A stretch of 64,000 nucleotides of DNA from an uncultured Armatimonadetes bacterium. Lineage in GTDB: Bacteria > Armatimonadota > Hebobacteria > Hebobacterales > Hebobacteraceae. The position numbers and the translations under genes are program-made. Under the pieces are notes generated by a model. That model was given only the letters and a program-made list of their open reading frames with translations, ran no database searches and was not told where the DNA came from. Below are positions 1-64,000 of this stretch, piece after piece (the stretch's first letter is position 1; every line of letters begins with the position of its first letter). The stretch is taken from NCBI GenBank assembly GCA_963716175.1, contig OY970296.1, forward strand, positions 1,664,001 to 1,728,000, written 5' to 3'.

Positions 1-13
1 CGGCCAGGGGCGG

Positions 14-2899
14 GTGGTGGGCCTGGCCTACCACAACTATGGTCTCTTCCCGGAGCTGGCGGCGAAGCGCGGGGAGCTGAACGAGAACTTCTGGGAGTAT
101 CTGTTCAGCCTGCTGATGCGCGCCATGGTCTGGGCGGCGGGCAAGGAGCCGGAGGTGAGACTCCACGCCATCGAACCGTCCCGCCGCCGCTCCCTGGAGG
201 GGCCGACGGGGACGGTCAGGCTTCGGCTGTCCAACGCCGGCCAGCCGGCGCGGGCGCGGGTGGCGGTAACTTTCCGCGACCATGAGCGCGTGGTGGAGGC
301 GGAGACGGCGAGGGTGATCGTTGTCCCCCACGGGGAGGCGGAGGTGAGCTTCCCCTTGCCTGCGGGCGCGCCGGCGAGCGGCCAGCATTTCCTGGATGCG
401 ATCGTGAGCGCGGCCGGGAGGAAGCAAGACTGGGGCACCGGGACCTACCAGGCGCGGCCGAGGGCCCGGGTGGTGAAGGTGACGCCGGAGGCGGAGGCGG
501 TGGCCGCGGGGGACAGCCTGACCGGCCGGGTGCGGCTGGCCGGGGAAGTCCGCGGCCTGACGCTGGTGGCGGAGCTGTGGGACCTGAACGGGCGCTTGCT
601 ATCCAGGCAAGAGAGCAAGGTGAGGGGCCGGGAGATGCGCTTTCGGCTGTCGTGCCTGGAGGCGCTGTCGAACCTGGGGTGGGTCAAGTGCCGCCTGCTG
701 GATGGAGAGAGATTCGTGAGCGAGGGGAGAGCGCAGGTGGCGCTCACTGCACCCCGGCGCAAGTGGCAGGATTACGAGGTGGTGCTGCCGTGGCTGCATC
801 ACGGGCTGTGGCCGTGGACGGAGGCGCTGGAAGGGCAGTATCGCCACGCGGGGATCACCAGCACTTCCGATCCCCAGTGGAACTTCCCGCTGACGGTCTC
901 CATGCACCCACCGGGGTTTGGCATCTACTGGTTCCGCCGCCAGGCCTACCTGGAGCAGAAGAAGCGCTACGGCGAGACCAAAGATCGGAAGTACCTGGCG
1001 CGGGTGCCGTGCATGCACACGGATGAGTTCCGCAAGCCGGTGGCGCGGGCGCTGCGCCGGGGCATTCCGCCCATTCTGAAGTACAGCCCGCTGGCCTACT
1101 TCATCGCGGACGAGTCCTCCGTCACCTGCTATGAGGACGCGTTTGACCTGTGCTGGAGCGAGGCCACGCTGTCTGAGTTCCGGAAGTGGCTGCGGCGGCA
1201 GTATCGCACCCTGGAGGCCTTGAACGCGGAGTGGGGCACTCGCTATCGCACCTGGGAGCAGGTGATGCCGGCCACCTGGGAGGAGGCGCAGCGCAGGGGG
1301 AACCCGGCGCCCTGGGTGGATCATCGGCTCTTCATGAACCGCACCCTGGCCGCGGGGTTCGATTACGCGTGGCGGGTGGCGCAGCGGGTTGACCCGCGGG
1401 GCCTGGTGACGGTCTCGGGGACGCAACTGCCGGGATCGCACAATGGCTGCGACTGGTCGCAGATGGACAAGATCATCGAGTACCTCCAGCCCTATGATGT
1501 GGGCGGGCAGTTGGAGATGCACCGGTCGTTCAACCCGGAGATGATACTGACCGGGTTCACCGGCTACTCTCTCTTCGGGCCTCCCCTGGAGCATCAGGTC
1601 TGGCACCGGTTCTTCCACAGCCACCGGGGGGCCTCGATCTTCTGGGGCTACACGATACTCGACCCGGACCTGGGCCTCAGCCCGCAGGGCCGATCTCTGG
1701 CCAAGTCCTTCGGCGAGCTGCGGGGGGAGGGGATCTTCCGCGCCATCAGCGGGATGCGCCGCGCACACGACAGGATCGCGCTCCACTTCTCCATGGCGAG
1801 CGGGCACGTGTGGTGGATACAGGATGGGAAGCTGAGCTATCAGGGGATGGAGTACGGCCGGCGCAGCTCGCCCAGCTTCAGCCGCTTCATCCAGAATCGG
1901 GAGGGATGGACTGCGGCGCTGGAGGACATGGGGTATCAGTATGACTATGTGGCCTATGACGCGGTGGAGGAAGGCGCGCTGGCCGAGCGCGGCTTCAAGG
2001 CCCTGGTGCTGCCGGGTTCGATCGCGCTCTCGGAGAAGGAGGCGAGGCAGATTCGCGCCTTCGTCAAGGGCGGCGGGCTGCTGATCGCCGATGTCAAACC
2101 CGGGCAGACGGATGGGCATGGCAAGGGGCTGGCGCCAGGCGCGCTGGACGATGTCTTCGCCGCCGCTGGCTGTGGTAGGGGCAGGGCGGTGGTGCTGGAC
2201 CGGTGGTTCGACCAGTACGATGAGGCGCGCTGGGGACCGGAAGGAGACAAGCTGCGAGGGTTGGTGCTGGCCGAGCTGGAGAAGGCCAGGATCAGGCCGC
2301 GCGCGGTGGTGACAGGGAGGGATGGCCAGCATCCGCCGGCGGTCGAGCGGGTGAGCTGGCGGGGCGGGCGAGTGGAGGTGCTGGGCCTGTTGCGGGAGGC
2401 CAGTGGACGGCACCAGCTTCAGGCCGACGGAACGTTCAAGTACGAGATGAGCGAAGGGGCGAAGCCTGTGGAGCCGGTGCACGTGAGGCTGCCGCGGCGA
2501 GGGCACTGGTACGATCTGCGCGGCCACCGGCATCTGGGCGAGGTCGCGGAGATCAGAGCCAGCCTGAGGGGGGCGGACCCGAAGCTGTATGGGATGCTGC
2601 CCTACGAGGTGCGGGGCCTGGAAATGACGCTGATACCCGGCCGGAAGCGCGGGGAAACGGTGCGCTACCGGGTGCAGGTGAAGGCCAGGGCGGAGCGGCT
2701 GGTGAGGCATGTGGTGAAGATCGAGGTGTTCGGACCGGATGGCAAGAAGCCGCTGTACTGTCGTAATCTGGACGCCCGCGCTGGCGTGGGCGAGGGCGAG
2801 TTCCGGCTGGCGCTCAACGATGCCAGCGGGCGGTGGCGGCTGGTGGCGACGGAAGTGTTCTCGGGGGCGAGGGCGGAGAAGAGGTGGAGGGTCACATGA
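14..2899 (+). CDS. Beta-galactosidase (GH42-like) family protein with trimerisation-like domain; probably 5'-truncated by window edge
   Basis: 961-aa ORF. EFRKWLRRQYRTLEALNAEWGT and WVDHRLFM segments are GH42-like; GYQYDYV...KALVLPGSIALS...FVKGGGLLIAD resembles the GATase-like trimerisation domain. Confidence 0.65.
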   Translation: MVGLAYHNYGLFPELAAKRGELNENFWEYLFSLLMRAMVWAAGKEPEVRLHAIEPSRRRSLEGPTGTVRLRLSNAGQPARARVAVTFRDHERVVEAETARVIVVPHGEAEVSFPLPAGAPASGQHFLDAIVSAAGRKQDWGTGTYQARPRARVVKVTPEAEAVAAGDSLTGRVRLAGEVRGLTLVAELWDLNGRLLSRQESKVRGREMRFRLSCLEALSNLGWVKCRLLDGERFVSEGRAQVALTAPRRKWQDYEVVLPWLHHGLWPWTEALEGQYRHAGITSTSDPQWNFPLTVSMHPPGFGIYWFRRQAYLEQKKRYGETKDRKYLARVPCMHTDEFRKPVARALRRGIPPILKYSPLAYFIADESSVTCYEDAFDLCWSEATLSEFRKWLRRQYRTLEALNAEWGTRYRTWEQVMPATWEEAQRRGNPAPWVDHRLFMNRTLAAGFDYAWRVAQRVDPRGLVTVSGTQLPGSHNGCDWSQMDKIIEYLQPYDVGGQLEMHRSFNPEMILTGFTGYSLFGPPLEHQVWHRFFHSHRGASIFWGYTILDPDLGLSPQGRSLAKSFGELRGEGIFRAISGMRRAHDRIALHFSMASGHVWWIQDGKLSYQGMEYGRRSSPSFSRFIQNREGWTAALEDMGYQYDYVAYDAVEEGALAERGFKALVLPGSIALSEKEARQIRAFVKGGGLLIADVKPGQTDGHGKGLAPGALDDVFAAAGCGRGRAVVLDRWFDQYDEARWGPEGDKLRGLVLAELEKARIRPRAVVTGRDGQHPPAVERVSWRGGRVEVLGLLREASGRHQLQADGTFKYEMSEGAKPVEPVHVRLPRRGHWYDLRGHRHLGEVAEIRASLRGADPKLYGMLPYEVRGLEMTLIPGRKRGETVRYRVQVKARAERLVRHVVKIEVFGPDGKKPLYCRNLDARAGVGEGEFRLALNDASGRWRLVATEVFSGARAEKRWRVT

Positions 2900-3012
2900 A
2901 CGGCGGGCATGCTTGGTTGCCTCCGGCGACCCGAGACATGCCCGCCCTACAGAAGAGGGATCGAGTGTTGGGGTGAGAAGATAGGCGGAAACCTGGAGCT
3001 GAGGAGAGCACC

Positions 3013-3825
3013 ATGAAGATCGGGGCGATGACGACTTCGTTTCGCAAGCCATTTCAGGAGAGCCTGGAGGCGGCGGCCGCGTTGAAGGTGGACGGAGTGC
3101 AGATCTGGGCCACCAATCTGACGTACTACGATCCCGACCACGCGGTGGGGGAGCTGGATCCGGACCTGACCACGGAGGCCCAGAAGAAGGAACTGCTGGC
3201 CACGCTGAAGCGGCTGAACCTGGAGATAGCCGCGCTCTGCGGCGATCTGGGCCGGGGGTTCATCAAACCGGATCACATCGCCGAGGATGTGGCGAAGACC
3301 AAGCGCATGCTCGATTTCGCCAAATCGCTGGGAGTGAAGGTGCTGACCTCCCATATCGGCCGCATCCCGGATGACCCGAAGGACCCCGGGTACCGCACCG
3401 CGGCGGAGTCGCTGGAGGAGATCGGCGCGCATGGCGACAAGGTGGGTGTGTTCTTTGCCAGCGAGACCGGCCCGGAGGCCGGAGCGGCGCTGGCCGCGTT
3501 TCTGCGCGGGCTGAAAGCGAAGTCCATCAAGGTCAACTACGATCCTGCGAACATGGTGATGAGGGGATTCGACCCGGTGCAGGGCGCGTACGATCTGGCC
3601 GGTTTCATCGTCCACACTCACGCCAAGGATGGCATCGGGCCGGGGCCGAAGCGGGGAGAGGTGCCATTGGGCGAGGGCGAGGTCCCGTGGCCGCGGTACC
3701 TGAAGGCGCTGAAGGATATTGGCTATGACGGCTACCTCACCATCGAGCGGGAGGTCGGCGAGAACCCGGCGGCCGACATCACCACCGCGGCAAAGTTCCT
3801 GAGGCAGGAGTTGGGAAAGCTGTAG
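3013..3825 (+). CDS. Sugar phosphate isomerase/epimerase (xylose isomerase-like TIM barrel)
   Basis: ASETGPE, NYDPAN, HTHAKD, GEGEVPW and LTIERE metal-binding motifs; GAGGAG RBS upstream. Confidence 0.85.
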   Translation: MKIGAMTTSFRKPFQESLEAAAALKVDGVQIWATNLTYYDPDHAVGELDPDLTTEAQKKELLATLKRLNLEIAALCGDLGRGFIKPDHIAEDVAKTKRMLDFAKSLGVKVLTSHIGRIPDDPKDPGYRTAAESLEEIGAHGDKVGVFFASETGPEAGAALAAFLRGLKAKSIKVNYDPANMVMRGFDPVQGAYDLAGFIVHTHAKDGIGPGPKRGEVPLGEGEVPWPRYLKALKDIGYDGYLTIEREVGENPAADITTAAKFLRQELGKL

Positions 3826-3947
3826 GGGCTGTAGGGCGGGGTCCCCTGACCCCGCCGGGCTCCTCTGTCATCCTTTGCTGCGCGCTCGCTCAGAATGACA
3901 GCCGCGGCGAGCCAGTCTTTGCGGTCATACCTCGGGCCGCCCCGCCG

Positions 3948-3976
3948 TTGACATGCCCCGCCCGGCCGGGTATGAT
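3948..3976 (+). promoter_or_regulatory. sigma70-type promoter of the rpmE operon
   Basis: TTGACA (3948-3953), 17-bp spacer, TATGAT (3971-3976). Confidence 0.8.
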
Positions 3977-4086
3977 AGCTGGTGGGTGGGGTGTGAGTGT
4001 TCCCAGGGCTGCGGCTATGCCGCAGCTTGCGCGGGGGTGGCGTCTTTTGTCGCGTGCGCCTTCGGCGCACGCCCAGGAGCTGAGCG

Positions 4087-4365
4087 ATGAAGGACAAGAT
4101 TCACCCCAAGTACGTGCCCGCGCGGGTGAGCTGCGCGTGCGGCAATAGCTTCGTGACTCGCGCCACCGTCCCGGAGATCCGGGTTGATATCTGCGCCAAC
4201 TGCCATCCTTTCTACACCGGACGGCAGAAGATCGTGGATACGGAGGGGCGGGTGGAGCGGTTCCAGCAGCGCTACGCGCGCTACGAGAGCAAAGTCAAGG
4301 AGGCCAAGGCCCGCCAGGCGAAGCCGGCCGCGCGGGCGAAGGCTCCGGCCGAACGCGCCGGCTAG
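4087..4365 (+). CDS. rpmE: 50S ribosomal protein L31 (zinc-binding type)
   Basis: MKDKIHPKY...CACG...[15 protein letters not shown]...GRVERF. Confidence 0.97.
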
Positions 4366-4383
4366 ATCGGGGGCGGCCGGCCG

Positions 4384-5346
4384 ATGGCCGACGAGCACGT
4401 GTCCCAAAGGGGCCAGGCCGTTAGCACGGGGGTAGGGAGTGCTCCTCCGCCGCAGGCGGAAGAGCACTTCTCATATGGGGGCCAGGCCGTGATCGAGGGG
4501 GTGATGATCCGGGGCCGCAAGGGGTATGCCACCGCGGTCCGGCTGGCGAGCGGGGAGATCGAGGTGGGGAAGCAGGCCTGGGAGCCCCTCGCCAGGCGCC
4601 ATCGGCTGCTCAGACTTCCCATCATCCGCGGCACCCCGGCTCTGATTGACGCAGTGCTGATCGGCTATCGCGCGCTGATCGCCTCGGCGGATGCGGCCTC
4701 GCGGGGAGAGGGGATAAAGCCGCCAAGCGCGTGGCACTACGCTCTCTCCATCGTGGTGGCGCTGGCGATTGCCATCGGGGGCTTCGTGCTCCTGCCCAGC
4801 GCAGTCATCCCGAGCGTACGGGAGCAATCTCTTGCCGCCATGCTTGGCAAGAACTTGCTGGAGGGCGCGATCCGGCTGATCGTGTTCGTGCTGTTCATCT
4901 ATGGGGCCTCGCTGATGCCGGACATGCGGCGGGTGTTCCAGTACCACGGGGCGGAGCACAAGGTGATCCACGCCTATGAGGGCACGGGGCGGTACAGTGT
5001 GGCGGAGGCGGCGTCCTATCGCACTCTCCACCAGCGCTGCGGCACGGCCTTCATCTTCATGGTCCTGTTCGTGGGCATCCTGGTGCATGCGCTGCTGGGG
5101 TGGCCTCCGCTGAAGTGGCGGCTGCTGTCGCGCCTGGTGGTGCTGCCCATCGTGGCCGGGATCGCCTATGAGCTGATCAAGCTGGCCGGGGCGCACAAGG
5201 AGTCGCGGCTGCTGGGGGCGCTGGTGGCGCCGGGGATGCTGCTGCAGAGGATCACCACGCGGCAGCCGACCGACGACCAGGTGGAGGTGGCGATTCGGGC
5301 CCTGGATGGGGCGCTGGAGTTGGACGGGGTGAAGGCGAGCGTGTGA
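4384..5346 (+). CDS. DUF1385 family membrane protein
   Basis: [20 protein letters not shown] and RCGT motifs; usual position between rpmE and prfA/prmC. Confidence 0.9.
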
Positions 5347-5347
5347 G

Positions 5348-6430
5348 ATGCTGAATCCGAACTTGCGAGAGAAGCTGCCGGAGCTGTCCCACCAGTACGA
5401 CGAACTGGGGGAGCAGTTGGGCCGGCCGGAGGTGGTGTCCGATCCCCGGCGGAGGCGGGAGGTCGGCAAGGCGCGGGCGCGGCTGGAGCCAGTGGTGAAC
5501 TCCTTTCGGGAGCTGGTGCAGGTGGAGGGGGATATCGCGGAGGCGGAGGCCCTGCTGGCGGAGGAGAGCGACCCGGAGCTGGCGGAGGAGCTGGGCCGGC
5601 TGAGGCAGCGAGAGGTGGAGCTGGCCGCGCACCTGGAGGAGGAGTTGGCGCCCCGCGACCCCGACAATGACCGGGACTGCATCGTGGAAATCCGCGCCGG
5701 CACCGGAGGAGAGGAGGCGGCGCTCTTCGCCGGGGATCTGCTCAAGATGTATATGCGCTACGCCGAGCAGGCCGGATGGCAGGTGGAGCTGCTGAGCCGG
5801 AACCCCGGAGATATCGGTGGGTACAAAGAGGTGGTGCTCTCGCTGAAGGGGCGGCGGGCGTTCGGGCAGCTCAAGCACGAGCGGGGAGTGCACCGGGTGC
5901 AGCGGGTGCCGGTGACGGAAGCCTCGGGGCGGATTCACACCTCGGCCGCCACAGTGGCGGTGCTGCCGGAGGTGGAGGAGGTGGAGGTGGAGATGAACCC
6001 GGCCAATCTACATATTGATACGTACCGCTCGGCGGGCGCCGGCGGCCAGAACGTGCAGAAGAACGAAACCGCAGTCCGGATCACGCATAAGCCCACCGGC
6101 CTGGTGGTGGCCTGCCAGGACGAGCGCTCGCAGCTCCAGAACCGGGAGAAGGCGCTGCGAGTGCTGCGGGCGCGGCTGTACGAGATGGCGCGGGCCCAGC
6201 AGGAGGCGGAGATCGCGCAGGCGCGCCGCTCTCAGGTCGGGACCGGCGACCGCAGCGAGAAGATCCGCACCTACAACTATCCCCAGGGGCGGGTGACCGA
6301 CCACCGGCTGGGCCGGAGCTGGCACAACTTGGCTGCGATCATGGAGGGGGGCATTGGGCCTATCCTGGAGGCGCTGGCGGAGCAGGATCGGCTGCAGCGG
6401 ATGAGCAGGGCGGTGCCGGGAACGACGTAA
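5348..6430 (+). CDS. prfA: Peptide chain release factor 1
   Basis: [20 protein letters not shown] (PxT), GAGGQNV (GGQ), [12 protein letters not shown]. Confidence 0.97.
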
Positions 6431-6434
6431 GGGC

Positions 6435-6498
6435 AATCCGCAGATTCCGCAGATTGCACAGATGGTGTTAGGGCGGGCCCATGCGGGCCCGCCCTAAA
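6435..6498 (+). repeat. (CGCAGATTN)x3 tandem followed by a REP-like palindrome
   Basis: aatccgcagattccgcagattgcacagat then tagggcgggcc...ggcccgcccta; a near-identical module lies at 24700-24755. Confidence 0.75.
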
Positions 6499-6523
6499 AG
6501 GTGGTGTGACGGGAGGTCGCGAC

Positions 6524-7381
6524 ATGAATGTCGCTCCTGCGATATCGGAGGCGGTGGCGCGGTGCGCGGAGCGCTTGGCAGAGGTCGGCATAGAGAGCGC
6601 GCGAACGGAGGCCGAGCTGCTGGTAGGGGCGGCCTTGGACCGGAGCCGCGACTGGCTCTTCCTCCATCCCGATGAGCCCCTCTCGGCCGAGCAGCAAGCT
6701 CACCTCGCCGGCTTGCTGGCGCGCCGCGCCGCCCGCGAGCCCCTCCCCTACATCCTGGGTCGCGCTGAGTTCTATGGCCTCTCATTTCGGGCGACGCCGG
6801 CGGCGATTGTGCCCCGGCCCGAGACCGAGATCCTGGTGGAGGCGGTGGTGGAGCGAGCGCGGGAGGTGGGAGCAGAGGTGGCAGTGGATGTGGGTACGGG
6901 GTGTGGCGCCATCGCAGTGGCGCTGGCGAAGCAGCTTTCAGAGGTGCGCGTGATCGCGATTGACACGTCTCCGGAGGCGCTGCGGCTGGCGCGCGACAAC
7001 TGCCGGGCGCACGGGGTGGCAGATCGGGTGGCGCTGGTGGGCAGTGATCTGCTCAGTGCGATCAGACTCGAAGTGGACTGCGTCGTCGCCAATCTGCCCT
7101 ACATCCGCAGCGATGAGTTCCCGAGCCTCCAGCCGGAGGTGCGCGATTGGGAGCCGCGGGCGGCGCTGGATGGCGGGGAGGATGGGCTCGAGGTGATCCG
7201 TCGCTTCAGCGGTCAGCTCTGGGGCCATCTTCGTACAGGAGGATTCGCCGGTCTGGAGGTGGGCACAGGGCAGGCCGGGGAGGTGGCGAAGCTGCTCCGG
7301 GCTGGCGGACTCGGGGGCATCGAGGTGCTGCGCGATTATGGCGGGATCGAGCGGGTGGTGATCGGCTGGCGCGGCGGATGA
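6524..7381 (+). CDS. prmC: Release factor glutamine methyltransferase
   Basis: EPLPYILG, VPRPETE, DVGTGCG, ANLPYI (NPPY-like), ALDGGEDGL; follows prfA. Confidence 0.95.
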   Translation: MNVAPAISEAVARCAERLAEVGIESARTEAELLVGAALDRSRDWLFLHPDEPLSAEQQAHLAGLLARRAAREPLPYILGRAEFYGLSFRATPAAIVPRPETEILVEAVVERAREVGAEVAVDVGTGCGAIAVALAKQLSEVRVIAIDTSPEALRLARDNCRAHGVADRVALVGSDLLSAIRLEVDCVVANLPYIRSDEFPSLQPEVRDWEPRAALDGGEDGLEVIRRFSGQLWGHLRTGGFAGLEVGTGQAGEVAKLLRAGGLGGIEVLRDYGGIERVVIGWRGG

Positions 7382-7437
7382 GGAGCTGGGCCAAGAGAGC
7401 AGGTCGGCGAGCTGGCGCATGGGAAGGGGTGAAGGCC

Positions 7438-8097
7438 ATGGTGAAGCTGGAGACGCGAGTGCTGGCGGTGGACGCGCACGATCCCGAGCCGCGTGTGATT
7501 GAGGAGGCGGCGCGGGTGATCAGGGCGGGGGGCCTGGTGGTGCTGCCCACGGACACGGTGTACGGGCTGGTGTGCGACCCAGGCCAGCCGGCAGCGGTGG
7601 ACCAGATCTACCAGGTGAAGCAGCGCCACCGCGAGCTGCCGCTGTCACTGCTGCTGCACGATATGGCCCAGGTGAGCGCGTACGTCTACGATGTGCCCGA
7701 GATCGCGGTGCGGGCGATGCAGCAGTTCTGGCCCGGGGCACTGACGGTGATCGTGGGGCGTTGCCGGGAGACGACCGCGGCAGTGTGCGCGGGAAAAGAC
7801 ACCGTGGGCCTGCGGCTGCCGGCTCACGTGGTGCCGAGGCTGGTGGCGGGAAGCGCAGCCTGCGCGCTGGCCAGCACCAGCGCCAATCGCAGCAGACAAC
7901 CGGCCCCGCGCACGGCGGAGGAGGCGGTGGAGCAGCTCGACGGGCTGGTGTCGCTGGTGCTGGACGCGGGCCCTACGCCGGTGGGGCAGGAGTCCACGGT
8001 GGTCAGCTTCGCCGGTGATCCACCGCAGTTGCTGCGGGCGGGCGCCATCTCCCTGGCCCGGCTGCGGGAGGCACTGGGGGAGGTGAGAGCGAAGTAG
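7438..8097 (+). CDS. tsaC: L-threonylcarbamoyladenylate synthase (TsaC/Sua5 YrdC domain)
   Basis: LPTDTVYGL, FWPGALT, STSANRS, ESTVV; start reassigned to ATG 7438. Confidence 0.9.
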   Translation: MVKLETRVLAVDAHDPEPRVIEEAARVIRAGGLVVLPTDTVYGLVCDPGQPAAVDQIYQVKQRHRELPLSLLLHDMAQVSAYVYDVPEIAVRAMQQFWPGALTVIVGRCRETTAAVCAGKDTVGLRLPAHVVPRLVAGSAACALASTSANRSRQPAPRTAEEAVEQLDGLVSLVLDAGPTPVGQESTVVSFAGDPPQLLRAGAISLARLREALGEVRAK

Positions 8098-8124
8098 GCG
8101 GCCACCAAACCCGAGGGAGGAACC

Positions 8125-8634
8125 ATGGAGACTATTGCGGCCATCATGCAGAGGCGAAGCATCCGCAGCTATCTGGCGAGAGCAATCCCGGAAGAGGACT
8201 TGAACACCATTCTGGAGGCGGGCCGGCAGGCCCCCTCGGCGGCCAACCGGCAGCCGTGGCACTTCGTGGTGGTGCGGGAGGAGGGGCAGAAGAAGCGGCT
8301 GGCGGAGGCGTGCTCGGGGCAGAGCTGGATGGCGGAGGCGGATGCCATCATCGCCGGCCTGGGCAAGCCTGCGGTGAACGAGAAGTGGTACCCGGTGGAT
8401 GTGGCGATCGCGCTGGAGAACATGATCGTGGCCGCCACCGCGCTGGGCTACGGGACGTGCTGGGTGGGGGCATTTGACGAGGGGAAGGTGAAGAGCGTGC
8501 TGGGCGTGCCCGATGACGTGCGAGTGGTGGCGCTCACTCCGGTGGGAGCGCCGGCGGACAAACCCGACCGGCGGCCGCGGATGCCCGTTGCGGAGTTCGC
8601 GTCGCGGGACAGGTACGGGGAGAGGTGGAGCTGA
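8125..8634 (+). CDS. Nitroreductase family protein
   Basis: RRSIRSY, APSAANRQPW, GYGTCWVG. Confidence 0.9.
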   Translation: METIAAIMQRRSIRSYLARAIPEEDLNTILEAGRQAPSAANRQPWHFVVVREEGQKKRLAEACSGQSWMAEADAIIAGLGKPAVNEKWYPVDVAIALENMIVAATALGYGTCWVGAFDEGKVKSVLGVPDDVRVVALTPVGAPADKPDRRPRMPVAEFASRDRYGERWS

Positions 8635-8660
8635 GCGAAAGCCGGGCCGCCGCGCCGGCG

Positions 8661-8903
8661 TTAGCGCGCGCTCCGGTAGGCGCGAAGAAACTCGTCCCTA
8701 GTGATAGCTGCCTGGGTGCAGATCGCCCGAAGGGTTGAGCCTTTCAGCGTCGGATGGTTGGGGATGGTCATCGGGGTGATTGAGCCGTCGGGGTTACGCC
8801 GACGGAGTGCGATGTGCTCCGCCTCTCTAACCAGTTCGAAGCCCAGCGACGTCAGGGCGCGGATGACTCGCGCCTTAGGCGCATCCACGGGGAACTTGGT
8901 CAA
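8661..8903 (-). CDS. HicA-family type II toxin
   Basis: 80 aa; LGFELVRE.EHI...TIPNH..LK.STLRAI HicA pattern; overlaps the hicB stop. Confidence 0.85.
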   Translation of the reverse strand: MTKFPVDAPKARVIRALTSLGFELVREAEHIALRRRNPDGSITPMTIPNHPTLKGSTLRAICTQAAITRDEFLRAYRSAR

Positions 8904-9139
8904 ACGAGCGGGACCTCGGTTTCGGCAGTGAAGACCTCCGCGACCTCGCTGGCCTCCTCTAGCACCTCTGGGCCAAAGGTCTGGAGGTGGAAGCGCACCG
9001 CGGATTGCACCTCCCGCAGGGCCTGGTCGTAGCTGTCACCCTGAGCGACGACCACGCCCTTCAGCCCCAGAGGGTAGGCGACGTAGCCATCTTCAGTGCG
9101 CTCGATAACAAGTTTGATCCGCCTTGAGGGGCCAGCCAA
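8900..9139 (-). CDS. HicB-family antitoxin (short, no DNA-binding tail)
   Basis: IERTEDGYVAY...GVVAQGDSYDQAL HicB pattern; AGGAGG RBS before a TTG start, TATAAT upstream. Confidence 0.85.
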   Translation of the reverse strand: MAGPSRRIKLVIERTEDGYVAYPLGLKGVVVAQGDSYDQALREVQSAVRFHLQTFGPEVLEEASEVAEVFTAETEVPLV

Positions 9140-9282
9140 AGCATCCTCCTGTGCCCGCACATTGCCACTCAGGATTATAGCACATCAGTGGGCCTCGCAG
9201 GGTCGCGGTGCGCTCCTGGGCGATCAGGTCTGCTCCCGGGAAACGTCGCAAGGCCCGCATGGGCAGGCCCACCCTACAAAGC

Positions 9283-9312
9283 TCGGAGGCCCGCCTGACG
9301 GCGGGCCTCCGA
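9283..9312 (-). terminator. GC-rich hairpin after the 9340 gene
   Basis: tcggaggcccgcc-tgac-ggcgggcctccga, a perfect 13-bp stem. Confidence 0.5.
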
Positions 9313-9339
9313 TGCGTCACAACCAACAGCTCGTCTCGG

Positions 9340-11105
9340 CTATTGATACCGGAAGTCCGTGTACTCGTGTTGAATGGGCTGGTTGGAGGTGCCGATCGCT
9401 ACCAGATACCACTCGCCTCCGAGCTGCCTCAGGCGGAAGGAGACGTACACCATGTGCTCGGCGCCATCGGGATCGTAGAACACCTGGCGGCCGGTGTAGA
9501 AGACTTCCTTGCTGGACAGCCAAATGGGATCGTCGAAGTCCATGGAAACCGTCTGGGTGGTGCTGACGGTGTCAAGCGTCATGGCGTAGAAGTCATCGGT
9601 GGTGGTGGTGTAGGAGTACTCGCCATCGAAGTAGACCCGGATATCGAGCTGGTCGGTGAGATGAGCGGCCAGCGGGCCGACATCACCATCCAGCCAGGCT
9701 AGCCGGATGTCCCTGATGGCCTCCGATGCACCCTGGTAGTCCAGGTGATAGCCACTGTAGTAGTAGCGGTACGGCGTCACCGGGACGTAAACGTACTCAA
9801 CGGGCGCGTAGTAGCACCGATCCGGGTAGATCCACCCCGGGCTCCAGCCGAAGTAGGCGTAGACGCCCGGGTAGTAACCCGGATAGTAGAGCCCGAAGAA
9901 ATAGGGGTCTGCGAAGTAGAAGGGGTACCAGAAGTTGATCAGGATCAGGGTGTGGTGGCGGCGGTGGAACCCGGTGAAGAAGCCGCCTCCCCGGCCCCAC
10001 ACCGCCCCGGGCGCGACCAGGTAGCCAAACCCAGGCCGCCCATAGTGGTTGACAATGGTGCTGTAGGTGCCCTTGATGTGGGTGACGTTGTCCCGCACCA
10101 GCCAAGCGGTGTCCTTGGCCACGGGATTGCCGACCACGTCGTGGCCCGGGCGCACGGTCTGGAAGCGTCCCAGCTGCGTGTTCTCCTGGCGCACCCGCTC
10201 CCGCAAGCGCGCCGGGAGCTGCTGCCGATCCTGAGGGGATACGAGTCGGACCTTCTGGTCGCTCTCCGCACCACGAAACTCGGCTTGCGGGACAGTGAAG
10301 CGCCGCGGCACGCGCGGCGGCGCGTTCGGGTTCACCACATTCTGCCCGGGAGTCCGGCCTGGCGTCGGCCTGCCCTCTGCGACACCGGGGCGCTGGCCCT
10401 GGGGCGTCTGCCTGGGGGGCGCGGCGGGCTGCTGCTCGCGCCCGCCAGCACGAGGCCGCTCTCTGACCTGTCCCTGCTCACCAGCCGTAGGCTTGGAGGG
10501 CCGCTCTTGGCCCGCCCTTGCTGATCGCTGGCGGAGCGGGAGGGCCGCTCTCTCGGGCTCGCCTGAGAGTTGCGCTCGCGGTTGCCCCACTCTGAGGCAG
10601 CAACTGGCGTGCCGGGGCGCTGGCGGTAGAGCTGGTAGACGTCGCCCTGGGATGGCTGCTGCCGCCGCGCGACGGGCGGGCGCTCGTAGCTGGGGGCCGC
10701 GCGCTGCTGGCCCCATCTCGGCTGAGGAACACCCTCTCCCTGCGACTGAGGTTGCTCAGGCTGGCGATACCATCGGAAAGCATCGGGCCGCGGGATCTGC
10801 TGCTGGCGGCCGCGCAAGCCCACGGCGGGTCCCTCTGGGCCAGGGCCTGGCCGGGCCGGAGGAGTGACCGACTGCGGCCCAGGTGTTTGGGCCTGACGGG
10901 GGGCAGCGCGCTCCTGTGCGGGCGCGCGCTCCGGCTGGCTGCGCGCCTTCTGGTCCGGCTGCGCCTGGCCGCGGTCAGACTGGCCCCGGTCGGATTGCCC
11001 CTTGCCCCGCTGACCCCAGGAGAATGACGGCAGCAGGGCCAGGCCGGCGAAAAGGACCGCGGTGAGGAGAGTGCTGCGAACTCGGTTGCTGTTGTGACCT
11101 GACAT
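9340..11105 (-). CDS. Secreted low-complexity (Q/R/P-rich) protein with Tyr/Pro-rich segment and C-terminal globular domain; frameshifted at ~10512
   Basis: The signal-peptide ORF (10332-11129) and the C-terminal ORF (9340-10716) join if one G is restored in the minus-strand GGG run, giving QGRGQER. Confidence 0.6.
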
Positions 11106-11294
11106 CTCGCCCACCTTCCTTTCTACCATCTGCCCCCCGAAGGTGGCAGACAGAGCCTTGAAGGTCCCCGTCCGTGTATTCTATTGTACCGCGTTCTGGG
11201 CGTGGCTCAAACCCTGTGGCGGGTTGTCTGTCACCTGAAATCTGCACGGAGCCGCTCTGGGGGCCCGGCCTGCGTTTCAGCGGGTGAGGTAAGA

Positions 11295-11325
11295 GACAAC
11301 CCCCCGGCGACGCCGGGGGGTTGTC
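11295..11325 (-). terminator. Intrinsic terminator-like hairpin downstream of the SLH/beta-barrel gene
   Basis: gacaaccccccggcg / cgccggggggttgtc inverted repeat followed by TCTT on the minus strand. Confidence 0.65.
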
Positions 11326-11351
11326 GGTTGGTTCGGATGCGGCCGACCGGG

Positions 11352-13472
11352 CTAGAACTCCACGGCCAACTCGGCGCGGACCACCTGGACCGCGTCGTTG
11401 ATCGCGAAGTGCTGTACCTGGTCGGGGGTGGTGATGACCGGCACCTGCTGCCCTGACAGCATGTGGTCTGCCTCCCGCCGGCCGTAGAGCAGCTTGGCGG
11501 TCACGCTGTCGGAGAGCTGGTGCGAGAGCTGAACCCACCAGACCGGGTCGGCCCGCTCCCACTTGTCGGGCTTGGTAATAGGCGCGCCCGCGGAATCCAC
11601 CCCGCTGAACAGCATCCAGCTGAGGAAGCGCGGGTTGTAGCCATCGCCGGAAGCGTAGGAGATGGAGACCGGAGTCTTCGGCCCCAGCAGCTTCGGGAAG
11701 GTGGCATTGAAGTGCCAGCCCTTGGCGATGTTCGTGGGATCCAGGAAGAGCGGCCGATCCACCCAGTTGATGTAGTGGGCGTTGACTTCCGCCAGCGGGT
11801 GGAGGGCCGAGAGCGGCAGGTTGAAGGTGAACAGGTCGGAGCCACCCATGAAGGGGCCGACCTGGCTCCAGCCAGCGCCGCCAGGTGAGAAGGCGTAGCC
11901 TGGATCAATCAGGCCATACTCGCCGGTGAGGGCGAGCCAGTCGTTGTCCCACTTGAGGCCGGTGAACCAGGCATTGCGGCCCGCCTGCTCGACGGTCAGC
12001 TCGCTTGCATCCTGGACGCCGTCTCCGTTCGCGTCGAAGAACTTGAGACCGGTGGGCCACTTGCGCAGCTGCGAGAACTCGCCATAGAAGCCGAGGCCGA
12101 AGAACTTGCCGTCGAGGCTGGCGCTCCAGGCCTGCTCCTTGTTGAACCCGCTCTGCAGCCAGTTCACGCCCAGGTCCCAGCTCTTGCTGAGGGCGAAGTC
12201 GGCATAGTACAGGTTGTAGTTATCCTGACCATTGGTCTTGGGGGCGTTGAGCTCAGAGCCCGAGTACATCCCGACGCCTCCCACGATCAGAGGCGTGATC
12301 CCGGGTAGACCGAGGTCTCCGGTGCTGCGCCCGTAGAACTCCTCCCGATCGAGCAGCCCCCAGTAGATGCCCCAGGAGACGCGCTGCTCCTTGTTCCAGT
12401 CGAAACGGAAGCCCTTGGTCGCCTCCTGATCGTTGTCCACCAGCAGGCCTTCACCTCGGCGCACGTACTGCTTGCCCACGACCATGTCCATGGGGACCAG
12501 GAAGTGGGTCTTGTGGGCCACCCAGGCCTCGTTGATCTTGACCTCGTCCATAATCCCGTTGCCGGAGAGGGCATTGGGGGAGCCAACGAACTCCTCAGGG
12601 GTGTAGTCAACTTGGGCTACGTTCCCGATGTTGTTGGTCCTGGTGTCGGCCAGCAACTGCACCTTGACGCTGGTGGTATCGGAGAGCTGGCCCGCCAGGT
12701 TGATCCGGGTGCGCTGGGTGAGGAAGTCGCTGGCCTTGAAGGTATCCTTCAAGGCGTCGCTGATGGGGATGGTGCCCACGAACGACGGGTTGGTCCCGAC
12801 ATCGGTCCAGGCCCCGTTGACGAAGTCCGGCAGGTTGATCCCGCCATAGGGGGCCACCGACCCGAGGAAGGCACCACCGGCCACGGTGAGAGGCGCGTCA
12901 GCTCCGCCGCCTCCGCCGGTTCCCTCGGGACTGAAGGGATAGCCGGTGGACTCCACTTCCTGGGTGCCAAGCTTGGTGCCATAGAGGCCGGTGCGGACGT
13001 CAATGTCTCCGCTGACGGTGATGGTAGGACCCTTGGCAGCGGGCCGGGCCTCCAACTCCTCCACGCGCTTGGTGAGGTTGTCCAGGTCGGAGCGGAGGGC
13101 CTTCAGTTCGGGAGCGAACTCCTTGGCGAGGCGGTCCAGCAGAGCCTGCTGCTCGGCTGTCACACCTCCTCCGCCACCCGCCGGACCCGGCGGGCCGGGC
13201 TCGCCCTTGGGGCCCGGAATGCCCTTCATCTGCTCCATCCGCTCCATCATGCGCGCGATCGCCTGCGCGAACTCGTAACGGGTCAGGGGCTGCTTGCCCT
13301 TGAAAGTCCCGTCTGGATAGCCCTCGATGAGCCCGGTCTCGGCCAACTTGTTCACGGCGTTGTACGCCCAGTGGTCGAGCGGAACATCGGCGAAGGGCTG
13401 CTGAGCCAGCGCAGGGACGAGGGCACCGAGCAACACGACCACGGCGCCCAATACGAACCCTACTCTACGCAT
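11352..13472 (-). CDS. SLH-domain outer-membrane beta-barrel tether (OmpM/SlpA-like)
   Basis: Signal peptide; SLH (FADVPLDHWAY...GYPDGTF...TRYEFA); coiled coil (EFAPELKAL...RVEELE); amphipathic strands; C-terminal Phe (AVEF). Confidence 0.85.
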   Translation of the reverse strand: MRRVGFVLGAVVVLLGALVPALAQQPFADVPLDHWAYNAVNKLAETGLIEGYPDGTFKGKQPLTRYEFAQAIARMMERMEQMKGIPGPKGEPGPPGPAGGGGGVTAEQQALLDRLAKEFAPELKALRSDLDNLTKRVEELEARPAAKGPTITVSGDIDVRTGLYGTKLGTQEVESTGYPFSPEGTGGGGGADAPLTVAGGAFLGSVAPYGGINLPDFVNGAWTDVGTNPSFVGTIPISDALKDTFKASDFLTQRTRINLAGQLSDTTSVKVQLLADTRTNNIGNVAQVDYTPEEFVGSPNALSGNGIMDEVKINEAWVAHKTHFLVPMDMVVGKQYVRRGEGLLVDNDQEATKGFRFDWNKEQRVSWGIYWGLLDREEFYGRSTGDLGLPGITPLIVGGVGMYSGSELNAPKTNGQDNYNLYYADFALSKSWDLGVNWLQSGFNKEQAWSASLDGKFFGLGFYGEFSQLRKWPTGLKFFDANGDGVQDASELTVEQAGRNAWFTGLKWDNDWLALTGEYGLIDPGYAFSPGGAGWSQVGPFMGGSDLFTFNLPLSALHPLAEVNAHYINWVDRPLFLDPTNIAKGWHFNATFPKLLGPKTPVSISYASGDGYNPRFLSWMLFSGVDSAGAPITKPDKWERADPVWWVQLSHQLSDSVTAKLLYGRREADHMLSGQQVPVITTPDQVQHFAINDAVQVVRAELAVEF

Positions 13473-14064
13473 CGCTTCCTCCTTCAATTCACGTCACAAG
13501 GTGGCGGAACCGATAGCGCAGATGAAGCCTGCCCGGAGCTTCCATGTTACCTCCCGGCTGCAAGCCCCCGCCTGGCTATCGCTTCTCGCCTGCGACCGGC
13601 GGCTTTCCGACCCAGCCATGCGCCTTGCTCAGCCACCTCCTTTCCGGCGCAGAGAGCCGCTGAGGCCGATAGGCCGCTCTCGTCAAGACTTCGAACTCGC
13701 TCGCGCCCAAGGCTGGGCTGCCAAGCGGTAGAATATGCCACGTCCCCTGCCCGACATCTAAAGGGCTGCTCCCCCTGCTGCCAGAGCTCCCCTTCGCCAG
13801 TGCGCCGAGGAAGCTCTCCGGTTCGAGCTCGAGGGCAGGCGCGCCTTGCCGGCGTGGATACGCTGATGCCTACGATTGCTGATCCCCTGCCCGATACGCC
13901 CGTCTCTTAGACACCAGACCTTCAGCAGAGTCGCGGGGCATTATAGGCCACTCCCGGCGTGCTGGCAACCCAAGATTGCACCATAGGGCCGACAAGGCCT
14001 GACAGAGGAGCGGGCCCAAGGGTCGCAGAATCCCCGGCCAGACTGCGGAGAGGAGCAGCTCAGT

Positions 14065-15189
14065 ATGGTGATCGGGGTGCCCAGGGAGATCAAGGACGGC
14101 GAGCAGCGGGTGGCGATCACGCCGGCCGGGGTCCGGGCCTTCCGGGAACACGGGCATCGCGTGCTGGTGGAGAGCGGGGCCGGGGAGGGGAGCCGGATCT
14201 CGGATGCCGAGTTCCGCCGCGCCGGGGGCAGGGTGGTGGGTGGGCCGGAGGAGGTCTTCGCGCGCGCCGAGCTGGTGCTGAAAGTGAAGGAGCCGCTGCC
14301 GCCGGAGTATGGGCTGCTGGGCGCGGGCCACATTCTATTCACCTACCTCCATCTCGCTTCTTCGCGCGAATTGCTGCACGCCTTGCTGGCCTCGGGAGTG
14401 ACGGCGCTGGGCTACGAGACGGTGCAGACGGAGAGTGGGACCCTGCCCCTGCTGGTGCCGATGAGTGAGATTGCGGGCAAGCTATCGGTGCAGATCGGGG
14501 CCCACCTGCTGGAGGCAGAGTGTGGAGGCAGAGGGACGCTGCTGGGGGGTGTGCCCGGGGTGCCGCCGGGCCAGGTGGTGATCCTGGGGTGCGGAGTGGC
14601 GGGCACGAATGCGGCCAAAGTGGCGGTGGGGACGGGGGCACATGTCACTATCCTGGATATCAACCACGACCGGCTGAAGTACCTCGACGACGTGCTCATG
14701 GGCAATGTGATCACGGTCTACGCCAACGCCTACTCCATCGAGCGCGCAGTCAGCTACGCGGATCTGCTGATTGGGGCGGTGCTGGTGCCAGGAGCGCGGG
14801 CGCCCGAGCTGGTGACCCGGGCGATGGTGCGAAAGATGAAGCCGGGGTCGGTGATCGTTGATATCTCGGTGGATCAGGGGGGGTGTGTGGCGACGATCCG
14901 CCCCACCAGCTACTCCGAGCCGTACTACGTGGTGAACGGGGTGCTCCATTATGCGGTCCCGAACATCCCCGCGGCAGTGCCCAGGACGGCCACGCACGCG
15001 CTCACCAATGCCACCCTACCCTGGGCGCTGGAGATCGCGCAGAAAGGATTGGCCGAGGCGCTGCGCACCAATCCGGCGCTGGCGAGGGGACTCAATGCGA
15101 TGGGGGGTCATGTGACGCACGCGGCGGTGGCGCAGGCCTTCCGCATGAGGCCGGTGAAGTGGGAAGAGCTGCTGGCGGAGGTGAGCTGA
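14065..15189 (+). CDS. ald: Alanine dehydrogenase
   Basis: IGVPREIK.GEQRVA, FTYLHLA, PMSEIAG, VDISVDQGG, YAVPNIP. Confidence 0.95.
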   Translation: MVIGVPREIKDGEQRVAITPAGVRAFREHGHRVLVESGAGEGSRISDAEFRRAGGRVVGGPEEVFARAELVLKVKEPLPPEYGLLGAGHILFTYLHLASSRELLHALLASGVTALGYETVQTESGTLPLLVPMSEIAGKLSVQIGAHLLEAECGGRGTLLGGVPGVPPGQVVILGCGVAGTNAAKVAVGTGAHVTILDINHDRLKYLDDVLMGNVITVYANAYSIERAVSYADLLIGAVLVPGARAPELVTRAMVRKMKPGSVIVDISVDQGGCVATIRPTSYSEPYYVVNGVLHYAVPNIPAAVPRTATHALTNATLPWALEIAQKGLAEALRTNPALARGLNAMGGHVTHAAVAQAFRMRPVKWEELLAEVS

Positions 15190-15191
15190 AG

Positions 15192-16157
15192 ATGGGAGGG
15201 AGGTCCGGTCAGGTGCTGGCGCTTCCCTCCAAGCGCGATCACCCGGCCTGGCTGAAGGCGAAACGGCGCCAGCTCGCCAGGCTGCTAGGCGGTTTTCCGG
15301 CCCGGGCGCCGCTCCACGCTGAGGTCACCCGCCGGGAAGAGGAGCGCGACCGGGTGGTGGAGTGGGTGCGCTACGAGAGTGAACCGGGGGAGGTGGTGCC
15401 CGCGGTGATGCTGATCCCGCGGCGCCGCACTCCCCCTCTGCCGGCAGTTCTCTGTCACCACCAGCACGCCGGGCAGTACGAGCTGGGCAAGAGCGAGGTG
15501 CTCGGCTGGGCCGGCAATCCCCAGCAGGCCTATGCGGCCGAGCTGTGCGCCCGCGGCTACATCGCCTTCGCCCCGGACTGCATCGGGTTCGAGGAGCGAG
15601 GCCACCCGCGGCTCTCAGGGCCGGACTACGAGCGCTTCCTGGCCCATCACTTGCTGCTCCAGGGCCTCACCCTGCAGGGGAAGATGGTCTGGGATGTGAC
15701 CCGGGCGATAGACTATCTCATCTCCCGGCCCGAGGTGGACGGCGCCCGGATCGGCATGGTCGGGCACTCGCTGGGCGGATGCGAGACCTGGTGGTCAATG
15801 GCGCTGGAGCCCCGCCTCAAGGCCGGCGCCGCGAGCTGTGGCACCACCACCTATGCCGCGGTGCTGGCGGCGGAGCGCTACCACAACTACGGGTTCTATG
15901 TGCCGGACATTCTGAAATGGGGGGACCTGCCAGAGGTGGTCTCTCTGATCGCTCCCAGGCCGCTGCTGGTGCTGGCCGGGGCGGAGGACCGGGGCTTCCC
16001 GGTGGCCGGGGCCAAGCAGGTGGTGGCCCGCGCGGGCATGCTGTACCGGAGGTTGGGGGCGGCGGAGGCGCTGGAGTTGTTCGTTTCACCCAAGGGCCAC
16101 GAGTTCACAGATGAGATGAGGCACCGCGCCTACCTGTGGTTTGACCGGTGGTTGTGA
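15192..16157 (+). CDS. Alpha/beta hydrolase (dienelactone hydrolase / acetylxylan esterase-like)
   Basis: GHSLGG nucleophile elbow, APRPLL..G.ED, GHEF. Confidence 0.85.
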   Translation: MGGRSGQVLALPSKRDHPAWLKAKRRQLARLLGGFPARAPLHAEVTRREEERDRVVEWVRYESEPGEVVPAVMLIPRRRTPPLPAVLCHHQHAGQYELGKSEVLGWAGNPQQAYAAELCARGYIAFAPDCIGFEERGHPRLSGPDYERFLAHHLLLQGLTLQGKMVWDVTRAIDYLISRPEVDGARIGMVGHSLGGCETWWSMALEPRLKAGAASCGTTTYAAVLAAERYHNYGFYVPDILKWGDLPEVVSLIAPRPLLVLAGAEDRGFPVAGAKQVVARAGMLYRRLGAAEALELFVSPKGHEFTDEMRHRAYLWFDRWL

Positions 16158-16242
16158 GGCCGCCGGGAGAGGGAAGGAGAGGCGCGGCGGGGTGCGAACA
16201 GAGGGCCTAATTGTCCGTACCTCAATCGCGGAGGTGTGCGAG

Positions 16243-19104
16243 ATGAGAGCGCGCTCGTGGCTGCATCTGCTGGCCGTCCTGGTCTGCCTTTCTGTCTCTC
16301 CGGCTGGCGCCCAGACGATCGCGGAAGCGTGGCGGAGCCCCTTTGGCCAGGCGCGGTCGGTCTCGGCGAACACTGCCGACGGGTCCTGCTGGGCGGCGAC
16401 GGGTTCGAGCGTGATGCACATGGCCGCGGACGGCACAGTGCTCAGCCAGAGCAATGGCTTCGATTGCCCCGAATCAGTGTCGGTGAACTCGTCTGATGGC
16501 TCCTGCTGGGTAGCGGACACCGAGAACAACCAGGTGGTGCATCTGGCTGCGGATGGCCGGGAGCTGTGGCGGGGAGATGACTTCAACATGCCCTACGGGG
16601 TCTCGGTCAACGCGACGGATGGCTCCTGCTGGGTGGCTGACACCTACAACTCGGAGGTGGCGCATCTCGATGAGAACGGAGACGAGCTGTGGCGGGGCGC
16701 GAGCTTCAGCCTGCCTGCTTCCGTCTCGGTGAACGCGGCGGATGGCTCGTGCTGGGTGGCGGATACCGGCAGCAACCAAGTGGTGCACCTGGACGCGGAC
16801 GGCGGCGAGCTACGGCGGGTTGGTGGGTTCAGTGAGCCGGGCTCCGTCTCGCTCAATGCTGCGGACGGGTCGTGCTGGGTGGCGGACACCGGCCATGATG
16901 AGGCGGTGCATCTCAGGGATGATGGGCACGAGCTGCGGCGGATTGGCGGGTTCAACTGGCCGTTGTCAATATCGGCGAATGCGGATGATGGCTCGTGCTG
17001 GGTGGCTGATAGCTACGGCTACCAGGTAGTGCATCTGGATGTGGACGGCGGGGTGCTGTGGCAGGGAGGCGGCTTCGGGGTGCCGATGTCGGTGGCGGTC
17101 AGTCTGAAGGATGGCTCCTGCTGGGTGGCGGATGCGGAGAAGTGCGAGGTGGTGCACCTGGCCGAGAATGGCACCGCGATCTGGGTGGGCAAGGCCCTCG
17201 AGCAACCCAACTCGGTCTCGGTGAATGCCGGCGATGGGTCCTGCTGGGCGGCCGATAGCTACCACCTGGAGGTGGCGCACCTGAGCAGGCAGGGGGAGGA
17301 GCTGTGGCGGGGAGGGAGCTACCGCTATCCCTGGTCGGTCTCGGTGAACGCGGGGGATGGCTCCTGTTGGGTGGCGGTGAACGACGGGCTGATGGGCGAG
17401 GTGGCGCACTTATCCGAGAATGGGACAGAGCTGTGGCGGGGCGGCGATGTGGTTGGGCCGAATTCGGTCTCCGTCAACTCGGCGGACGGCTCCTGCTGGG
17501 TGGCGGATACCGCGGGCTCGGAGGTAGTGCATCTGGCCGCGGATGGCGGGCTGCTGTCGCGAGTAGGCGGTTTCAGCGGGCCCAGCTCGGTGTCTGTGAA
17601 CCCGATGGACGGGTCCTGCTGGGTGGCGGACGCTGGCAGCAACCAGGTAGTGCGTCTGAGCGAGGCGGGACTGGAGCTACTGCGCGAGGATGGGATCTCT
17701 CGGCCCGCGTCGGTGTCGGTGGACCCCGGAGATGGCTCGTGCTGGGTGGCGGATACGGGCAACGGGGAAGTGGTACACCTGAGCAGCACGGGGCAGGAGC
17801 TGTCGCGGGAAGGCGGGTTCGTCGCGCCCCTCTCGGTCTCGGTGAATCCGGCGGATGGCACGTGCTGGGTGGCGGACACGGGGAACGATGAGGTGGCGCT
17901 GCTGGACGCGGATGGAGGCGAGGTGTGGCGGGGGTGGGGATTCCTGCGGCCGGTCGCGGTTTCCGCGAATCCCAGCGATGGGTCGTGCTGGGTGGCCGAT
18001 GCCGAGAATGGGCAGATCGTACATCTGGTGACGGTGGCGGAGCCGAAGGCGGATTTCGTCGCCTCGCCGGTGAGCGGAGTGGCCCCGTTGGAGGTCACGT
18101 TCACCGATCGCTCCCAGGGCGAGCCGACCTCCTGGCTCTGGGACTTCGGCGATGGCGGCACTGCGACGGACCAGAGCCCGAGCCATCTCTACACCACGGC
18201 GGGCAGCTACACTGTGAGCCTCACGGTTTCGAATGCTGCGGGCTCGGACACCCAAACCCGAGTGCACTATGTCACCGTGGTGGCGATGGCGGTGACGGCG
18301 CGGTTCTCCGGCACACCGAGGAGCGGACCGGTGCCGCTGACGGTGGATTTCACAGATCAGTCGCCGGGGGATGCGACCTTCTGGTGGTGGGACTTCGGCG
18401 ACGGGGAGACCGCTGCGGACCGGGACCCCAGCCACCAGTACGCCAGGCCGGGCCGGTATACGGTGAGCCTGACGGTGGCGAACGCGGGCAGCTCGGACTC
18501 GCTGGCGAAGTTGCGCTACGTTGTGGTGACATTCGTGGACGTGCCGCCGTGGTACTGGGCCTTCTCTGAGATCATGGCCGCGGTGGACTCCGATATCGTC
18601 GCCGGCTATCCCGATGGCAGCTATCGGCCCACCCTCCCGGTCACCCGGGATCAGATGGCGGTCTATATCGCCCGCGCGCTGGCTGGCGGGGAGGCGATGG
18701 TGCCGACAGGTCTGGCAACGGCCTCCTTCCCAGATGTGTCCACCAGCTATTGGGCTTTCAAGTACATCGAGTACGCGAAGGGCCGGCAGGTGGTAGAGGG
18801 CTACCCGGATGGGAGCTACCAGCCGCTGGTGCCGCTGGACCGGGGCCAGATGGCAGCCTTCATGGCGCGGGCGATGGGCGCCGCCTCCGGCGACCCGGGG
18901 CTGGCGAGCTACTCGCCGCCGGAGGTGCCTACCTTCCCAGATGTGCCGGCCAGTTTCTGGGCCTACGAATACGTAGAGTACGTAGCCGACCCGGCACGGC
19001 GTGTCACCCACGGCTACCCGGATGGCAACTACCACCCCGAGTACCTATGCACGCGGGATCAGATGGCGGCGTTCGTGCAGCGGGGGTTCGCGCTGCCGAT
19101 GTAG
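16243..19104 (+). CDS. Cell-surface protein: NHL-like beta-propeller repeats, two PKD domains, SLH domains
   Basis: Signal peptide; ~15 repeats of SVSVN..DGSCWVAD; two WDFGDG PKD motifs; C-terminal GYPDG/TRDQMA SLH motifs. Confidence 0.88.
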   Translation: MRARSWLHLLAVLVCLSVSPAGAQTIAEAWRSPFGQARSVSANTADGSCWAATGSSVMHMAADGTVLSQSNGFDCPESVSVNSSDGSCWVADTENNQVVHLAADGRELWRGDDFNMPYGVSVNATDGSCWVADTYNSEVAHLDENGDELWRGASFSLPASVSVNAADGSCWVADTGSNQVVHLDADGGELRRVGGFSEPGSVSLNAADGSCWVADTGHDEAVHLRDDGHELRRIGGFNWPLSISANADDGSCWVADSYGYQVVHLDVDGGVLWQGGGFGVPMSVAVSLKDGSCWVADAEKCEVVHLAENGTAIWVGKALEQPNSVSVNAGDGSCWAADSYHLEVAHLSRQGEELWRGGSYRYPWSVSVNAGDGSCWVAVNDGLMGEVAHLSENGTELWRGGDVVGPNSVSVNSADGSCWVADTAGSEVVHLAADGGLLSRVGGFSGPSSVSVNPMDGSCWVADAGSNQVVRLSEAGLELLREDGISRPASVSVDPGDGSCWVADTGNGEVVHLSSTGQELSREGGFVAPLSVSVNPADGTCWVADTGNDEVALLDADGGEVWRGWGFLRPVAVSANPSDGSCWVADAENGQIVHLVTVAEPKADFVASPVSGVAPLEVTFTDRSQGEPTSWLWDFGDGGTATDQSPSHLYTTAGSYTVSLTVSNAAGSDTQTRVHYVTVVAMAVTARFSGTPRSGPVPLTVDFTDQSPGDATFWWWDFGDGETAADRDPSHQYARPGRYTVSLTVANAGSSDSLAKLRYVVVTFVDVPPWYWAFSEIMAAVDSDIVAGYPDGSYRPTLPVTRDQMAVYIARALAGGEAMVPTGLATASFPDVSTSYWAFKYIEYAKGRQVVEGYPDGSYQPLVPLDRGQMAAFMARAMGAASGDPGLASYSPPEVPTFPDVPASFWAYEYVEYVADPARRVTHGYPDGNYHPEYLCTRDQMAAFVQRGFALPM

Positions 19105-19217
19105 GCGGGTGCGACCAACGCACTGAGGGGAGCCGAGAGGGCGCCTTGGCGCCCTCTCGGCGTTCGCCGGCATCGCCCCGCCGGATTCGACGCCGACTGC
19201 CGGGCTTGTGGCAGCGG

Positions 19218-19256
19218 TGACATCATGTTATCATAAATGCGCGTGGTGTTATCATA
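19218..19256 (+). promoter_or_regulatory. Putative vapBC operator (direct repeat)
   Basis: TGTTATCATA at 19226-19235 and 19247-19256 (21-bp period), preceded by TGACATCAT, just upstream of the antitoxin. Confidence 0.55.
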
Positions 19257-19275
19257 GGCTAAGGATGACCCAAGG

Positions 19276-19533
19276 ATGGTTAGAACACAAGTCCAGTTGA
19301 CCAAAGAGCAGGTTGCCGAGCTGAAGCGGCTGGCGGCGGAGCGCGCGGTGTCTGTGGCGGAGTTGGTGAGGGAGGGCGTGGAAGCGGTGATAAAGGCATC
19401 CCGCGGCATGAGTTGGGAGGAGCGAAAACGGAGAGCGCTGGCGGTGCGCAGCTTCCATTCCGACGTTCCGGACCTGTCCATTCGCCATGACGACTACCTC
19501 GTCGAGTCTATCGTTGACCCGGTGTCGGAATGA
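19276..19533 (+). CDS. Ribbon-helix-helix (CopG-like) VapB antitoxin
   Basis: MVRTQVQL...SVAELVREGV...DLSIRHDDYL; ATGA overlap with the PIN gene. Confidence 0.85.
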   Translation: MVRTQVQLTKEQVAELKRLAAERAVSVAELVREGVEAVIKASRGMSWEERKRRALAVRSFHSDVPDLSIRHDDYLVESIVDPVSE

Positions 19534-19994
19534 GCGTCTTCGTTGATACGTCTGCCTTCATCGCTCTCCTCGCGGATGAGGATTTGAACCACGCCTCGTC
19601 CAGAACTACCTGGGACAGCCTGCTAGGGACGGACGAAGGCCTGTGGACCAGCAACTATGTGGTGTCCGAGACGGTGGCTCTGCTGCAGCGTCGGGTGGGA
19701 ATGGGAGCGGTCCGAGAGTTGGTGGTAGTCGCGCTGCCGGCGCTGCAGATTGAATGGGTCACGCCTGAGGCGCATGATCCCGCCGTGGCCAGCCTGCTGG
19801 TGGCCGGGCGGCGCGACCTGAGCCTGGTGGACTGCGTGAGTTTTGAGCTGATGAGGCAGCGAGGGATTGCCAGGGCCTTCACCTTCGACGTGCACTTTGC
19901 CGAGCAGGGGTTTGAGTGCCTGCCGGGCAGCGTTGCCCAGTCGGCCGCAGATCCGCAGGCTGAGAGAGAGGACCGCGCGCCGTCTGTCCAGTGA
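19530..19994 (+). CDS. PIN-domain VapC toxin
   Basis: VFVDTSAF, SET, SLVDCVSF, AFTFD.HF acidic PIN motifs. Confidence 0.9.
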   Translation: MSVFVDTSAFIALLADEDLNHASSRTTWDSLLGTDEGLWTSNYVVSETVALLQRRVGMGAVRELVVVALPALQIEWVTPEAHDPAVASLLVAGRRDLSLVDCVSFELMRQRGIARAFTFDVHFAEQGFECLPGSVAQSAADPQAEREDRAPSVQ

Positions 19995-20235
19995 TTCTGT
20001 TGCATCATGGGAACAGCCATGATGCAACAGAACGGGCTTCACGATCCCCACGTCTGGCTCTGTAGAGTTTCAGAATCATGGGAATATCCCCATGATTCAG
20101 GAAACTCTATAGAAGCTGTTTCATAACCTTCCCAGGGGAGGTTATGAAACAGCACTGCACAACGTCAGGCCGTGGCAGGCGCATTTCATGCGAGGGCGTA
20201 GTGCGGCCAGCCAGCAGGTAGGTTATGAAATGCGC
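19995..20235. repeat. Cluster of four consecutive AT-richer inverted repeats
   Basis: 16-bp perfect stem 19995-20032; ~24-bp bulged stem 20059-20113; 15-bp perfect stem 20115-20153; 11-bp stem 20179-20235. Confidence 0.85.
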
Positions 20236-20309
20236 TCTAGGGAAGGTGAGTCTGGCCGAGGGGAGGCGAGCTATGCAGGGCAAGCTGGGGTGGCTGCTGG
20301 GTCTGGCCG

Positions 20310-20573
20310 CGCTGGGCGCGGAATGTTGAGAGGCGGGACGTCGGCTCCTTCTGGCTCCCAACGGCCACGGACAGATTCCACCCGGATTTCGTTGCGGTGC
20401 TGGAAGACGACCGCTTTATGGTGGCAGAGCACAAGGGCGAGCTCCTGTGGAGCACTGAGGACTCGAAGGAGAAGAGGGCCGTGGGGGATCTCTGGGCTGA
20501 GCGAAGTGGCGGCAAGTGCCTATTCCTGATGACGAGAGGGAAGGATTGGGGGGCCATCAGAGCCAGTCTGTAG
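20310..20573 (+). pseudogene. C-terminal nuclease fragment of a type III restriction (Res-like) enzyme
   Basis: Manual translation RWARNVERRDVGSFWLPTATDRFHPDFVAVLEDDRFMVAEHKGE...EKRAVGDLWAERSGGKCLF shows a PD-(D/E)xK pattern; no 5' start, in-frame stop at 20247. Confidence 0.75.
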
Positions 20574-20875
20574 CCTGCAGGGCGGACCAGCATGGCGCGT
20601 GCCTACTAGGCAGTATTGGAGGACCTAGTCAGCCGCGATCCGGGTATCCTCCGCCGCCGGGGAATGGGAAGCGGACGCGCGCCGACGCGACGGCTAGCGT
20701 GAGGAGACACTGCGGGTCGGATGACTCGTGGCACCGGACCTAACGCCAAGTCGCCTGATGCAGGGCACATGGCTTGTCTCTCTGACCCGCACGATGTATC
20801 ATGCCGCCTGACGGCTACAAGTTGCCTCCATTGCGGGCGCGGCGACAGGAGGCCAGCCTTCAGGGGCGCGGTGAC

Positions 20876-21826
20876 ATGCGCCGGTTTGGCGGACTGAAGT
20901 TCATCGGGGGCATAGGCATTGCCATGGCACTGCCTGCTGTTGTGCCCTTCGGCGGCTGGCAGACCAACCCCCTTCTGGGATGGTACCAGCACTGGTTCAG
21001 GCTCGTCTGTGAAGGTGGACTGGCGGCCGTTATTGCGCTCACTGTGTCCTGTCTTGTGAGACCTCAGCGTCCCCAGCGCCTCGCGATGCTTATCGGAGGC
21101 CTGGTCGGGTGCTGGGCGCTGGTGATCCCTCAGCTGCGCCAGTTGCGATCGATCATGGGGCCGTACCTGGGCACGTTCACGTTTTCCTACGGCGCCCACA
21201 AGGTCGGCGACGCCACCTTCGTTCTGGGCCACCTCACGACCAGGGTCCTTCCCATCATGGTCTCCTGCTGGATCGGGGCGGACTACTGGCGCGCTCGCTC
21301 TCGGTCGGAGTTCTGGCACGGGATAGGGGGCACCGCGCTCAAGGGTGGACTGATCGCCGCAGCGATCGCCTCGCTCATCGCTGAAGCGGTCTACTTCGGC
21401 AGCTTCATCGGCATCGCGGCCTATTCGAGGTTGACCGAGCCGCTCAGTCACCAGGTTCGCTCGTTCCCCTGGTGGTACACGTGGGCCTACGCATTGAGTG
21501 GCATGGCATGGGGCGCGGTAGTCGCGGCGGTCCTCGCCGCATGGCGTCCCTCGCCATGCCGTGGGGGGCTGATAGGTGGAGGGATAATGTTTGCCTTCTC
21601 CCTCCTCTGGCTGTGCATCTACCTGGGGAGGCTGTACAGCAGTCTGCCACCAGCTGAGTTGACGCTGTACGTGACCCCGGCGGTGCGATTCCTCCTCCAT
21701 GCTGCCGCCCCCTTGATCTGGGCGCTGTCCGTCGGAGCGATCGCGGGTTCCATCGCCGGCCGGTGGCGCGGTGCGGCTGACGGCCAAGCAACGCTTGCAG
21801 CGACCGCCGATGGCGGCGCTTGCTGA
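20876..21826 (+). CDS. Hypothetical multi-pass membrane protein
   Basis: Many hydrophobic segments; start uncertain. Confidence 0.55.
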   Translation: MRRFGGLKFIGGIGIAMALPAVVPFGGWQTNPLLGWYQHWFRLVCEGGLAAVIALTVSCLVRPQRPQRLAMLIGGLVGCWALVIPQLRQLRSIMGPYLGTFTFSYGAHKVGDATFVLGHLTTRVLPIMVSCWIGADYWRARSRSEFWHGIGGTALKGGLIAAAIASLIAEAVYFGSFIGIAAYSRLTEPLSHQVRSFPWWYTWAYALSGMAWGAVVAAVLAAWRPSPCRGGLIGGGIMFAFSLLWLCIYLGRLYSSLPPAELTLYVTPAVRFLLHAAAPLIWALSVGAIAGSIAGRWRGAADGQATLAATADGGAC

Positions 21827-21882
21827 ATGTCGCGAGGTAAGGGATGAGGCGGTCCAGTGGAAGCAGATACGGGGCAGTACCC

Positions 21883-23112
21883 ATGCGCAACAGAAGGCCG
21901 TGCTTTGCGCTCTGCATGGCTCTCGCGGCTGCGGTCTTTGCGGGCGTTGGATGCCGAGGGCCCGAGCGCACTCAGGTGACAGTGATCGGCGGCACGCAGC
22001 CGGCGAAAGCAGCAGCTCCGGCCGAAGGTCAGCGGCTCAACATCATGCCGGGCGCTCGGCTTTCCCCCGACGGCAAGATGCTGGCGACGGATGTGATGTC
22101 TGCCGTCAGGAATAGCCGCACTCATCAGTATGTGATGCAGGTGTGGTTCATGGACGCTGACAGCGGCCAGGTGCTGGCAATGACCGATCCCGCGGTGCAG
22201 TCTATGTTCTATCGCTGGGGCCCTGGCAACAGCTACCTGATGAGTGTAGAGCGTCCGGGCCATGCTTCACAGTTGGTCTGGGCGCGATCGCCCACTGAGG
22301 CCTACACCACAATCGCCCCGAACGACCGGACCCTGGGAGACAGGATTCGCGGCGTTAGCCCGCACTTCGATCCCCAGATGAAATGGGTGGTCGTTGAGGC
22401 GAGCCCTGTAGGAGCACCAGAGGACGACCCTGCGACGGAAGTGCTGGCAATCCCGCTTCGTGGTGGCAAGACGCACAGGATTCGGCGGGGCAAAGCTTTC
22501 GTAGGGGTGGGCGGCTTCGTGAACAATCCCCGGAAGCCGGAAATGCCCATGGTCTTGGTTGGTGGCCAGGTAGACGAGAAGGCATGCGGCTCGGAGGTGG
22601 CCGCTATCGCCATTCCCTCCGGCGCGGTGCTCTGGCGAGCACAGCTCAGCGACGATTCTGGAACCGTGGGAGAGATCCAGCCCTATGGGCCCGGGCAGGT
22701 GATCGTTCCTCTGACGATAGGTGAGTACATCACTCCCGGGTCAGGCATCCACACAGAGATATGGCAGATCGATCTCGCAACTGGACGGGCAAACTGGAAG
22801 GACGATATCCCAGCTGACTGCGATGCCCTGGTCGTGTTTCAGGGTCGGGATCGCGCCTCGATCTTCATGGCAAGCAGTTGGGATGTGTGGCAAATCGGCT
22901 TCGCTGGGTCAGGCACAGAGACGAGGAAGGTAGTAGACGGATCGATCAGTGCACGTCCTTGGGGACCCATTAGACGCATCTCCAATGGAGGCGTTGAAGC
23001 CTACTTCTGGAGCAGCCACTCCCTCTATCGATGCCATCTCGAAGCAGGGACGACTGATCTCTTCTGGGGACGTCGACTACTCAGTGATGACCCACCGCGT
23101 GTAGCGCGGTGA
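21883..23112 (+). CDS. Hypothetical lipoprotein, possibly a beta-propeller
   Basis: Signal-like N-terminus ending AGVGC; LSPDGK motif; codon usage less biased than flanking core genes. Confidence 0.55.
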   Translation: MRNRRPCFALCMALAAAVFAGVGCRGPERTQVTVIGGTQPAKAAAPAEGQRLNIMPGARLSPDGKMLATDVMSAVRNSRTHQYVMQVWFMDADSGQVLAMTDPAVQSMFYRWGPGNSYLMSVERPGHASQLVWARSPTEAYTTIAPNDRTLGDRIRGVSPHFDPQMKWVVVEASPVGAPEDDPATEVLAIPLRGGKTHRIRRGKAFVGVGGFVNNPRKPEMPMVLVGGQVDEKACGSEVAAIAIPSGAVLWRAQLSDDSGTVGEIQPYGPGQVIVPLTIGEYITPGSGIHTEIWQIDLATGRANWKDDIPADCDALVVFQGRDRASIFMASSWDVWQIGFAGSGTETRKVVDGSISARPWGPIRRISNGGVEAYFWSSHSLYRCHLEAGTTDLFWGRRLLSDDPPRVAR

Positions 23113-23555
23113 GGCGAAGAGAGGAGATCCATCTCGGTCGCAGGTTTGTACTGGGGCGCAGTTGACGGACGCATGGCCCGCTCACCCGCGCATTCTACTC
23201 TAGCGACCGCGGAACGGGAAGATGCTAGCTGCCTGACTGAGCTTAGACGTCAAGGCCTGGAGGTGCTCCGGCCAGCGCCTCCTTCGCCACCGAGATCGAG
23301 AGCAACGGTTCCGGCCCGTTCGCGGCACCGACCCGGAGTGCTATGTTTCTTTGGGCTGGCGATGTAGAAAGCGCTGCGTCCGGGCAGAGCCGAACGCAGC
23401 GCGGACCAGGGGCACGCAGAGGCGTGTCCGCCATTCTTATGCCACATTGGGACGGGTTTTGACCATCCGGCCTCACCGCAGAGGCGCAGAGGGGGATACC
23501 GCACCGCGGTCGCGGCTGGTTCGACACCGCGTCGGGTAAGTGCTAGAATCTCTTC

Positions 23556-24695
23556 GTGCAAGCTGAGCGCTCCCAACTGAAGGGCGCCTCCCGGGTCGTG
23601 ATCAAGCTGGGCTCGAGGGTGGTGACCACGGCCGAGGGGGCGGTGGACGAAGCCCATCTCGCCCACCTCGCGGAGCAAGTGGTCGAGCTGGCGCGAGCGG
23701 GCAAGCAGATCGTGCTGGTGACGAGCGGCGCCATCCGGACCGGCCGGCACAGCCTGGGGATCAGCGATCAGAGCCTCGATCTCCCCGCCCGCCAGGCGAC
23801 GGCGGCGGTGGGGCAGATCGAGCTGATGTGGCGCTACCGGGAGATCTTCGGCCAGTTCGGACAGCCCATCGCCCAGGTGCTGCTGACCCAGGCGGAACTC
23901 TCGGACTTCCGGCGCTACCTCCATCTGCGGAACACGCTGAGCACGCTGCTCGGCGAATACCACGTGATCCCGGTGCTGAACGAGAATGACTCGGTATCGG
24001 CGGAAGGGGTGCAGATCGGGGAGAACGATCGGCTGGCGGCAGTGGTGGCCTCGAAGCTGGACGCCGATGTGCTGCTCTCCCTGTCTGATGTCGCCGGGTA
24101 CTACAGCGGCGATCCGCACCACGACCCGAAGGCGCAGCTGATCCCGGTGGTGCGAGAGATCACCCGGGAGATGGAACAGGCAGCGTGCGACTCGGAGGGG
24201 TCGGCGGGGCGAGGCGGGATGCGCACCAAGGTGGAATCGGCGAAACTGGCGATGAGTGCCGGCGTGGTGATGGTGATCGCGGGCGGGCGGGAGCCGTTCG
24301 TGATCCGCCGGATCATGGCGGGGGAGGAGATCGGGACTATCTTCCTGCCCAAGCCGGCGAAGATGCGGTCGCGCAAGCGCTGGATCGGGTTCGCCAGGGT
24401 GCCCAAGGGCAGGCTGCTGGTGGACGCGGGGGCGGCCCAGGCCTTGACCGCTGGCGGGAAGAGCCTGCTGCCGGTCGGGGTGCTGGAGGTGGAGGGTGAG
24501 TTCCAGGCCGGGGACATGGTATCTGTGGTGACAGAGGCGGAGGGGGATCGCCGCGAGGTGGCGCGGGGGCTGGTCAACTACGCCGCGGGGGACCTGCGCA
24601 AGATCCAGCGCTGTAAGTCGAAGGATATCGTGAAGCGGCTGGGGCATCGGGATTTCGACGAGGCGATTCACCGGGATAACCTGGTGGTGCTGTAA
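23556..24695 (+). CDS. proB: Glutamate 5-kinase
   Basis: VIKLGS, VTSGA, NEND, GENDRL, GGMRTK; C-terminal PUA domain and IHRDNLV. Confidence 0.95.
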   Translation: MQAERSQLKGASRVVIKLGSRVVTTAEGAVDEAHLAHLAEQVVELARAGKQIVLVTSGAIRTGRHSLGISDQSLDLPARQATAAVGQIELMWRYREIFGQFGQPIAQVLLTQAELSDFRRYLHLRNTLSTLLGEYHVIPVLNENDSVSAEGVQIGENDRLAAVVASKLDADVLLSLSDVAGYYSGDPHHDPKAQLIPVVREITREMEQAACDSEGSAGRGGMRTKVESAKLAMSAGVVMVIAGGREPFVIRRIMAGEEIGTIFLPKPAKMRSRKRWIGFARVPKGRLLVDAGAAQALTAGGKSLLPVGVLEVEGEFQAGDMVSVVTEAEGDRREVARGLVNYAAGDLRKIQRCKSKDIVKRLGHRDFDEAIHRDNLVVL

Positions 24696-24699
24696 AGCG

Positions 24700-24755
24700 A
24701 ATCCGCAGATTACGCAGATTGCGCAGATAAAGGGCGGGTCCGCGACCCGCCCTAC
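24700..24755 (+). repeat. (CGCAGATTN)x3 tandem followed by a REP-like palindrome
   Basis: aatccgcagattacgcagattgcgcagat then agggcgggtc-cgc-gacccgccctac. Confidence 0.75.
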
Positions 24756-24777
24756 GGAGGGGGGAGGCGGCTGGAAG

Positions 24778-25869
24778 ATGGCGGTGCCGCGGGGCCAGCG
24801 GATCCTGATGCGGGGCAATGAGGCGATCGCGCAAGGCGCGATAGATGGCGGGTGTCGCGCCTTCTTCGGTTACCCCATCACCCCGCAGAACCAGATCCCG
24901 GACTACTTCGCACTCCACATGCCAGCGGCGGGGGGCGTGTTTCTGCAGGCCGAGAGCGAAGTGGCCGCGATCAACATGGTGTACGGGGCGGCCGCAGCCG
25001 GGGTGCGGGCGATGACCGCCTCCTCCAGCCCCGGCATCAGCTTGAAGCAAGAGGGCATCTCCTATCTCGCCGAGGCAGAGCTTCCGTGTGTGATCGTGAA
25101 CATCATGCGGGGCGGGTCGGGGCTGGGCAATATCGCGCCCTCCCAGTCCGATTACTTCCAGGCGGTGAAGGGCGGCGGGCACGGCGACTACCGCACCCTG
25201 GTGTTCGCGGCCTGGTCGGTGCAGGAGCTGTACGACCTGACGCGAGAGGCCTTCGAGGTCGCCGACCGCTACCGCAGCCCGGTGCTGGTGCTGGGCGACG
25301 CGGTGCTGGGCCAGATGATGGAGCCGGTGGTGCTGCCGGAGCGAGTGGTGGACCCGGCGGCCTTGCCTCGCAAGCCGTGGGCGACAGATGGCGCCAAGGG
25401 CCGGCGGCGCAACATCATCAACTCCCTCTACATCAACCCGCCTGACCTGGAGCAGGTCAACTTGCGCCTGCAGGCCCGCTACGAGGCGGCGGCGCGGGAG
25501 GTGTGCTGGGAGGGTGAGCATCTGGAGGGGGCCGAGCTGGCGATCGTGGCCTACGGTACGGCAGCCAGGGTGGCCACGACCGCCATCGCGCAGGCGCGAG
25601 CGGCCGGCATTCGGGTGGGTCTGTTTCGGCCTATCAGCCTGTTCCCTTTCCCCAGCCGACAAATTGCGGAGCTGGCGACGCGGGTGAAACAGATGCTGGT
25701 GGTGGAGCTGAGCCTGGGGCAGATGGTGGAGGATGTGCGGCTGGCGGTGGAGGGGCGCTGCCCGGTGCAGCTCTACGGGCGCACTGGTGGGGTGGTGGCG
25801 ACTCCGGCGGAAGTGTTGGCCGAGGTGGAGCGCGTGGCGGAAGAGGCCGGCTGTGGACGTGTCTGCTGA
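24778..25869 (+). CDS. 2-oxoacid:ferredoxin oxidoreductase alpha subunit (VorB-like)
   Basis: [37 protein letters not shown]. Confidence 0.92.
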
Positions 25870-26626
25870 GCAGCGAGTGGTGTTCACGCGGCCGCGGGCG
25901 CTGGAGCCGGTGCGGCTGCACTATTGCCCTGGCTGCACCCACGGCCTGGCCCATCGTCTGGTGGCAGAGGCGCTGGACGAGTTCGACTTGCTGGAGCGGG
26001 CGGTGGGGATCGCGCCGGTGGGGTGTGCGGTGTTCGCCTACGACTATTTCGCCTGCGACATGGTGGAGGCAGCGCACGGGCGCGCCCCGGCGGTGGCCAC
26101 CGGGATAAAGCGAGTGCGCCCCGACTTGTTCGTGTTCACCTACCAGGGGGATGGAGATCTCGCCTCCATTGGCATGAGCGAGACTATCCATGCCGCGGCC
26201 AGAGGCGAGAACATCACCATCATCTTCATCAACAACGCGGTCTACGGTATGACTGGGGGCCAGATGGCGCCCACTACGCTGCCCGGCCAGAGGACGAGCA
26301 CCACTCCACACGGGCGCGATCCCAGGGTGGCCGGCAACCCGATCCGGGTGTGCGAGCTGCTCAGCGCGCTGGAGGGGCCGGCCTACCTGGCGCGGGTGGC
26401 GGTGACCAGCCCGCGCCGGATGCGGGAGGCGAAGCGGGCGGTGCGAAAGGCGTTTCAGGCGCAGCTTCAGGGCCTGGGGTTCGCGCTGGTGGAAGTGCTC
26501 TCCACCTGCCCAACGCGGTGGGGACTGCCTCCAGATAAGGCGATCGCCTGGCTGGAGGAGAACATGGTGCCGTATTACCCCCTGCGGGAATTCGTGGTGG
26601 CCGAGCCCTTGCGAGACGAGGCATGA
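25853..26626 (+). CDS. 2-oxoacid:ferredoxin oxidoreductase beta (TPP-binding) subunit
   Basis: [15 protein letters not shown]...[20 protein letters not shown]. Confidence 0.92.
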
Positions 26627-27189
26627 GCAATCGCGGCCCGCATCACGAGGTGCTGATCGCGGGATTCGGAGGGCAGGGAGTGGTGCTGGCGGGCCGGCTG
26701 CTGGCCACCGCGGCCTTGAATGAAGAGCGCGAGGTGGTGTGGGCGCCGTCTTACGGGCCGGAGATGCGGGGCGGCCCGGTCCACTGCACGGTGATCGTGT
26801 CGTCCGAACGCATCGGATCACCCGAGGTCTCGCTCGCGGACTGCCTGGTGATCATGGATCGCGCTTCCCTGGAGCGGTTCTCCCAACGCGTGAAGCCCGG
26901 CGGGCTGCTGGTGCTGAACAGCTCCCTGATCTCTGAGAGGCCGCAGGAGAACGAGTGCGGGGTGCTGATGATCCCGGCGAACGGGGTGGCCGAGGAGCTG
27001 GGGAATCTGCGGGTGGCGAATGTGGTGATGCTGGGGGCCCTGTTGAGCCAGCGCCCGGTGGTGGCGCCGGCCAGCCTGGAGGAAGCGATACGGTCTGTGG
27101 GCGCGGAGGCGAAGACAGGGGACGAGTTGATCGAGTTGAACTTGAGGGCGCTGGCGAGGGGGAGGGAGCTGGGGCGGGAAGTGGCCTGA
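26623..27189 (+). CDS. 2-oxoacid:ferredoxin oxidoreductase gamma subunit
   Basis: [25 protein letters not shown]. Confidence 0.92.
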
Positions 27190-27205
27190 CCGGTGAGGCC
27201 GTTCT

Positions 27206-27382
27206 GTAGGGCGGCCATGCGTCCCAGAGCGAGAGCGAAGGGGCGCATAGCCGGCGAGAGCCTTGGGGTGGTGGCAGGGCCAGCCCCTGCCCGAGGAGCA
27301 ATGCGGCGGCGATGCCTCCTGCTTCTGGAAAGCACTCGGCATGGCCGCCCTACAACAGGCACAGGTTGGTAGCCTGTGCTAC
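27206..27382. repeat. Paired GTAG REP-like elements (REPIN-like)
   Basis: tgtagggcggccatgc ... gcatggccgccctaca inverted pair, then acaggttggtagcctgtgctac. Confidence 0.7.
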
Positions 27383-27951
27383 TTTTGCTTCTGTCGCTCC
27401 AGTAGCATCTGCGTCTTGAGGATCAACACGCAGGAGGCGGCGTGGGTGATCTCGCCCCTGAGCACCGCGCGCAGGGCATCCTCGAAAGGCATTTTCACCA
27501 GGTCCAGCCGTTCGCCGGCCTCGGGGGCGCGGCGGGTCTGGGAGAGGTTGCGAGCCAGGAAGAGATGGTTCGGGGCGTTGACGATGGTGGTGAAGGGGTT
27601 GACCAGGCCCATGTCAACCCACTCCGAGGCGACGAGACCGGCCTCTTCGCTGAGTTCCCGCAAGCCGGCCATTTCCGGAGTCTCCCCGGATTCGATGGCG
27701 CCGCTGACCGCTTCCAGGGTCTGTTCGCCGAGGGCATACTTGAACTCGCGCACGAGGTAGACCTCGCCGGAGGGCTCCATCGCCAGCACGGTGACACCCG
27801 GCCTCATGGTCACCACGCCGAGAAGCGTCTCCTCGCCCCCCGCGGTGCGGAGGCGGTCTTCCCGCAGCCTGAGCCACGGGTTCTCGTACACGGGGCGAGA
27901 ATGCAGGACGGTGTAAGGCCCGACATAGCGTGCGCCCGGAGGGAAAGTCAT
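27379..27951 (-). CDS. NUDIX hydrolase (ADP-ribose pyrophosphatase-like)
   Basis: GAIESGETPEMAGLRELSEEAG Nudix box; start uncertain. Confidence 0.88.
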   Translation of the reverse strand: MTFPPGARYVGPYTVLHSRPVYENPWLRLREDRLRTAGGEETLLGVVTMRPGVTVLAMEPSGEVYLVREFKYALGEQTLEAVSGAIESGETPEMAGLRELSEEAGLVASEWVDMGLVNPFTTIVNAPNHLFLARNLSQTRRAPEAGERLDLVKMPFEDALRAVLRGEITHAASCVLILKTQMLLERQKQK

Positions 27952-28066
27952 GGATTGCTGGCTCCACGGAGCGATTGGCCACAGGTCTTCTGTGACCATC
28001 GGAGAAGACCTGCGTGACTCCGGCAGCAGGCTGTCTGGCGGAGAGAGCAGCCCTAGGAGATAGCGC

Positions 28067-28822
28067 ATGAGCACTAACACACGACGAGATTTCCTGCGAA
28101 GGGGAGGCGCCCTGGTGGCCGTGGCAGTGGCTGGCCCCGGTGCCTTGCTGGCGCAAGTGGCGCCGCGGGAGGCGGGGCCGAAGGTGACCGCCCTGGAGGA
28201 TCTGATGCGGGAGCACGGCCTGCTCGCCCGCATCCTGCTGATCTATGAGCGACTGCGGATAGGCTTGGGCAGCCCAGAGCCCTTCCCTGCAGAAACGCTC
28301 ACCGCAGCGGCCGACTTCGTCCGCTCCTTCGTGGAGGACTATCACGAGAAGCTGGAGGAAGACCACGTGTTCCCGCGGTTCGAGAAGGCGGGCCAGCTGA
28401 CAGACCTGGTGGCGGTGCTGCGCGCGCAGCACCAGGCGGGGCGGCACATGACCGACCTGATCAAGGGCCACCCACCGCTGGATCGCCCCTCGGTGCGAAG
28501 GCGGCTGTCCAGCCAGCTCCGCGCCTTCGTCACCATGTACCGCCCTCACAAGGCGCGGGAGGACACGGTGCTGTTCCCGGCCTTTCATGCTCTGATCTCA
28601 CCGAAGGAATACGCGGCCCTGGGGGACGAATTCGAGAACAGAGAGCAGGCCCTGTTCGGGAGGGGCGGGTTCGAGAAGATGGTGCAGATGATCGCCGAGC
28701 TGGAGAAGAAGCTCGGCATCTACGAACTGGCGGAGTTCACCCCCAAGGGTGTGACACGCGGGCAGCCTGGGCGACCGCAAAGAAGGGTCACGCCGCGGCC
28801 GGCTCCAGCCGCTCCAGCTTGA
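28067..28822 (+). CDS. Hemerythrin-like (HHE) domain protein with Tat signal
   Basis: TRRDFL twin-arginine motif; EHG, YHEKLEE, QHQAGR, H.AREDTVLFP. Confidence 0.85.
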   Translation: MSTNTRRDFLRRGGALVAVAVAGPGALLAQVAPREAGPKVTALEDLMREHGLLARILLIYERLRIGLGSPEPFPAETLTAAADFVRSFVEDYHEKLEEDHVFPRFEKAGQLTDLVAVLRAQHQAGRHMTDLIKGHPPLDRPSVRRRLSSQLRAFVTMYRPHKAREDTVLFPAFHALISPKEYAALGDEFENREQALFGRGGFEKMVQMIAELEKKLGIYELAEFTPKGVTRGQPGRPQRRVTPRPAPAAPA

Positions 28823-29097
28823 AGATGACCGGACGGAAGCCGTCGCTGCAGCAGGCGACAGTGACTCCAGGCCCGGCTTCCGATGAAATCCCCGCCCCGG
28901 GCGAGGGTGAGCACGTACTTCTGGATATCGCACCAGGCCCAGCTACAGAAGCCCAGGGGCATGTTCGCGCCCTCTGAGATGAATTCCTGGCCCTCACTCA
29001 ACCGCTCGCAAGGCTCCCAGATATGGGTGGCATAGCGGGCGAGCAGGTCCTCGTGGCGGGTGCGCCTGAGGACGGTGATCTTGATCTTGGCATCCAT
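28788..29097 (-). CDS. TIGR04076-family Cys-rich protein, frameshifted at ~28872
   Basis: KITVL...C...FCSWAW in one frame and ACCSDGFRPVIFKLER in another; removing one G from CCGGGCC joins them. Confidence 0.75.
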
Positions 29098-29298
29098 GCT
29101 GCGCCTCCGCCAGGGGGTCCTGGGTCGAGCCCAACTTTCCCCATGACGACGGGCGACACCTGCGGCTGGGGAGTGGCAAGAAGGGTGGGTTTTGCCGCAG
29201 GTGGGCTGTGAGAGGCGTTAGAAGGTTGTAGGGGCGTGTGGTAAGGTCTAGGCGGAAACGTGGGGGCAGAGCAGCCCCAGCAAAGGAGGCGTGCCCAA

Positions 29299-29589
29299 AT
29301 GGACGTGGTGTTCGTCACCAAGAGTGGAATGGTTAAGCGAACCAAGGCGGAGGAGTTCAGAGAGCAAGGACGCGGGGGCGGCGGGATCACTGCGGTGGGG
29401 GTGGGCGACGGCGACCAGGTGGTCGGGGCGGTGGCTCTGAGCGGCCAGAGCGTGATGGTGGTCACTGCCGGCGGCACCGCTATCCGGTTCTCGGCGCAGG
29501 AGCTGCGGGCCATGGGCCGGGGCGCACAGGGAGTGCGGGGCATCCGGCTGAAGGAAGGCGACAAGGTCGTTGCTGTAGTGGCCGTCTAG
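29299..29589 (+). CDS. Stand-alone DNA gyrase A C-terminal beta-pinwheel repeat protein (two blades)
   Basis: 96 aa: VTKSGMVKRT...FREQGRGGGG and VTAGGTAIRF...MGRGAQGVRGIRLKEGDKVV; [11 protein letters not shown]. Confidence 0.85.
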   Translation: MDVVFVTKSGMVKRTKAEEFREQGRGGGGITAVGVGDGDQVVGAVALSGQSVMVVTAGGTAIRFSAQELRAMGRGAQGVRGIRLKEGDKVVAVVAV

Positions 29590-29915
29590 CCGGCCTTGGG
29601 AACCGGTGGTCGGGGGTTAGTCCGCCTCGCTACGTCGGAGCGGACGATAAGCGCCGTGGAGTGAGCCAGTTCGCTCCACGGCGCGGTGTTTCTGGGGGGG
29701 ACCGGAATGCGCTTCATCTGCAATCACTGGCAGGGGAACAGGCGATCTGCGGGCGCGATGGGGCAGCGGACCCCAGGCGGGCATGGGGAGCCTACTCCGC
29801 CGAAGCAGCCGAGTCTACTCCGGCTACGAAGGCTGGATGCTCGCCCTGCAGAGGTCGCGTGGTAGGTGAACTCCCCTCAGGCGCCGTAGTATCTGTGCGG
29901 ACCAGGAGGGCGGTG

Positions 29916-31328
29916 ATGAAGGAAGGCGGGATGAAGGGGCAGTTGGAGCGCCTGCGGGAGGAGGCGCTCCGGCGGCGGGTGGAGTTTGCGGAGGCCAGGT
30001 TCGCCACGGCGCGCTCCAGCAGCCTGCTGCTGCAAGACGGAAGGGCGGACCGGATGGGCACGGGGGAGCGGGCCGGGATGGGGGTGAGGGTGGTGGTGGG
30101 CGGGGCCTGGGGGTTCGCCAGCACCGAGTCCCGCGCCCTCCCGGACTGGCTCGCGTGCCTGGAGCTGGCGATCGAGATGGCGAAGGTCTCCGCGCAGCGG
30201 ATCGCCGAGCCGGTGGTGCTGGCGGAGGCGCCGGCGACGGTGGACGAGGTGAAGGCCAGCTATCAGATTGACCCCACGCAGGTTTCACTCGAGCGCAAGC
30301 TGGCGGCGGTGCGCGGGTACGAGGAAGCGTCTGCTTGCCGGGCCGGGGAGCGGGTGGCGAACGTGATGACCGGCTACAGCGATGCGCGGCAGAGCGAGAT
30401 GGTGTGCAATACCCGCGGCACGCTGGTCTCGATGGAGTCGGTGCGGACGATGGTATGGCATACCATAATCGCCCAGAATGGAGCCATCCGGCAGCGGGGT
30501 CGGGAGCTGCGCGGCCGGCAGAGCGGGTTCGAGCTGATAGAGGAAACTCCCAGCGCGGAGTTCAGCGTGAAGGCGGCCGAGCGCGCGCTGTCGCTGCTGT
30601 CGGCGCCGCCCGCGCCCGCGGGGAAGTTCCCAGCGATCTTCCACCCCTCGATCACCGGCCTGCTGGTGCACGAGGCGATCGGCCACAACACCGAGGCCGA
30701 CCTGGTGCTCGCCGGGCAGTCCATCCTGGAGGGGAAGCTGGGGACGCGGATCGCGGCGGACTGCATCACCATCGTGGATGATGCCACGGTGCCGGGGTCA
30801 TGGGGATCATATGCCTATGACTCGGAGGGGGTGGCTGGGCAGAGGCGGGTGCTGATTGAGAAAGGAGTGCTGAAAGGTCTCCTTCATTCACTGGAGACAG
30901 CCGCGCGAATGGGTGTTGCGCCCAACGGGTCGGCGCGGGCGGATGGATTCATGCATCGGCCCATCGTGCGCATGAGCAACACCATGATCCAGCCAGGGGA
31001 GGCCTCCCTGGAGGAGCTGATGAAGGACATCGAGCTGGGAATCCTGCTGCGGGGAGGGCAGTGGGGATATGTGTGGTGCGAGAAGGGGCAGTACACCTGC
31101 CATGCGGGGGAGGGGGTGATGATCCGCAACGGGCAGCTCGCCGAGCAGGTGAGGGATGTCTCGATCTCAGGGATGACGCTGGAGACGCTGGCGAACGCGC
31201 AGGGGGTGAGCCGGGATTTCGAGCTGGAGATGCCGGGGAATTGCGGGAAGAATGGGCAGAGCATGCCGGTCAATGGCGGCGGGCCCTATGTGAAGGTGAA
31301 GGAGATCGTAGTGGGAGGGCAGGGGTGA
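29916..31328 (+). CDS. tldD: TldD metalloprotease subunit
   Basis: HEAIGH (HExxxH), YDSEG, RMSNT, CGK.GQ..PV..GGP. Confidence 0.92.
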   Translation: MKEGGMKGQLERLREEALRRRVEFAEARFATARSSSLLLQDGRADRMGTGERAGMGVRVVVGGAWGFASTESRALPDWLACLELAIEMAKVSAQRIAEPVVLAEAPATVDEVKASYQIDPTQVSLERKLAAVRGYEEASACRAGERVANVMTGYSDARQSEMVCNTRGTLVSMESVRTMVWHTIIAQNGAIRQRGRELRGRQSGFELIEETPSAEFSVKAAERALSLLSAPPAPAGKFPAIFHPSITGLLVHEAIGHNTEADLVLAGQSILEGKLGTRIAADCITIVDDATVPGSWGSYAYDSEGVAGQRRVLIEKGVLKGLLHSLETAARMGVAPNGSARADGFMHRPIVRMSNTMIQPGEASLEELMKDIELGILLRGGQWGYVWCEKGQYTCHAGEGVMIRNGQLAEQVRDVSISGMTLETLANAQGVSRDFELEMPGNCGKNGQSMPVNGGGPYVKVKEIVVGGQG

Positions 31329-32647
31329 GAGACGAGCTGCTGAGGATCGCGGAGATCGCCTGCGAGGCGGCGATTCGGGCGGGGGCCGAGTTCGCGGATG
31401 CGGCGGCGGAGCGGGGTGAGGCGCGCTCGATCGCGGTGGAGCGCAATGCCATCAAGTCCAGCGACGCCCGCCGCTGGGGGGCGGTCTCGGTGCGTGCTTT
31501 CTCCAGGGGCGGAACGGGCTGGGCGAGCGCTTCCGGGATCTCTGAGGAGACGGCACGAGAGGCGGGGGCGCAGGCGGCCGGCCTCGCCCAGAACGCGGAG
31601 CCGGACCCCGACTTCGTGGACCTGGTGAGCCCGGCGGCCTACCCCGAAGTGGTGGGCCTGTACGACGAAGCGGTGGCGCAGATCGCTGGGGCGCAGTTGG
31701 CGGAATGGCTGACGGGAAATGTAGATGCCGCGCGGGCGGTAGCCGCGGAGGCGGTGGTGAGCGGAGGCGCGTCGGCCCGGTGCCGGGAGTGGGCGCTGGT
31801 GAACAGCCGTGGGGTGCGCGCCGGGCAGCGCGGGACCAGCGCGTCTCTCAGCGTGAGCGTGGTGATCCGGCGGGATGACGATGTGGGGTCATTCTACGAG
31901 TGGGATGCGGCGAGATCCCTGGCCGAGCTGGCGCCAGATGGGCTGGGGGCGAAGGCCGCCGGGGAGGCGCTGAAGTATCTGAAGAGCCGCACCCTGAGGA
32001 GCGGCACCTATCCGGTGGTGTTTGGGCCCCTGGCAGCGGGTGGTTTGTTCGGCGGCCTGTGCGGCGCGGCAAGCGCGGAGGAGGTACAGCGAAACCGCTC
32101 CTTTCTGGTGGGCAGAAAGGGAGAGCAAGTCGCCTCCGAGCAGGTGACATTGGTGGACGATCCGCTGATTGCCGGTGGGCTGGGGTCGAGCATCTGCGAT
32201 GGCGACGGGTTCCCACATCGCCGGGTGACGGTGGTCGAGCGGGGTGTGCTGAGGACCTATCTCCACAGCCATTATACGGCGAAGAAGGCCGGGGAGGAGA
32301 ATACGGGGCACTCCACCCGGGGAGGGATCGCGGGCACCAATGTCATCCCGGCCCTGGGCGAGAAGACCGCGGCCGAGATCATCGCGGAGGTGGAGGACGG
32401 GCTCTACGTCACGCTCGGCCGGCCCTACCCCGATACCGCGTCGGGCCAAGTGTCGGCTTTGGTGGATGCGGGGTTTCGTATCAAGAAAGGGAAGCTGACT
32501 TATCCTCTCAGGAACACTATGGTGGCGGGACAGGGCCTGGAGCTGCTGGCGAACATAGACGCCATCTCCTCGGACTACCGGGCGGAGCCAGGGATGGTGC
32601 TGCCGACGGTGAGGGTGCAAGGGGTGAGAGTGGCGGGAGGCGGGTAA
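31325..32647 (+). CDS. pmbA: PmbA/TldE subunit
   Basis: RSFL, DGDG, GVLRTYL, NTGH; no HExxxH; GTGA overlap with tldD. Confidence 0.88.
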   Translation: MRDELLRIAEIACEAAIRAGAEFADAAAERGEARSIAVERNAIKSSDARRWGAVSVRAFSRGGTGWASASGISEETAREAGAQAAGLAQNAEPDPDFVDLVSPAAYPEVVGLYDEAVAQIAGAQLAEWLTGNVDAARAVAAEAVVSGGASARCREWALVNSRGVRAGQRGTSASLSVSVVIRRDDDVGSFYEWDAARSLAELAPDGLGAKAAGEALKYLKSRTLRSGTYPVVFGPLAAGGLFGGLCGAASAEEVQRNRSFLVGRKGEQVASEQVTLVDDPLIAGGLGSSICDGDGFPHRRVTVVERGVLRTYLHSHYTAKKAGEENTGHSTRGGIAGTNVIPALGEKTAAEIIAEVEDGLYVTLGRPYPDTASGQVSALVDAGFRIKKGKLTYPLRNTMVAGQGLELLANIDAISSDYRAEPGMVLPTVRVQGVRVAGGG

Positions 32648-32839
32648 GAGGACAGCGATAGGCTGGGCGCATTCGAGGGGGGGAGGGGAACCCTCCCCCC
32701 CTCGATTCTTCCCACTCCCTTGTGGGAGGCAGCAGCCTGTGCCTGCGTCCGTTCGCAGGGACGGTTGTTGTGCTGGGCAGGTCGCGGATGGCTAGGCTCT
32801 GCCGCCACGGCGCCCCAACGGGCCTAGCCGCCTGGCATA

Positions 32840-33454
32840 CTATCTCTTGACCACCAGTTCTCCGTCGGGCTCTAGCGATCCACTCAAGTCCAGGTGGCCG
32901 CCGATACTGTCTACCGGCTTACCCTCTACCAGGATCTGGACTCGCGTGACGCCGGGCAGGGAGGCGAGGGTGTTGACGATGGCGTAGACGACGACGCCCT
33001 CGTGGTCGGACCCGCCCTCGAAGTTGGAGATCAGCTCGCGGCTGAAGTCCACCGTAGCGAGGCCATTCTCGACGCGCAGGCCGCCTATGGTCGTGCCTGT
33101 TGGCAGAGGCCGCTGGCAGCCGGGCGGCACTTCGCCGCCGATGAGCTCCTGCAGCGCGGCGCGGGCCGGAGCTTCGCGAGGCAGGTCGCGAGGTAAAGCA
33201 ACCAAGCGCTCTTCACCACCAACCACACGCGCGAAGTAGAGCTGTGCGCGCACACGAGGCTGGCTGCTGGCAGCAGTCGAAGTGGGATGGATGACCGGCC
33301 GAGCGGCGGGCGCACCGCGGACGCGGTGCGGGCGCGGCCTCAGATACCGAGGGTAGAGACGGGAGAAGGCCAGACCTGCGACCACCAGGGCGATGAGCAG
33401 AAGGAGAGCGACCGTGGGGCCGCGCGATTGGCGACGTCTGCGTTTGTGGCTCAT
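32840..33454 (-). CDS. GerMN domain protein
   Basis: N-terminal TM; ATVDFS...GGS...YAIVNTL...VQILVEG. Confidence 0.85.
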   Translation of the reverse strand: MSHKRRRRQSRGPTVALLLLIALVVAGLAFSRLYPRYLRPRPHRVRGAPAARPVIHPTSTAASSQPRVRAQLYFARVVGGEERLVALPRDLPREAPARAALQELIGGEVPPGCQRPLPTGTTIGGLRVENGLATVDFSRELISNFEGGSDHEGVVVYAIVNTLASLPGVTRVQILVEGKPVDSIGGHLDLSGSLEPDGELVVKR

Positions 33455-34824
33455 TCCCCTGGGGTGCTCAGCGTGGGCGCTTCAGATAGAAAACGAATCA
33501 TGCCCTGGAGTATAGCACGCGTGGCGCGCTCCCGGAAGCTGGGGTTGATCAGGCGCAGCCGGTCGCCCTCGTGGTTGATGAACGCGCTCTCCACCAGGAT
33601 GCCAGGTCCCTGGGTGCGGCGGATGACGGCGAAGTTGGCGCTCCGTATCCCTTTGTCATCAGTGCCCAGGGCCGAGATCAGCTCCTCCTGCACCAGCTTC
33701 GCCAGCTCGATGCTGTTTTCGTGATCGTAGTAGACGCTGGTGCCGCGGAGGGTGTCGGGTGTGCGGTAGGAGTTGCAGTGGATGCTGACAAAGGCGTCGG
33801 CCTTCAGCTCATTAGCCAGCGCTGCCCGGGCCTGAAGAGTGACATAGGTGTCGTCCTCGCGGGTCATGGTGACGGCCGCCCCCTCGGCCTGGAGCAGCCG
33901 GGCGAGGCGAATGCCGATGTCCAGCACAACGTCCTTTTCGAAGGGCGGCTGCGGCGGTGGCCCTGGCAGGGCGGGGGCGCCGATGTCCTTGCCTCCGTGG
34001 CCGGGGTCAACGACGATGCGCTTCCCGCGGAGCCGTGCGGCGGCATGGTAAGGCGGTGGGGGCAGGGCCCACGGCTCGGGCCCGATAGCCAGCAGCAGAT
34101 CGGGGCCGTCGGAGAAGAGAATGTAGGGCCGGGGCTGCGGCAGCTCGACTACGAGCCGGGCCACAGGGTGGCCGCAGGCAGGGGCCTGCTGGGCCATGCG
34201 CAGCTCTCGCACTGGGCCCTCGGAGAAATCCTGGCGGAAGCTGGCCGACAGCACGGCGTCGGTAAGATCGGCGTAGATGCGGGGAGGGTCATTGAGGGTG
34301 GCCTGGCGCCGGGGGAGACTGGCCGCGCCAGCGAGCCGAAGCAAGACGGTGTCGCCATCTGCCTTCACGGCCGGCGGCTGGAGCGCGACGGGACCGCGCG
34401 GGCCCAGGCTTACTATGGTCTCTCCCGGCCTGCCCTGAACCACGCGCCAGGCAGGCGGCGGGCTGGAGCCCAGGTCCAGCACCATGCGCACCTTTGCGGG
34501 GTCTGACTGGTATTGCCCGACGCGGAGCTGGCGGAGGCCGGCCGCGCCGAGATCGAAGCAGGGGGTTTGATCGGCGGCGAGGACGGCGTCAGGCACGTCG
34601 AAGACCAGGCGTGGAGGACCATCGAGGGAGAAGGACTCCAGCTCGAGGGTCCGGCTGTCGGAAGACAGGATGGCGATGGCGAGCGCGCTGCCCTCGGGCC
34701 GCACCTCGACCCGGGTGGTGGCCGCCCCCCAGGCCCCGGCCGGGGCCAGCAGCGCGGCCATGAAGAACGCGAGCAGCCATCGGCACGCCCCCAGCTCGCG
34801 GCGTAAGCAACCCTTCCCGCTCAT
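33451..34824 (-). CDS. N-acetylmuramoyl-L-alanine amidase (Amidase_3) with AMIN domains
   Basis: PPRLVFD AMIN motifs; VDPGHGG, EK, SIHCN, ILVE. Confidence 0.92.
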   Translation of the reverse strand: MSGKGCLRRELGACRWLLAFFMAALLAPAGAWGAATTRVEVRPEGSALAIAILSSDSRTLELESFSLDGPPRLVFDVPDAVLAADQTPCFDLGAAGLRQLRVGQYQSDPAKVRMVLDLGSSPPPAWRVVQGRPGETIVSLGPRGPVALQPPAVKADGDTVLLRLAGAASLPRRQATLNDPPRIYADLTDAVLSASFRQDFSEGPVRELRMAQQAPACGHPVARLVVELPQPRPYILFSDGPDLLLAIGPEPWALPPPPYHAAARLRGKRIVVDPGHGGKDIGAPALPGPPPQPPFEKDVVLDIGIRLARLLQAEGAAVTMTREDDTYVTLQARAALANELKADAFVSIHCNSYRTPDTLRGTSVYYDHENSIELAKLVQEELISALGTDDKGIRSANFAVIRRTQGPGILVESAFINHEGDRLRLINPSFRERATRAILQGMIRFLSEAPTLSTPGE

Positions 34825-34935
34825 GCTCCTGCTCCCTGGGAGTTATGCCACAAGAGGGGGCAGAAAACCAACTGAAGTCACTCCGATGCCCCCACGGGAA
34901 GGGACGGGGCCGGGGAGACGCAGAAGACGGATGCC

Positions 34936-36019
34936 ATGGCCTGGAGCATCCTGGCACGGTGGAGAGTGGACCGGGACTACTTCCGTGCCTGCCGGCTGGC
35001 GCGCGCGGGCCAGCCCGGGGAGGCGGCGAAGGCTTTCGAGCGCGTGCTGGCGGTCTACCCCAAGCACGCGCGGGCGCTGGCACAGCGGGCCCTGGCGCTG
35101 GCCGCCGCGGGGCGGGTTGGCGACGGGGTGCGGGCGGCACGCCAGGCGGCCGAGTTGGCCCCCAGGAATCACGCTCCACTGCTGTTCCTGGGGCAGATCC
35201 AATATGATGCGGGCCGGTTCGAAGAGGCGCGCAAGGCCTTCTCTGCGGCGGCGCGAGTGGATCCCGAGAATCACCTGGTGCAGGCCTACCTGGGGTTGGC
35301 GTTGCTGGCGCTGGGGCGCAGTAAGGAGGGGGCCGAGCTGGTGAAGGCGCATCTCCTGTACGCGAACGAGGGGCTGGAGGGCCGGCTGCTGGCGCTGGCG
35401 GAGCGATATCTGTGGGAGCGCCGGGATCGGGCGCGGTCGCTGGAGGATCAGCTGACAGCGGAGGAAGGTGGGGCGGATTCTCGGCCGGCCGGGCTTGATC
35501 TGCGGTTGATCTCGGCGGTCAGGGCGATGGTGCTCTTGCCTCTCGCCCTGCTGCGCGGGCGGAGGGCGAGGCTGATCCTGCGGGCCGAAGAGGCGATGTC
35601 GGTGCGGGACTTCGAGGGCGCCATCACATCGCTGCGCGCGGCGGGGGAAGCTGGGGCCGACCCGGAGTGGGTGGCCCTGTCTCTGGCCGGCGCCTACCTG
35701 CAATTGCGCAAGCCGGAGGCAGCGGCGGAGCAAGCGGGGCGGGTGTCCGAGGAGGCGCGGCGCGATCCCGGGGTGGCGATGCTGGCTGGAGAGGCGCTGT
35801 TGGGGGCGGGACGCTATGCCGAGGCGCGGGAGCCGCTCGGGACCGCGGCGGCCCGCTTCACCCGCGAGTTCGCGCCCTGCTATCTTCGGGGCCTGTGTGA
35901 GATCGCGCTGGGCCAGCCGCAGGCCGCCACCGCCTGGTTTGTGCAGGCTTGCGAGCGGCTGAACCCGCACATCGCGGAGAAGCGGTTAGAGGGAGATGGT
36001 CAGAGTAGCAGGGCGGTAG
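34936..36019 (+). CDS. Tetratricopeptide repeat protein; the true stop is probably 36019 after a 1-nt indel at ~35992
   Basis: Multiple TPR helices. The called ORF runs on into REP sequence; removing one G gives LEEMVRVAGR*. Confidence 0.75.
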
Positions 36020-36200
36020 GCTTGGTGCATTCGAGAGGGGAGGGAGGACCCTCCCCTCTCGATTCTCACCCCTCCCCTGTGGGGGGAGGGCGGCGGGCAT
36101 GCCCCTCGCTGCGTTCAGGGACATACCCGCCCTACAGACAGACGGCGCCAAGGGAAACGGGCTGACGGGGAGAATCCTCCGTTCGGCCAAAGGAGGAAGC

Positions 36201-36956
36201 ATGCCCGCGTATCGGAGAGACCGCAGTCGTGTCGAGAAGGCACTGCGCCAGTCTGGCATCGTGGTGGTGATGAACCGGGATCATGTGAAGAAGGCCGAGG
36301 ACCTGGTCATCACCATGTGGGAGGTCTACCAGGCCGGGTATGTCGCCGAGTGCACCTTCCGCATTGACCAGCCTATCATCGAGGAGGCGATGCAGGAACT
36401 GGTGAAGCGCCGCGCCGCGGCGCCGGCGGAGAAGCCGTTCGTGCTGGGGGTGGGCAGTGTGATCAACCCGAAGGAGCTGGAGGCAGCGATCGGGATGGGA
36501 TTCGATATGGTGGTGGCGCCGGCGAATGTGATGGGCGGCTATGGCAGAGGCTCGGAGTTCGTGCACTACGCCCACGCCGAGAACGTGTTCGCCGCGCCCG
36601 CAGTGCTGACACCCACCGAGCTGCAGTACTTCATCGAGCGCAACGACGGCCTGGAGCCAGACTGCGTGAAGATCTTCCCGGCCGGGGTGCATGGGCCCGC
36701 CGGCGTGGCCGATCTGCTGGCGCCGTATGTGCGGGATCGCCACCGGGGGCGGATGATCATGCCGACCGGCGGGGTGAACGCGGAGACCGGGCCGCAGTAT
36801 CAGGAAAGCATCGGCAAACGCGGCCACTTCCCCGTGCTGGGAATGTCGGCGCCGCTGGCATTGGTGGGGAAGGTGAAGAAGCCGGGTGACTTGGATACCA
36901 TCCGGCAATCGCTGGCGGAGTTCAAGGAGAAGTTCAGGCCGTACCGGCCTGCGTAG
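36201..36956 (+). CDS. KDPG/KHG aldolase-like protein
   Basis: E.TFR, GVGSV, TPTE, VKIFPA, MPTGGV; AGGAGG RBS. Confidence 0.75.
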   Translation: MPAYRRDRSRVEKALRQSGIVVVMNRDHVKKAEDLVITMWEVYQAGYVAECTFRIDQPIIEEAMQELVKRRAAAPAEKPFVLGVGSVINPKELEAAIGMGFDMVVAPANVMGGYGRGSEFVHYAHAENVFAAPAVLTPTELQYFIERNDGLEPDCVKIFPAGVHGPAGVADLLAPYVRDRHRGRMIMPTGGVNAETGPQYQESIGKRGHFPVLGMSAPLALVGKVKKPGDLDTIRQSLAEFKEKFRPYRPA

Positions 36957-36997
36957 GGATTCACCGCAGAGGCGCGGAGAACGCAGAGGGAGCTGGC

Positions 36998-37867
36998 ATG
37001 TGCAAACCCGATGACGGTCTCTTCGACATCACCGGCAAGGTAGTCGCGATCACTGGCGCGGCCGGGGTGATCTATGGCGCCATCGCCCGCGGGCTGGCGG
37101 CGCGGGGAGCGAAGGTGGCGCTGCTGGACCTGCTGGCGGACAAGGCGCAGGAGATCGCCGACCACATCAAGGCGGATGGCGGCGAGGCCATCGCGGTGGG
37201 CTGCAATGTGCTGGAGCCGGAGAGCATTCAGGCGGCCTTGGATACCATCCTCAAGGCCTTCGGTCGCGTGGATGTGCTGATCAACGGGGCCGGCGGCAAT
37301 CGCGCGGGAGCGACCGTGCCCCGTGACGGGAAGTTCACGGAGCTGGCGCTTGAGGAAGTAGACAAGGTCTTCGCGCTGAACTACAAGGGGACGTTCCTGC
37401 CGACGCAGATTTTCTGCAAGCACTTCGCCCAGCGGGGGAAGGGGGTCGTGGTGAACACCTCCTCCATGTCCGCCATCGCGCCCCTCACCAATGTGCCGGG
37501 TTATTCCAACGCCAAGGCCGCGGTGACGAATTTCACGCAATGGCTGGCGGTGCAGGTGAAAGTGGATTACCCGGAGGCCGAGATTCGGGTGAATGAGATC
37601 GCGCCCGGGTTCCTGGACACCACGCAGAACCATCGTTTGCTGTTCGAGGCCAATGACAAGACGCTGACACCGCGGGGGAGGTCTATCATCGCCAATACCC
37701 CGTTCGGGCGATTTGGGGACCCACGGGAATTGCTGGGCCCGATCCTGCTGCTGATCTCGGAGGCGGGGAGTTTTCTGCACGGCACGACGATCGCGATAGA
37801 TGGAGGATTCTCGATCTACTCCGGGGTGGGGCCCTTGGACGAGAAGAAGGCCAAAGCCGCGGGGTGA
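36998..37867 (+). CDS. SDR oxidoreductase (D-mannonate oxidoreductase UxuB-like)
   Basis: TGAAGV, LINGAGGN, YSNAKAA, NEIAPGF, QN..LL, DGGFS.YSGV. Confidence 0.85.
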   Translation: MCKPDDGLFDITGKVVAITGAAGVIYGAIARGLAARGAKVALLDLLADKAQEIADHIKADGGEAIAVGCNVLEPESIQAALDTILKAFGRVDVLINGAGGNRAGATVPRDGKFTELALEEVDKVFALNYKGTFLPTQIFCKHFAQRGKGVVVNTSSMSAIAPLTNVPGYSNAKAAVTNFTQWLAVQVKVDYPEAEIRVNEIAPGFLDTTQNHRLLFEANDKTLTPRGRSIIANTPFGRFGDPRELLGPILLLISEAGSFLHGTTIAIDGGFSIYSGVGPLDEKKAKAAG

Positions 37868-38018
37868 GCCGGGAGAACGGACTTCGCCCCGCGGGGCAGG
37901 TCGCGAACGCGCCCTACCCGGTATCTGGGGTGGGGGTCCCACGGCGAGTGTGGCGAGGAGGCGAGGGATGGCTGTTCTTCGGGATGTCTCGGGTTTGCGA
38001 TCCCGGGAGCATCCTGGC

Positions 38019-40619
38019 ATGGTGAACGGCCGGCGGGTATCCGCCTCCGGCGGATACCCGCCCTGCAGGTGGCCCGCCCTACAAGTGGCGCTGGTGATGA
38101 TCGCGCTGGCGGCAGGCCTGGTGCCGACGGCGAGCGGGGCGGTGGGGCGCGAGCTGTCGCTACGCTTTACCGCAGGGCAGTTCATGGGGTTGCGGGCGGG
38201 ACAGGAGGCCCTGCCCAGCAACGGCCTGGGCGGGTTCTACGCGCAGGTCTACCGGAACGCCACCGGCCCTAATCTGCTGCGCGAGCGCGGCCTGGAGGGA
38301 TTGCCGCGGCCCTTACCCACGGGCTTCGCGCTCGACCGCAGTGTGAGGTGGGAGGGGCACCCGACCCTCACCATCAAGCTTCCCGAGGAGAAGCTGAGCG
38401 ACTCCGGGGAGCTGGAGCTGCATGCCGACCAGGTGCAGCCGCACCGCACCTACCTGCTTCGGTTCGCGCATCGCGGGGAGCGGCTGGACGGAGCATTCCC
38501 GCCGATCCTGCATATCCGCCAGCTCGACCAGGCCGGGGAGTATGCGACACCTCAGCTCAATGTTGATCTGCTGAATGGCAGCTATGACTGGAAAGAGGAG
38601 GTGATCGCGGTCCCCGCGGTGGAGAAGGCGGCGCAGTTCGTGCTGATGCTGCATCACCCCCGGGGTATGGGGCAGTTCTGGATCGGCGAGATCACGCTCC
38701 AGGAGGTGAAGCGGCAGCCGACTCTCCCAGTGCCCGGGATGTGGGAGGGCGCGGCGCAGCCGCACTTTGCCGGCGTCATTCCGGGGACAGAGATCACTCT
38801 GGAGGCGCGGGCGCGGCCGGCGGGCAATGTCATCACCATCCAGGCCACGCTCTCGGCCCCTTCCGCTTGGCTTCGCAGCCACCCGACCGGGGTGGTGTTG
38901 AGCTTCCGGCTTCCGCTGACTGCCACCGGCTGGAGGTGGGGAGACGACCTGCGGCGGGAGCGAGAGATCGAGCGGGGGAAGAGCTACTCGCATTACCAGG
39001 TGATCGGCCGGCGCCAGTTCCGCGAAGTCTGCTACTTTCCGATGGCGGCGGTGGCCGGACCCGAGCATGGGATTGCCCTGATGCTGCCGCTCAAGCCGAC
39101 GCTGCTCTCCCGGCTGCGCTACGAGGGGGAGGGCTACCTCTGCGCCGAGTTCGACCTGGGCCTGGCGGACCGGGGGAAAGGCGAGGTGGAGAGCGTCTTC
39201 TTTTCCTTCGATGTGGTGCGGTTCGATCCGAGGTGGGGCTGGCGGAGCGCGCTGGCCGCCTACTACGCCCGCTACCCGGAGCTGTTCGCCAGCGGGGCGA
39301 AAGAGGGCGGGTGGTGGAGCGGGCCCAGCGAGCAGGTGAGGAATCTGCAGGACTTCGGCCTGCAGTATGCGGAGCAGCACTTTGCGCGGGCCGACCGAGC
39401 CAAGGCCGAGGATGAGATGGGGCTGTACACTTGCTCCTACAGCGAGCCCTGGATGTGGCGCATCTTCGTGAGCCCGGAGGATAGGCTCGCCCTCGCCAAG
39501 CCACTCAGCTTCTATCTGCCAGGCATCGAGCGCGATGCCAACCTGGCCGAGTCGGTGATGGACGACCACGATTACTGGACCGCGCCCAGGCGGGAGTCGG
39601 TGCGAGCCTTCCTGAACTCGGTGATCTTCGGGCCGGATGGCAAGTACCAGGAGAATGCGGTGCGGAGCTATGAGAGCAGCGTGATGGAGATGAACACCTC
39701 GTGCTTGCCTGGCATCCGCAGCAGGCGCTGGGGTGACATGAACCGCGGCCTGCTCTCCTATCGCTACGAGACGCTGGAGGACGCCAAGCGCTGCGCCGCG
39801 GGCGGCGCGCGACTGGATGGCGTCTACTTCGACTCGGTGGGGGATTGGTCCGACATCTCGGCGGAGGATCATCGCGCCGAGCACTTCCGGTTCGCCTCCT
39901 ATCCGCTGACTTTCAGCTATGCCACGGGCCGGCCGGTGATCTCCGGGCTGGCGGCGATGGCCGAGTACATGGAGTTCATCCGCGAGAGGAACTACGTCAC
40001 CATGGCCAACTCCGATCACGGGTATGCCGGCTATGCGGCGCCCTTTCTGGACATGATCGGGGCGGGGGAGAATATCGGCGAGGAGGCGGCCAGCGATGAG
40101 GCGCTGAGCCACGACCGGGAGATCGCCTTTCGCAAGAGCGTGAGCTTCGGCAACGCGGGGATGCTCTCGGCCTCGCCCGAGGAGGCGGAGGCACGCTTTC
40201 GGCTGCTGCTGTTCTATCATGTCTATCCAGGCATCTTCTTCTCGGGTGCGGAGTCGCTGGAGAGGGTGCGGCCGCTCTACCAGCGCTACATCCCGCTGAT
40301 GCGGGAGATGGGGGCGGCGGGGTGGGAGCCGGTGCCGTGGGCGACACTCGCGGACCCAGAGCTGTGGGTGGAGCGGTATGGGCCGGGGCCCGCAGGGCGG
40401 GCCTACTTCGCCATCCGCAACCCAGGCGAGCGGCCGCGGTCGTCGGTGCTGACGGTGGAGCCGAGCGGTTTCGCGAGACCAGTGACCTCACGCATTGTCG
40501 TGAGCGATGCCGTGAGCGGCCGCGGCATCACCTACCAGCGCTCCGCGAGCAGGCTGCTGGTGCCAGTTGAAGTAGCGGCCGGGGATACGGTGGTGGTGCG
40601 AGTGGAGTGGCCGAGGTAA
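38019..40619 (+). CDS. Secreted hypothetical protein, probably glycoside hydrolase-like with a CBM-like N-domain
   Basis: Signal peptide, jelly-roll-like N-domain, DGVYFDS TIM-barrel-like motif; sugar catabolism context. Confidence 0.55.
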   Translation: MVNGRRVSASGGYPPCRWPALQVALVMIALAAGLVPTASGAVGRELSLRFTAGQFMGLRAGQEALPSNGLGGFYAQVYRNATGPNLLRERGLEGLPRPLPTGFALDRSVRWEGHPTLTIKLPEEKLSDSGELELHADQVQPHRTYLLRFAHRGERLDGAFPPILHIRQLDQAGEYATPQLNVDLLNGSYDWKEEVIAVPAVEKAAQFVLMLHHPRGMGQFWIGEITLQEVKRQPTLPVPGMWEGAAQPHFAGVIPGTEITLEARARPAGNVITIQATLSAPSAWLRSHPTGVVLSFRLPLTATGWRWGDDLRREREIERGKSYSHYQVIGRRQFREVCYFPMAAVAGPEHGIALMLPLKPTLLSRLRYEGEGYLCAEFDLGLADRGKGEVESVFFSFDVVRFDPRWGWRSALAAYYARYPELFASGAKEGGWWSGPSEQVRNLQDFGLQYAEQHFARADRAKAEDEMGLYTCSYSEPWMWRIFVSPEDRLALAKPLSFYLPGIERDANLAESVMDDHDYWTAPRRESVRAFLNSVIFGPDGKYQENAVRSYESSVMEMNTSCLPGIRSRRWGDMNRGLLSYRYETLEDAKRCAAGGARLDGVYFDSVGDWSDISAEDHRAEHFRFASYPLTFSYATGRPVISGLAAMAEYMEFIRERNYVTMANSDHGYAGYAAPFLDMIGAGENIGEEAASDEALSHDREIAFRKSVSFGNAGMLSASPEEAEARFRLLLFYHVYPGIFFSGAESLERVRPLYQRYIPLMREMGAAGWEPVPWATLADPELWVERYGPGPAGRAYFAIRNPGERPRSSVLTVEPSGFARPVTSRIVVSDAVSGRGITYQRSASRLLVPVEVAAGDTVVVRVEWPR

Positions 40620-40641
40620 GTGCGCAAGGAGGAGGTCGCAA

Positions 40642-41793
40642 GTGAGACTGGCGATACGCGGCGGGCAGGTCGTCACGCCCCTGGAGGCATTCCAACAGGC
40701 CGATGTGCTGATCGAGGAAGGCCGGATCGTCGCGGTCGGGCCGGGCGCGGCGAGTGCGGAGACGTGCGAGACGATTGACGCGGCCGGACGCATTGTCGCC
40801 CCCGGCTTTGTGGATGTTCACATTCACGGCAGCGCCGGACATGATACCATGGATGCGACCCGGGAGGCGATCGAGGGGATCGCCCGGTTCATCGCCGCCC
40901 ATGGCGTCACGTCGTTCTGCCCCACAACCCTCACGCAGCCCATCGCCGACATCATGCGCTCGGTGCGCGCGGTGTACGAGTGCATGGAGAGCGGCATTGA
41001 GAGCGGCGCGCAGCCGCTGGGAGTGCACCTCGAAGGGCCCTGCGTTGACGCCAAGATGAAGGGCGCGCAGCCGGAGCAGCACATCACCTCCGGTTCGGCC
41101 ATCGCATACCAGCAGCTCTTTGAACTCGGCAACATCAGACTCATCACCCTCGCACCCGAGATCGCCGAGAACCGCGAGCTCATTGCCTTCGCTCGCAGCC
41201 AAGGGGCGATCGTGGTCGTCGGCCACTCGTCGGCCAGCTACGAGGACTTGGTGGAGGCGGTTAAGCTCGGGGTCAATCACGCCACCCACACCTTCAACCA
41301 GATGCAGGGCCTGCACCACCGCGCGCCGGGCACCGTCGGCGGGGTGTTGCTACTGGATGAGATCTACGCCGAGTTCATCGCCGACGGCGTGCACCTGCAT
41401 CCCGCGACCGTAGACATGATCGTGCGGCTCAAGGGCCCGGACAAGGCGCTGGCGATCACGGACGCCATCAGCGGCGCCGGCATGCCGGATGGCGAGTACG
41501 AGCTTGGGGGCCAGCCCATAGTGGTGAAGGAGGGCGCGGTGCGGCTTGCTAGCGGGGCGCTCGCCGGCAGCGCGCTCACACTCGATGTTGCGGTGGGCAA
41601 TATCGTGAAGTTCACCCGCGCCTCAGTGCGCGAGGCCATTCAGATGGCAACCCTCACGCCCGCCCGCTCCATCGGCGTCTCCAGCCGCAAGGGGAGCCTG
41701 GAGCCGGGGAAGGACGCGGATGTGGTGATGCTGACGCCAGACTTGAAGGTGGCGATGACGATAGTGGGGGGAAAGGTAGTGTATCGGGCGTGA
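40642..41793 (+). CDS. nagA: N-acetylglucosamine-6-phosphate deacetylase
   Basis: PGFVDVHIHG, HLEGP, KGAQ, THTFNQM, IADGVH, ITDA, LAGS. Confidence 0.95.
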   Translation: MRLAIRGGQVVTPLEAFQQADVLIEEGRIVAVGPGAASAETCETIDAAGRIVAPGFVDVHIHGSAGHDTMDATREAIEGIARFIAAHGVTSFCPTTLTQPIADIMRSVRAVYECMESGIESGAQPLGVHLEGPCVDAKMKGAQPEQHITSGSAIAYQQLFELGNIRLITLAPEIAENRELIAFARSQGAIVVVGHSSASYEDLVEAVKLGVNHATHTFNQMQGLHHRAPGTVGGVLLLDEIYAEFIADGVHLHPATVDMIVRLKGPDKALAITDAISGAGMPDGEYELGGQPIVVKEGAVRLASGALAGSALTLDVAVGNIVKFTRASVREAIQMATLTPARSIGVSSRKGSLEPGKDADVVMLTPDLKVAMTIVGGKVVYRA

Positions 41794-41867
41794 GAGGACT
41801 GGCCCTGCTCCGCCAAGGCTACGCAGGGCATTCTGCTTAGCTGCGACTTCGTCGCAGCTAAGCAGAA

Positions 41868-41943
41868 TGGAGCCCACATCCGGGATCGAACCGGAGACCT
41901 TATCCTTACCAAGGATACGCTCTGCCGACTGAGCTATGTGGGC
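41868..41943 (-). tRNA. tRNA-Thr(GGT)
   Basis: GCCCACATAGCTCAG...TATCC-TTGGTAA-GGATA...GGTTCGATCCC...GTGGGCTCCA, 76 nt. Confidence 0.97.
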
Positions 41944-42036
41944 CCACCATCGAGAGGGGAAAGGTGACAGGCGACTATTCTCATCGCCTTTCACCTCTCT
42001 CCTCTCACCCCACTTCGCCGTCGCCCCGGGGGCCGA

Positions 42037-42122
42037 TGGTGGGCGGGGAAGGATTCGAACCTCCGTAGGCTTCGCCGGCAGATTTACAGTCTGCTCCCTT
42101 TGTCCAACTCGGGCACCCGCCC
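42037..42122 (-). tRNA. tRNA-Tyr(GTA)
   Basis: GGGCGGGTGCCCGAG...GCAGA-CTGTAAA-TCTGC, long variable arm, GGTTCGAATCC...CCCACCA, 86 nt. Confidence 0.97.
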
Positions 42123-42145
42123 AACCACGCGCTCTCACCGTGGCG

Positions 42146-42174
42146 ATGTTAGCATGGGAGGGGGGCCAAGTCAA
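42146..42174 (-). promoter_or_regulatory. Promoter of tRNA-Tyr/tRNA-Thr
   Basis: TTGACT, 17-bp spacer, TGc-TAACAT on the minus strand. Confidence 0.75.
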
Positions 42175-42280
42175 GGTTGAGAGGTGCGGCACGAGCACCA
42201 CGGGGTTTAGGGCGATGGTTCTGTAGGGCGGGGTCTCCCGACCCCGCCAGGCGGCTCAACTCACAGGCTGGGAGCCTGTG

Positions 42281-42739
42281 CTACCAGTCCCACTTCTTCA
42301 GCACGATCCCGCCGCCGGTGGCCTCGGCGTCGCCGATCCAGCATCCCAGGGCAGCGCCGCCGATCACATCATCCCAGTCGTGGGCTCCCGCTTTCACCCG
42401 CGACCAGGCGACGCGGGCAGCCAGCAGATACCAGAGCGCTTTCTGCTTCGGATAGTAGGTGCTGGTCACGCGGGCGAGGGCAAAGGCGAGAGTGGCGTGG
42501 CCGCTGGGGAAGGCGTAGCCACTGCCTACCGGCCGCGGGTCCTTGAAGGTCCGCTTCAGTGCCTCTCCGCTCACTGTGGAGACGATGGTCGCATCGAGGG
42601 CGAGCTTCCACGGTGAGGGAGCGGCCGGGGCGGCTTGCTGGCTGGGCTGGCCCGGAATCTGTGGCTGGTCCTGACAGGCTGCCTGCGCCGTGCCGATGCC
42701 CATCAGCAGCAAGAGAAGGAGTGACGGCAGGAGCTTCAC
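42281..42739 (-). CDS. PAP2-family phosphatase
   Basis: K......RP, FPSGH, SRV.AGAH...DV; GTG start after reassignment. Confidence 0.85.
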   Translation of the reverse strand: MKLLPSLLLLLLMGIGTAQAACQDQPQIPGQPSQQAAPAAPSPWKLALDATIVSTVSGEALKRTFKDPRPVGSGYAFPSGHATLAFALARVTSTYYPKQKALWYLLAARVAWSRVKAGAHDWDDVIGGAALGCWIGDAEATGGGIVLKKWDW

Positions 42740-44956
42740 GGGCCATTCCTCGGGAGCGGGCGCGCGCTCGCCTGCACTTCGCCGACTTCCACCCAGCCCT
42801 GGTACTGAGATACATAGAGGGGCGCGATGGCGATGGCGATGCGATAGGCGCCGGAGCTGGCATTGCTCGGGACGATGATCTCTCCCTGCTGCTGACAGGC
42901 CGTCCCTGCCGGAGAGGGCGCGAGGCCCCACTGGCCATAGGCGACGGGGAAGGCCTGGAGCAAGCGCTCGTCTTGCCAATCCCTTCCTGTGAACTGCTCC
43001 AGATCCATTCCCGGAGGGACCAGAGCGACCGCGAACTGGGCCCGGGGCAGAGGTGTAGCGAGGCGCCAGGCGACGGTGAAGCCCACCATCTCGCCCGTGC
43101 CGGCCGCGGCGCGATTCAGATGGAACGCGACCAGGGAAATGCCCGCGGAGAACACTGCCTGCGCCGGCCCGGCCTGGCTGCGCAACATGTCGGGGGGCGC
43201 GAGTTGCAGGCGCACCAGATCCTCGCTCAGCCCCACGAAGTAGGGCGGCCCTGGAATCTGAATGTGCATGGGGCCGTGAACCGCATAGATAGCCCGACCG
43301 GGTAGACGCTTTGCCAGCAGATAGGCAAGCACCGCGGTCTGGTCGTGGATGTCCAGAGCCTGGGAGAGGGCCTGGGGCCAGAGGTCGCGCAGCGCCTGAC
43401 GCAGCGTGGGGTCCCCGATGGTGTTCAGATACCATGCTTGGGGCTGGCCGGGGGCGGGGAGGCGGACGCTGCGTACCAGGGTGACATCCCGGCGCAACCC
43501 CTCCACGTTCTGCAGATACATGGTGAAGAAGCTGGGCTGATCGAAGTCGGAGAGGAAGATAGCATTGGGGGCCATCTGCGAGAGCACCGCGGTCCAGCGA
43601 TCACGCGGCCCCCAGTCATCGCTGAGGTTCAGGCGATCCCAGTTGGCGCTCAGCAGCGTCGCGCAGAGCAGCGCGCCCAGCAGAGCCATGACATACCTGC
43701 CCTGCCTGGGCTGCGGGAGCGAGCTGCCGGCCCGCGCCAGCCCGAGTGCAAAGCAGACCGCCAGCACCGGCGCCAGGGGCTGCAGGAAGTGCTTGAGGTC
43801 GGAGGTCTCACCCCATCTCAGTACCCAGAAGGCGACCAGCAGGCAGCCGATGGCGGCCGCGGCCGCGACCAGCCGTTCCTTTCTCAGCCATGTGGCCCAG
43901 CCCCAGACGATGAGCGGAAGGCCAATCACGACCAGAACCAGGGAGAGGCCCACACTCGACGCGAGCAATTGGGGGACTAGCTTCCCCGCCTCGGTCAGCA
44001 TCTGCTCGAAGCTGTTGGCGAAGGCGAACTGGAAGTACTGCTTCGCCAGCACATGATAGAGCAACTGGTCGAGGGTGGTGGTGTCGGTCCACGTCACCGG
44101 TGGATGCTGCAAGGCCCGCCACCACAGGTAGAGGTAGAGAGAGCACGGGGCCAGGAGCAGGCCCACCGCGGCCAGGTAAGCTCGGAGGCATGTGCGCCGG
44201 ATGAGCGCGTAGCCGATCATCCCCACCGCTAGCACCCCGGCCCCCGCCATCCCCCAGTGACTCTGGCTGGAGGCGGCCAGTCCCGCCCCGACCAGCCAGG
44301 CCAGGGCCAGGTAGCGCCCTCGGCAGCGCGGTGGGGTGAGCAGGAAGGCTGCGAGAAACGCGGGCACGAGGGCGAGAAAAGCGGTGCGGTGGTGCATGGC
44401 CCCGAAGCCGCAGGCCAGGCAGAGCAAGCCCAGCGCCTGCGCGGACCTCTCCCGGTTCCATCGCCTGAAGGCCATCGAGCGCGATGGCGACAGACAGGGT
44501 GACGAGCGCGTGGACTTCGGCCCGCACCAGGTCGCTCCAGGGCACGGACCACAGCCCGAACGCGAGCCCGGCGAAGAGGGCCGGCAGGGCCGCGCCAGTG
44601 AGGTCGCTCGCAATCAGCGAGACCAGCGCGCCGGCTGCGGCGACGCCGACCGCGGACATCAGGCCCACCCGATAGGCGCTGGTGCCGCCGAGGGGCAGAT
44701 AATCGAAGAGCCGGCCGAGGAGCAGCCAGAGCGGGTAGCCGGTGGGATGGGGGATGCCCTGCACGTGGACGGCGGCGATCAGCTCGCCGCTGTCCTGATC
44801 CACCGCGGTGGGGAGCAGAGTGGCCCGGTAGATTAGCAGCAGGCCCAGGAAGACGGCCGAGGGCACGGCTCGGGCCAACCACCTGGGGAGTGGCGGCCGC
44901 GGTGGGGGTTGGGGTTGAGGGGGCCGGGCCTTGCCAGTTCGGCGCGACTTGCGCAT
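42736..44956 (-). CDS. DUF2723/TMEM260-like membrane glycosyltransferase, frameshifted at ~44476
   Basis: DSGEL...GIPHPTGYPL...AEVHAL in ORF 43808-44956 continues as MHHRT...YLQNVEGLRRDV in ORF 42736-44613. Confidence 0.8.
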
Positions 44957-45008
44957 GGCCAGAAGGTTCGGGAGGCCGGGCTCGCCGTCCTCCCTCAGGA
45001 GGGACAGA

Positions 45009-45029
45009 TGGAGCCGGCGGCAGGAATCG
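45009..45029 (-). repeat. 21-bp copy of the tRNA-Thr(TGT) 3' end (att-like direct repeat)
   Basis: tggagccggcggcaggaatcg is identical to 45494-45514. Confidence 0.9.
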
Positions 45030-45052
45030 CTTGTCCCGAGCGAGCGACGGGC

Positions 45053-45328
45053 TCATCGGGAGCGAGCCGAGGGAAACCCGCGAACAAGCTGTTCCTTCTT
45101 CGCCGCGCTCCAGTTCTTCACCTGGATCTCGCGGCGCCTGGCGGACGACTTGGTGGGGTGTGTCTCAGTGTAGACAAGTGCGACAGGTCGCCGCCGAGCA
45201 GTGTAGTCCGCCCCCAGACCTGCGTTGTGCACCCGGACGCGCTCTTCGGCGTCGAGGGCGATGCCGCAGTAGAGAGACCTATCAGAGCAGCGGACGAGGT
45301 AGAACGTCCACAGGCGAGTATCTGGCAT
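45053..45328 (-). CDS. Small GIY-YIG nuclease family protein (UPF0213/YhbQ-like)
   Basis: FYLVRCSDRSLYCG...R...HNAG.GA.YT..RRPV.LVY.E...A..RE..VK. Confidence 0.92.
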   Translation of the reverse strand: MPDTRLWTFYLVRCSDRSLYCGIALDAEERVRVHNAGLGADYTARRRPVALVYTETHPTKSSARRREIQVKNWSAAKKEQLVRGFPSARSR

Positions 45329-45331
45329 GGG

Positions 45332-45458
45332 TGGCCCCTCGACCCTGCTCGGGGTCGCCGAAGCGGCTGGCCCTCGACTCACTCGCTTGGCTCGTTGGCT
45401 CGGGGTCGCGGGAGGAGTGGCCCCTCGACTCGCTCCCTTCGATCGCTCGCTCGGGGTC
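45332..45458. repeat. Three palindromic TGGCCC(C)TCGAC...GCTCGGGGTC units, with an inverted fourth copy at 45035-45073
   Basis: Units at 45332-45356, 45368-45407 and 45418-45458; the reverse complement of 45035-45073 aligns with unit 3. Confidence 0.8.
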
Positions 45459-45493
45459 ACCGTTCTCATGTGCCTATGGGCACATGAGAACGG

Positions 45494-45569
45494 TGGAGCC
45501 GGCGGCAGGAATCGAACCCGCGACCAGCTGATTACAAATCAGCCGCTCTGCCAACTGAGCTACGCCGGC
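45494..45569 (-). tRNA. tRNA-Thr(TGT)
   Basis: GCCGGCGTAGCTCAG...GCTGA-TTTGTAA-TCAGC...GGTTCGATTCC...CCGGCTCCA, 76 nt. Confidence 0.97.
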
Positions 45570-45729
45570 ATCTGGCTAAACGCTAGAATCGCCTGAAAGG
45601 CATCCAAGACGCTCTGAACAGCCTTTCGGCTTTCGTACTTCTGTGCGCTCGCGCTCGCATTGCCCGACAATCAGTAGTACGCTTTTCGTAGGCTTTCGCG
45701 GGCAGCACCCGCCACTCGGTCCGGTTCCG

Positions 45730-45758
45730 ATTCTAGCAGAAGACCTACACCTTGTCAC
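45730..45758 (-). promoter_or_regulatory. Element-borne promoter for the intact tRNA-Thr
   Basis: GTGACA, 17-bp spacer, TGc-TAGAAT. Confidence 0.65.
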
Positions 45759-45790
45759 GCCCGGATCCGCCGTGGTGGGCACCTGCGCTG

Positions 45791-47017
45791 TCACTTCCGG
45801 CTGAACAGCTTCCGCGCGATCTCCGAGAGACTCGCGCCGTCTTCTGCCAGGGCGTCCTCGACATCCGCGCGACTGGGTGGACGCTGGCCTGTAGGGCGCG
45901 GGAACCGGACGCCCGCGGCGATGTCTGCCCGTGCGAATTGCCGGCGGCGCTCTTCATCGCTGACCACGGCATAGCGCGCCGTCATCAAGGGAGAGGTATG
46001 CCCCATCGCCTCCATGAGTGCGGTCTGATCTACACCGGCCGCCGCAGCACTCAGACCGAAGTGGTGTCGTAGCCGGTGCGGCATGACCAGCTTCGGGTCA
46101 AGGCCTGCGCGCTCCGCCGCACGCCTAAGCATTAGGCGGATTGCATCTACGGTCATGCGCTGCCCCGCCTCCCTTATGCCTCCTGCCGTTTCTCCCTCGG
46201 GGCCGGTCGCGGTACGGCCCGGCTCGAGCGTTACGAATAACGGATCCTTGTCCTCTAAGTGGGGGAAGGCACGGGCGCGAACGGCCAGCCAGGCGGTCAG
46301 TGCTTCCGCTACCTCCGGCCGCGTCATCACCGTACCGTCGCGGATCACCGACGGCAGATCCACGCTCCGCACGCGTCGGCCTCGGCCTATCTCTGACCGG
46401 ACCGTGACCCGGCCCTCTCTCGGATTTAGATCGCCGGCATTCAGACCACAGACCTCCGACACCCGCAGGCCGCAGAGCGCCATCAGGTGTATCATCGCGG
46501 TATTGCGTACGCCCGTGGCCGTGCGCGGGGTGAATGCCGAGAGTAGTACCTCCAGATCATCTGACCGAGTGGCCCGCGGTGCCTGCACTGGGTCCAGCCG
46601 GTAACCCTTCACATACCGGCCGATATCCTCGGCCAGCAGTCCTTGCTGATGCGCCCATCGCAGCAGCATCTTCGCCGAGTTGAGCGCCATCTGTTTGCCG
46701 CGCTGGCTGATCGGGCCCCGCCGCGTCTGATACTCATCGAGCCAGGTGATGAACGCGCGCAGGTGCTCACGGGTGAACCGGTCAACCGTAGCGATCCCCC
46801 GCTCCGCGGCAAAGGCGGCCAGCCGTGTCTCGAGTTGTTCGCGATAGTGGTCCAGCGTGGCCGGCCGGAGGTCGGGATGGTCGGCAGTCCACCTTCGCAG
46901 GAAGAGATCGATCGCAGCCTGCCAACCGAGGTGAGGCACGACCGTCCTGCCGCCGGCCGCCGAGCCGCCGTCTGCCGAGGTGCCCCTGCCCTTACCGGGT
47001 CTGTACTCAGTGCCCAT
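45791..47017 (-). CDS. Tyrosine recombinase/integrase
   Basis: Core-binding N-domain; CGLRVSE (R), PHRLRH (HxxR), MGH and TARY catalytic residues. Confidence 0.92.
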   Translation of the reverse strand: MGTEYRPGKGRGTSADGGSAAGGRTVVPHLGWQAAIDLFLRRWTADHPDLRPATLDHYREQLETRLAAFAAERGIATVDRFTREHLRAFITWLDEYQTRRGPISQRGKQMALNSAKMLLRWAHQQGLLAEDIGRYVKGYRLDPVQAPRATRSDDLEVLLSAFTPRTATGVRNTAMIHLMALCGLRVSEVCGLNAGDLNPREGRVTVRSEIGRGRRVRSVDLPSVIRDGTVMTRPEVAEALTAWLAVRARAFPHLEDKDPLFVTLEPGRTATGPEGETAGGIREAGQRMTVDAIRLMLRRAAERAGLDPKLVMPHRLRHHFGLSAAAAGVDQTALMEAMGHTSPLMTARYAVVSDEERRRQFARADIAAGVRFPRPTGQRPPSRADVEDALAEDGASLSEIARKLFSRK

Positions 47018-47034
47018 CGCCAGTGCCCTACGGG

Positions 47035-47063
47035 ATCAGTAGTACGTCGAAATCAGTAGTACG
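47035..47063. promoter_or_regulatory. ATCAGTAGTACG direct repeats; putative integrase arm or operator sites
   Basis: Exact 12-mers at 47035-47046 and 47052-47063; a third copy at 45670-45681 in the same orientation. Confidence 0.7.
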
Positions 47064-47310
47064 ATGGTAGCGACGGTCTGTCGTCACGTCAAGTGGTTGG
47101 CTGCGGCCCCGTTGCGGCCCGACGCTGAGGGAATAGTGACCGAAGGCACCGGTTCGCCTTCGGCAGGGGCCCGGTACCAGTGCGGTCCTCAGGCGATGGG
47201 GTCAAAATCCAGCAAGCTGTGCGGGGCATGTAGGCCGGCGTTGACAGAGATAGACCTCAGTTTACAAATCAGCCGCTCTGCCAACTGAGCTACGCCGGCG
47301 CAATCTCACG

Positions 47311-47339
47311 ATTCTAGCATCTACGGGCGTGGCTGTCAG
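47311..47339 (-). promoter_or_regulatory. Promoter immediately upstream of the tRNA 5'-half copy
   Basis: CTGACA, 17-bp spacer, TGc-TAGAAT, 11 bp before the duplicated tRNA start. Confidence 0.7.
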
Positions 47340-47962
47340 CCCGTGCGCACGGGTTCCGGCGGTCGGCGTCGCCAGGAAGACAGGCGATTCCAGATCCACC
47401 GCCAAGGCCTGCAGCAGAGGTGCCAGAACCTTGTTGCAGGTGAGCGCTCGGCGCTCACCGCATCCAGGTTCTTCACCAGCTCCTCGGTGCTGTCAACGGC
47501 TCCTGCCGCGTACTTCACAGCATCGGCAAGGCCGCCTGTGATCGCGGTGTCGGCAACGGATCTCACACTCGCACTAGGTGCTGAAGATCGGGCCACGCAG
47601 TGTTGGTTGACCAGGCGCAGTTTGTCCAATAGCACCTTGAGCCGCATGTAGCAGATGGCAGTCTTAATGGCGAGTTCTCTCGGCAGCAGCAATAAGCGTT
47701 GTCCCGCGCCGTCGAATAGAGGGAAGTAGTTCTCCTCCGAAGACCACCGAATATCGTTCGGAAGCGCCTTCCCCTGCACCGGCTTCACTTCGTCCCAGCG
47801 CGTCAGCAACGCCCGAAGCTCGGCCGCCAAAGCGCCTGCAAGCAGTGTTTTCTCATACTGCCGTTGCCGGTTCGCGCGAATCCAGGCGAGGAATTCAGAT
47901 ATGCCAATGCCGACGAGTACTGCGCCAGCCCCTATCAGGCTGCCTTTGATCGTGGAATCCAT
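47336..47962 (-). CDS. Hypothetical island protein with N-terminal TM helix
   Basis: MDSTIKGSLIGAGAVLVGIGISEFLAW...; lower GC than core genes. Confidence 0.65.
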   Translation of the reverse strand: MDSTIKGSLIGAGAVLVGIGISEFLAWIRANRQRQYEKTLLAGALAAELRALLTRWDEVKPVQGKALPNDIRWSSEENYFPLFDGAGQRLLLLPRELAIKTAICYMRLKVLLDKLRLVNQHCVARSSAPSASVRSVADTAITGGLADAVKYAAGAVDSTEELVKNLDAVSAERSPATRFWHLCCRPWRWIWNRLSSWRRRPPEPVRTG

Positions 47963-48065
47963 CGAGAAACCCCTCCGCTCCTGGACAGGATAGCACGCAA
48001 GGACACCTCGGTCCATCATCCACAGGCTTCATGCCCGGTCGGTATTGCAGAGCGAGCAGCCCCGG

Positions 48066-48600
48066 TCAGCGGAGGAGCGGAGCGGGCTCAGTTGGGCGCA
48101 ACCCGTGCAGGCTGACCCCCTTCCCAATATCCGCCCTCGCGAACGCCCACCTCCTCTCGGCGTCGGCGGACTCCGAGTAGCGGGCGGTCATGATTGGACT
48201 GCGATGGCCCATGGCGCGGATCAGGGCCGTGGTGGGCACTCCGGCCATCGCCGAGGTCAGACCGAAGTAGTGGCGCAGCCGGTGCGGGGTGGCCAGCCTC
48301 GGGTCTACGCCGGCCTTCTCCGCGATGCGCTTGAGAATGGTGCGCACCGCATCCGTGGTCAGCCGCTCGCCAGGCGGCCGCGCACCCGGATGGGCCTTCC
48401 CCGTGTCCCGATAGGTGCAGAGCTGCTGGCCAGAGCCCAGGGTGATGAAGAGAGGATCTTCCTCGCTCAGGCGAGGGCACACCCCGGAGCGCAGCCGCAG
48501 CCAGGACGCCATTAACCCGGCTACCTCCGGCTTCACCCTCTCCTCTCCGTCCACGATCGTCAGTGGCAGGTCGACAGAGCGGGTGCGCCGAGCGACGCTG
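48066..48600 (-). pseudogene. C-terminal fragment of a paralogous tyrosine recombinase
   Basis: RSVDLP...PEVA...WL..R...DPLFITL...PHRLRHYFGL...MGH.SP.MTARY...FARADI aligns closely with the 45791 protein; N-terminal half absent. Confidence 0.88.
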
Positions 48601-48834
48601 GCAGAAGGGGAAGCGACGGGACACGCCCATGTCGCCGAGAGCGACGCTCCGTTCGATGTGTTCGCGTTCCGACGTGGCGATCGGGTGGTGACGCTGTACT
48701 TGCGGGCAGCCCAGGCCGTGCGCGTTCTGCACGAAGAGCACCGCCTGGTCACACTGCAGCCAGGACTGTACGAGATCGCCCGTGTCCTTGAGCGTGACTG
48801 GCTGACCGGAGTCACGCGAGAGGTTGTGGACTGA
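48580..48834 (+). pseudogene. 5'-truncated phage/island-type conserved small protein
   Basis: LAEGEATGHAH...HEEH...L.PG.Y.I.R..E.D.....R.V.D motif; no start, abuts the integrase fragment. Confidence 0.7.
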
Positions 48835-49223
48835 GGGGCGGCTGCCAAGCATCGGGAAGGAGCGAAGGATGGCGAAGGCACTGTGGGCGCCGACGGTAAC
48901 GAAGGGAATGCCCGAAGCGTGAGAGACGTCCAACTAGACGACTGGGTGCGTAGTGCCGGCAATCCTCTCGTCCTGTCAGGTACAAGCCGTTGCAGCCCCG
49001 GGGGTTGTCCCCCCGAAAAACGTCATCCTCGAGACAACCATCGAGCAGCCACGGGACATCTGGGGCTTTTGGGGATTCGGACCTGTTGTAGAGGTCCCTA
49101 TAGGACGGCGCGTCAACAGCCCCCCCTGCAGTTTCCCGACGACCATCCTCTGGTCTCTAATGAGACATGTCCCTATCGGCGCTCGCGTCGCGCAATCTAT
49201 CGTCGGTTTCGGGGGGCCTGTCC

Positions 49224-49461
49224 TGTCCGGAAACTCATCTGGCTCTCAGCGCCTCTGCAGAGCCCACAGTGTGGTTGCCTATCCCCCCGATACCCCTGTG
49301 CTGAGAGGCACCAAGGATGACCGAGCGATACCGGGTGAGGTCGTGGCGGGGCGGGGCTGCCGGTGAGCGCTACCGTGGCGCGGCTGCTGTCCCATCCGCT
49401 ACGGAGTCCGGACCGTGAGACCCCACGCCGAGGAGGTAGCCGGAGTCGGGGGTGGCCGGGG
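49224..49461. repeat. Copy of a ~240-bp dispersed MITE-like repeat
   Basis: Begins ccggaaactcatct and ends gtagccggagtcgggggtggccgggg; colinear with 58216-58457. Confidence 0.75.
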
Positions 49462-49566
49462 GCGGCTTCACGGGCGGTTGACAGGGATACACAGTCCGAC
49501 CCCCTCTGGCGCGGCGAACAGCCGGCCGGCCCGGCACCAATCCCATTTGGACGCGGGCGCTGGCCC

Positions 49567-50199
49567 TTACCAGGCACGCACGTTCCAGCTCAGGACCGCG
49601 TAGCCGTAGGTATGGTGCGGAGAGCTATTGGAGACGTAGATCGCCGGGTTCAGCTGGAGCGTCGGTGTGAAATTGTAGATCAGCCCCGCCGTCGCGAAGT
49701 TGTCGCTTCCCGCCTGATAATCCACCGCCACCTGTAGCTGGCGGTTCACAGCATGGGCCCAGCCCAGCAGCGAAGAAAGCTGATAGCCCTGCCGGATCAC
49801 TCCCGCAATGAGGTAGTCGCGTCCACTGACCCATCCGGCCTCCAGGAATGGCTGAAAACCCTGGCCCGGGCCTGGCGCGTAGAGGCCGGTCGAGAACAGT
49901 AAGTGCGGGCGCTGCACCAGACCATACTCCACGCCGCCTATGAACTGCCCAGGCGAGAGGCCCCGGGACAGTGCCACCTCGAGCTTCCGCGTGAGGCCTA
50001 CCTCGAACTGCAATTGCTTGCTGTTCCCGATGGCGGGATGCTCGCCTTGGAAGCTGATCGACAGCACCCCCTCCGGCTGAGTGTCTGGGGTGATGATCTG
50101 GTTCAGACCCTTGGTGGTTGCCCCCGCGGGAGAACCGGCTGCGACCGAAAGGGCCAGTCCGGCTAGCGCGCTGAAACCAGCCAGGCGCAGAGTTGTCAT
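49567..50199 (-). CDS. Putative small outer-membrane beta-barrel protein
   Basis: Signal peptide, amphipathic strands, terminal aromatic residue (VRAW). Confidence 0.6.
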   Translation of the reverse strand: MTTLRLAGFSALAGLALSVAAGSPAGATTKGLNQIITPDTQPEGVLSISFQGEHPAIGNSKQLQFEVGLTRKLEVALSRGLSPGQFIGGVEYGLVQRPHLLFSTGLYAPGPGQGFQPFLEAGWVSGRDYLIAGVIRQGYQLSSLLGWAHAVNRQLQVAVDYQAGSDNFATAGLIYNFTPTLQLNPAIYVSNSSPHHTYGYAVLSWNVRAW

Positions 50200-50885
50200 C
50201 TCGGTGGGCCTCTCTGCAACCCGCCGGGTTACCTACCGGCAGGTAGCCACCGGACCAGCGATTGCCTTAGTCGGGATTCCCCCATCAAGCCGCTTGTCCC
50301 TCCTTGGGGCGGCTACCCCTCTGTTGCCGGGCTGATCTGCTGCCTCGGGCGCGACAGGGCCTCGAGATCCTCCCCAATCGATGCGTTTTCCGCGTTTCGC
50401 GCGGTCTGTCACACTGCCATCCACAACGTGATGCCACTGGTCTGGGCACTCGAACTGGTGTCTTAAGCCCACTTGACACCCGCAGAGCGGTCGGCGCGAT
50501 GGAAGGTGCCTTTGCCCAACACGGTGCCCCCCGTCCCCTCCTTCATGACGGCTCGACGAGCGATCCCCCGCTGCCATCTCCAGGACCTGATTCGCCGCAG
50601 ACTACCATAGGCTAGGTCGAGCCCGACGGGCGTCAGACTCTCTGGAGAGCTTGGTGTCCTCGCCTCAGATCGTGGTGGAGACGTGCCAGCCGAGCAAGAG
50701 GCGTTCTGACCTTTGCGGAAGAGAGTGAGACGTGTTAGTATCACGCCGCACTCAACCCGACCGAAGCCATCAGAAGTGCCTGATCGCAAGCAGTTGAGTG
50801 AGACCGTCGGGATCCCCCGCGTGTCCCATTCGTGCCGATGCGTCGCGCCACTTTGGGCCCCGCGCAGGTTCCCAGGAGGTCTGGC

Positions 50886-52631
50886 GTGGCCGAGCCACTT
50901 GGATGCTTCGTACTGGTGTTGCATGGACACCTCCCATATGTGCTGGAGCACGGCGGCTGGCCGCATGGTAGCGAGACGCTGTTCGAGGCTGCGGCCGATT
51001 CCTACATACCGCTGCTGTGGACCCTGGAGGAGCTGGCTCACGAGGGGGTAACGCCTAGGGTAGTCATCAGCCTTTCCCCCGTCCTCCTGGAACAGCTTGC
51101 CGATGATGGCTTCAGGCAATGGTTCGTGGACTACTTAGAGGACACGATCCACTGGGCCGCGGAGAACGAACGGGAGTTCCGAGCCTCTGGCGACGGGCAT
51201 GCCGCATTCTTGGCCCGCCGCTGGCGGGAGCGTTACGAGGCCCTGCGCGAGAGCTTCTGTAACCGCTACAACCGCGACTTACCAGCGGCCTTCCGACGGC
51301 ATCAGGAGGCCGGGCACATCGAGATAATGACGAGTGCAGCCACCCATGCCTACCTGCCGCTTCTGCGGGAGGACGGCAGCGTGCAGCTTCAGACTAAGCT
51401 GGCCGTGGCCACCTACGAGAAGCACTTTGGCCGCTGGCCGCGGGCGATGTGGTTGCCCGAATGCGGCTACCGGCCGCGGGCGATGTGGGCACCGGCCCCA
51501 CAGATCGCGGGCCCGGAGGCACCTTATCCCCGCAAGGGCACCGAGGAATTCCTGGCAGAGAACGGCATCGACTACTTCATCATCGACACCCATATGCTGG
51601 GAGGCGGGGGACCAGAGCCTATCGAAGTCGACTGGCAACACACCTTGGGTAAGCTGTGGGGAGGAATTCGCAAGGCACGCGAGCCGCGGCCCTATTCCGG
51701 TGAGAAACGTCCCTACTTCCCCTACTTCGTCGGCCACTACTATGAGGACCATCCGCCTGTGGCCGTGTTTGCCAGAGATCCCGAAACCGGGGTCAAGGTG
51801 TGGAGCGCTGATCATGGCTACCCCGGCGACGCCGACTACTTAGAGTTCCATAGGAAGCACGCTCCGGGCACCCTCCGCTACTGGCGAGTCACGGGCCCAG
51901 AATGGGCACTCGGTGATAAGGACTGGTACCACCCGGATTGGGCGGAGGGGAAAGCTCGACTGCATGCTGGCAACTTCCTGTGGACGGTGAAGGAAACACT
52001 GCGCGCCCAGCCCCGTTCCGGCGGCCGGCTTCCCGTGCTGGTGGCGGCCTTTGACGCCGAGCTGTTCGGCCACTGGTGGCATGAGGGGCCTCTGTTCCTG
52101 GCCCATGCCCTGCGCTGGATGCATCAGGACCCCGACATCGAGGTGCTGACCGGCAGTGATTATCTGGCCCGCTACTCGCCCGAAACCGCGATCACCCTCC
52201 CCGAGGCATCCTGGGGAGCAGGCGGCGGCCATCAAGTCTGGCTGAACGACGAGACCAACTGGATCTGGCAGCGCATCCATGATGCCGAGCTAGACGTGAA
52301 GGCACTCCTGAACGACCATGGCTGCGGCCACGACAGTGCGATGCGGGCCTTGATCGAGCAGGCGCTGCGCCAGCTGGTGCTGCTACAGGCGTCGGACTGG
52401 CCGTTTCTCATCACCACCTGGACAGCCCGTGACTACGCGAGCCAGCGTGTGCACTGCCATCACTCTGACTTCAAGCGAGTGGCCGGGATAGCCCGCAGGT
52501 ACGGCCGGGGCGAACGACTCACGGAGGAGGAGCGGCACTACCTTGAGCATCTTCAGGAGCGGGACCGTCTCTTCCCGGAGATCGACCCCGCCTGGTTCGC
52601 GGAGGAGGCCAGGCCAGCTAGGTGGGCCTGA
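50886..52631 (+). CDS. GH57 1,4-alpha-glucan branching enzyme (DUF1957)
   Basis: VLHGHLPY, ATHAYLPL, WLPECGY, FDAELFGHWW.EG, QASDWPF. Confidence 0.93.
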   Translation: MAEPLGCFVLVLHGHLPYVLEHGGWPHGSETLFEAAADSYIPLLWTLEELAHEGVTPRVVISLSPVLLEQLADDGFRQWFVDYLEDTIHWAAENEREFRASGDGHAAFLARRWRERYEALRESFCNRYNRDLPAAFRRHQEAGHIEIMTSAATHAYLPLLREDGSVQLQTKLAVATYEKHFGRWPRAMWLPECGYRPRAMWAPAPQIAGPEAPYPRKGTEEFLAENGIDYFIIDTHMLGGGGPEPIEVDWQHTLGKLWGGIRKAREPRPYSGEKRPYFPYFVGHYYEDHPPVAVFARDPETGVKVWSADHGYPGDADYLEFHRKHAPGTLRYWRVTGPEWALGDKDWYHPDWAEGKARLHAGNFLWTVKETLRAQPRSGGRLPVLVAAFDAELFGHWWHEGPLFLAHALRWMHQDPDIEVLTGSDYLARYSPETAITLPEASWGAGGGHQVWLNDETNWIWQRIHDAELDVKALLNDHGCGHDSAMRALIEQALRQLVLLQASDWPFLITTWTARDYASQRVHCHHSDFKRVAGIARRYGRGERLTEEERHYLEHLQERDRLFPEIDPAWFAEEARPARWA

Positions 52632-52990
52632 AGGCACCGCGTATCCATGGCTGGGGCGAGTGTGCTTCTCAACAGCACGCTGTGCAGACCGCCGGTAAGC
52701 GGGGCGCTCCTGACCATGCGGGCCAGAGGACTTCACCAGGACGACAGAAGAAGGTGAGTCGGTGTTCTCCTCCCCCCTTTTCGACGGTTGCATGGATCGG
52801 GGGAGACCTTTCCTGCTTCCTGCTGCACCCGCCACGCGAGATCGGTGTCATCCCCCTCGGCCTTTCCGGCCTGCTTTACAGGTGAGCCTGCAAACCTTCG
52901 AGATGGCCTCCTAGGCGGACAGGGCGATCAGGCAGATCGGGGGGTAGAACCACCAGCCCAAACGAGTTGCGCGCCACGAGCGCGGCCTGC

Positions 52991-53234
52991 GTCAACTACT
53001 ACAGCCGCGAGCGCTACCACGGGGCGCTGAGGAACGGGACGCCAGACGATGTCTACTTCGGCCGATAGGAAGCCATCCTGGCGCGGCGAAAGGCGCTCCA
53101 GGTCAGGAGCTTTGTGGCCCAGCGGGAGTACCACCGACGGATGGGAGAAGGGGACTCAGGATGCAGGGGCCGGAACATCCGAGGTACAGGTTAATGCAGC
53201 ACCCGTCTTGTCCCACTCTTGCTGACGCCGGACA
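52991..53234 (+). pseudogene. IS3/IS481-like transposase 3' remnant with terminal IR
   Basis: [35 protein letters not shown] with an internal stop; ends ...tgtcccactcttgctgacgccggaca. Confidence 0.7.
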
Positions 53235-53284
53235 CCTCGATTCACCTCGGGTTCGCCAGCCTCGGCGCCCAGGAGAGACAGCCA

Positions 53285-54490
53285 ATGCCAGCTGATACGG
53301 TCGTGGTCATCTTGGCCGGCGGCAGAGGAGAGAGACTGCTGCCGCTGACCGAGCATCGGGCGAAACCGGCCGTCCCCTTCGGCGGCAAATACCGCATCGT
53401 CGACTTCGTCCTCTCCAACTGCATACACTCTGGCTTGAACACCATCATCTTTATTCCGCAGTATAAGTACGACTCCCTGCTTCGCCATCTGGACCTCGGC
53501 TGGGATATCTTCAATCCTGAAAGAGGCGAGTACCTGAGAACTGTTCCTCCCCAGATGCGGGTCTCGGAGGAGTGGTACCAAGGCACCGCTGATGCGGTCT
53601 ACCAGAACCTCTACTCCCTGAGCACCGAGAACCCGAGATATGTGTTGTTGCTATCCGCTGATCAAGTCTACAGACTCGACTACAGGAACGTGTTGCGTTT
53701 CCATGTTGACAAGGGAGCTGAATTGACAATCGCTGGAGTGCAGGTTGACAAGGAGAGCGCGAGAGGACTGGGGGTCATGTCGATTGACGATGAGCAGAGA
53801 GTGGTCGCTTTCGAGGAGAAGCCGGCAACCCCTGCGACCTTGCCTGGTCAGCCCGACCAGTCGCTCGTTTCCATGGCGGTCTACGCTCTTGGGTCCCGCA
53901 TCCTCGTTGAACAACTGGAAGAGGATATGGCCAATCACAGCAGCAGCCATGACTTCGGGAAAGACATCATTCCCAAGATGGTCCGGAACGGGAGGCGGGT
54001 GTACGCCTACGTGTTCAGGGACAGCACGACGGGTGAGACGGGTTACTGGCGGGATATCGGTACCATTGAGTCCTACTATGAGACGAACATGCAGTTGCTG
54101 GATCCCGAGCCGCCGTTTGATATCTACAGCGCAGACTGGCGGACGATCCAGCGACAGCTCCCGTCGGCCAAGATCGTTTTCAAGGCGCAGATTAGGGAGT
54201 CGATCGTCGGAGAGGGCTGTATCATTGACGAGAGCACAATCTCTCGCTCGATCTTGTCGCCGGGAGTCAGAGTCGGGCCGAGGACCCAGATTACGGAATC
54301 CATAGTCATGGAGGGGGTCGAGATTCAAGAAGGCGCTAGGGTCGTGAGAGCGATTATCGACAGAGACAACGTGATTCCAGCTGGGTCAAGCATCGAGGCC
54401 GGGAAGATGGACTATCGGGGCAGCGCCGAGGTAACCGCCTCAGGGATAGTGGTTATTCCTCGGGCCATTCCCCAATGGCATGGTCGATAG
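53285..54490 (+). CDS. glgC: Glucose-1-phosphate adenylyltransferase
   Basis: LAGGRGERL.PLT..RAKPAVPFGGKYR, GTADAV, FEEKP, DFGKDIIP, YWRDIGT. Confidence 0.95.
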   Translation: MPADTVVVILAGGRGERLLPLTEHRAKPAVPFGGKYRIVDFVLSNCIHSGLNTIIFIPQYKYDSLLRHLDLGWDIFNPERGEYLRTVPPQMRVSEEWYQGTADAVYQNLYSLSTENPRYVLLLSADQVYRLDYRNVLRFHVDKGAELTIAGVQVDKESARGLGVMSIDDEQRVVAFEEKPATPATLPGQPDQSLVSMAVYALGSRILVEQLEEDMANHSSSHDFGKDIIPKMVRNGRRVYAYVFRDSTTGETGYWRDIGTIESYYETNMQLLDPEPPFDIYSADWRTIQRQLPSAKIVFKAQIRESIVGEGCIIDESTISRSILSPGVRVGPRTQITESIVMEGVEIQEGARVVRAIIDRDNVIPAGSSIEAGKMDYRGSAEVTASGIVVIPRAIPQWHGR

Positions 54491-55581
54491 CGAGCTATCA
54501 CTCTGGGTGAGGGAAGAATGCGCTGTCGTGACCTGCCCCGGTTGGGGTGCTCCCCGATCTTGATCCACCCGGAGTGAGGCCTTTTGTGGTAGGTGCGCAG
54601 GGCTGCGGCCACGACTGTGCTTGAACGGGTGGCTTCGGGCGTGCCGCACCTCCAGGCAGAGGGGGAGTTCCTCTGTCACGTCCAGGGCACGAAGCCCATG
54701 GTGTGGGTGAAGCAACCGCAGAGAAGGGCTGGTAGGGGCGTCCTGGTCGATAGGGTGAAGCCCTCTGTCTGACTGCCGCGGCCGCTTGGCCTAGGCGGCC
54801 GTCGTGGTAGTGAGAGCGGGAAGACGGAATGGGATGCGGAAGGGGCGGGTGCATCTTCTGGGTTCGGACTGCCGCGCCCCCGGGACTACGACCTCCCCTC
54901 GGGTCGCGGCGCGAGTCTCGGGTGCGAACGGACGGCTGCCGCCGTCGGTCCGGTATGCCCGAGCGGCCGCAAGTGGAGGGGAGGCAGGGGCCTGCATACT
55001 GTGTGACCGTCTGGTCACCCTGAGACCCATGTCGGGGAGTCGACTTGGTCCCATAGTGAGGTGGAGAACCCCCTGGCGTGGCCTGAGTCGCACTCCTAAG
55101 ACTGCACCAGACCGGGCACGAACTAGTGTTCCGGCGACACTGGGGCGGCTATGACCGCGGTCGCACGCCAATCTGACCTACACATACGGTCTTGGAGTGC
55201 CGGCGGGTGAGTCTCTGGACACTGCGGCGTTCGGCCGAAGGGGGTGCCTCCGGTGTCGCACCCGTCCATCATCCCGGTCAGGACGCGTCGCCGACCCGCT
55301 TCTGATCGCCGCCGCTCCCTTTGATACTCGCCCGTATCGCTACCATCGACCGCCTGATCTGTCGGCGCCGCAGCCTCCGTTCGCGCTTTCTGTGCCTGTC
55401 AGTCCCCTTCATCCTCTTGTCCCTTTCTCTACCAGCGTCATCTCTTCGTCGCTGGCCGGTGTGTACCCGATGTCATCAGCCGACTGCCCGAGGAGAAGCC
55501 AGCGCCTGTACCCTAAGGCGGCTGGAGACAAAGCAAGAGGGCCGAGGCAAGCGCCATCCGCCTCGGCCCTCGCCGCGGAGA

Positions 55582-57198
55582 TCAGTACTCAGGCGGCGGG
55601 GCGGGTGCCGGCATCTCCTTCTCCGGCTTCTCGGCGACCAGCGCCTCGGTGGTCAGCAGCATGCTCGCGATGGAGGCGGCGTTCTCGAGCGCGAAGCGCG
55701 TCACTTTCACCGGATCCATGATCCCGGCCTTCGCCATGTCCTCGATCTGCTCGGTGATGGCGTTGAAGCCGATGCCAGGTTTCTCGGCCTTCACCCTGGC
55801 GACGATCACGGAGCCCTCGGCGCCGGCGTTGTGGGCGATGGTGCGCAGCGGCTCCTCCAGGGCGCGGCGGACGATGTCGACGCCGACCTTCTCATCGCCC
55901 CGGACCTCCCTGCGGACCTTGTCGAGAACATGGGCCACGTTGAGATAGGTCACGCCACCACCGGGCACCATGCCCTCCTCGACTCCCGCGCGGGCGGCGG
56001 AGAGGGCGTCCTCGAAGCGGTGCTTCTTCTCCTTGAGCTCGGTCTCAGTGGCCGCGCCGACCTTGATCACGGCGACGCCGCCGGCCAGCTTGCCGAGGCG
56101 CTCCTGGAGCTTCTCGCGGTCATAGGAGGAGTCAGTCTCCTCGATCTGGCGACGGATCTGGTCCATGCGACCCTCGATGGCTTTGTGGGAGCCGGCGCCC
56201 TCGACGATGGTGGTGTCCTCTTTGGTGATGACGACCTTCTTGGCATGGCCGAGCTCGTTGAGGGCGACGTTCTCGAGCTTCATGCCGAGGTCCTTGGAGA
56301 GGAACGTGCCGCCGGTGAGGGTGGCGATGTCATCCATCACCGCCTTGCGGCGATCGCCGAAGCCGGGGGCCTTCACCGCGGCGGCCTGAACGGTGCCCCG
56401 GATCTTGTTGACGACCAGGGTGGCCAGCGCCTCACCGTCAACCTCTTCGGCGATGATGATGAGGGGCCGGCGGGAGGCGGCGACCTTCTCGAGGAGGGGC
56501 AGGATGTCTGCGACTACGCTGATCTTCTCCTCGTGAATCAGGATGAACGGATCTTCGAGCACCGCTTCCATGCGCTCGGGATCGGTGACGAAGTAGGGGG
56601 AGATGTAGCCCTTGTCGAACTGCATGCCTTCGACCACCTCCACGGTGGTTTCGGTGCCCTTGGACTCCTCGACCGTGATGACGCCTTCCTTGCCCACCTG
56701 GTCCATGGCGTCGGCGACAAAGCGGCCCAGTTCGGGGTCATTGCCGGCGATGGAGGCGATGTGCTCGATCGCCGCCTTGGTGTCCACCGGCTTGGCGATG
56801 CGCTTGATCTCGGCCACCACCGCTTCCACGGCCCTCTCAATGCCCCGCTTGAGCGGCATCGGGTTGATGCCAGCGGCGACCATCTTCATGCCTTCCCCGA
56901 GGATGGCTTCGGCGAGAACGGTGGCGGTGGTGGTACCGTCGCCGGCGACGTCCTTGGTCTTGGAGGCAACCTCACGCACGAGCTGGGCCCCCATGTTTTC
57001 GTAGGGCTCCTCCAGCTCGATCTCCTTGGCCACGGCCACGCCATCCTTGGTGATGGTGGGGGAACCCCACTTCTTGCTGAGGACCACGTTCCGGCCCTTG
57101 GGACCGAGCGTAGCTTTCACGGCGGCCGCGACCGCCCTCACCCCACGCTGCAGGGCTCGGCGCGCGTCTTCACTATAGCAGAGCATCTTGGCTGGCAT
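55582..57198 (-). CDS. groEL: Chaperonin GroEL
   Basis: [38 protein letters not shown]; lacks a GGM tail. Confidence 0.98.
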
Positions 57199-57239
57199 TC
57201 CTCTGACCCTCCTCTCTCTGGTGCACTGCGGCCAAGGAC

Positions 57240-57551
57240 CTACTTCTTGCCCTTAGCCTTCTTCGGCTCCGGGTTGATGGCGAGCACTGATCCTTCATCC
57301 AGGATCACCAGATCCTCACCGTCCACCGTGATCTCGGTGCCGCCATACTTGGTGTAGACGACGATATCACCCACTGACACTTCCATAGGGGCGCGCTTTC
57401 CACTGTCGAGCACCTTGCCCGCACCCACCGCCACCACTTCACCCTCCTGCGGCTTCTTCCTGGCCGTGTCGGGGAGGACGATTCCTCCCTTGGTCACCTC
57501 TTCCTCGGGGCCAGGCCTCACCACGATGTGGTCCCCAAGCGGCTTCAGCAT
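57240..57551 (-). CDS. groES: Co-chaperonin GroES
   Basis: [28 protein letters not shown]. Confidence 0.98.
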
Positions 57552-57983
57552 ACCATCACCTCCGTCTTGTGACTGCCACGCTCAGCGCCAACGCCAGAGC
57601 TGTGGCCCGCCGTCCGGCCCTGTGAGCGCTTCGCACAGGAAGACTAACACGGCCCGTGTGCGGCCGTTGTATGAAGAACCCCAACACTACCAAGAAGGGC
57701 GATAAGGCCTCGCACCGCGGCCCTGCCTCCGTGGGTCGCGCCACGGCGGCATTGTGTTGGCACGGGTACTCGGCCGCCTCTTCCCAACTGAAGATGACCG
57801 CCCTTGCCCGTACTGTCTCCATAGGACGGGCGGAGACGGCGAAGGAGAATCTGCGCACGGCAGGACTCGGGGTGAGAGGGGAATCGCCTCTGCAGGATTC
57901 TGCAAAGGCGATTGATACCCGGGCCGAACTCGCCTCTGTGGCGGCCGCCTCCCACGACACCTTCGCCTCGGAGCGGGAGGACA

Positions 57984-58118
57984 CTACTTGGAGCAGGAGC
58001 CCTCGGGCTTGCAGGTCTCCTTCTTCTCGGTTTCGCAGCTCTGCTTCTTCTCGGTCTCGCAGACCTCTTTCTTCTCAGTCTCGCAGGTCTGCTTCTTCTC
58101 CTTCTCGCAGTCTCCCAT
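57984..58118 (-). CDS. 44-aa Cys/Glu/Lys-rich tandem-repeat mini-protein
   Basis: MGDCEKEKKQTCETEKKEVCETEKKQSCETEKKETCKPEGSCSK; AGGAGG RBS; 24-bp tandem unit. Confidence 0.75.
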   Translation of the reverse strand: MGDCEKEKKQTCETEKKEVCETEKKQSCETEKKETCKPEGSCSK

Positions 58119-58215
58119 TTCACGTCCTCCTATTGTCTGTATGCAGTCTATTTGGGGGCCAGTCCTCAGTATCCTGCCGTGCGCATCAACAAATGCGAAT
58201 ACTTGTGACGGTTGT

Positions 58216-58457
58216 CGCAGTATCCAGAAACTCATCTAGGCTTCCAGGACGCTCCTGCAGACCAATCGTGGTATTCCCGGCGATCGCTGACATGCCTGTG
58301 TCGGGAGGCCGCCGAGGATGGGCGGGGATGCTGAGCTGAGATTGGACCGGGCGGGCCTGCCGGTGATTACCGCCGTGGCGCGGCTCCTCTGAGCTACCGC
58401 TCCCATCCGCGACGAAACCCCGGACAATGACTTCAAGCCGAGCGGGTGGCCGGAGTC
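58216..58457. repeat. Copy of the dispersed MITE-like repeat
   Basis: Begins cgcagtatccagaaactcatct; shares internal blocks with the copies at 49224 and 59281. Confidence 0.75.
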
Positions 58458-59079
58458 AAGGGGAGCCCGGGGCCACTCGCCCCCCGAAGAGGCCGCCCAG
58501 TCCCATCAGTGGCTCGAATCCACCGGTCAGATCAACTCCCCACTTGCCGTTCTCCTTGGCAAGGGCAAGCGGCAGCCTTAGCGATTGGACCGATTCGCCT
58601 TGTTTGATGGTCTGGTCGATCGTCACCGTGGCCCGATCGCCGGTCACCTCAACCGCCGTCGCCCGCCAGGACAATTCCCTGGGCTGTCCGGTCTTGGCTG
58701 TGGTCTGGCCCGGCCTAGCCTGCTGCTCGAGGGGGCCCAGGAGTTGCTGCGTCTCCGTGGTGCAGAGCTCCCGCGTCCTGCCGGTGTCTCCTTCGTAGAT
58801 GGAGCGCATGAAGGCCTTTGCCGTCGCTCTCGGTGAGTTGGGGGTGACCAGGTCCAAGACCTGGTAGTACCAGGCGCCGGCCACAATCGCTGCCAGCACT
58901 ACCAGGGAGAACAGCTTACCGTAGAGGCCTGAGGGCCGCTTTATCTTCACCGGAAGACGGCGCACCAGCGTTGACGGCCGCCACGCGGAAGGAGGCGGCA
59001 CATACGGGGGAGTCGCGGAAGAACCAGGAGGCGGAGACGCGGGCTCCTGCCCTCCTCCGAGGGGCTGCAACGAGTCCAT
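58456..59079 (-). CDS. Membrane-anchored DUF4878/NTF2-like protein
   Basis: One TM; SPRATAKAF...GD...ATV...L.KENGKWGV. Confidence 0.65.
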   Translation of the reverse strand: MDSLQPLGGGQEPASPPPGSSATPPYVPPPSAWRPSTLVRRLPVKIKRPSGLYGKLFSLVVLAAIVAGAWYYQVLDLVTPNSPRATAKAFMRSIYEGDTGRTRELCTTETQQLLGPLEQQARPGQTTAKTGQPRELSWRATAVEVTGDRATVTIDQTIKQGESVQSLRLPLALAKENGKWGVDLTGGFEPLMGLGGLFGGRVAPGSP

Positions 59080-59280
59080 TCCACTACCTCCTGGCGGGGC
59101 GGTCGGGACCGATCGCACAACGAGAAACGACTATCCGATTCGCCGGGAAGAATCCTGCCTCGCCTCCGGGTGGCATGTACCGATACACCGCCACTTCTGG
59201 TGTCCGGCTCTCCTCCTGCAGCAAGGTGTCTGTGCTGCGAGCACCTCCTCAACACTTACAGGGGGAGACCGTCCTATGAT

Positions 59281-59530
59281 AGCCCAGAAACTCATCTGGC
59301 CTCAGAGCCCGTGTAGAGCCCATAGTGTGGTATTCTCCCCCCTCGTGCATACCCCTGTGTCGGGAGGCCGCCGAGGATGGGCGGGGAGGCCCAGCGGGGA
59401 CTGGACTGGGCGGGGATTCCCGGCGCCGCTTGACCTTCGGCCCTGAAATGGGCCCGCAGTTCGTCATCAGCGTGTCGCCGAGTGGGCACCGTAGGGCCAG
59501 AATCGCGCAGACGAGTCTCCGAATACTGCG
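59281..59530. mobile_element. MITE-like element with imperfect terminal inverted repeats
   Basis: Left end ccagaaactcatct; right end agacgagtctccgaatactgcg matches the reverse complement of 58216-58237 at 18/22. Confidence 0.6.
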
Positions 59531-59547
59531 TGCTGGGCAAGCGGTGG

Positions 59548-60105
59548 CTACCGCACCCACTCAAACGGGGCCGGGCGACGCTCTGGCGGACCGGGCTTCT
59601 CACTGGGATAGCCGACGATGGCAGCGGCCATCAGTTCGTGTCCCTCAGGCAGGTGCAGCAACTCGCGCACTTCGTCATCCTCCCTCCCGAACATGAGGAA
59701 TCCGACGTAGCAGGTGCCCAACCCCTTCGCATGGGCCGCGAGGAACAGGTTCTCGGCGGCGAGTTGGCAGTCGATCATCGCAGTTGGCGCCGTGGGGTCG
59801 CCGGAGATGATGATCACGGCTGGCGCGTTGTAGAAGATGCTGAACTCGGGATCGCTCAGCACCTGGCGCAGCCCTTCGTTGACCAGGCTCTCTGCCGGGG
59901 CCGGGGCCAGCAGCAGGGCCTTGATGCGCTCGTTGAGCTTCGCCATCACCTGGCGATTCGTGATAACCGTGAAAGCCCAGGGCTGGCTGTTCATCCCGGT
60001 CGGTGCAAGGATCGCCAGCTCCTTCAGCAGGGCTTCGCTTACGGGCCGGTCTTCATAGGAGCGGATCGAACGCCGCGTTCGTACCACCTCGAAGAAATCA
60101 GGCAC
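59548..60105 (-). CDS. Nitroreductase family protein
   Basis: RRSIRSY, APTGMNSQPW, FYNAP, AENLFLAA...GLGTC. Confidence 0.9.
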   Translation of the reverse strand: MPDFFEVVRTRRSIRSYEDRPVSEALLKELAILAPTGMNSQPWAFTVITNRQVMAKLNERIKALLLAPAPAESLVNEGLRQVLSDPEFSIFYNAPAVIIISGDPTAPTAMIDCQLAAENLFLAAHAKGLGTCYVGFLMFGREDDEVRELLHLPEGHELMAAAIVGYPSEKPGPPERRPAPFEWVR

Positions 60106-60505
60106 TGCCTCTGCTCCCGACGTGCAAAGTCGCGAGGCTGGATTGCGTCCGGCTCTCCGTGACCAAGCCGCGCCTGGGAAGCCGCCAGACCAGCTAGAGG
60201 CTGCCACGTGAGCACAGGCCAGTTGGCTTCTTCAGCGTGGTGGACGGTCCTCCCTCGCGAGCCGCCGAAGCGGCCACGCGATCGTACAACCGCCCTTCTG
60301 CTGACGACGTATGCGCCGGAACCCCACACAACTAGCCGAGGGGGTAGCAGGAGTCGGGGGTGGCCGGGGGCCGTCGGCGGGGATGCTTCAGCGGAAGCAG
60401 AGCGAGGGGCTGGCCGCGTTCACTCTGCCTCTGTACCTGCCGGCAATGGCCTCGGATCAGTCCTGGAACGCTACGACAGGCGCGGGTATAATGTGGACCT
60501 CTCGC

Positions 60506-60679
60506 ATGACCGCTGACCTCCACGCCGAGATCATCGCCATCAAGCGCGCGGTCTGCGCGGTGCCGCAGTATCGGAAGAACCTGCTCTCGGTTCATGTCTA
60601 CGAGGCCGTGCTGGAGTACGGCATCCGCGGGCTGGATGCGTTCTGGCAGCGGTGGGCAGCCAGATACGGACAAGGGTGA
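60506..60679 (+). CDS. Small hypothetical protein or gene fragment
   Basis: 57 aa; TATAAT 13 bp upstream; GC3-biased codons. Confidence 0.4.
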   Translation: MTADLHAEIIAIKRAVCAVPQYRKNLLSVHVYEAVLEYGIRGLDAFWQRWAARYGQG

Positions 60680-60725
60680 AGCCAACTCCGTATTACCGTC
60701 GAATCACTGGAAACGGAGGCGTGAC

Positions 60726-61376
60726 ATGCAGGGCGTGGGCATAGGGGCAAGTAAGCCAGATGTGAACGTGTCGGGCACCGTCTTCACCCGGGTCTTCTGG
60801 CTCTACGGTCTCTACACACTGCTCTCGAACGCGACCTTCCTCTTCGGTTACTTCATCCTGCCGGAGGGCTTCATGCGGGGGAGTCCGCAGGTCGCCGTCG
60901 GCCGCGCGGCGCATACCGGCGAGTTCTGGTCGGAGTTCGGGCTCACGCTGCTGTTCAACATCGCCGGAGTCGTCACCCTCTGCGTGGTGCTCAACTTCAA
61001 CCAGGTGAAGAGGATACCGATGGGCTACATCATGCCCGTCTCGCTGGGCGTGGTGACAGGTCTGATCTCGGGCACCAACTCCTTCGCTGCCAGCGACCTC
61101 TCTCGCTACTCGGCGCGTGAGGGCATGGCGCTGGGCATCAGCATCGGCGGCCTGGAGATGCTGGGGTACATCCTGGTCATCGCCGCTACCGTGAGGTACG
61201 GCGTCTACCAGTACCGGAGCTGGTGGCGGTGGAACGGCGAATGGAAGCCGATGAAGGTGATGAACCTGAGAGAGGTCCGGCTAACCCGTCCTGAATGGTA
61301 CTGCCTGGCTCTGGGCCTACTCCTGATCCTCACCGGCGCGTACCGGGAGACACTCTTCGCTCTCCGCGGTCACTAG
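60726..61376 (+). CDS. Hypothetical multi-pass membrane protein
   Basis: About five TM segments; GGAGG RBS. Confidence 0.7.
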   Translation: MQGVGIGASKPDVNVSGTVFTRVFWLYGLYTLLSNATFLFGYFILPEGFMRGSPQVAVGRAAHTGEFWSEFGLTLLFNIAGVVTLCVVLNFNQVKRIPMGYIMPVSLGVVTGLISGTNSFAASDLSRYSAREGMALGISIGGLEMLGYILVIAATVRYGVYQYRSWWRWNGEWKPMKVMNLREVRLTRPEWYCLALGLLLILTGAYRETLFALRGH

Positions 61377-61519
61377 CTCCGGGTGCCCATACCAGGCCCT
61401 CTGGAGCCGGCCTATCATCACGCCGCCAACCGGAAAGTGGTGACCCGCGTGTCCGAGAAGAGCCCTCGCTCGACGACCCGCGACGAACCCCCGGACAGTG
61501 ACCCCAGCCGAGGGGGTAG

Positions 61520-62812
61520 TGTACAGACTGGATAGATAGGTAACACTCGTACCGGATACATAGGTAACGGGCAAGCGGTTACTATAGAGGCATGCATCTC
61601 TTCCTAGAGGAGAGGGGCCATGCCCTGGGAGCCAGTTACCGTGGAGCAGCAGCGACGGGAGTTTGTGATGTTCGCCCAGCAGGGGAGGGTGCCGTTTCGG
61701 GATCTGTGCCGCCGCTTCGGCATCAGCCCCAGGATCGGCTACAAATGGTGTTATCGCTTTGCTGAGGCCGGGGAAGTGGGCTTGCGGGATCACTCCCGCC
61801 GGCCCCACCGGAGGCGCCCGCAACTGCCGGCAGCCACCCAGCAGGCAATCGTGGCGCTCCGCCAGGCGCACCCGTGCTGGGGAGCCCGCAAGCTTCGCCG
61901 GCTGCTCCGCAACCAGGGCCTCCACCCCGTGCCAGCCACCAGCTCCATTACCGCGACCCTGCATCGGCACACGCTCATCGGTGCGGACTCGCCTGCGGGT
62001 CAGCGCCCCTGGGTGCGTTTCGAGCGCCCACTGCCCAACGACCTCTGGCAGATGGACTTCAAGGCGCCGGTAGCGACGCAGACGGGTCCCCAGCACGTGC
62101 TGAGCGTGCTGGACGATCATTCTCGCTTTGCCCTCTCTCTGCAGGCGCTGCCCAAGCAGGACGGGTGCTCCGTGCAGGCGGCGCTAGTGGCCGCTTTCCG
62201 GCACTATGGGGTGCCGGAGGCGATGCTGTCGGACAATGGAGGTCCCTGGGGAGATCTGGCCGCGGACGCATATGGGGCGCTGGCGGTGTGGCTGATGCGG
62301 CTGGGGATATACGTGACTCACTCTCGGCCCTACCATCCCCAGACCGTGGGCAAGGATGAACGCTTCCATGGCAGCTTGCAGCGAGAGCTGCTGGCGCGGC
62401 ACCAGTGGCGAGACGGGGAGCACCTGCAGGCGCACCTGGATCCGTGGCGGGAGCAATATAACTTCCTGCGCCCTCACGAGGCGCTCGCGCTGGAGGTGCC
62501 GGCAAGTCGCTACCAGCCCAGCCTGCGCGCCTACCCCGCGCAGCTGGAGCCGATCCAGTACCCGCCGGGGCTGCCGGTGCGCAAGGTGCAGCGTGGGGGC
62601 GAGGTGCACTTCGGGGGGCGTCTGCTGCCCGTTTCCAAGGCCTTCCGCGGTCAGCCGGTGGCCGTGCGCGCCACTGATATCGACGGCCTGGTGGAGGTGC
62701 TCTTCTGCCATCAGGTGATCAAACGCCTGACACTAGGGGAGTGCCCGAAGGCGGAGTAGAAGTGTTACCTATGTACTCGGCACATCCGTTACCCATGTAA
62801 CCGGTCCGCACA
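61520..62812 (+). mobile_element. IS481-family insertion sequence, apparently intact
   Basis: TGT...ACA ends, imperfect IRs with repeated ATAGGTAAC boxes, 5-bp GGTAG duplication (61515-61519 and 62813-62817). Confidence 0.92.
61620..62759 (+). CDS. IS481-family DDE transposase
   Basis: MPW..., LWQMDFK, LDDHSRF, SDNG, PYHPQT.GK.ERFH, YN..RPHEAL. Confidence 0.95.
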   Translation: MPWEPVTVEQQRREFVMFAQQGRVPFRDLCRRFGISPRIGYKWCYRFAEAGEVGLRDHSRRPHRRRPQLPAATQQAIVALRQAHPCWGARKLRRLLRNQGLHPVPATSSITATLHRHTLIGADSPAGQRPWVRFERPLPNDLWQMDFKAPVATQTGPQHVLSVLDDHSRFALSLQALPKQDGCSVQAALVAAFRHYGVPEAMLSDNGGPWGDLAADAYGALAVWLMRLGIYVTHSRPYHPQTVGKDERFHGSLQRELLARHQWRDGEHLQAHLDPWREQYNFLRPHEALALEVPASRYQPSLRAYPAQLEPIQYPPGLPVRKVQRGGEVHFGGRLLPVSKAFRGQPVAVRATDIDGLVEVLFCHQVIKRLTLGECPKAE

Positions 62813-63011
62813 GGTAGCCGGAGTCGGGGGTGGGCGGGGCCGTCAGGCTACTTCTCCGGGAAGACAAGGGGCATCCCTCATGGCAGCAGCGCTGACCCCG
62901 CTCACGCGGGCGCCATCGCCAGGTGCGCGTCGCCCGCCGGCGAAGGTACGCGCACATGACTCTCATCGTGTCTCGCCATGCTACCGGCCGGCACCGAAGG
63001 GAGTGTGTCAT

Positions 63012-64000
63012 ATGAGATACTGGCTGCTCTTGACTGTGTCCTTGTCGCTGCTGATCCCGGCCTGCGCCGGCGAACATCCGAATGCCCGGCTCTATCTAGT
63101 CGCGCAGCAGGACTATGGCAAGGCGACCGGATTCTACCTCGACCTGGAGGGAGGCACACTGCGTGACCTGCCGATCATTCTGGGAGTGGGCGACGGCAAG
63201 GAGTGGCGCTTCCCCCAGCACGGGCCCGGCTTCGTGCCGAATCGACCCTATCACGTCCGTGCGGTGATCTCCCCGGAGCGCGGGCAGCTATTCCTCGACG
63301 GCGTACTGGTGGCGGATAGCCCGGGCCGGTGGCAGCCGACAGAAGGCGCGCTGACCGTGAACGAGCGCCCCGAATGGATGCCGGAGGTGGGCGACTGGCT
63401 GGCCGAGCTGGGAACGATCGTCGTCACGCTCAGTCGAGGCGGAAAGCAGGTCACGCACCAGCAGTTCCTTGGCTCGCCGCGCCGACCGGTGGCGTTGCAG
63501 CTCTTCCAGCCTGACGATCCAGACTCCGCGCCGTTCGCGCCGCGACCGGGGGACACGGTGACCATGGACCTGAGCATCACCTTCCGCACCTATGACCTGC
63601 ACTCGCTCGCACCGTTGACAGATCGCTATGGGCAGTGCCGCTATGCCGACTGGCCCGGCAAAGTGCGCTCGGATGATGATCTCAAGCATGACATCGAAGA
63701 CGAAGCGGCGCGCCTCGCCGCCATGCCCTTTTCCCCCGACTTCGACTCCTATGGCGGCTACCGCAAGGCCGGCTGGAAGGAGAAGGCCACCGGCTTCTTC
63801 CGCGTCACCAAGCGCGACGGCTTCTGGTGGCTCATCAGCCCCGAAGGCAACCCGACCTTCTACCTGGGCGTCTGCAGCGCCCCCTCAGCGGTGTGGACGG
63901 CGACACCGGTCACCGGCCGGGAGTACCTGTTCGAGTGGCTGCCGGAGCGCACTGGCGAGTATGCTGGCACGTGGGGGCATGACGACTGGGGGACGGGCGA
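63012..64000 (+). CDS. Secreted GH50 (beta-agarase-like) glycoside hydrolase, runs off window
   Basis: Manual translation MRYWLLLTVSLSLLIPACAG...DRYGQ...WPGKV.S..DL...DSYGG...ATGFFRVTKRDGFWWLISPEG; open to the window end, absent from the ORF track. Confidence 0.7.
   Translation, partial: MRYWLLLTVSLSLLIPACAGEHPNARLYLVAQQDYGKATGFYLDLEGGTLRDLPIILGVGDGKEWRFPQHGPGFVPNRPYHVRAVISPERGQLFLDGVLVADSPGRWQPTEGALTVNERPEWMPEVGDWLAELGTIVVTLSRGGKQVTHQQFLGSPRRPVALQLFQPDDPDSAPFAPRPGDTVTMDLSITFRTYDLHSLAPLTDRYGQCRYADWPGKVRSDDDLKHDIEDEAARLAAMPFSPDFDSYGGYRKAGWKEKATGFFRVTKRDGFWWLISPEGNPTFYLGVCSAPSAVWTATPVTGREYLFEWLPERTGEYAGTWGHDDWGTG

Follow-up and report, generated by a model that had tools for sequence, protein, structure and literature searches.

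The stretch of DNA analysed here, referred to as the window, comprises 64,000 nucleotides from the 4.56-Mb single-contig genome of an uncultured member of the Armatimonadota. An intact tRNA-Thr(UGU) gene with the anticodon tgt is located on its minus strand (45494..45569; ARAGORN, 70.9 bits against the Rfam tRNA model). This gene is single-copy among the 59 genes, 58 for tRNAs and one for a tmRNA, that ARAGORN finds genome-wide. Two copies of a 38-nt sequence are present on the same strand, in the same orientation and with 0 mismatches, at a spacing of 1730 bp from start to start. The first, the attR core (45532..45569), forms part of the tRNA gene, while the second, the attL core (47262..47299), is an orphan tRNA 5′ half. 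From the position that ARAGORN gives for the tRNA gene the repeat is tRNA nt 1–38, exactly as the first-pass annotation had it, and the identity runs from tRNA +1 to the final base of the anticodon loop and no further. The 38-nt string has two exact occurrences in the window, was matched in 0 of 100 shuffles and has only these two copies in the genome when up to three mismatches are allowed. The orphan half taken together with the next 29 nt matches the tRNA model with 26.1 bits, below the cut-off of 29.

One gene lies between the repeats, int1 (45791..47017, minus strand), which was also recognised at first pass as a lone tyrosine recombinase. It encodes a protein of 408 aa with a Xer-like two-domain core and a conserved C-terminal tail. 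Residues 151–355 match PF00589 with an E value of 3.3e-25 and 89.3 bits (cut-off 27.1), and the NCBIfam XerC and XerD models give scores of 101.6 and 85.7, below their cut-offs of 335.15 and 329.6. In an alignment to XerD (1a0p) R185, H314, R317, H340 and Y349 are found at the catalytic positions. R185, R317 and Y349 are invariant in all 14 Int1 sequences and H340 is seen in 12 of the 14; the residue equivalent to H314, the first His of HxxR, is H, N or R among the orthologues. The column of the lysine on the beta2–beta3 hairpin is occupied by Arg in the XerD alignment, in a loop where the alignment is uncertain and the model of low confidence. Int1 differs from the XerC/XerD-type recombinases by an insertion around aa 222–285, and its tail, which ends in SLSEIAR(K/R)LF, is invariant in 14/14 Int1 sequences. 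The N-terminal ~30 residues are unconserved among the 14 sequences and are modelled as disordered. AlphaFold2 modelling on the 14 sequences had a mean pLDDT of 53.5, was confident only over residues ~30–140 and left the tail unresolved. With a dN/dS of 0.15–0.21 against its orthologues int1 is under purifying selection. In one relative, G011, the gene is split over two frames.

A consensus promoter scan of positions 44900–48100 gave three promoter-like sites where 0.5 would be expected; all three are minus-strand sites. The first (45758..45730) faces the tRNA gene and has the sequence GTGACA-17-TAGAAT with a TGc, its −10 ending 160 nt before tRNA +1. The second (47339..47311; CTGACA-17-TAGAAT with a TGc) ends its −10 at 11 nt before the orphan half and is directed through the half into the element; the outermost half of G011 has a promoter of the same design at 12 nt. 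Both had been picked out at first pass and both are present, each with a TG before the −10; for the second, the first pass predicted read-through into int1 and a transcript headed by a tRNA 5′ half. The third (47092..47064; TTGACG-17-TACCAT), which was absent from the first list, is the int1 promoter and has two repeat sites directly after it.

These two sites and a third make up a set of accessory repeats on the minus strand. Site 1, CGTACTACTGATT (47051..47063), is positioned over the expected int1 transcription start, with site 2 (47034..47046) 17 nt from it; the Int1-specific repeats overlap the int1 promoter. Site 3 (45669..45681) is in the right arm, within the leader of the tRNA, about 100 nt before tRNA +1. 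The 12-mer of these sites has only three copies in the genome, all within the Int1 element, and a regex search across the loci found the motif to be specific to Int1. It is present on the same strand in eight of nine Int1 right arms, where the arm of G014 was represented through locus L027, and at the tandem junction of locus L057, and in no other arm. All three sites have CTGATT in common with the anticodon stem-loop, and chance would seem an unlikely source of this likeness to the core. A 7-nt complement of the tRNA acceptor strand is seen in the left arm at 47234–47240. A decayed tRNA 3′ half in this arm would have implied an ancestral element with a whole tRNA gene; it was not supported by global alignment to tRNA nt 39–76, in which the window's own left arm gave a z of −0.2 and the best of 31 distinct left arms a z of 1.8, equalled by 25 of 500 shuffles.

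Read toward the tRNA gene, the unit thus consists of the orphan half, a variable stretch of ~170 nt, the int1 promoter with its two repeat sites, int1, a sigma-70-type promoter, the third repeat site, a variable leader of ~100 nt and the tRNA. In this proposed layout attR would combine the core of the element with the 3′ half of the host tRNA. No second conserved ORF was found in the Int1 element, in the arms of which only the promoters and sites can be aligned, and it holds no transfer, replication or excisionase gene.

Beyond the orphan half is a 5′-truncated remnant of an Int2-type integrase (48108..48599, minus strand), covering aa 213–376 only. It was located by tblastn, in which it is 74% identical to the Int2 of G010, and matches the C-terminal part of PF00589. 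Int2 is a sister subfamily of Int1 that has the same geometry, and its relatives are larger. The remnant is read as a relic of an older, decayed island of the same family; a search of 47300–53000 found no further integrase remnant. Between it and the orphan-half promoter is an orphan ORF of 227 aa (47336..48019, minus strand) with no Pfam match and no homologue in the compared loci or the rest of the genome, possibly leftover cargo. An Int2-type paralogue (G000:4519417-4520463) has neither a half nor the promoter motif within 30 kb. The orphan-half promoter had initially been taken for the native promoter of the tRNA, captured by the element for its integrase. Both parts of this idea are weakened. 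The promoter is of the element type and has the truncated Int2 0.8 kb upstream, an arrangement likewise seen in G011, which suggests that it is probably that of the older island. In addition, int1 has its own promoter, which together with its repeat sites is conserved in 7/7 Int1 left arms, the CTTGAC being invariant and the −10 kept, so that a captured one is unnecessary.

Units of the same half–int1–tRNA arrangement are found in the metagenome loci L052 (1689 bp), L053 (1726 bp) and L054 (1652 bp), and G011, from another genus, is 73% identical to the window from the tRNA through the orphan half. Eight Int1 loci extend through the 3′ end of int, and in six of them a tRNA or half is located 189–228 nt downstream of it; in the other two the contig ends 7 and 48 nt past int. 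More widely, 43 of 66 metagenome loci with an integrase 3′ end are followed on the same strand by tRNA-Thr(UGU) or by a half whose end is at nt 37–39. All 22 downstream halves in this survey end at nt 37–39. Where half and tRNA could be compared within a locus they were identical at 38/38 positions in 6/6 loci, although the flanks differ.

Empty sites, the comparison proposed at first pass, were found for the elements of L053, L056 and G014, rather than for the copy in the window. In L082 and L065 the sequence that flanks the L053 attL upstream (75/79 identical) is joined directly to a whole tRNA, and the 21 nt downstream of that tRNA are the same as in L053. Similarly, L069 has the 64-nt flank of L056 (64/64) joined to a whole tRNA, and G013 and G014, members of one genus, contrast as empty and occupied. 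No empty-site relative was found for the window genome's own flank: orthologues of the GH57 gene in its upstream flank are located elsewhere in G001, G011, G014, G010 and G005, so no empty site can be constructed for it. L057 contains two tandem Int1 units, 87% identical to each other, with one half between them. The divergence of the Int1 element does not track that of the host, the element of L052 being 84% identical against 72–80% for its flanks and that of L059 74% against 66–88% (77–81% in long gene blocks). In the metagenomes, contigs over 44500–48700 span portions of the integrase and of the arms, and none crosses a repeat with 31 letters to either side of it. For the joints 45570->47309, 47340->48166 and 45569->48163, whose sides are of at most 30 letters, relatives or the repeat itself are the probable source. 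These were Logan contigs only, whose breaks fall in the 38-bp repeat, such that neither excision nor a circle is visible in them. A search of IMG/VR viral contigs, made with a viral origin in mind, found no relative.

Taken together, the segment between the repeats plus one copy of the repeat (1730 bp) is likely a cargo-less, site-specific integrative element of Int1 type that works by the mechanism set out below. The orthologous units, the empty-site pairs and the tandem copies all speak for the original proposal of a discrete element of ~1.73 kb inserted in the rarer geometry. The unit is at the same position in three genera, which could also mean long vertical residence, and the lack of cargo and transfer genes, the purifying selection on int1 and the lack of an excision signal among metagenome contigs, which break in the repeat, would suit an immobilised relic or domesticated module, fixed as the sole working promoter of an essential tRNA with int1 kept for a host function. 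This would nevertheless seem rather unlikely, as the element is present in some close relatives and absent from others at junctions that match exactly, tandem copies have diverged, element and flanks are incongruent in their divergence and the perfect match of orphan half and tRNA in all six loci is unexpected for a neutral relic.

A second issue is which promoter serves the tRNA. In the site facing it both the −35 (TGACA) and the −10 (TAnAAT) are kept in 9/9 Int1 right arms, which makes it most likely that tRNA-Thr(UGU) depends on a promoter borne by the element, as first suggested. A promoter of this design precedes 47 of the 61 unique sites with a tRNA or a half, at a distance of 93–171 nt in 44/61, against two matches on the antisense strand; the motif occurs six times in the genome, two of them at this locus. 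The leader of 160 nt is long compared with the genome's other tRNA genes, where the −10 is about 10–20 nt upstream. It might be imagined that the promoter at 45758..45730 serves something else and that the tRNA is expressed by read-through from int1, or else by a weak TTGGAT-16-TAGCGT promoter in the proximal sequence immediately before 45569. The proximal sequence, however, fails the scan, which found no good promoter closer to the tRNA than 45758..45730, and is not conserved, whereas the conserved motif aims at the tRNA with no other gene before it. On balance such a source for the tRNA is improbable.

The element could, thirdly, be what was left by deletion from a larger island, non-autonomous debris that has retained an integrase by chance. 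Larger forms do exist among the Int2 relatives and in G014, where int1 is separated from the half by BlaI/BlaR1-like genes in a unit of 6.4 kb, and there is island debris beyond 47300. The left arm of G014, on the other hand, resembles that of the cargo-less L056, so its cargo looks like an addition. The cargo-less form of 1.65–1.73 kb recurs in five loci (G000, G011, L052, L053 and L054) with conserved arm features, and is therefore the stable unit; the Int proteins of the cargo-less relatives are 67–88% identical to that of the window (74% for G011). An origin by deletion is accordingly given little credence. An assembly artefact or a chance repeat has negligible probability in spite of the short-read contigs from other samples that break in the repeat, in view of the shuffles described above and of the same architecture in the independent assemblies of G011, G014 and at least five metagenome contigs.

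In the mechanism that we propose for this integrative element, Int1 would recombine an attP of ~370 bp, composed of the right arm, nt 1–38 and the left arm, with an intact tRNA-Thr(UGU) gene. The crossover would take place within or beside the 7-nt anticodon loop, and if it is in the loop, nt 1–38 of the intact tRNA derive from the element. Integration would push the old 5′ half and its promoter upstream, while the incoming element would bring a replacement for each, such that the sole tRNA-Thr(UGU) stays expressed. The accessory sites probably bind Int1, and probably also help to assemble the recombination complex and repress transcription of int1. The copy in the window may be active at present. 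Entry at the 5′ side of a tRNA cuts the gene from its promoter, and the solution here would appear to be the promoter conserved in attP's right arm. A tRNA-targeting element can apparently be reduced to an integrase and attP and yet persist and spread within a lineage, and a self-contained module of 1.7 kb aimed at a conserved tRNA gene could be a tool for the poorly tractable Armatimonadota. A bolder version can be offered only tentatively. The unit may be a minimal autonomous element, a Xer-like recombinase with its ~370-bp attP, that always enters the intact tRNA-Thr(UGU), its promoter taking over transcription and the sole tRNA for ACA codons being held hostage to the newest arrival, with core-mimicking sites that let a recombinase devoid of an arm domain assemble and repress itself. 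If true, no smaller self-sufficient integrative element with a tRNA as its target would have been described, and its ~1.7 kb would be an integration tool ready for use.

Among known recombinases the best sequence matches of Int1 are the simple XerC/XerD-type enzymes, with which it shares the two-domain core, apparently without a conserved N-terminal arm-binding domain. Unlike them, it has the insertion and the conserved tail, and its att site is a tRNA, not dif. Integrases of the lambda/P4 type act on an attP of a few hundred base pairs. Accessory sites are repeated on either arm and are recognised by a dedicated N-terminal domain of the integrase, and sites that overlap the int promoter suggest autoregulation; such elements reconstitute the 3′ portion of the tRNA and retain the host promoter. 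The Int1 element resembles these in the length of attP, in the repeated sites on both arms and in the overlap with the int promoter. It differs in that Int1 gives no evidence of an N-terminal arm-binding domain and in that the 5′ part of the tRNA would be replaced. A literature search found, in main texts, nothing specific on element-supplied tRNA promoters or on integrase-only tRNA elements.

Elements that insert at the 5′ side of a tRNA have been described before, although they are rare. In Table 1 of the Islander study (Hudson, Lau and Williams, PMC4383910) 159 of 3919 islands have a 5′ tDNA fragment, consistent with the rarity that the first-pass annotation ascribed to this geometry. The Int1 element passes the configuration rule given there, which asks for an integrase flanked by a whole tDNA and by an end fragment of the same orientation on the proper side, and it is like the 5′-fragment islands described in that article in having its integrase between the whole tRNA and a displaced, co-oriented upstream 5′ fragment. 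The crossover of those islands is centred on the anticodon, as would be the case for the Int1 element. Unlike the islands as described there it is cargo-less, its host belongs to the Armatimonadota and its 1730 bp are below the lower limit of the 2–200 kb length filter (PMC4383910). Elements of this size escape such a search, and the half-tRNAs they leave behind are a source of confusion in tRNA annotation. PMC4383910 does not contain the word ‘promoter’ (0 occurrences), and its passages on islands mention no island-supplied promoter. The integrase clade of the Klebsiella arg2A-VII islands targets a position upstream of tRNA-Arg, unlike all other islands of that study (10.1101/2020.11.02.365908). 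Compared by description, these are full-size islands with a D-loop sublocation, whereas Int1 would use the 3′ edge of the anticodon loop. In the tycheposons of Prochlorococcus, as portrayed in 10.1101/2020.12.28.424599, newcomers enter at the tRNA and push older elements outward. Tycheposons carry replication or packaging modules and cargo where the Int1 element has only its integrase, but their islands, like the arrays seen here, are left with partial tRNAs and broken integrases.

The 38-bp direct repeat that the first-pass annotation had described around a lone integrase gene is an exact copy of nucleotides 1-38 of tRNA-Thr(tgt) (45494-45569, minus strand). It occurs exactly twice in the window, at 45532-45569 within the tRNA and at 47262-47299 as an orphan half, and in none of 100 shuffles. 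No further copy, with up to three mismatches allowed, is found in the whole 4.56-Mb single-contig genome, where the tgt anticodon is unique and the other two Thr tRNAs carry ggt and cgt. The copies are identical as far as the tRNA +1 in one direction and the final base of the anticodon loop in the other. The sole ORF between the repeats, int1 (45791-47017, minus strand), encodes a 408-residue tyrosine recombinase that matches PF00589 (3.3e-25), with catalytic positions R185, H314, R317, H340 and Y349 by alignment to XerD (1a0p). Transfer genes are absent from the 1.7 kb of the element. Int1 proteins lack a conserved N-terminal domain and share an invariant C-terminal tail that is absent from the sister subfamily, Int2; the predicted structure model of Int1 was poor. 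The orphan half with the next 29 nt (47233-47299, minus strand) reaches 26.1 bits with the Rfam tRNA model, for which the cut-off is 29, and the 7-nt stretch at 47234-47240 complements the acceptor 5' strand at every position, a feature kept in the related genome G011 and not in the metagenome locus L052. The idea that left arms, the element DNA after the orphan half, are decayed tRNA 3' halves was unsupported when tested.

Two of 40 relatives searched at the DNA level were informative. In G011, from another genus, tRNA, integrase and orphan half fall within one stretch that is 73% identical to the window, and in G014 the integrase adjoins its tRNA. The match to the G011 orthologue of int1 (L045 10064-11207) is split over two reading frames that join near 10171-10173, which points to either a pseudogene or a misassembly in this single-contig genome, rated only 65% complete. 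A protein search gave just 35 clusters at E ≤1e-20, and the family is therefore small and appears confined to the Armatimonadota lineage of the window. It splits into Int1, at least 64% identical to the window protein, and Int2, about 50-57% identical. The proposed association of homologous integrases with tRNA 5' fragments was borne out in a survey of 80 metagenome loci, counted where the 3' end of the integrase gene was present. Among Int1 loci, 6/8 have tRNA-Thr(tgt) (five) or its half (one) downstream on the same strand at 189-228 nt, the other two contigs continuing for merely 7 and 48 nt. For Int2 the count is 37/58 (16 tRNAs, 21 halves) at 177-5519 nt; the remaining 21 had less than 1.3 kb of room in 16 cases and 2.5-4.7 kb in five. 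All 22 downstream halves end at nucleotide 37, 38 or 39, and the upstream half is visible as well in five Int1 loci, where 240-325 nt separate it from the integrase match. The complete unit of half, int1 and tRNA spans 1730 bp in the window, 1707 bp in G011, and 1689, 1726 and 1652 bp in L052, L053 and L054. The exception is G014: its unit reaches 6.4 kb, the int1 promoter being separated from the half by genes for a BlaI-like repressor and a BlaR1-like sensor; its left end is similar to that of the cargo-less L056.

Empty sites, with the flank joined to a whole tRNA, were found in relatives for the orthologous elements of L053, L056 and G014. The 79 nt before the L053 orphan half are 75/79 identical in L082 and L065, there joined directly to the whole tRNA, which is followed by the same 21 nt as the L053 tRNA; the 64 nt preceding the L056 half are 64/64 identical in L069. 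The third pair is G013 and G014, of the same genus, with a flank identity of 88%. L057 holds a tandem pair of Int1 units, 87% identical to each other and parted by a single half with a right arm (element DNA before the tRNA) on one side and a left arm on the other. Half and tRNA are 38/38 identical within each of six loci holding both, including G011, whose tRNA differs from that of the window at three positions; the L056 orphan half has a single change. Element divergence disagrees with flank divergence in L052 (element 84% identical, flanks 72-80%) and L059 (element 74%, flanks 66-88%, long gene blocks 77-81%). The dN/dS of int1, 0.15-0.21, indicates purifying selection. Its amino-acid conservation, 70-74%, is on a par with well-conserved neighbours: a neighbouring 383-aa protein shares 75-78% identity with those of G010 and G014, and the adjacent membrane protein only 43-58% across G011, G010, G014 and G001. 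Empty sites, tandem copies, half/tRNA identity, discordant divergence and selection on int1 together provide comparative evidence that the Int1 unit can move. No relative was found among viral contigs.

In 44900-48100, where 0.5 promoter-like sites would be expected, a consensus scan gave three, each on the minus strand. Both sites named previously, at 47339..47311 beside the orphan half and at 45758..45730 facing the tRNA, were recovered; the third, at 47092..47064 before int1, had been missed. The tRNA-facing promoter keeps its -35 TGACA and -10 TAnAAT in 9/9 Int1 right arms. Its design is present on the sense strand in 47/61 unique regions upstream of fetched tRNA or half sites, against two hits on the antisense strand and one in shuffled sequence, and 44 of the 47 matches sit 93-171 nt from +1; at the other tRNA genes of the genome the -10 lies about 10-20 nt upstream. 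Because this design is conserved and the scan gave no acceptable promoter closer to the tRNA, the window's tRNA most likely depends on the element's promoter, as had been suggested. The companion suggestion, that the integrase captured the tRNA promoter, is weakened: int1 has its own, with an invariant -35 CTTGAC and with the -10 and two repeat sites kept in 7/7 left arms, and would not have to borrow one.

At the promoter beside the orphan half, the -35 is of the element type (CTGACA), as against TTGAC at the genome's other tRNA genes, and the -10 stops just 11 nt short of the half. The lone close counterpart of this promoter precedes the outermost half of G011, at 12 nt, and an Int2-type integrase lies upstream of both, at 0.8 kb in the window (a remnant, only aa 213-376) and 2.45 kb in G011. 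We read the window's promoter as the probable right end of an Int2 island that is older and has decayed. It may instead be native, as this design also stands 45 nt ahead of the tRNA in an outgroup family (G015).

The repeat sites, absent from the first-pass account, are copies of a 13-nt motif, CGTACTACTGATT (minus strand). Two are in tandem directly after the -10 of the int1 promoter (47063..47051 and 47046..47034, minus strand) and the third (45681..45669, minus strand) is between the tRNA-facing promoter and the tRNA; genome-wide, the 12-nt core occurs at these positions only. The pattern GTAC..C.GAT matches every Int1 arm: right arms have it once, about 100-113 nt ahead of the tRNA, and left arms once or twice, 155-216 nt beyond the half. 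It has no match on the same strand of Int2-type arms. The last six bases of the motif, CTGATT, recur in the anticodon arm, where they make up the 5' strand of the stem and the start of the loop, and in L054 and L057 one copy has 9 nt in common with the tRNA. We infer that Int1 binds these accessory sites and represses itself.

Several other sequences were noted in the window and elsewhere in these genomes. On the 3' side of the same tRNA-Thr, 45009-45493 holds what looks like a separate small mobile cassette duplicating the tRNA 3' end, with, in this order, a 17-bp perfect hairpin (45458-45495), three tandem copies of a 51-nt repeat (45347-45462), an ORF of the GIY-YIG type (about 45053-45328; PF01541, 1.3e-16) and 21 nt copied from that end (45009-45029). 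It also occurs in G010, G014 and L060, the last with two in tandem, is absent in G001 and G011, and is kept only as a remnant in L052. In the single-contig genome G001, three distant 5' halves of tRNA-Thr are found at about 1.636, 0.172 and 2.699 Mb (L029, L030 and L031), the tRNA itself being at 0.362 Mb, and a fourth copy breaks off at nucleotide 33. Some of these adjoin integrase remnants, and each follows a right-end-type sequence and precedes a left end of the Int2 type. They may be an old array dispersed by rearrangements, or the elements may also occupy other sites. The window's own genome has a full-length Int2-type paralogue at 4519417-4520463 (minus strand); neither a tRNA-Thr half nor the promoter motif lies within 30 kb of it. 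In the same genome, five dispersed tRNA-Phe(gaa) genes (747667, 789636, 981231, 2099497 and 2285183) and tRNA-Leu(gag) at 161982 share a conserved upstream stretch of about 60 nt that begins with the D-arm-like CTCAGGTGGTAGAGC and may be another repeat or element carrying a tRNA fragment. An IS481-like transposase with rve and HTH domains lies at 61620-62759 (plus strand) of the window.

The 5'-fragment insertion geometry is already known, since the Islander paper (PMC4383910) lists 159 islands with a 5' fragment beside 3760 with a 3' fragment, and a Klebsiella preprint (10.1101/2020.11.02.365908) describes one integrase clade inserting upstream of tRNA-Arg, at the D-loop. In the tycheposon preprint (10.1101/2020.12.28.424599), older elements are displaced from the tRNA by newcomers, and partial tRNAs and broken integrases are left behind; the arrays in G011 and the window match this account. 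Islander rejected candidates below 2 kb, and our literature search found no report of a recurrent cargo-less 1.7-kb form or of an element-supplied tRNA promoter. What is new is a set of variants: an Armatimonadota integrase family devoted to nucleotides 1-38 of tRNA-Thr(UGU), its recurrent cargo-less 1.7-kb form, and a conserved promoter that the element would supply to the tRNA.
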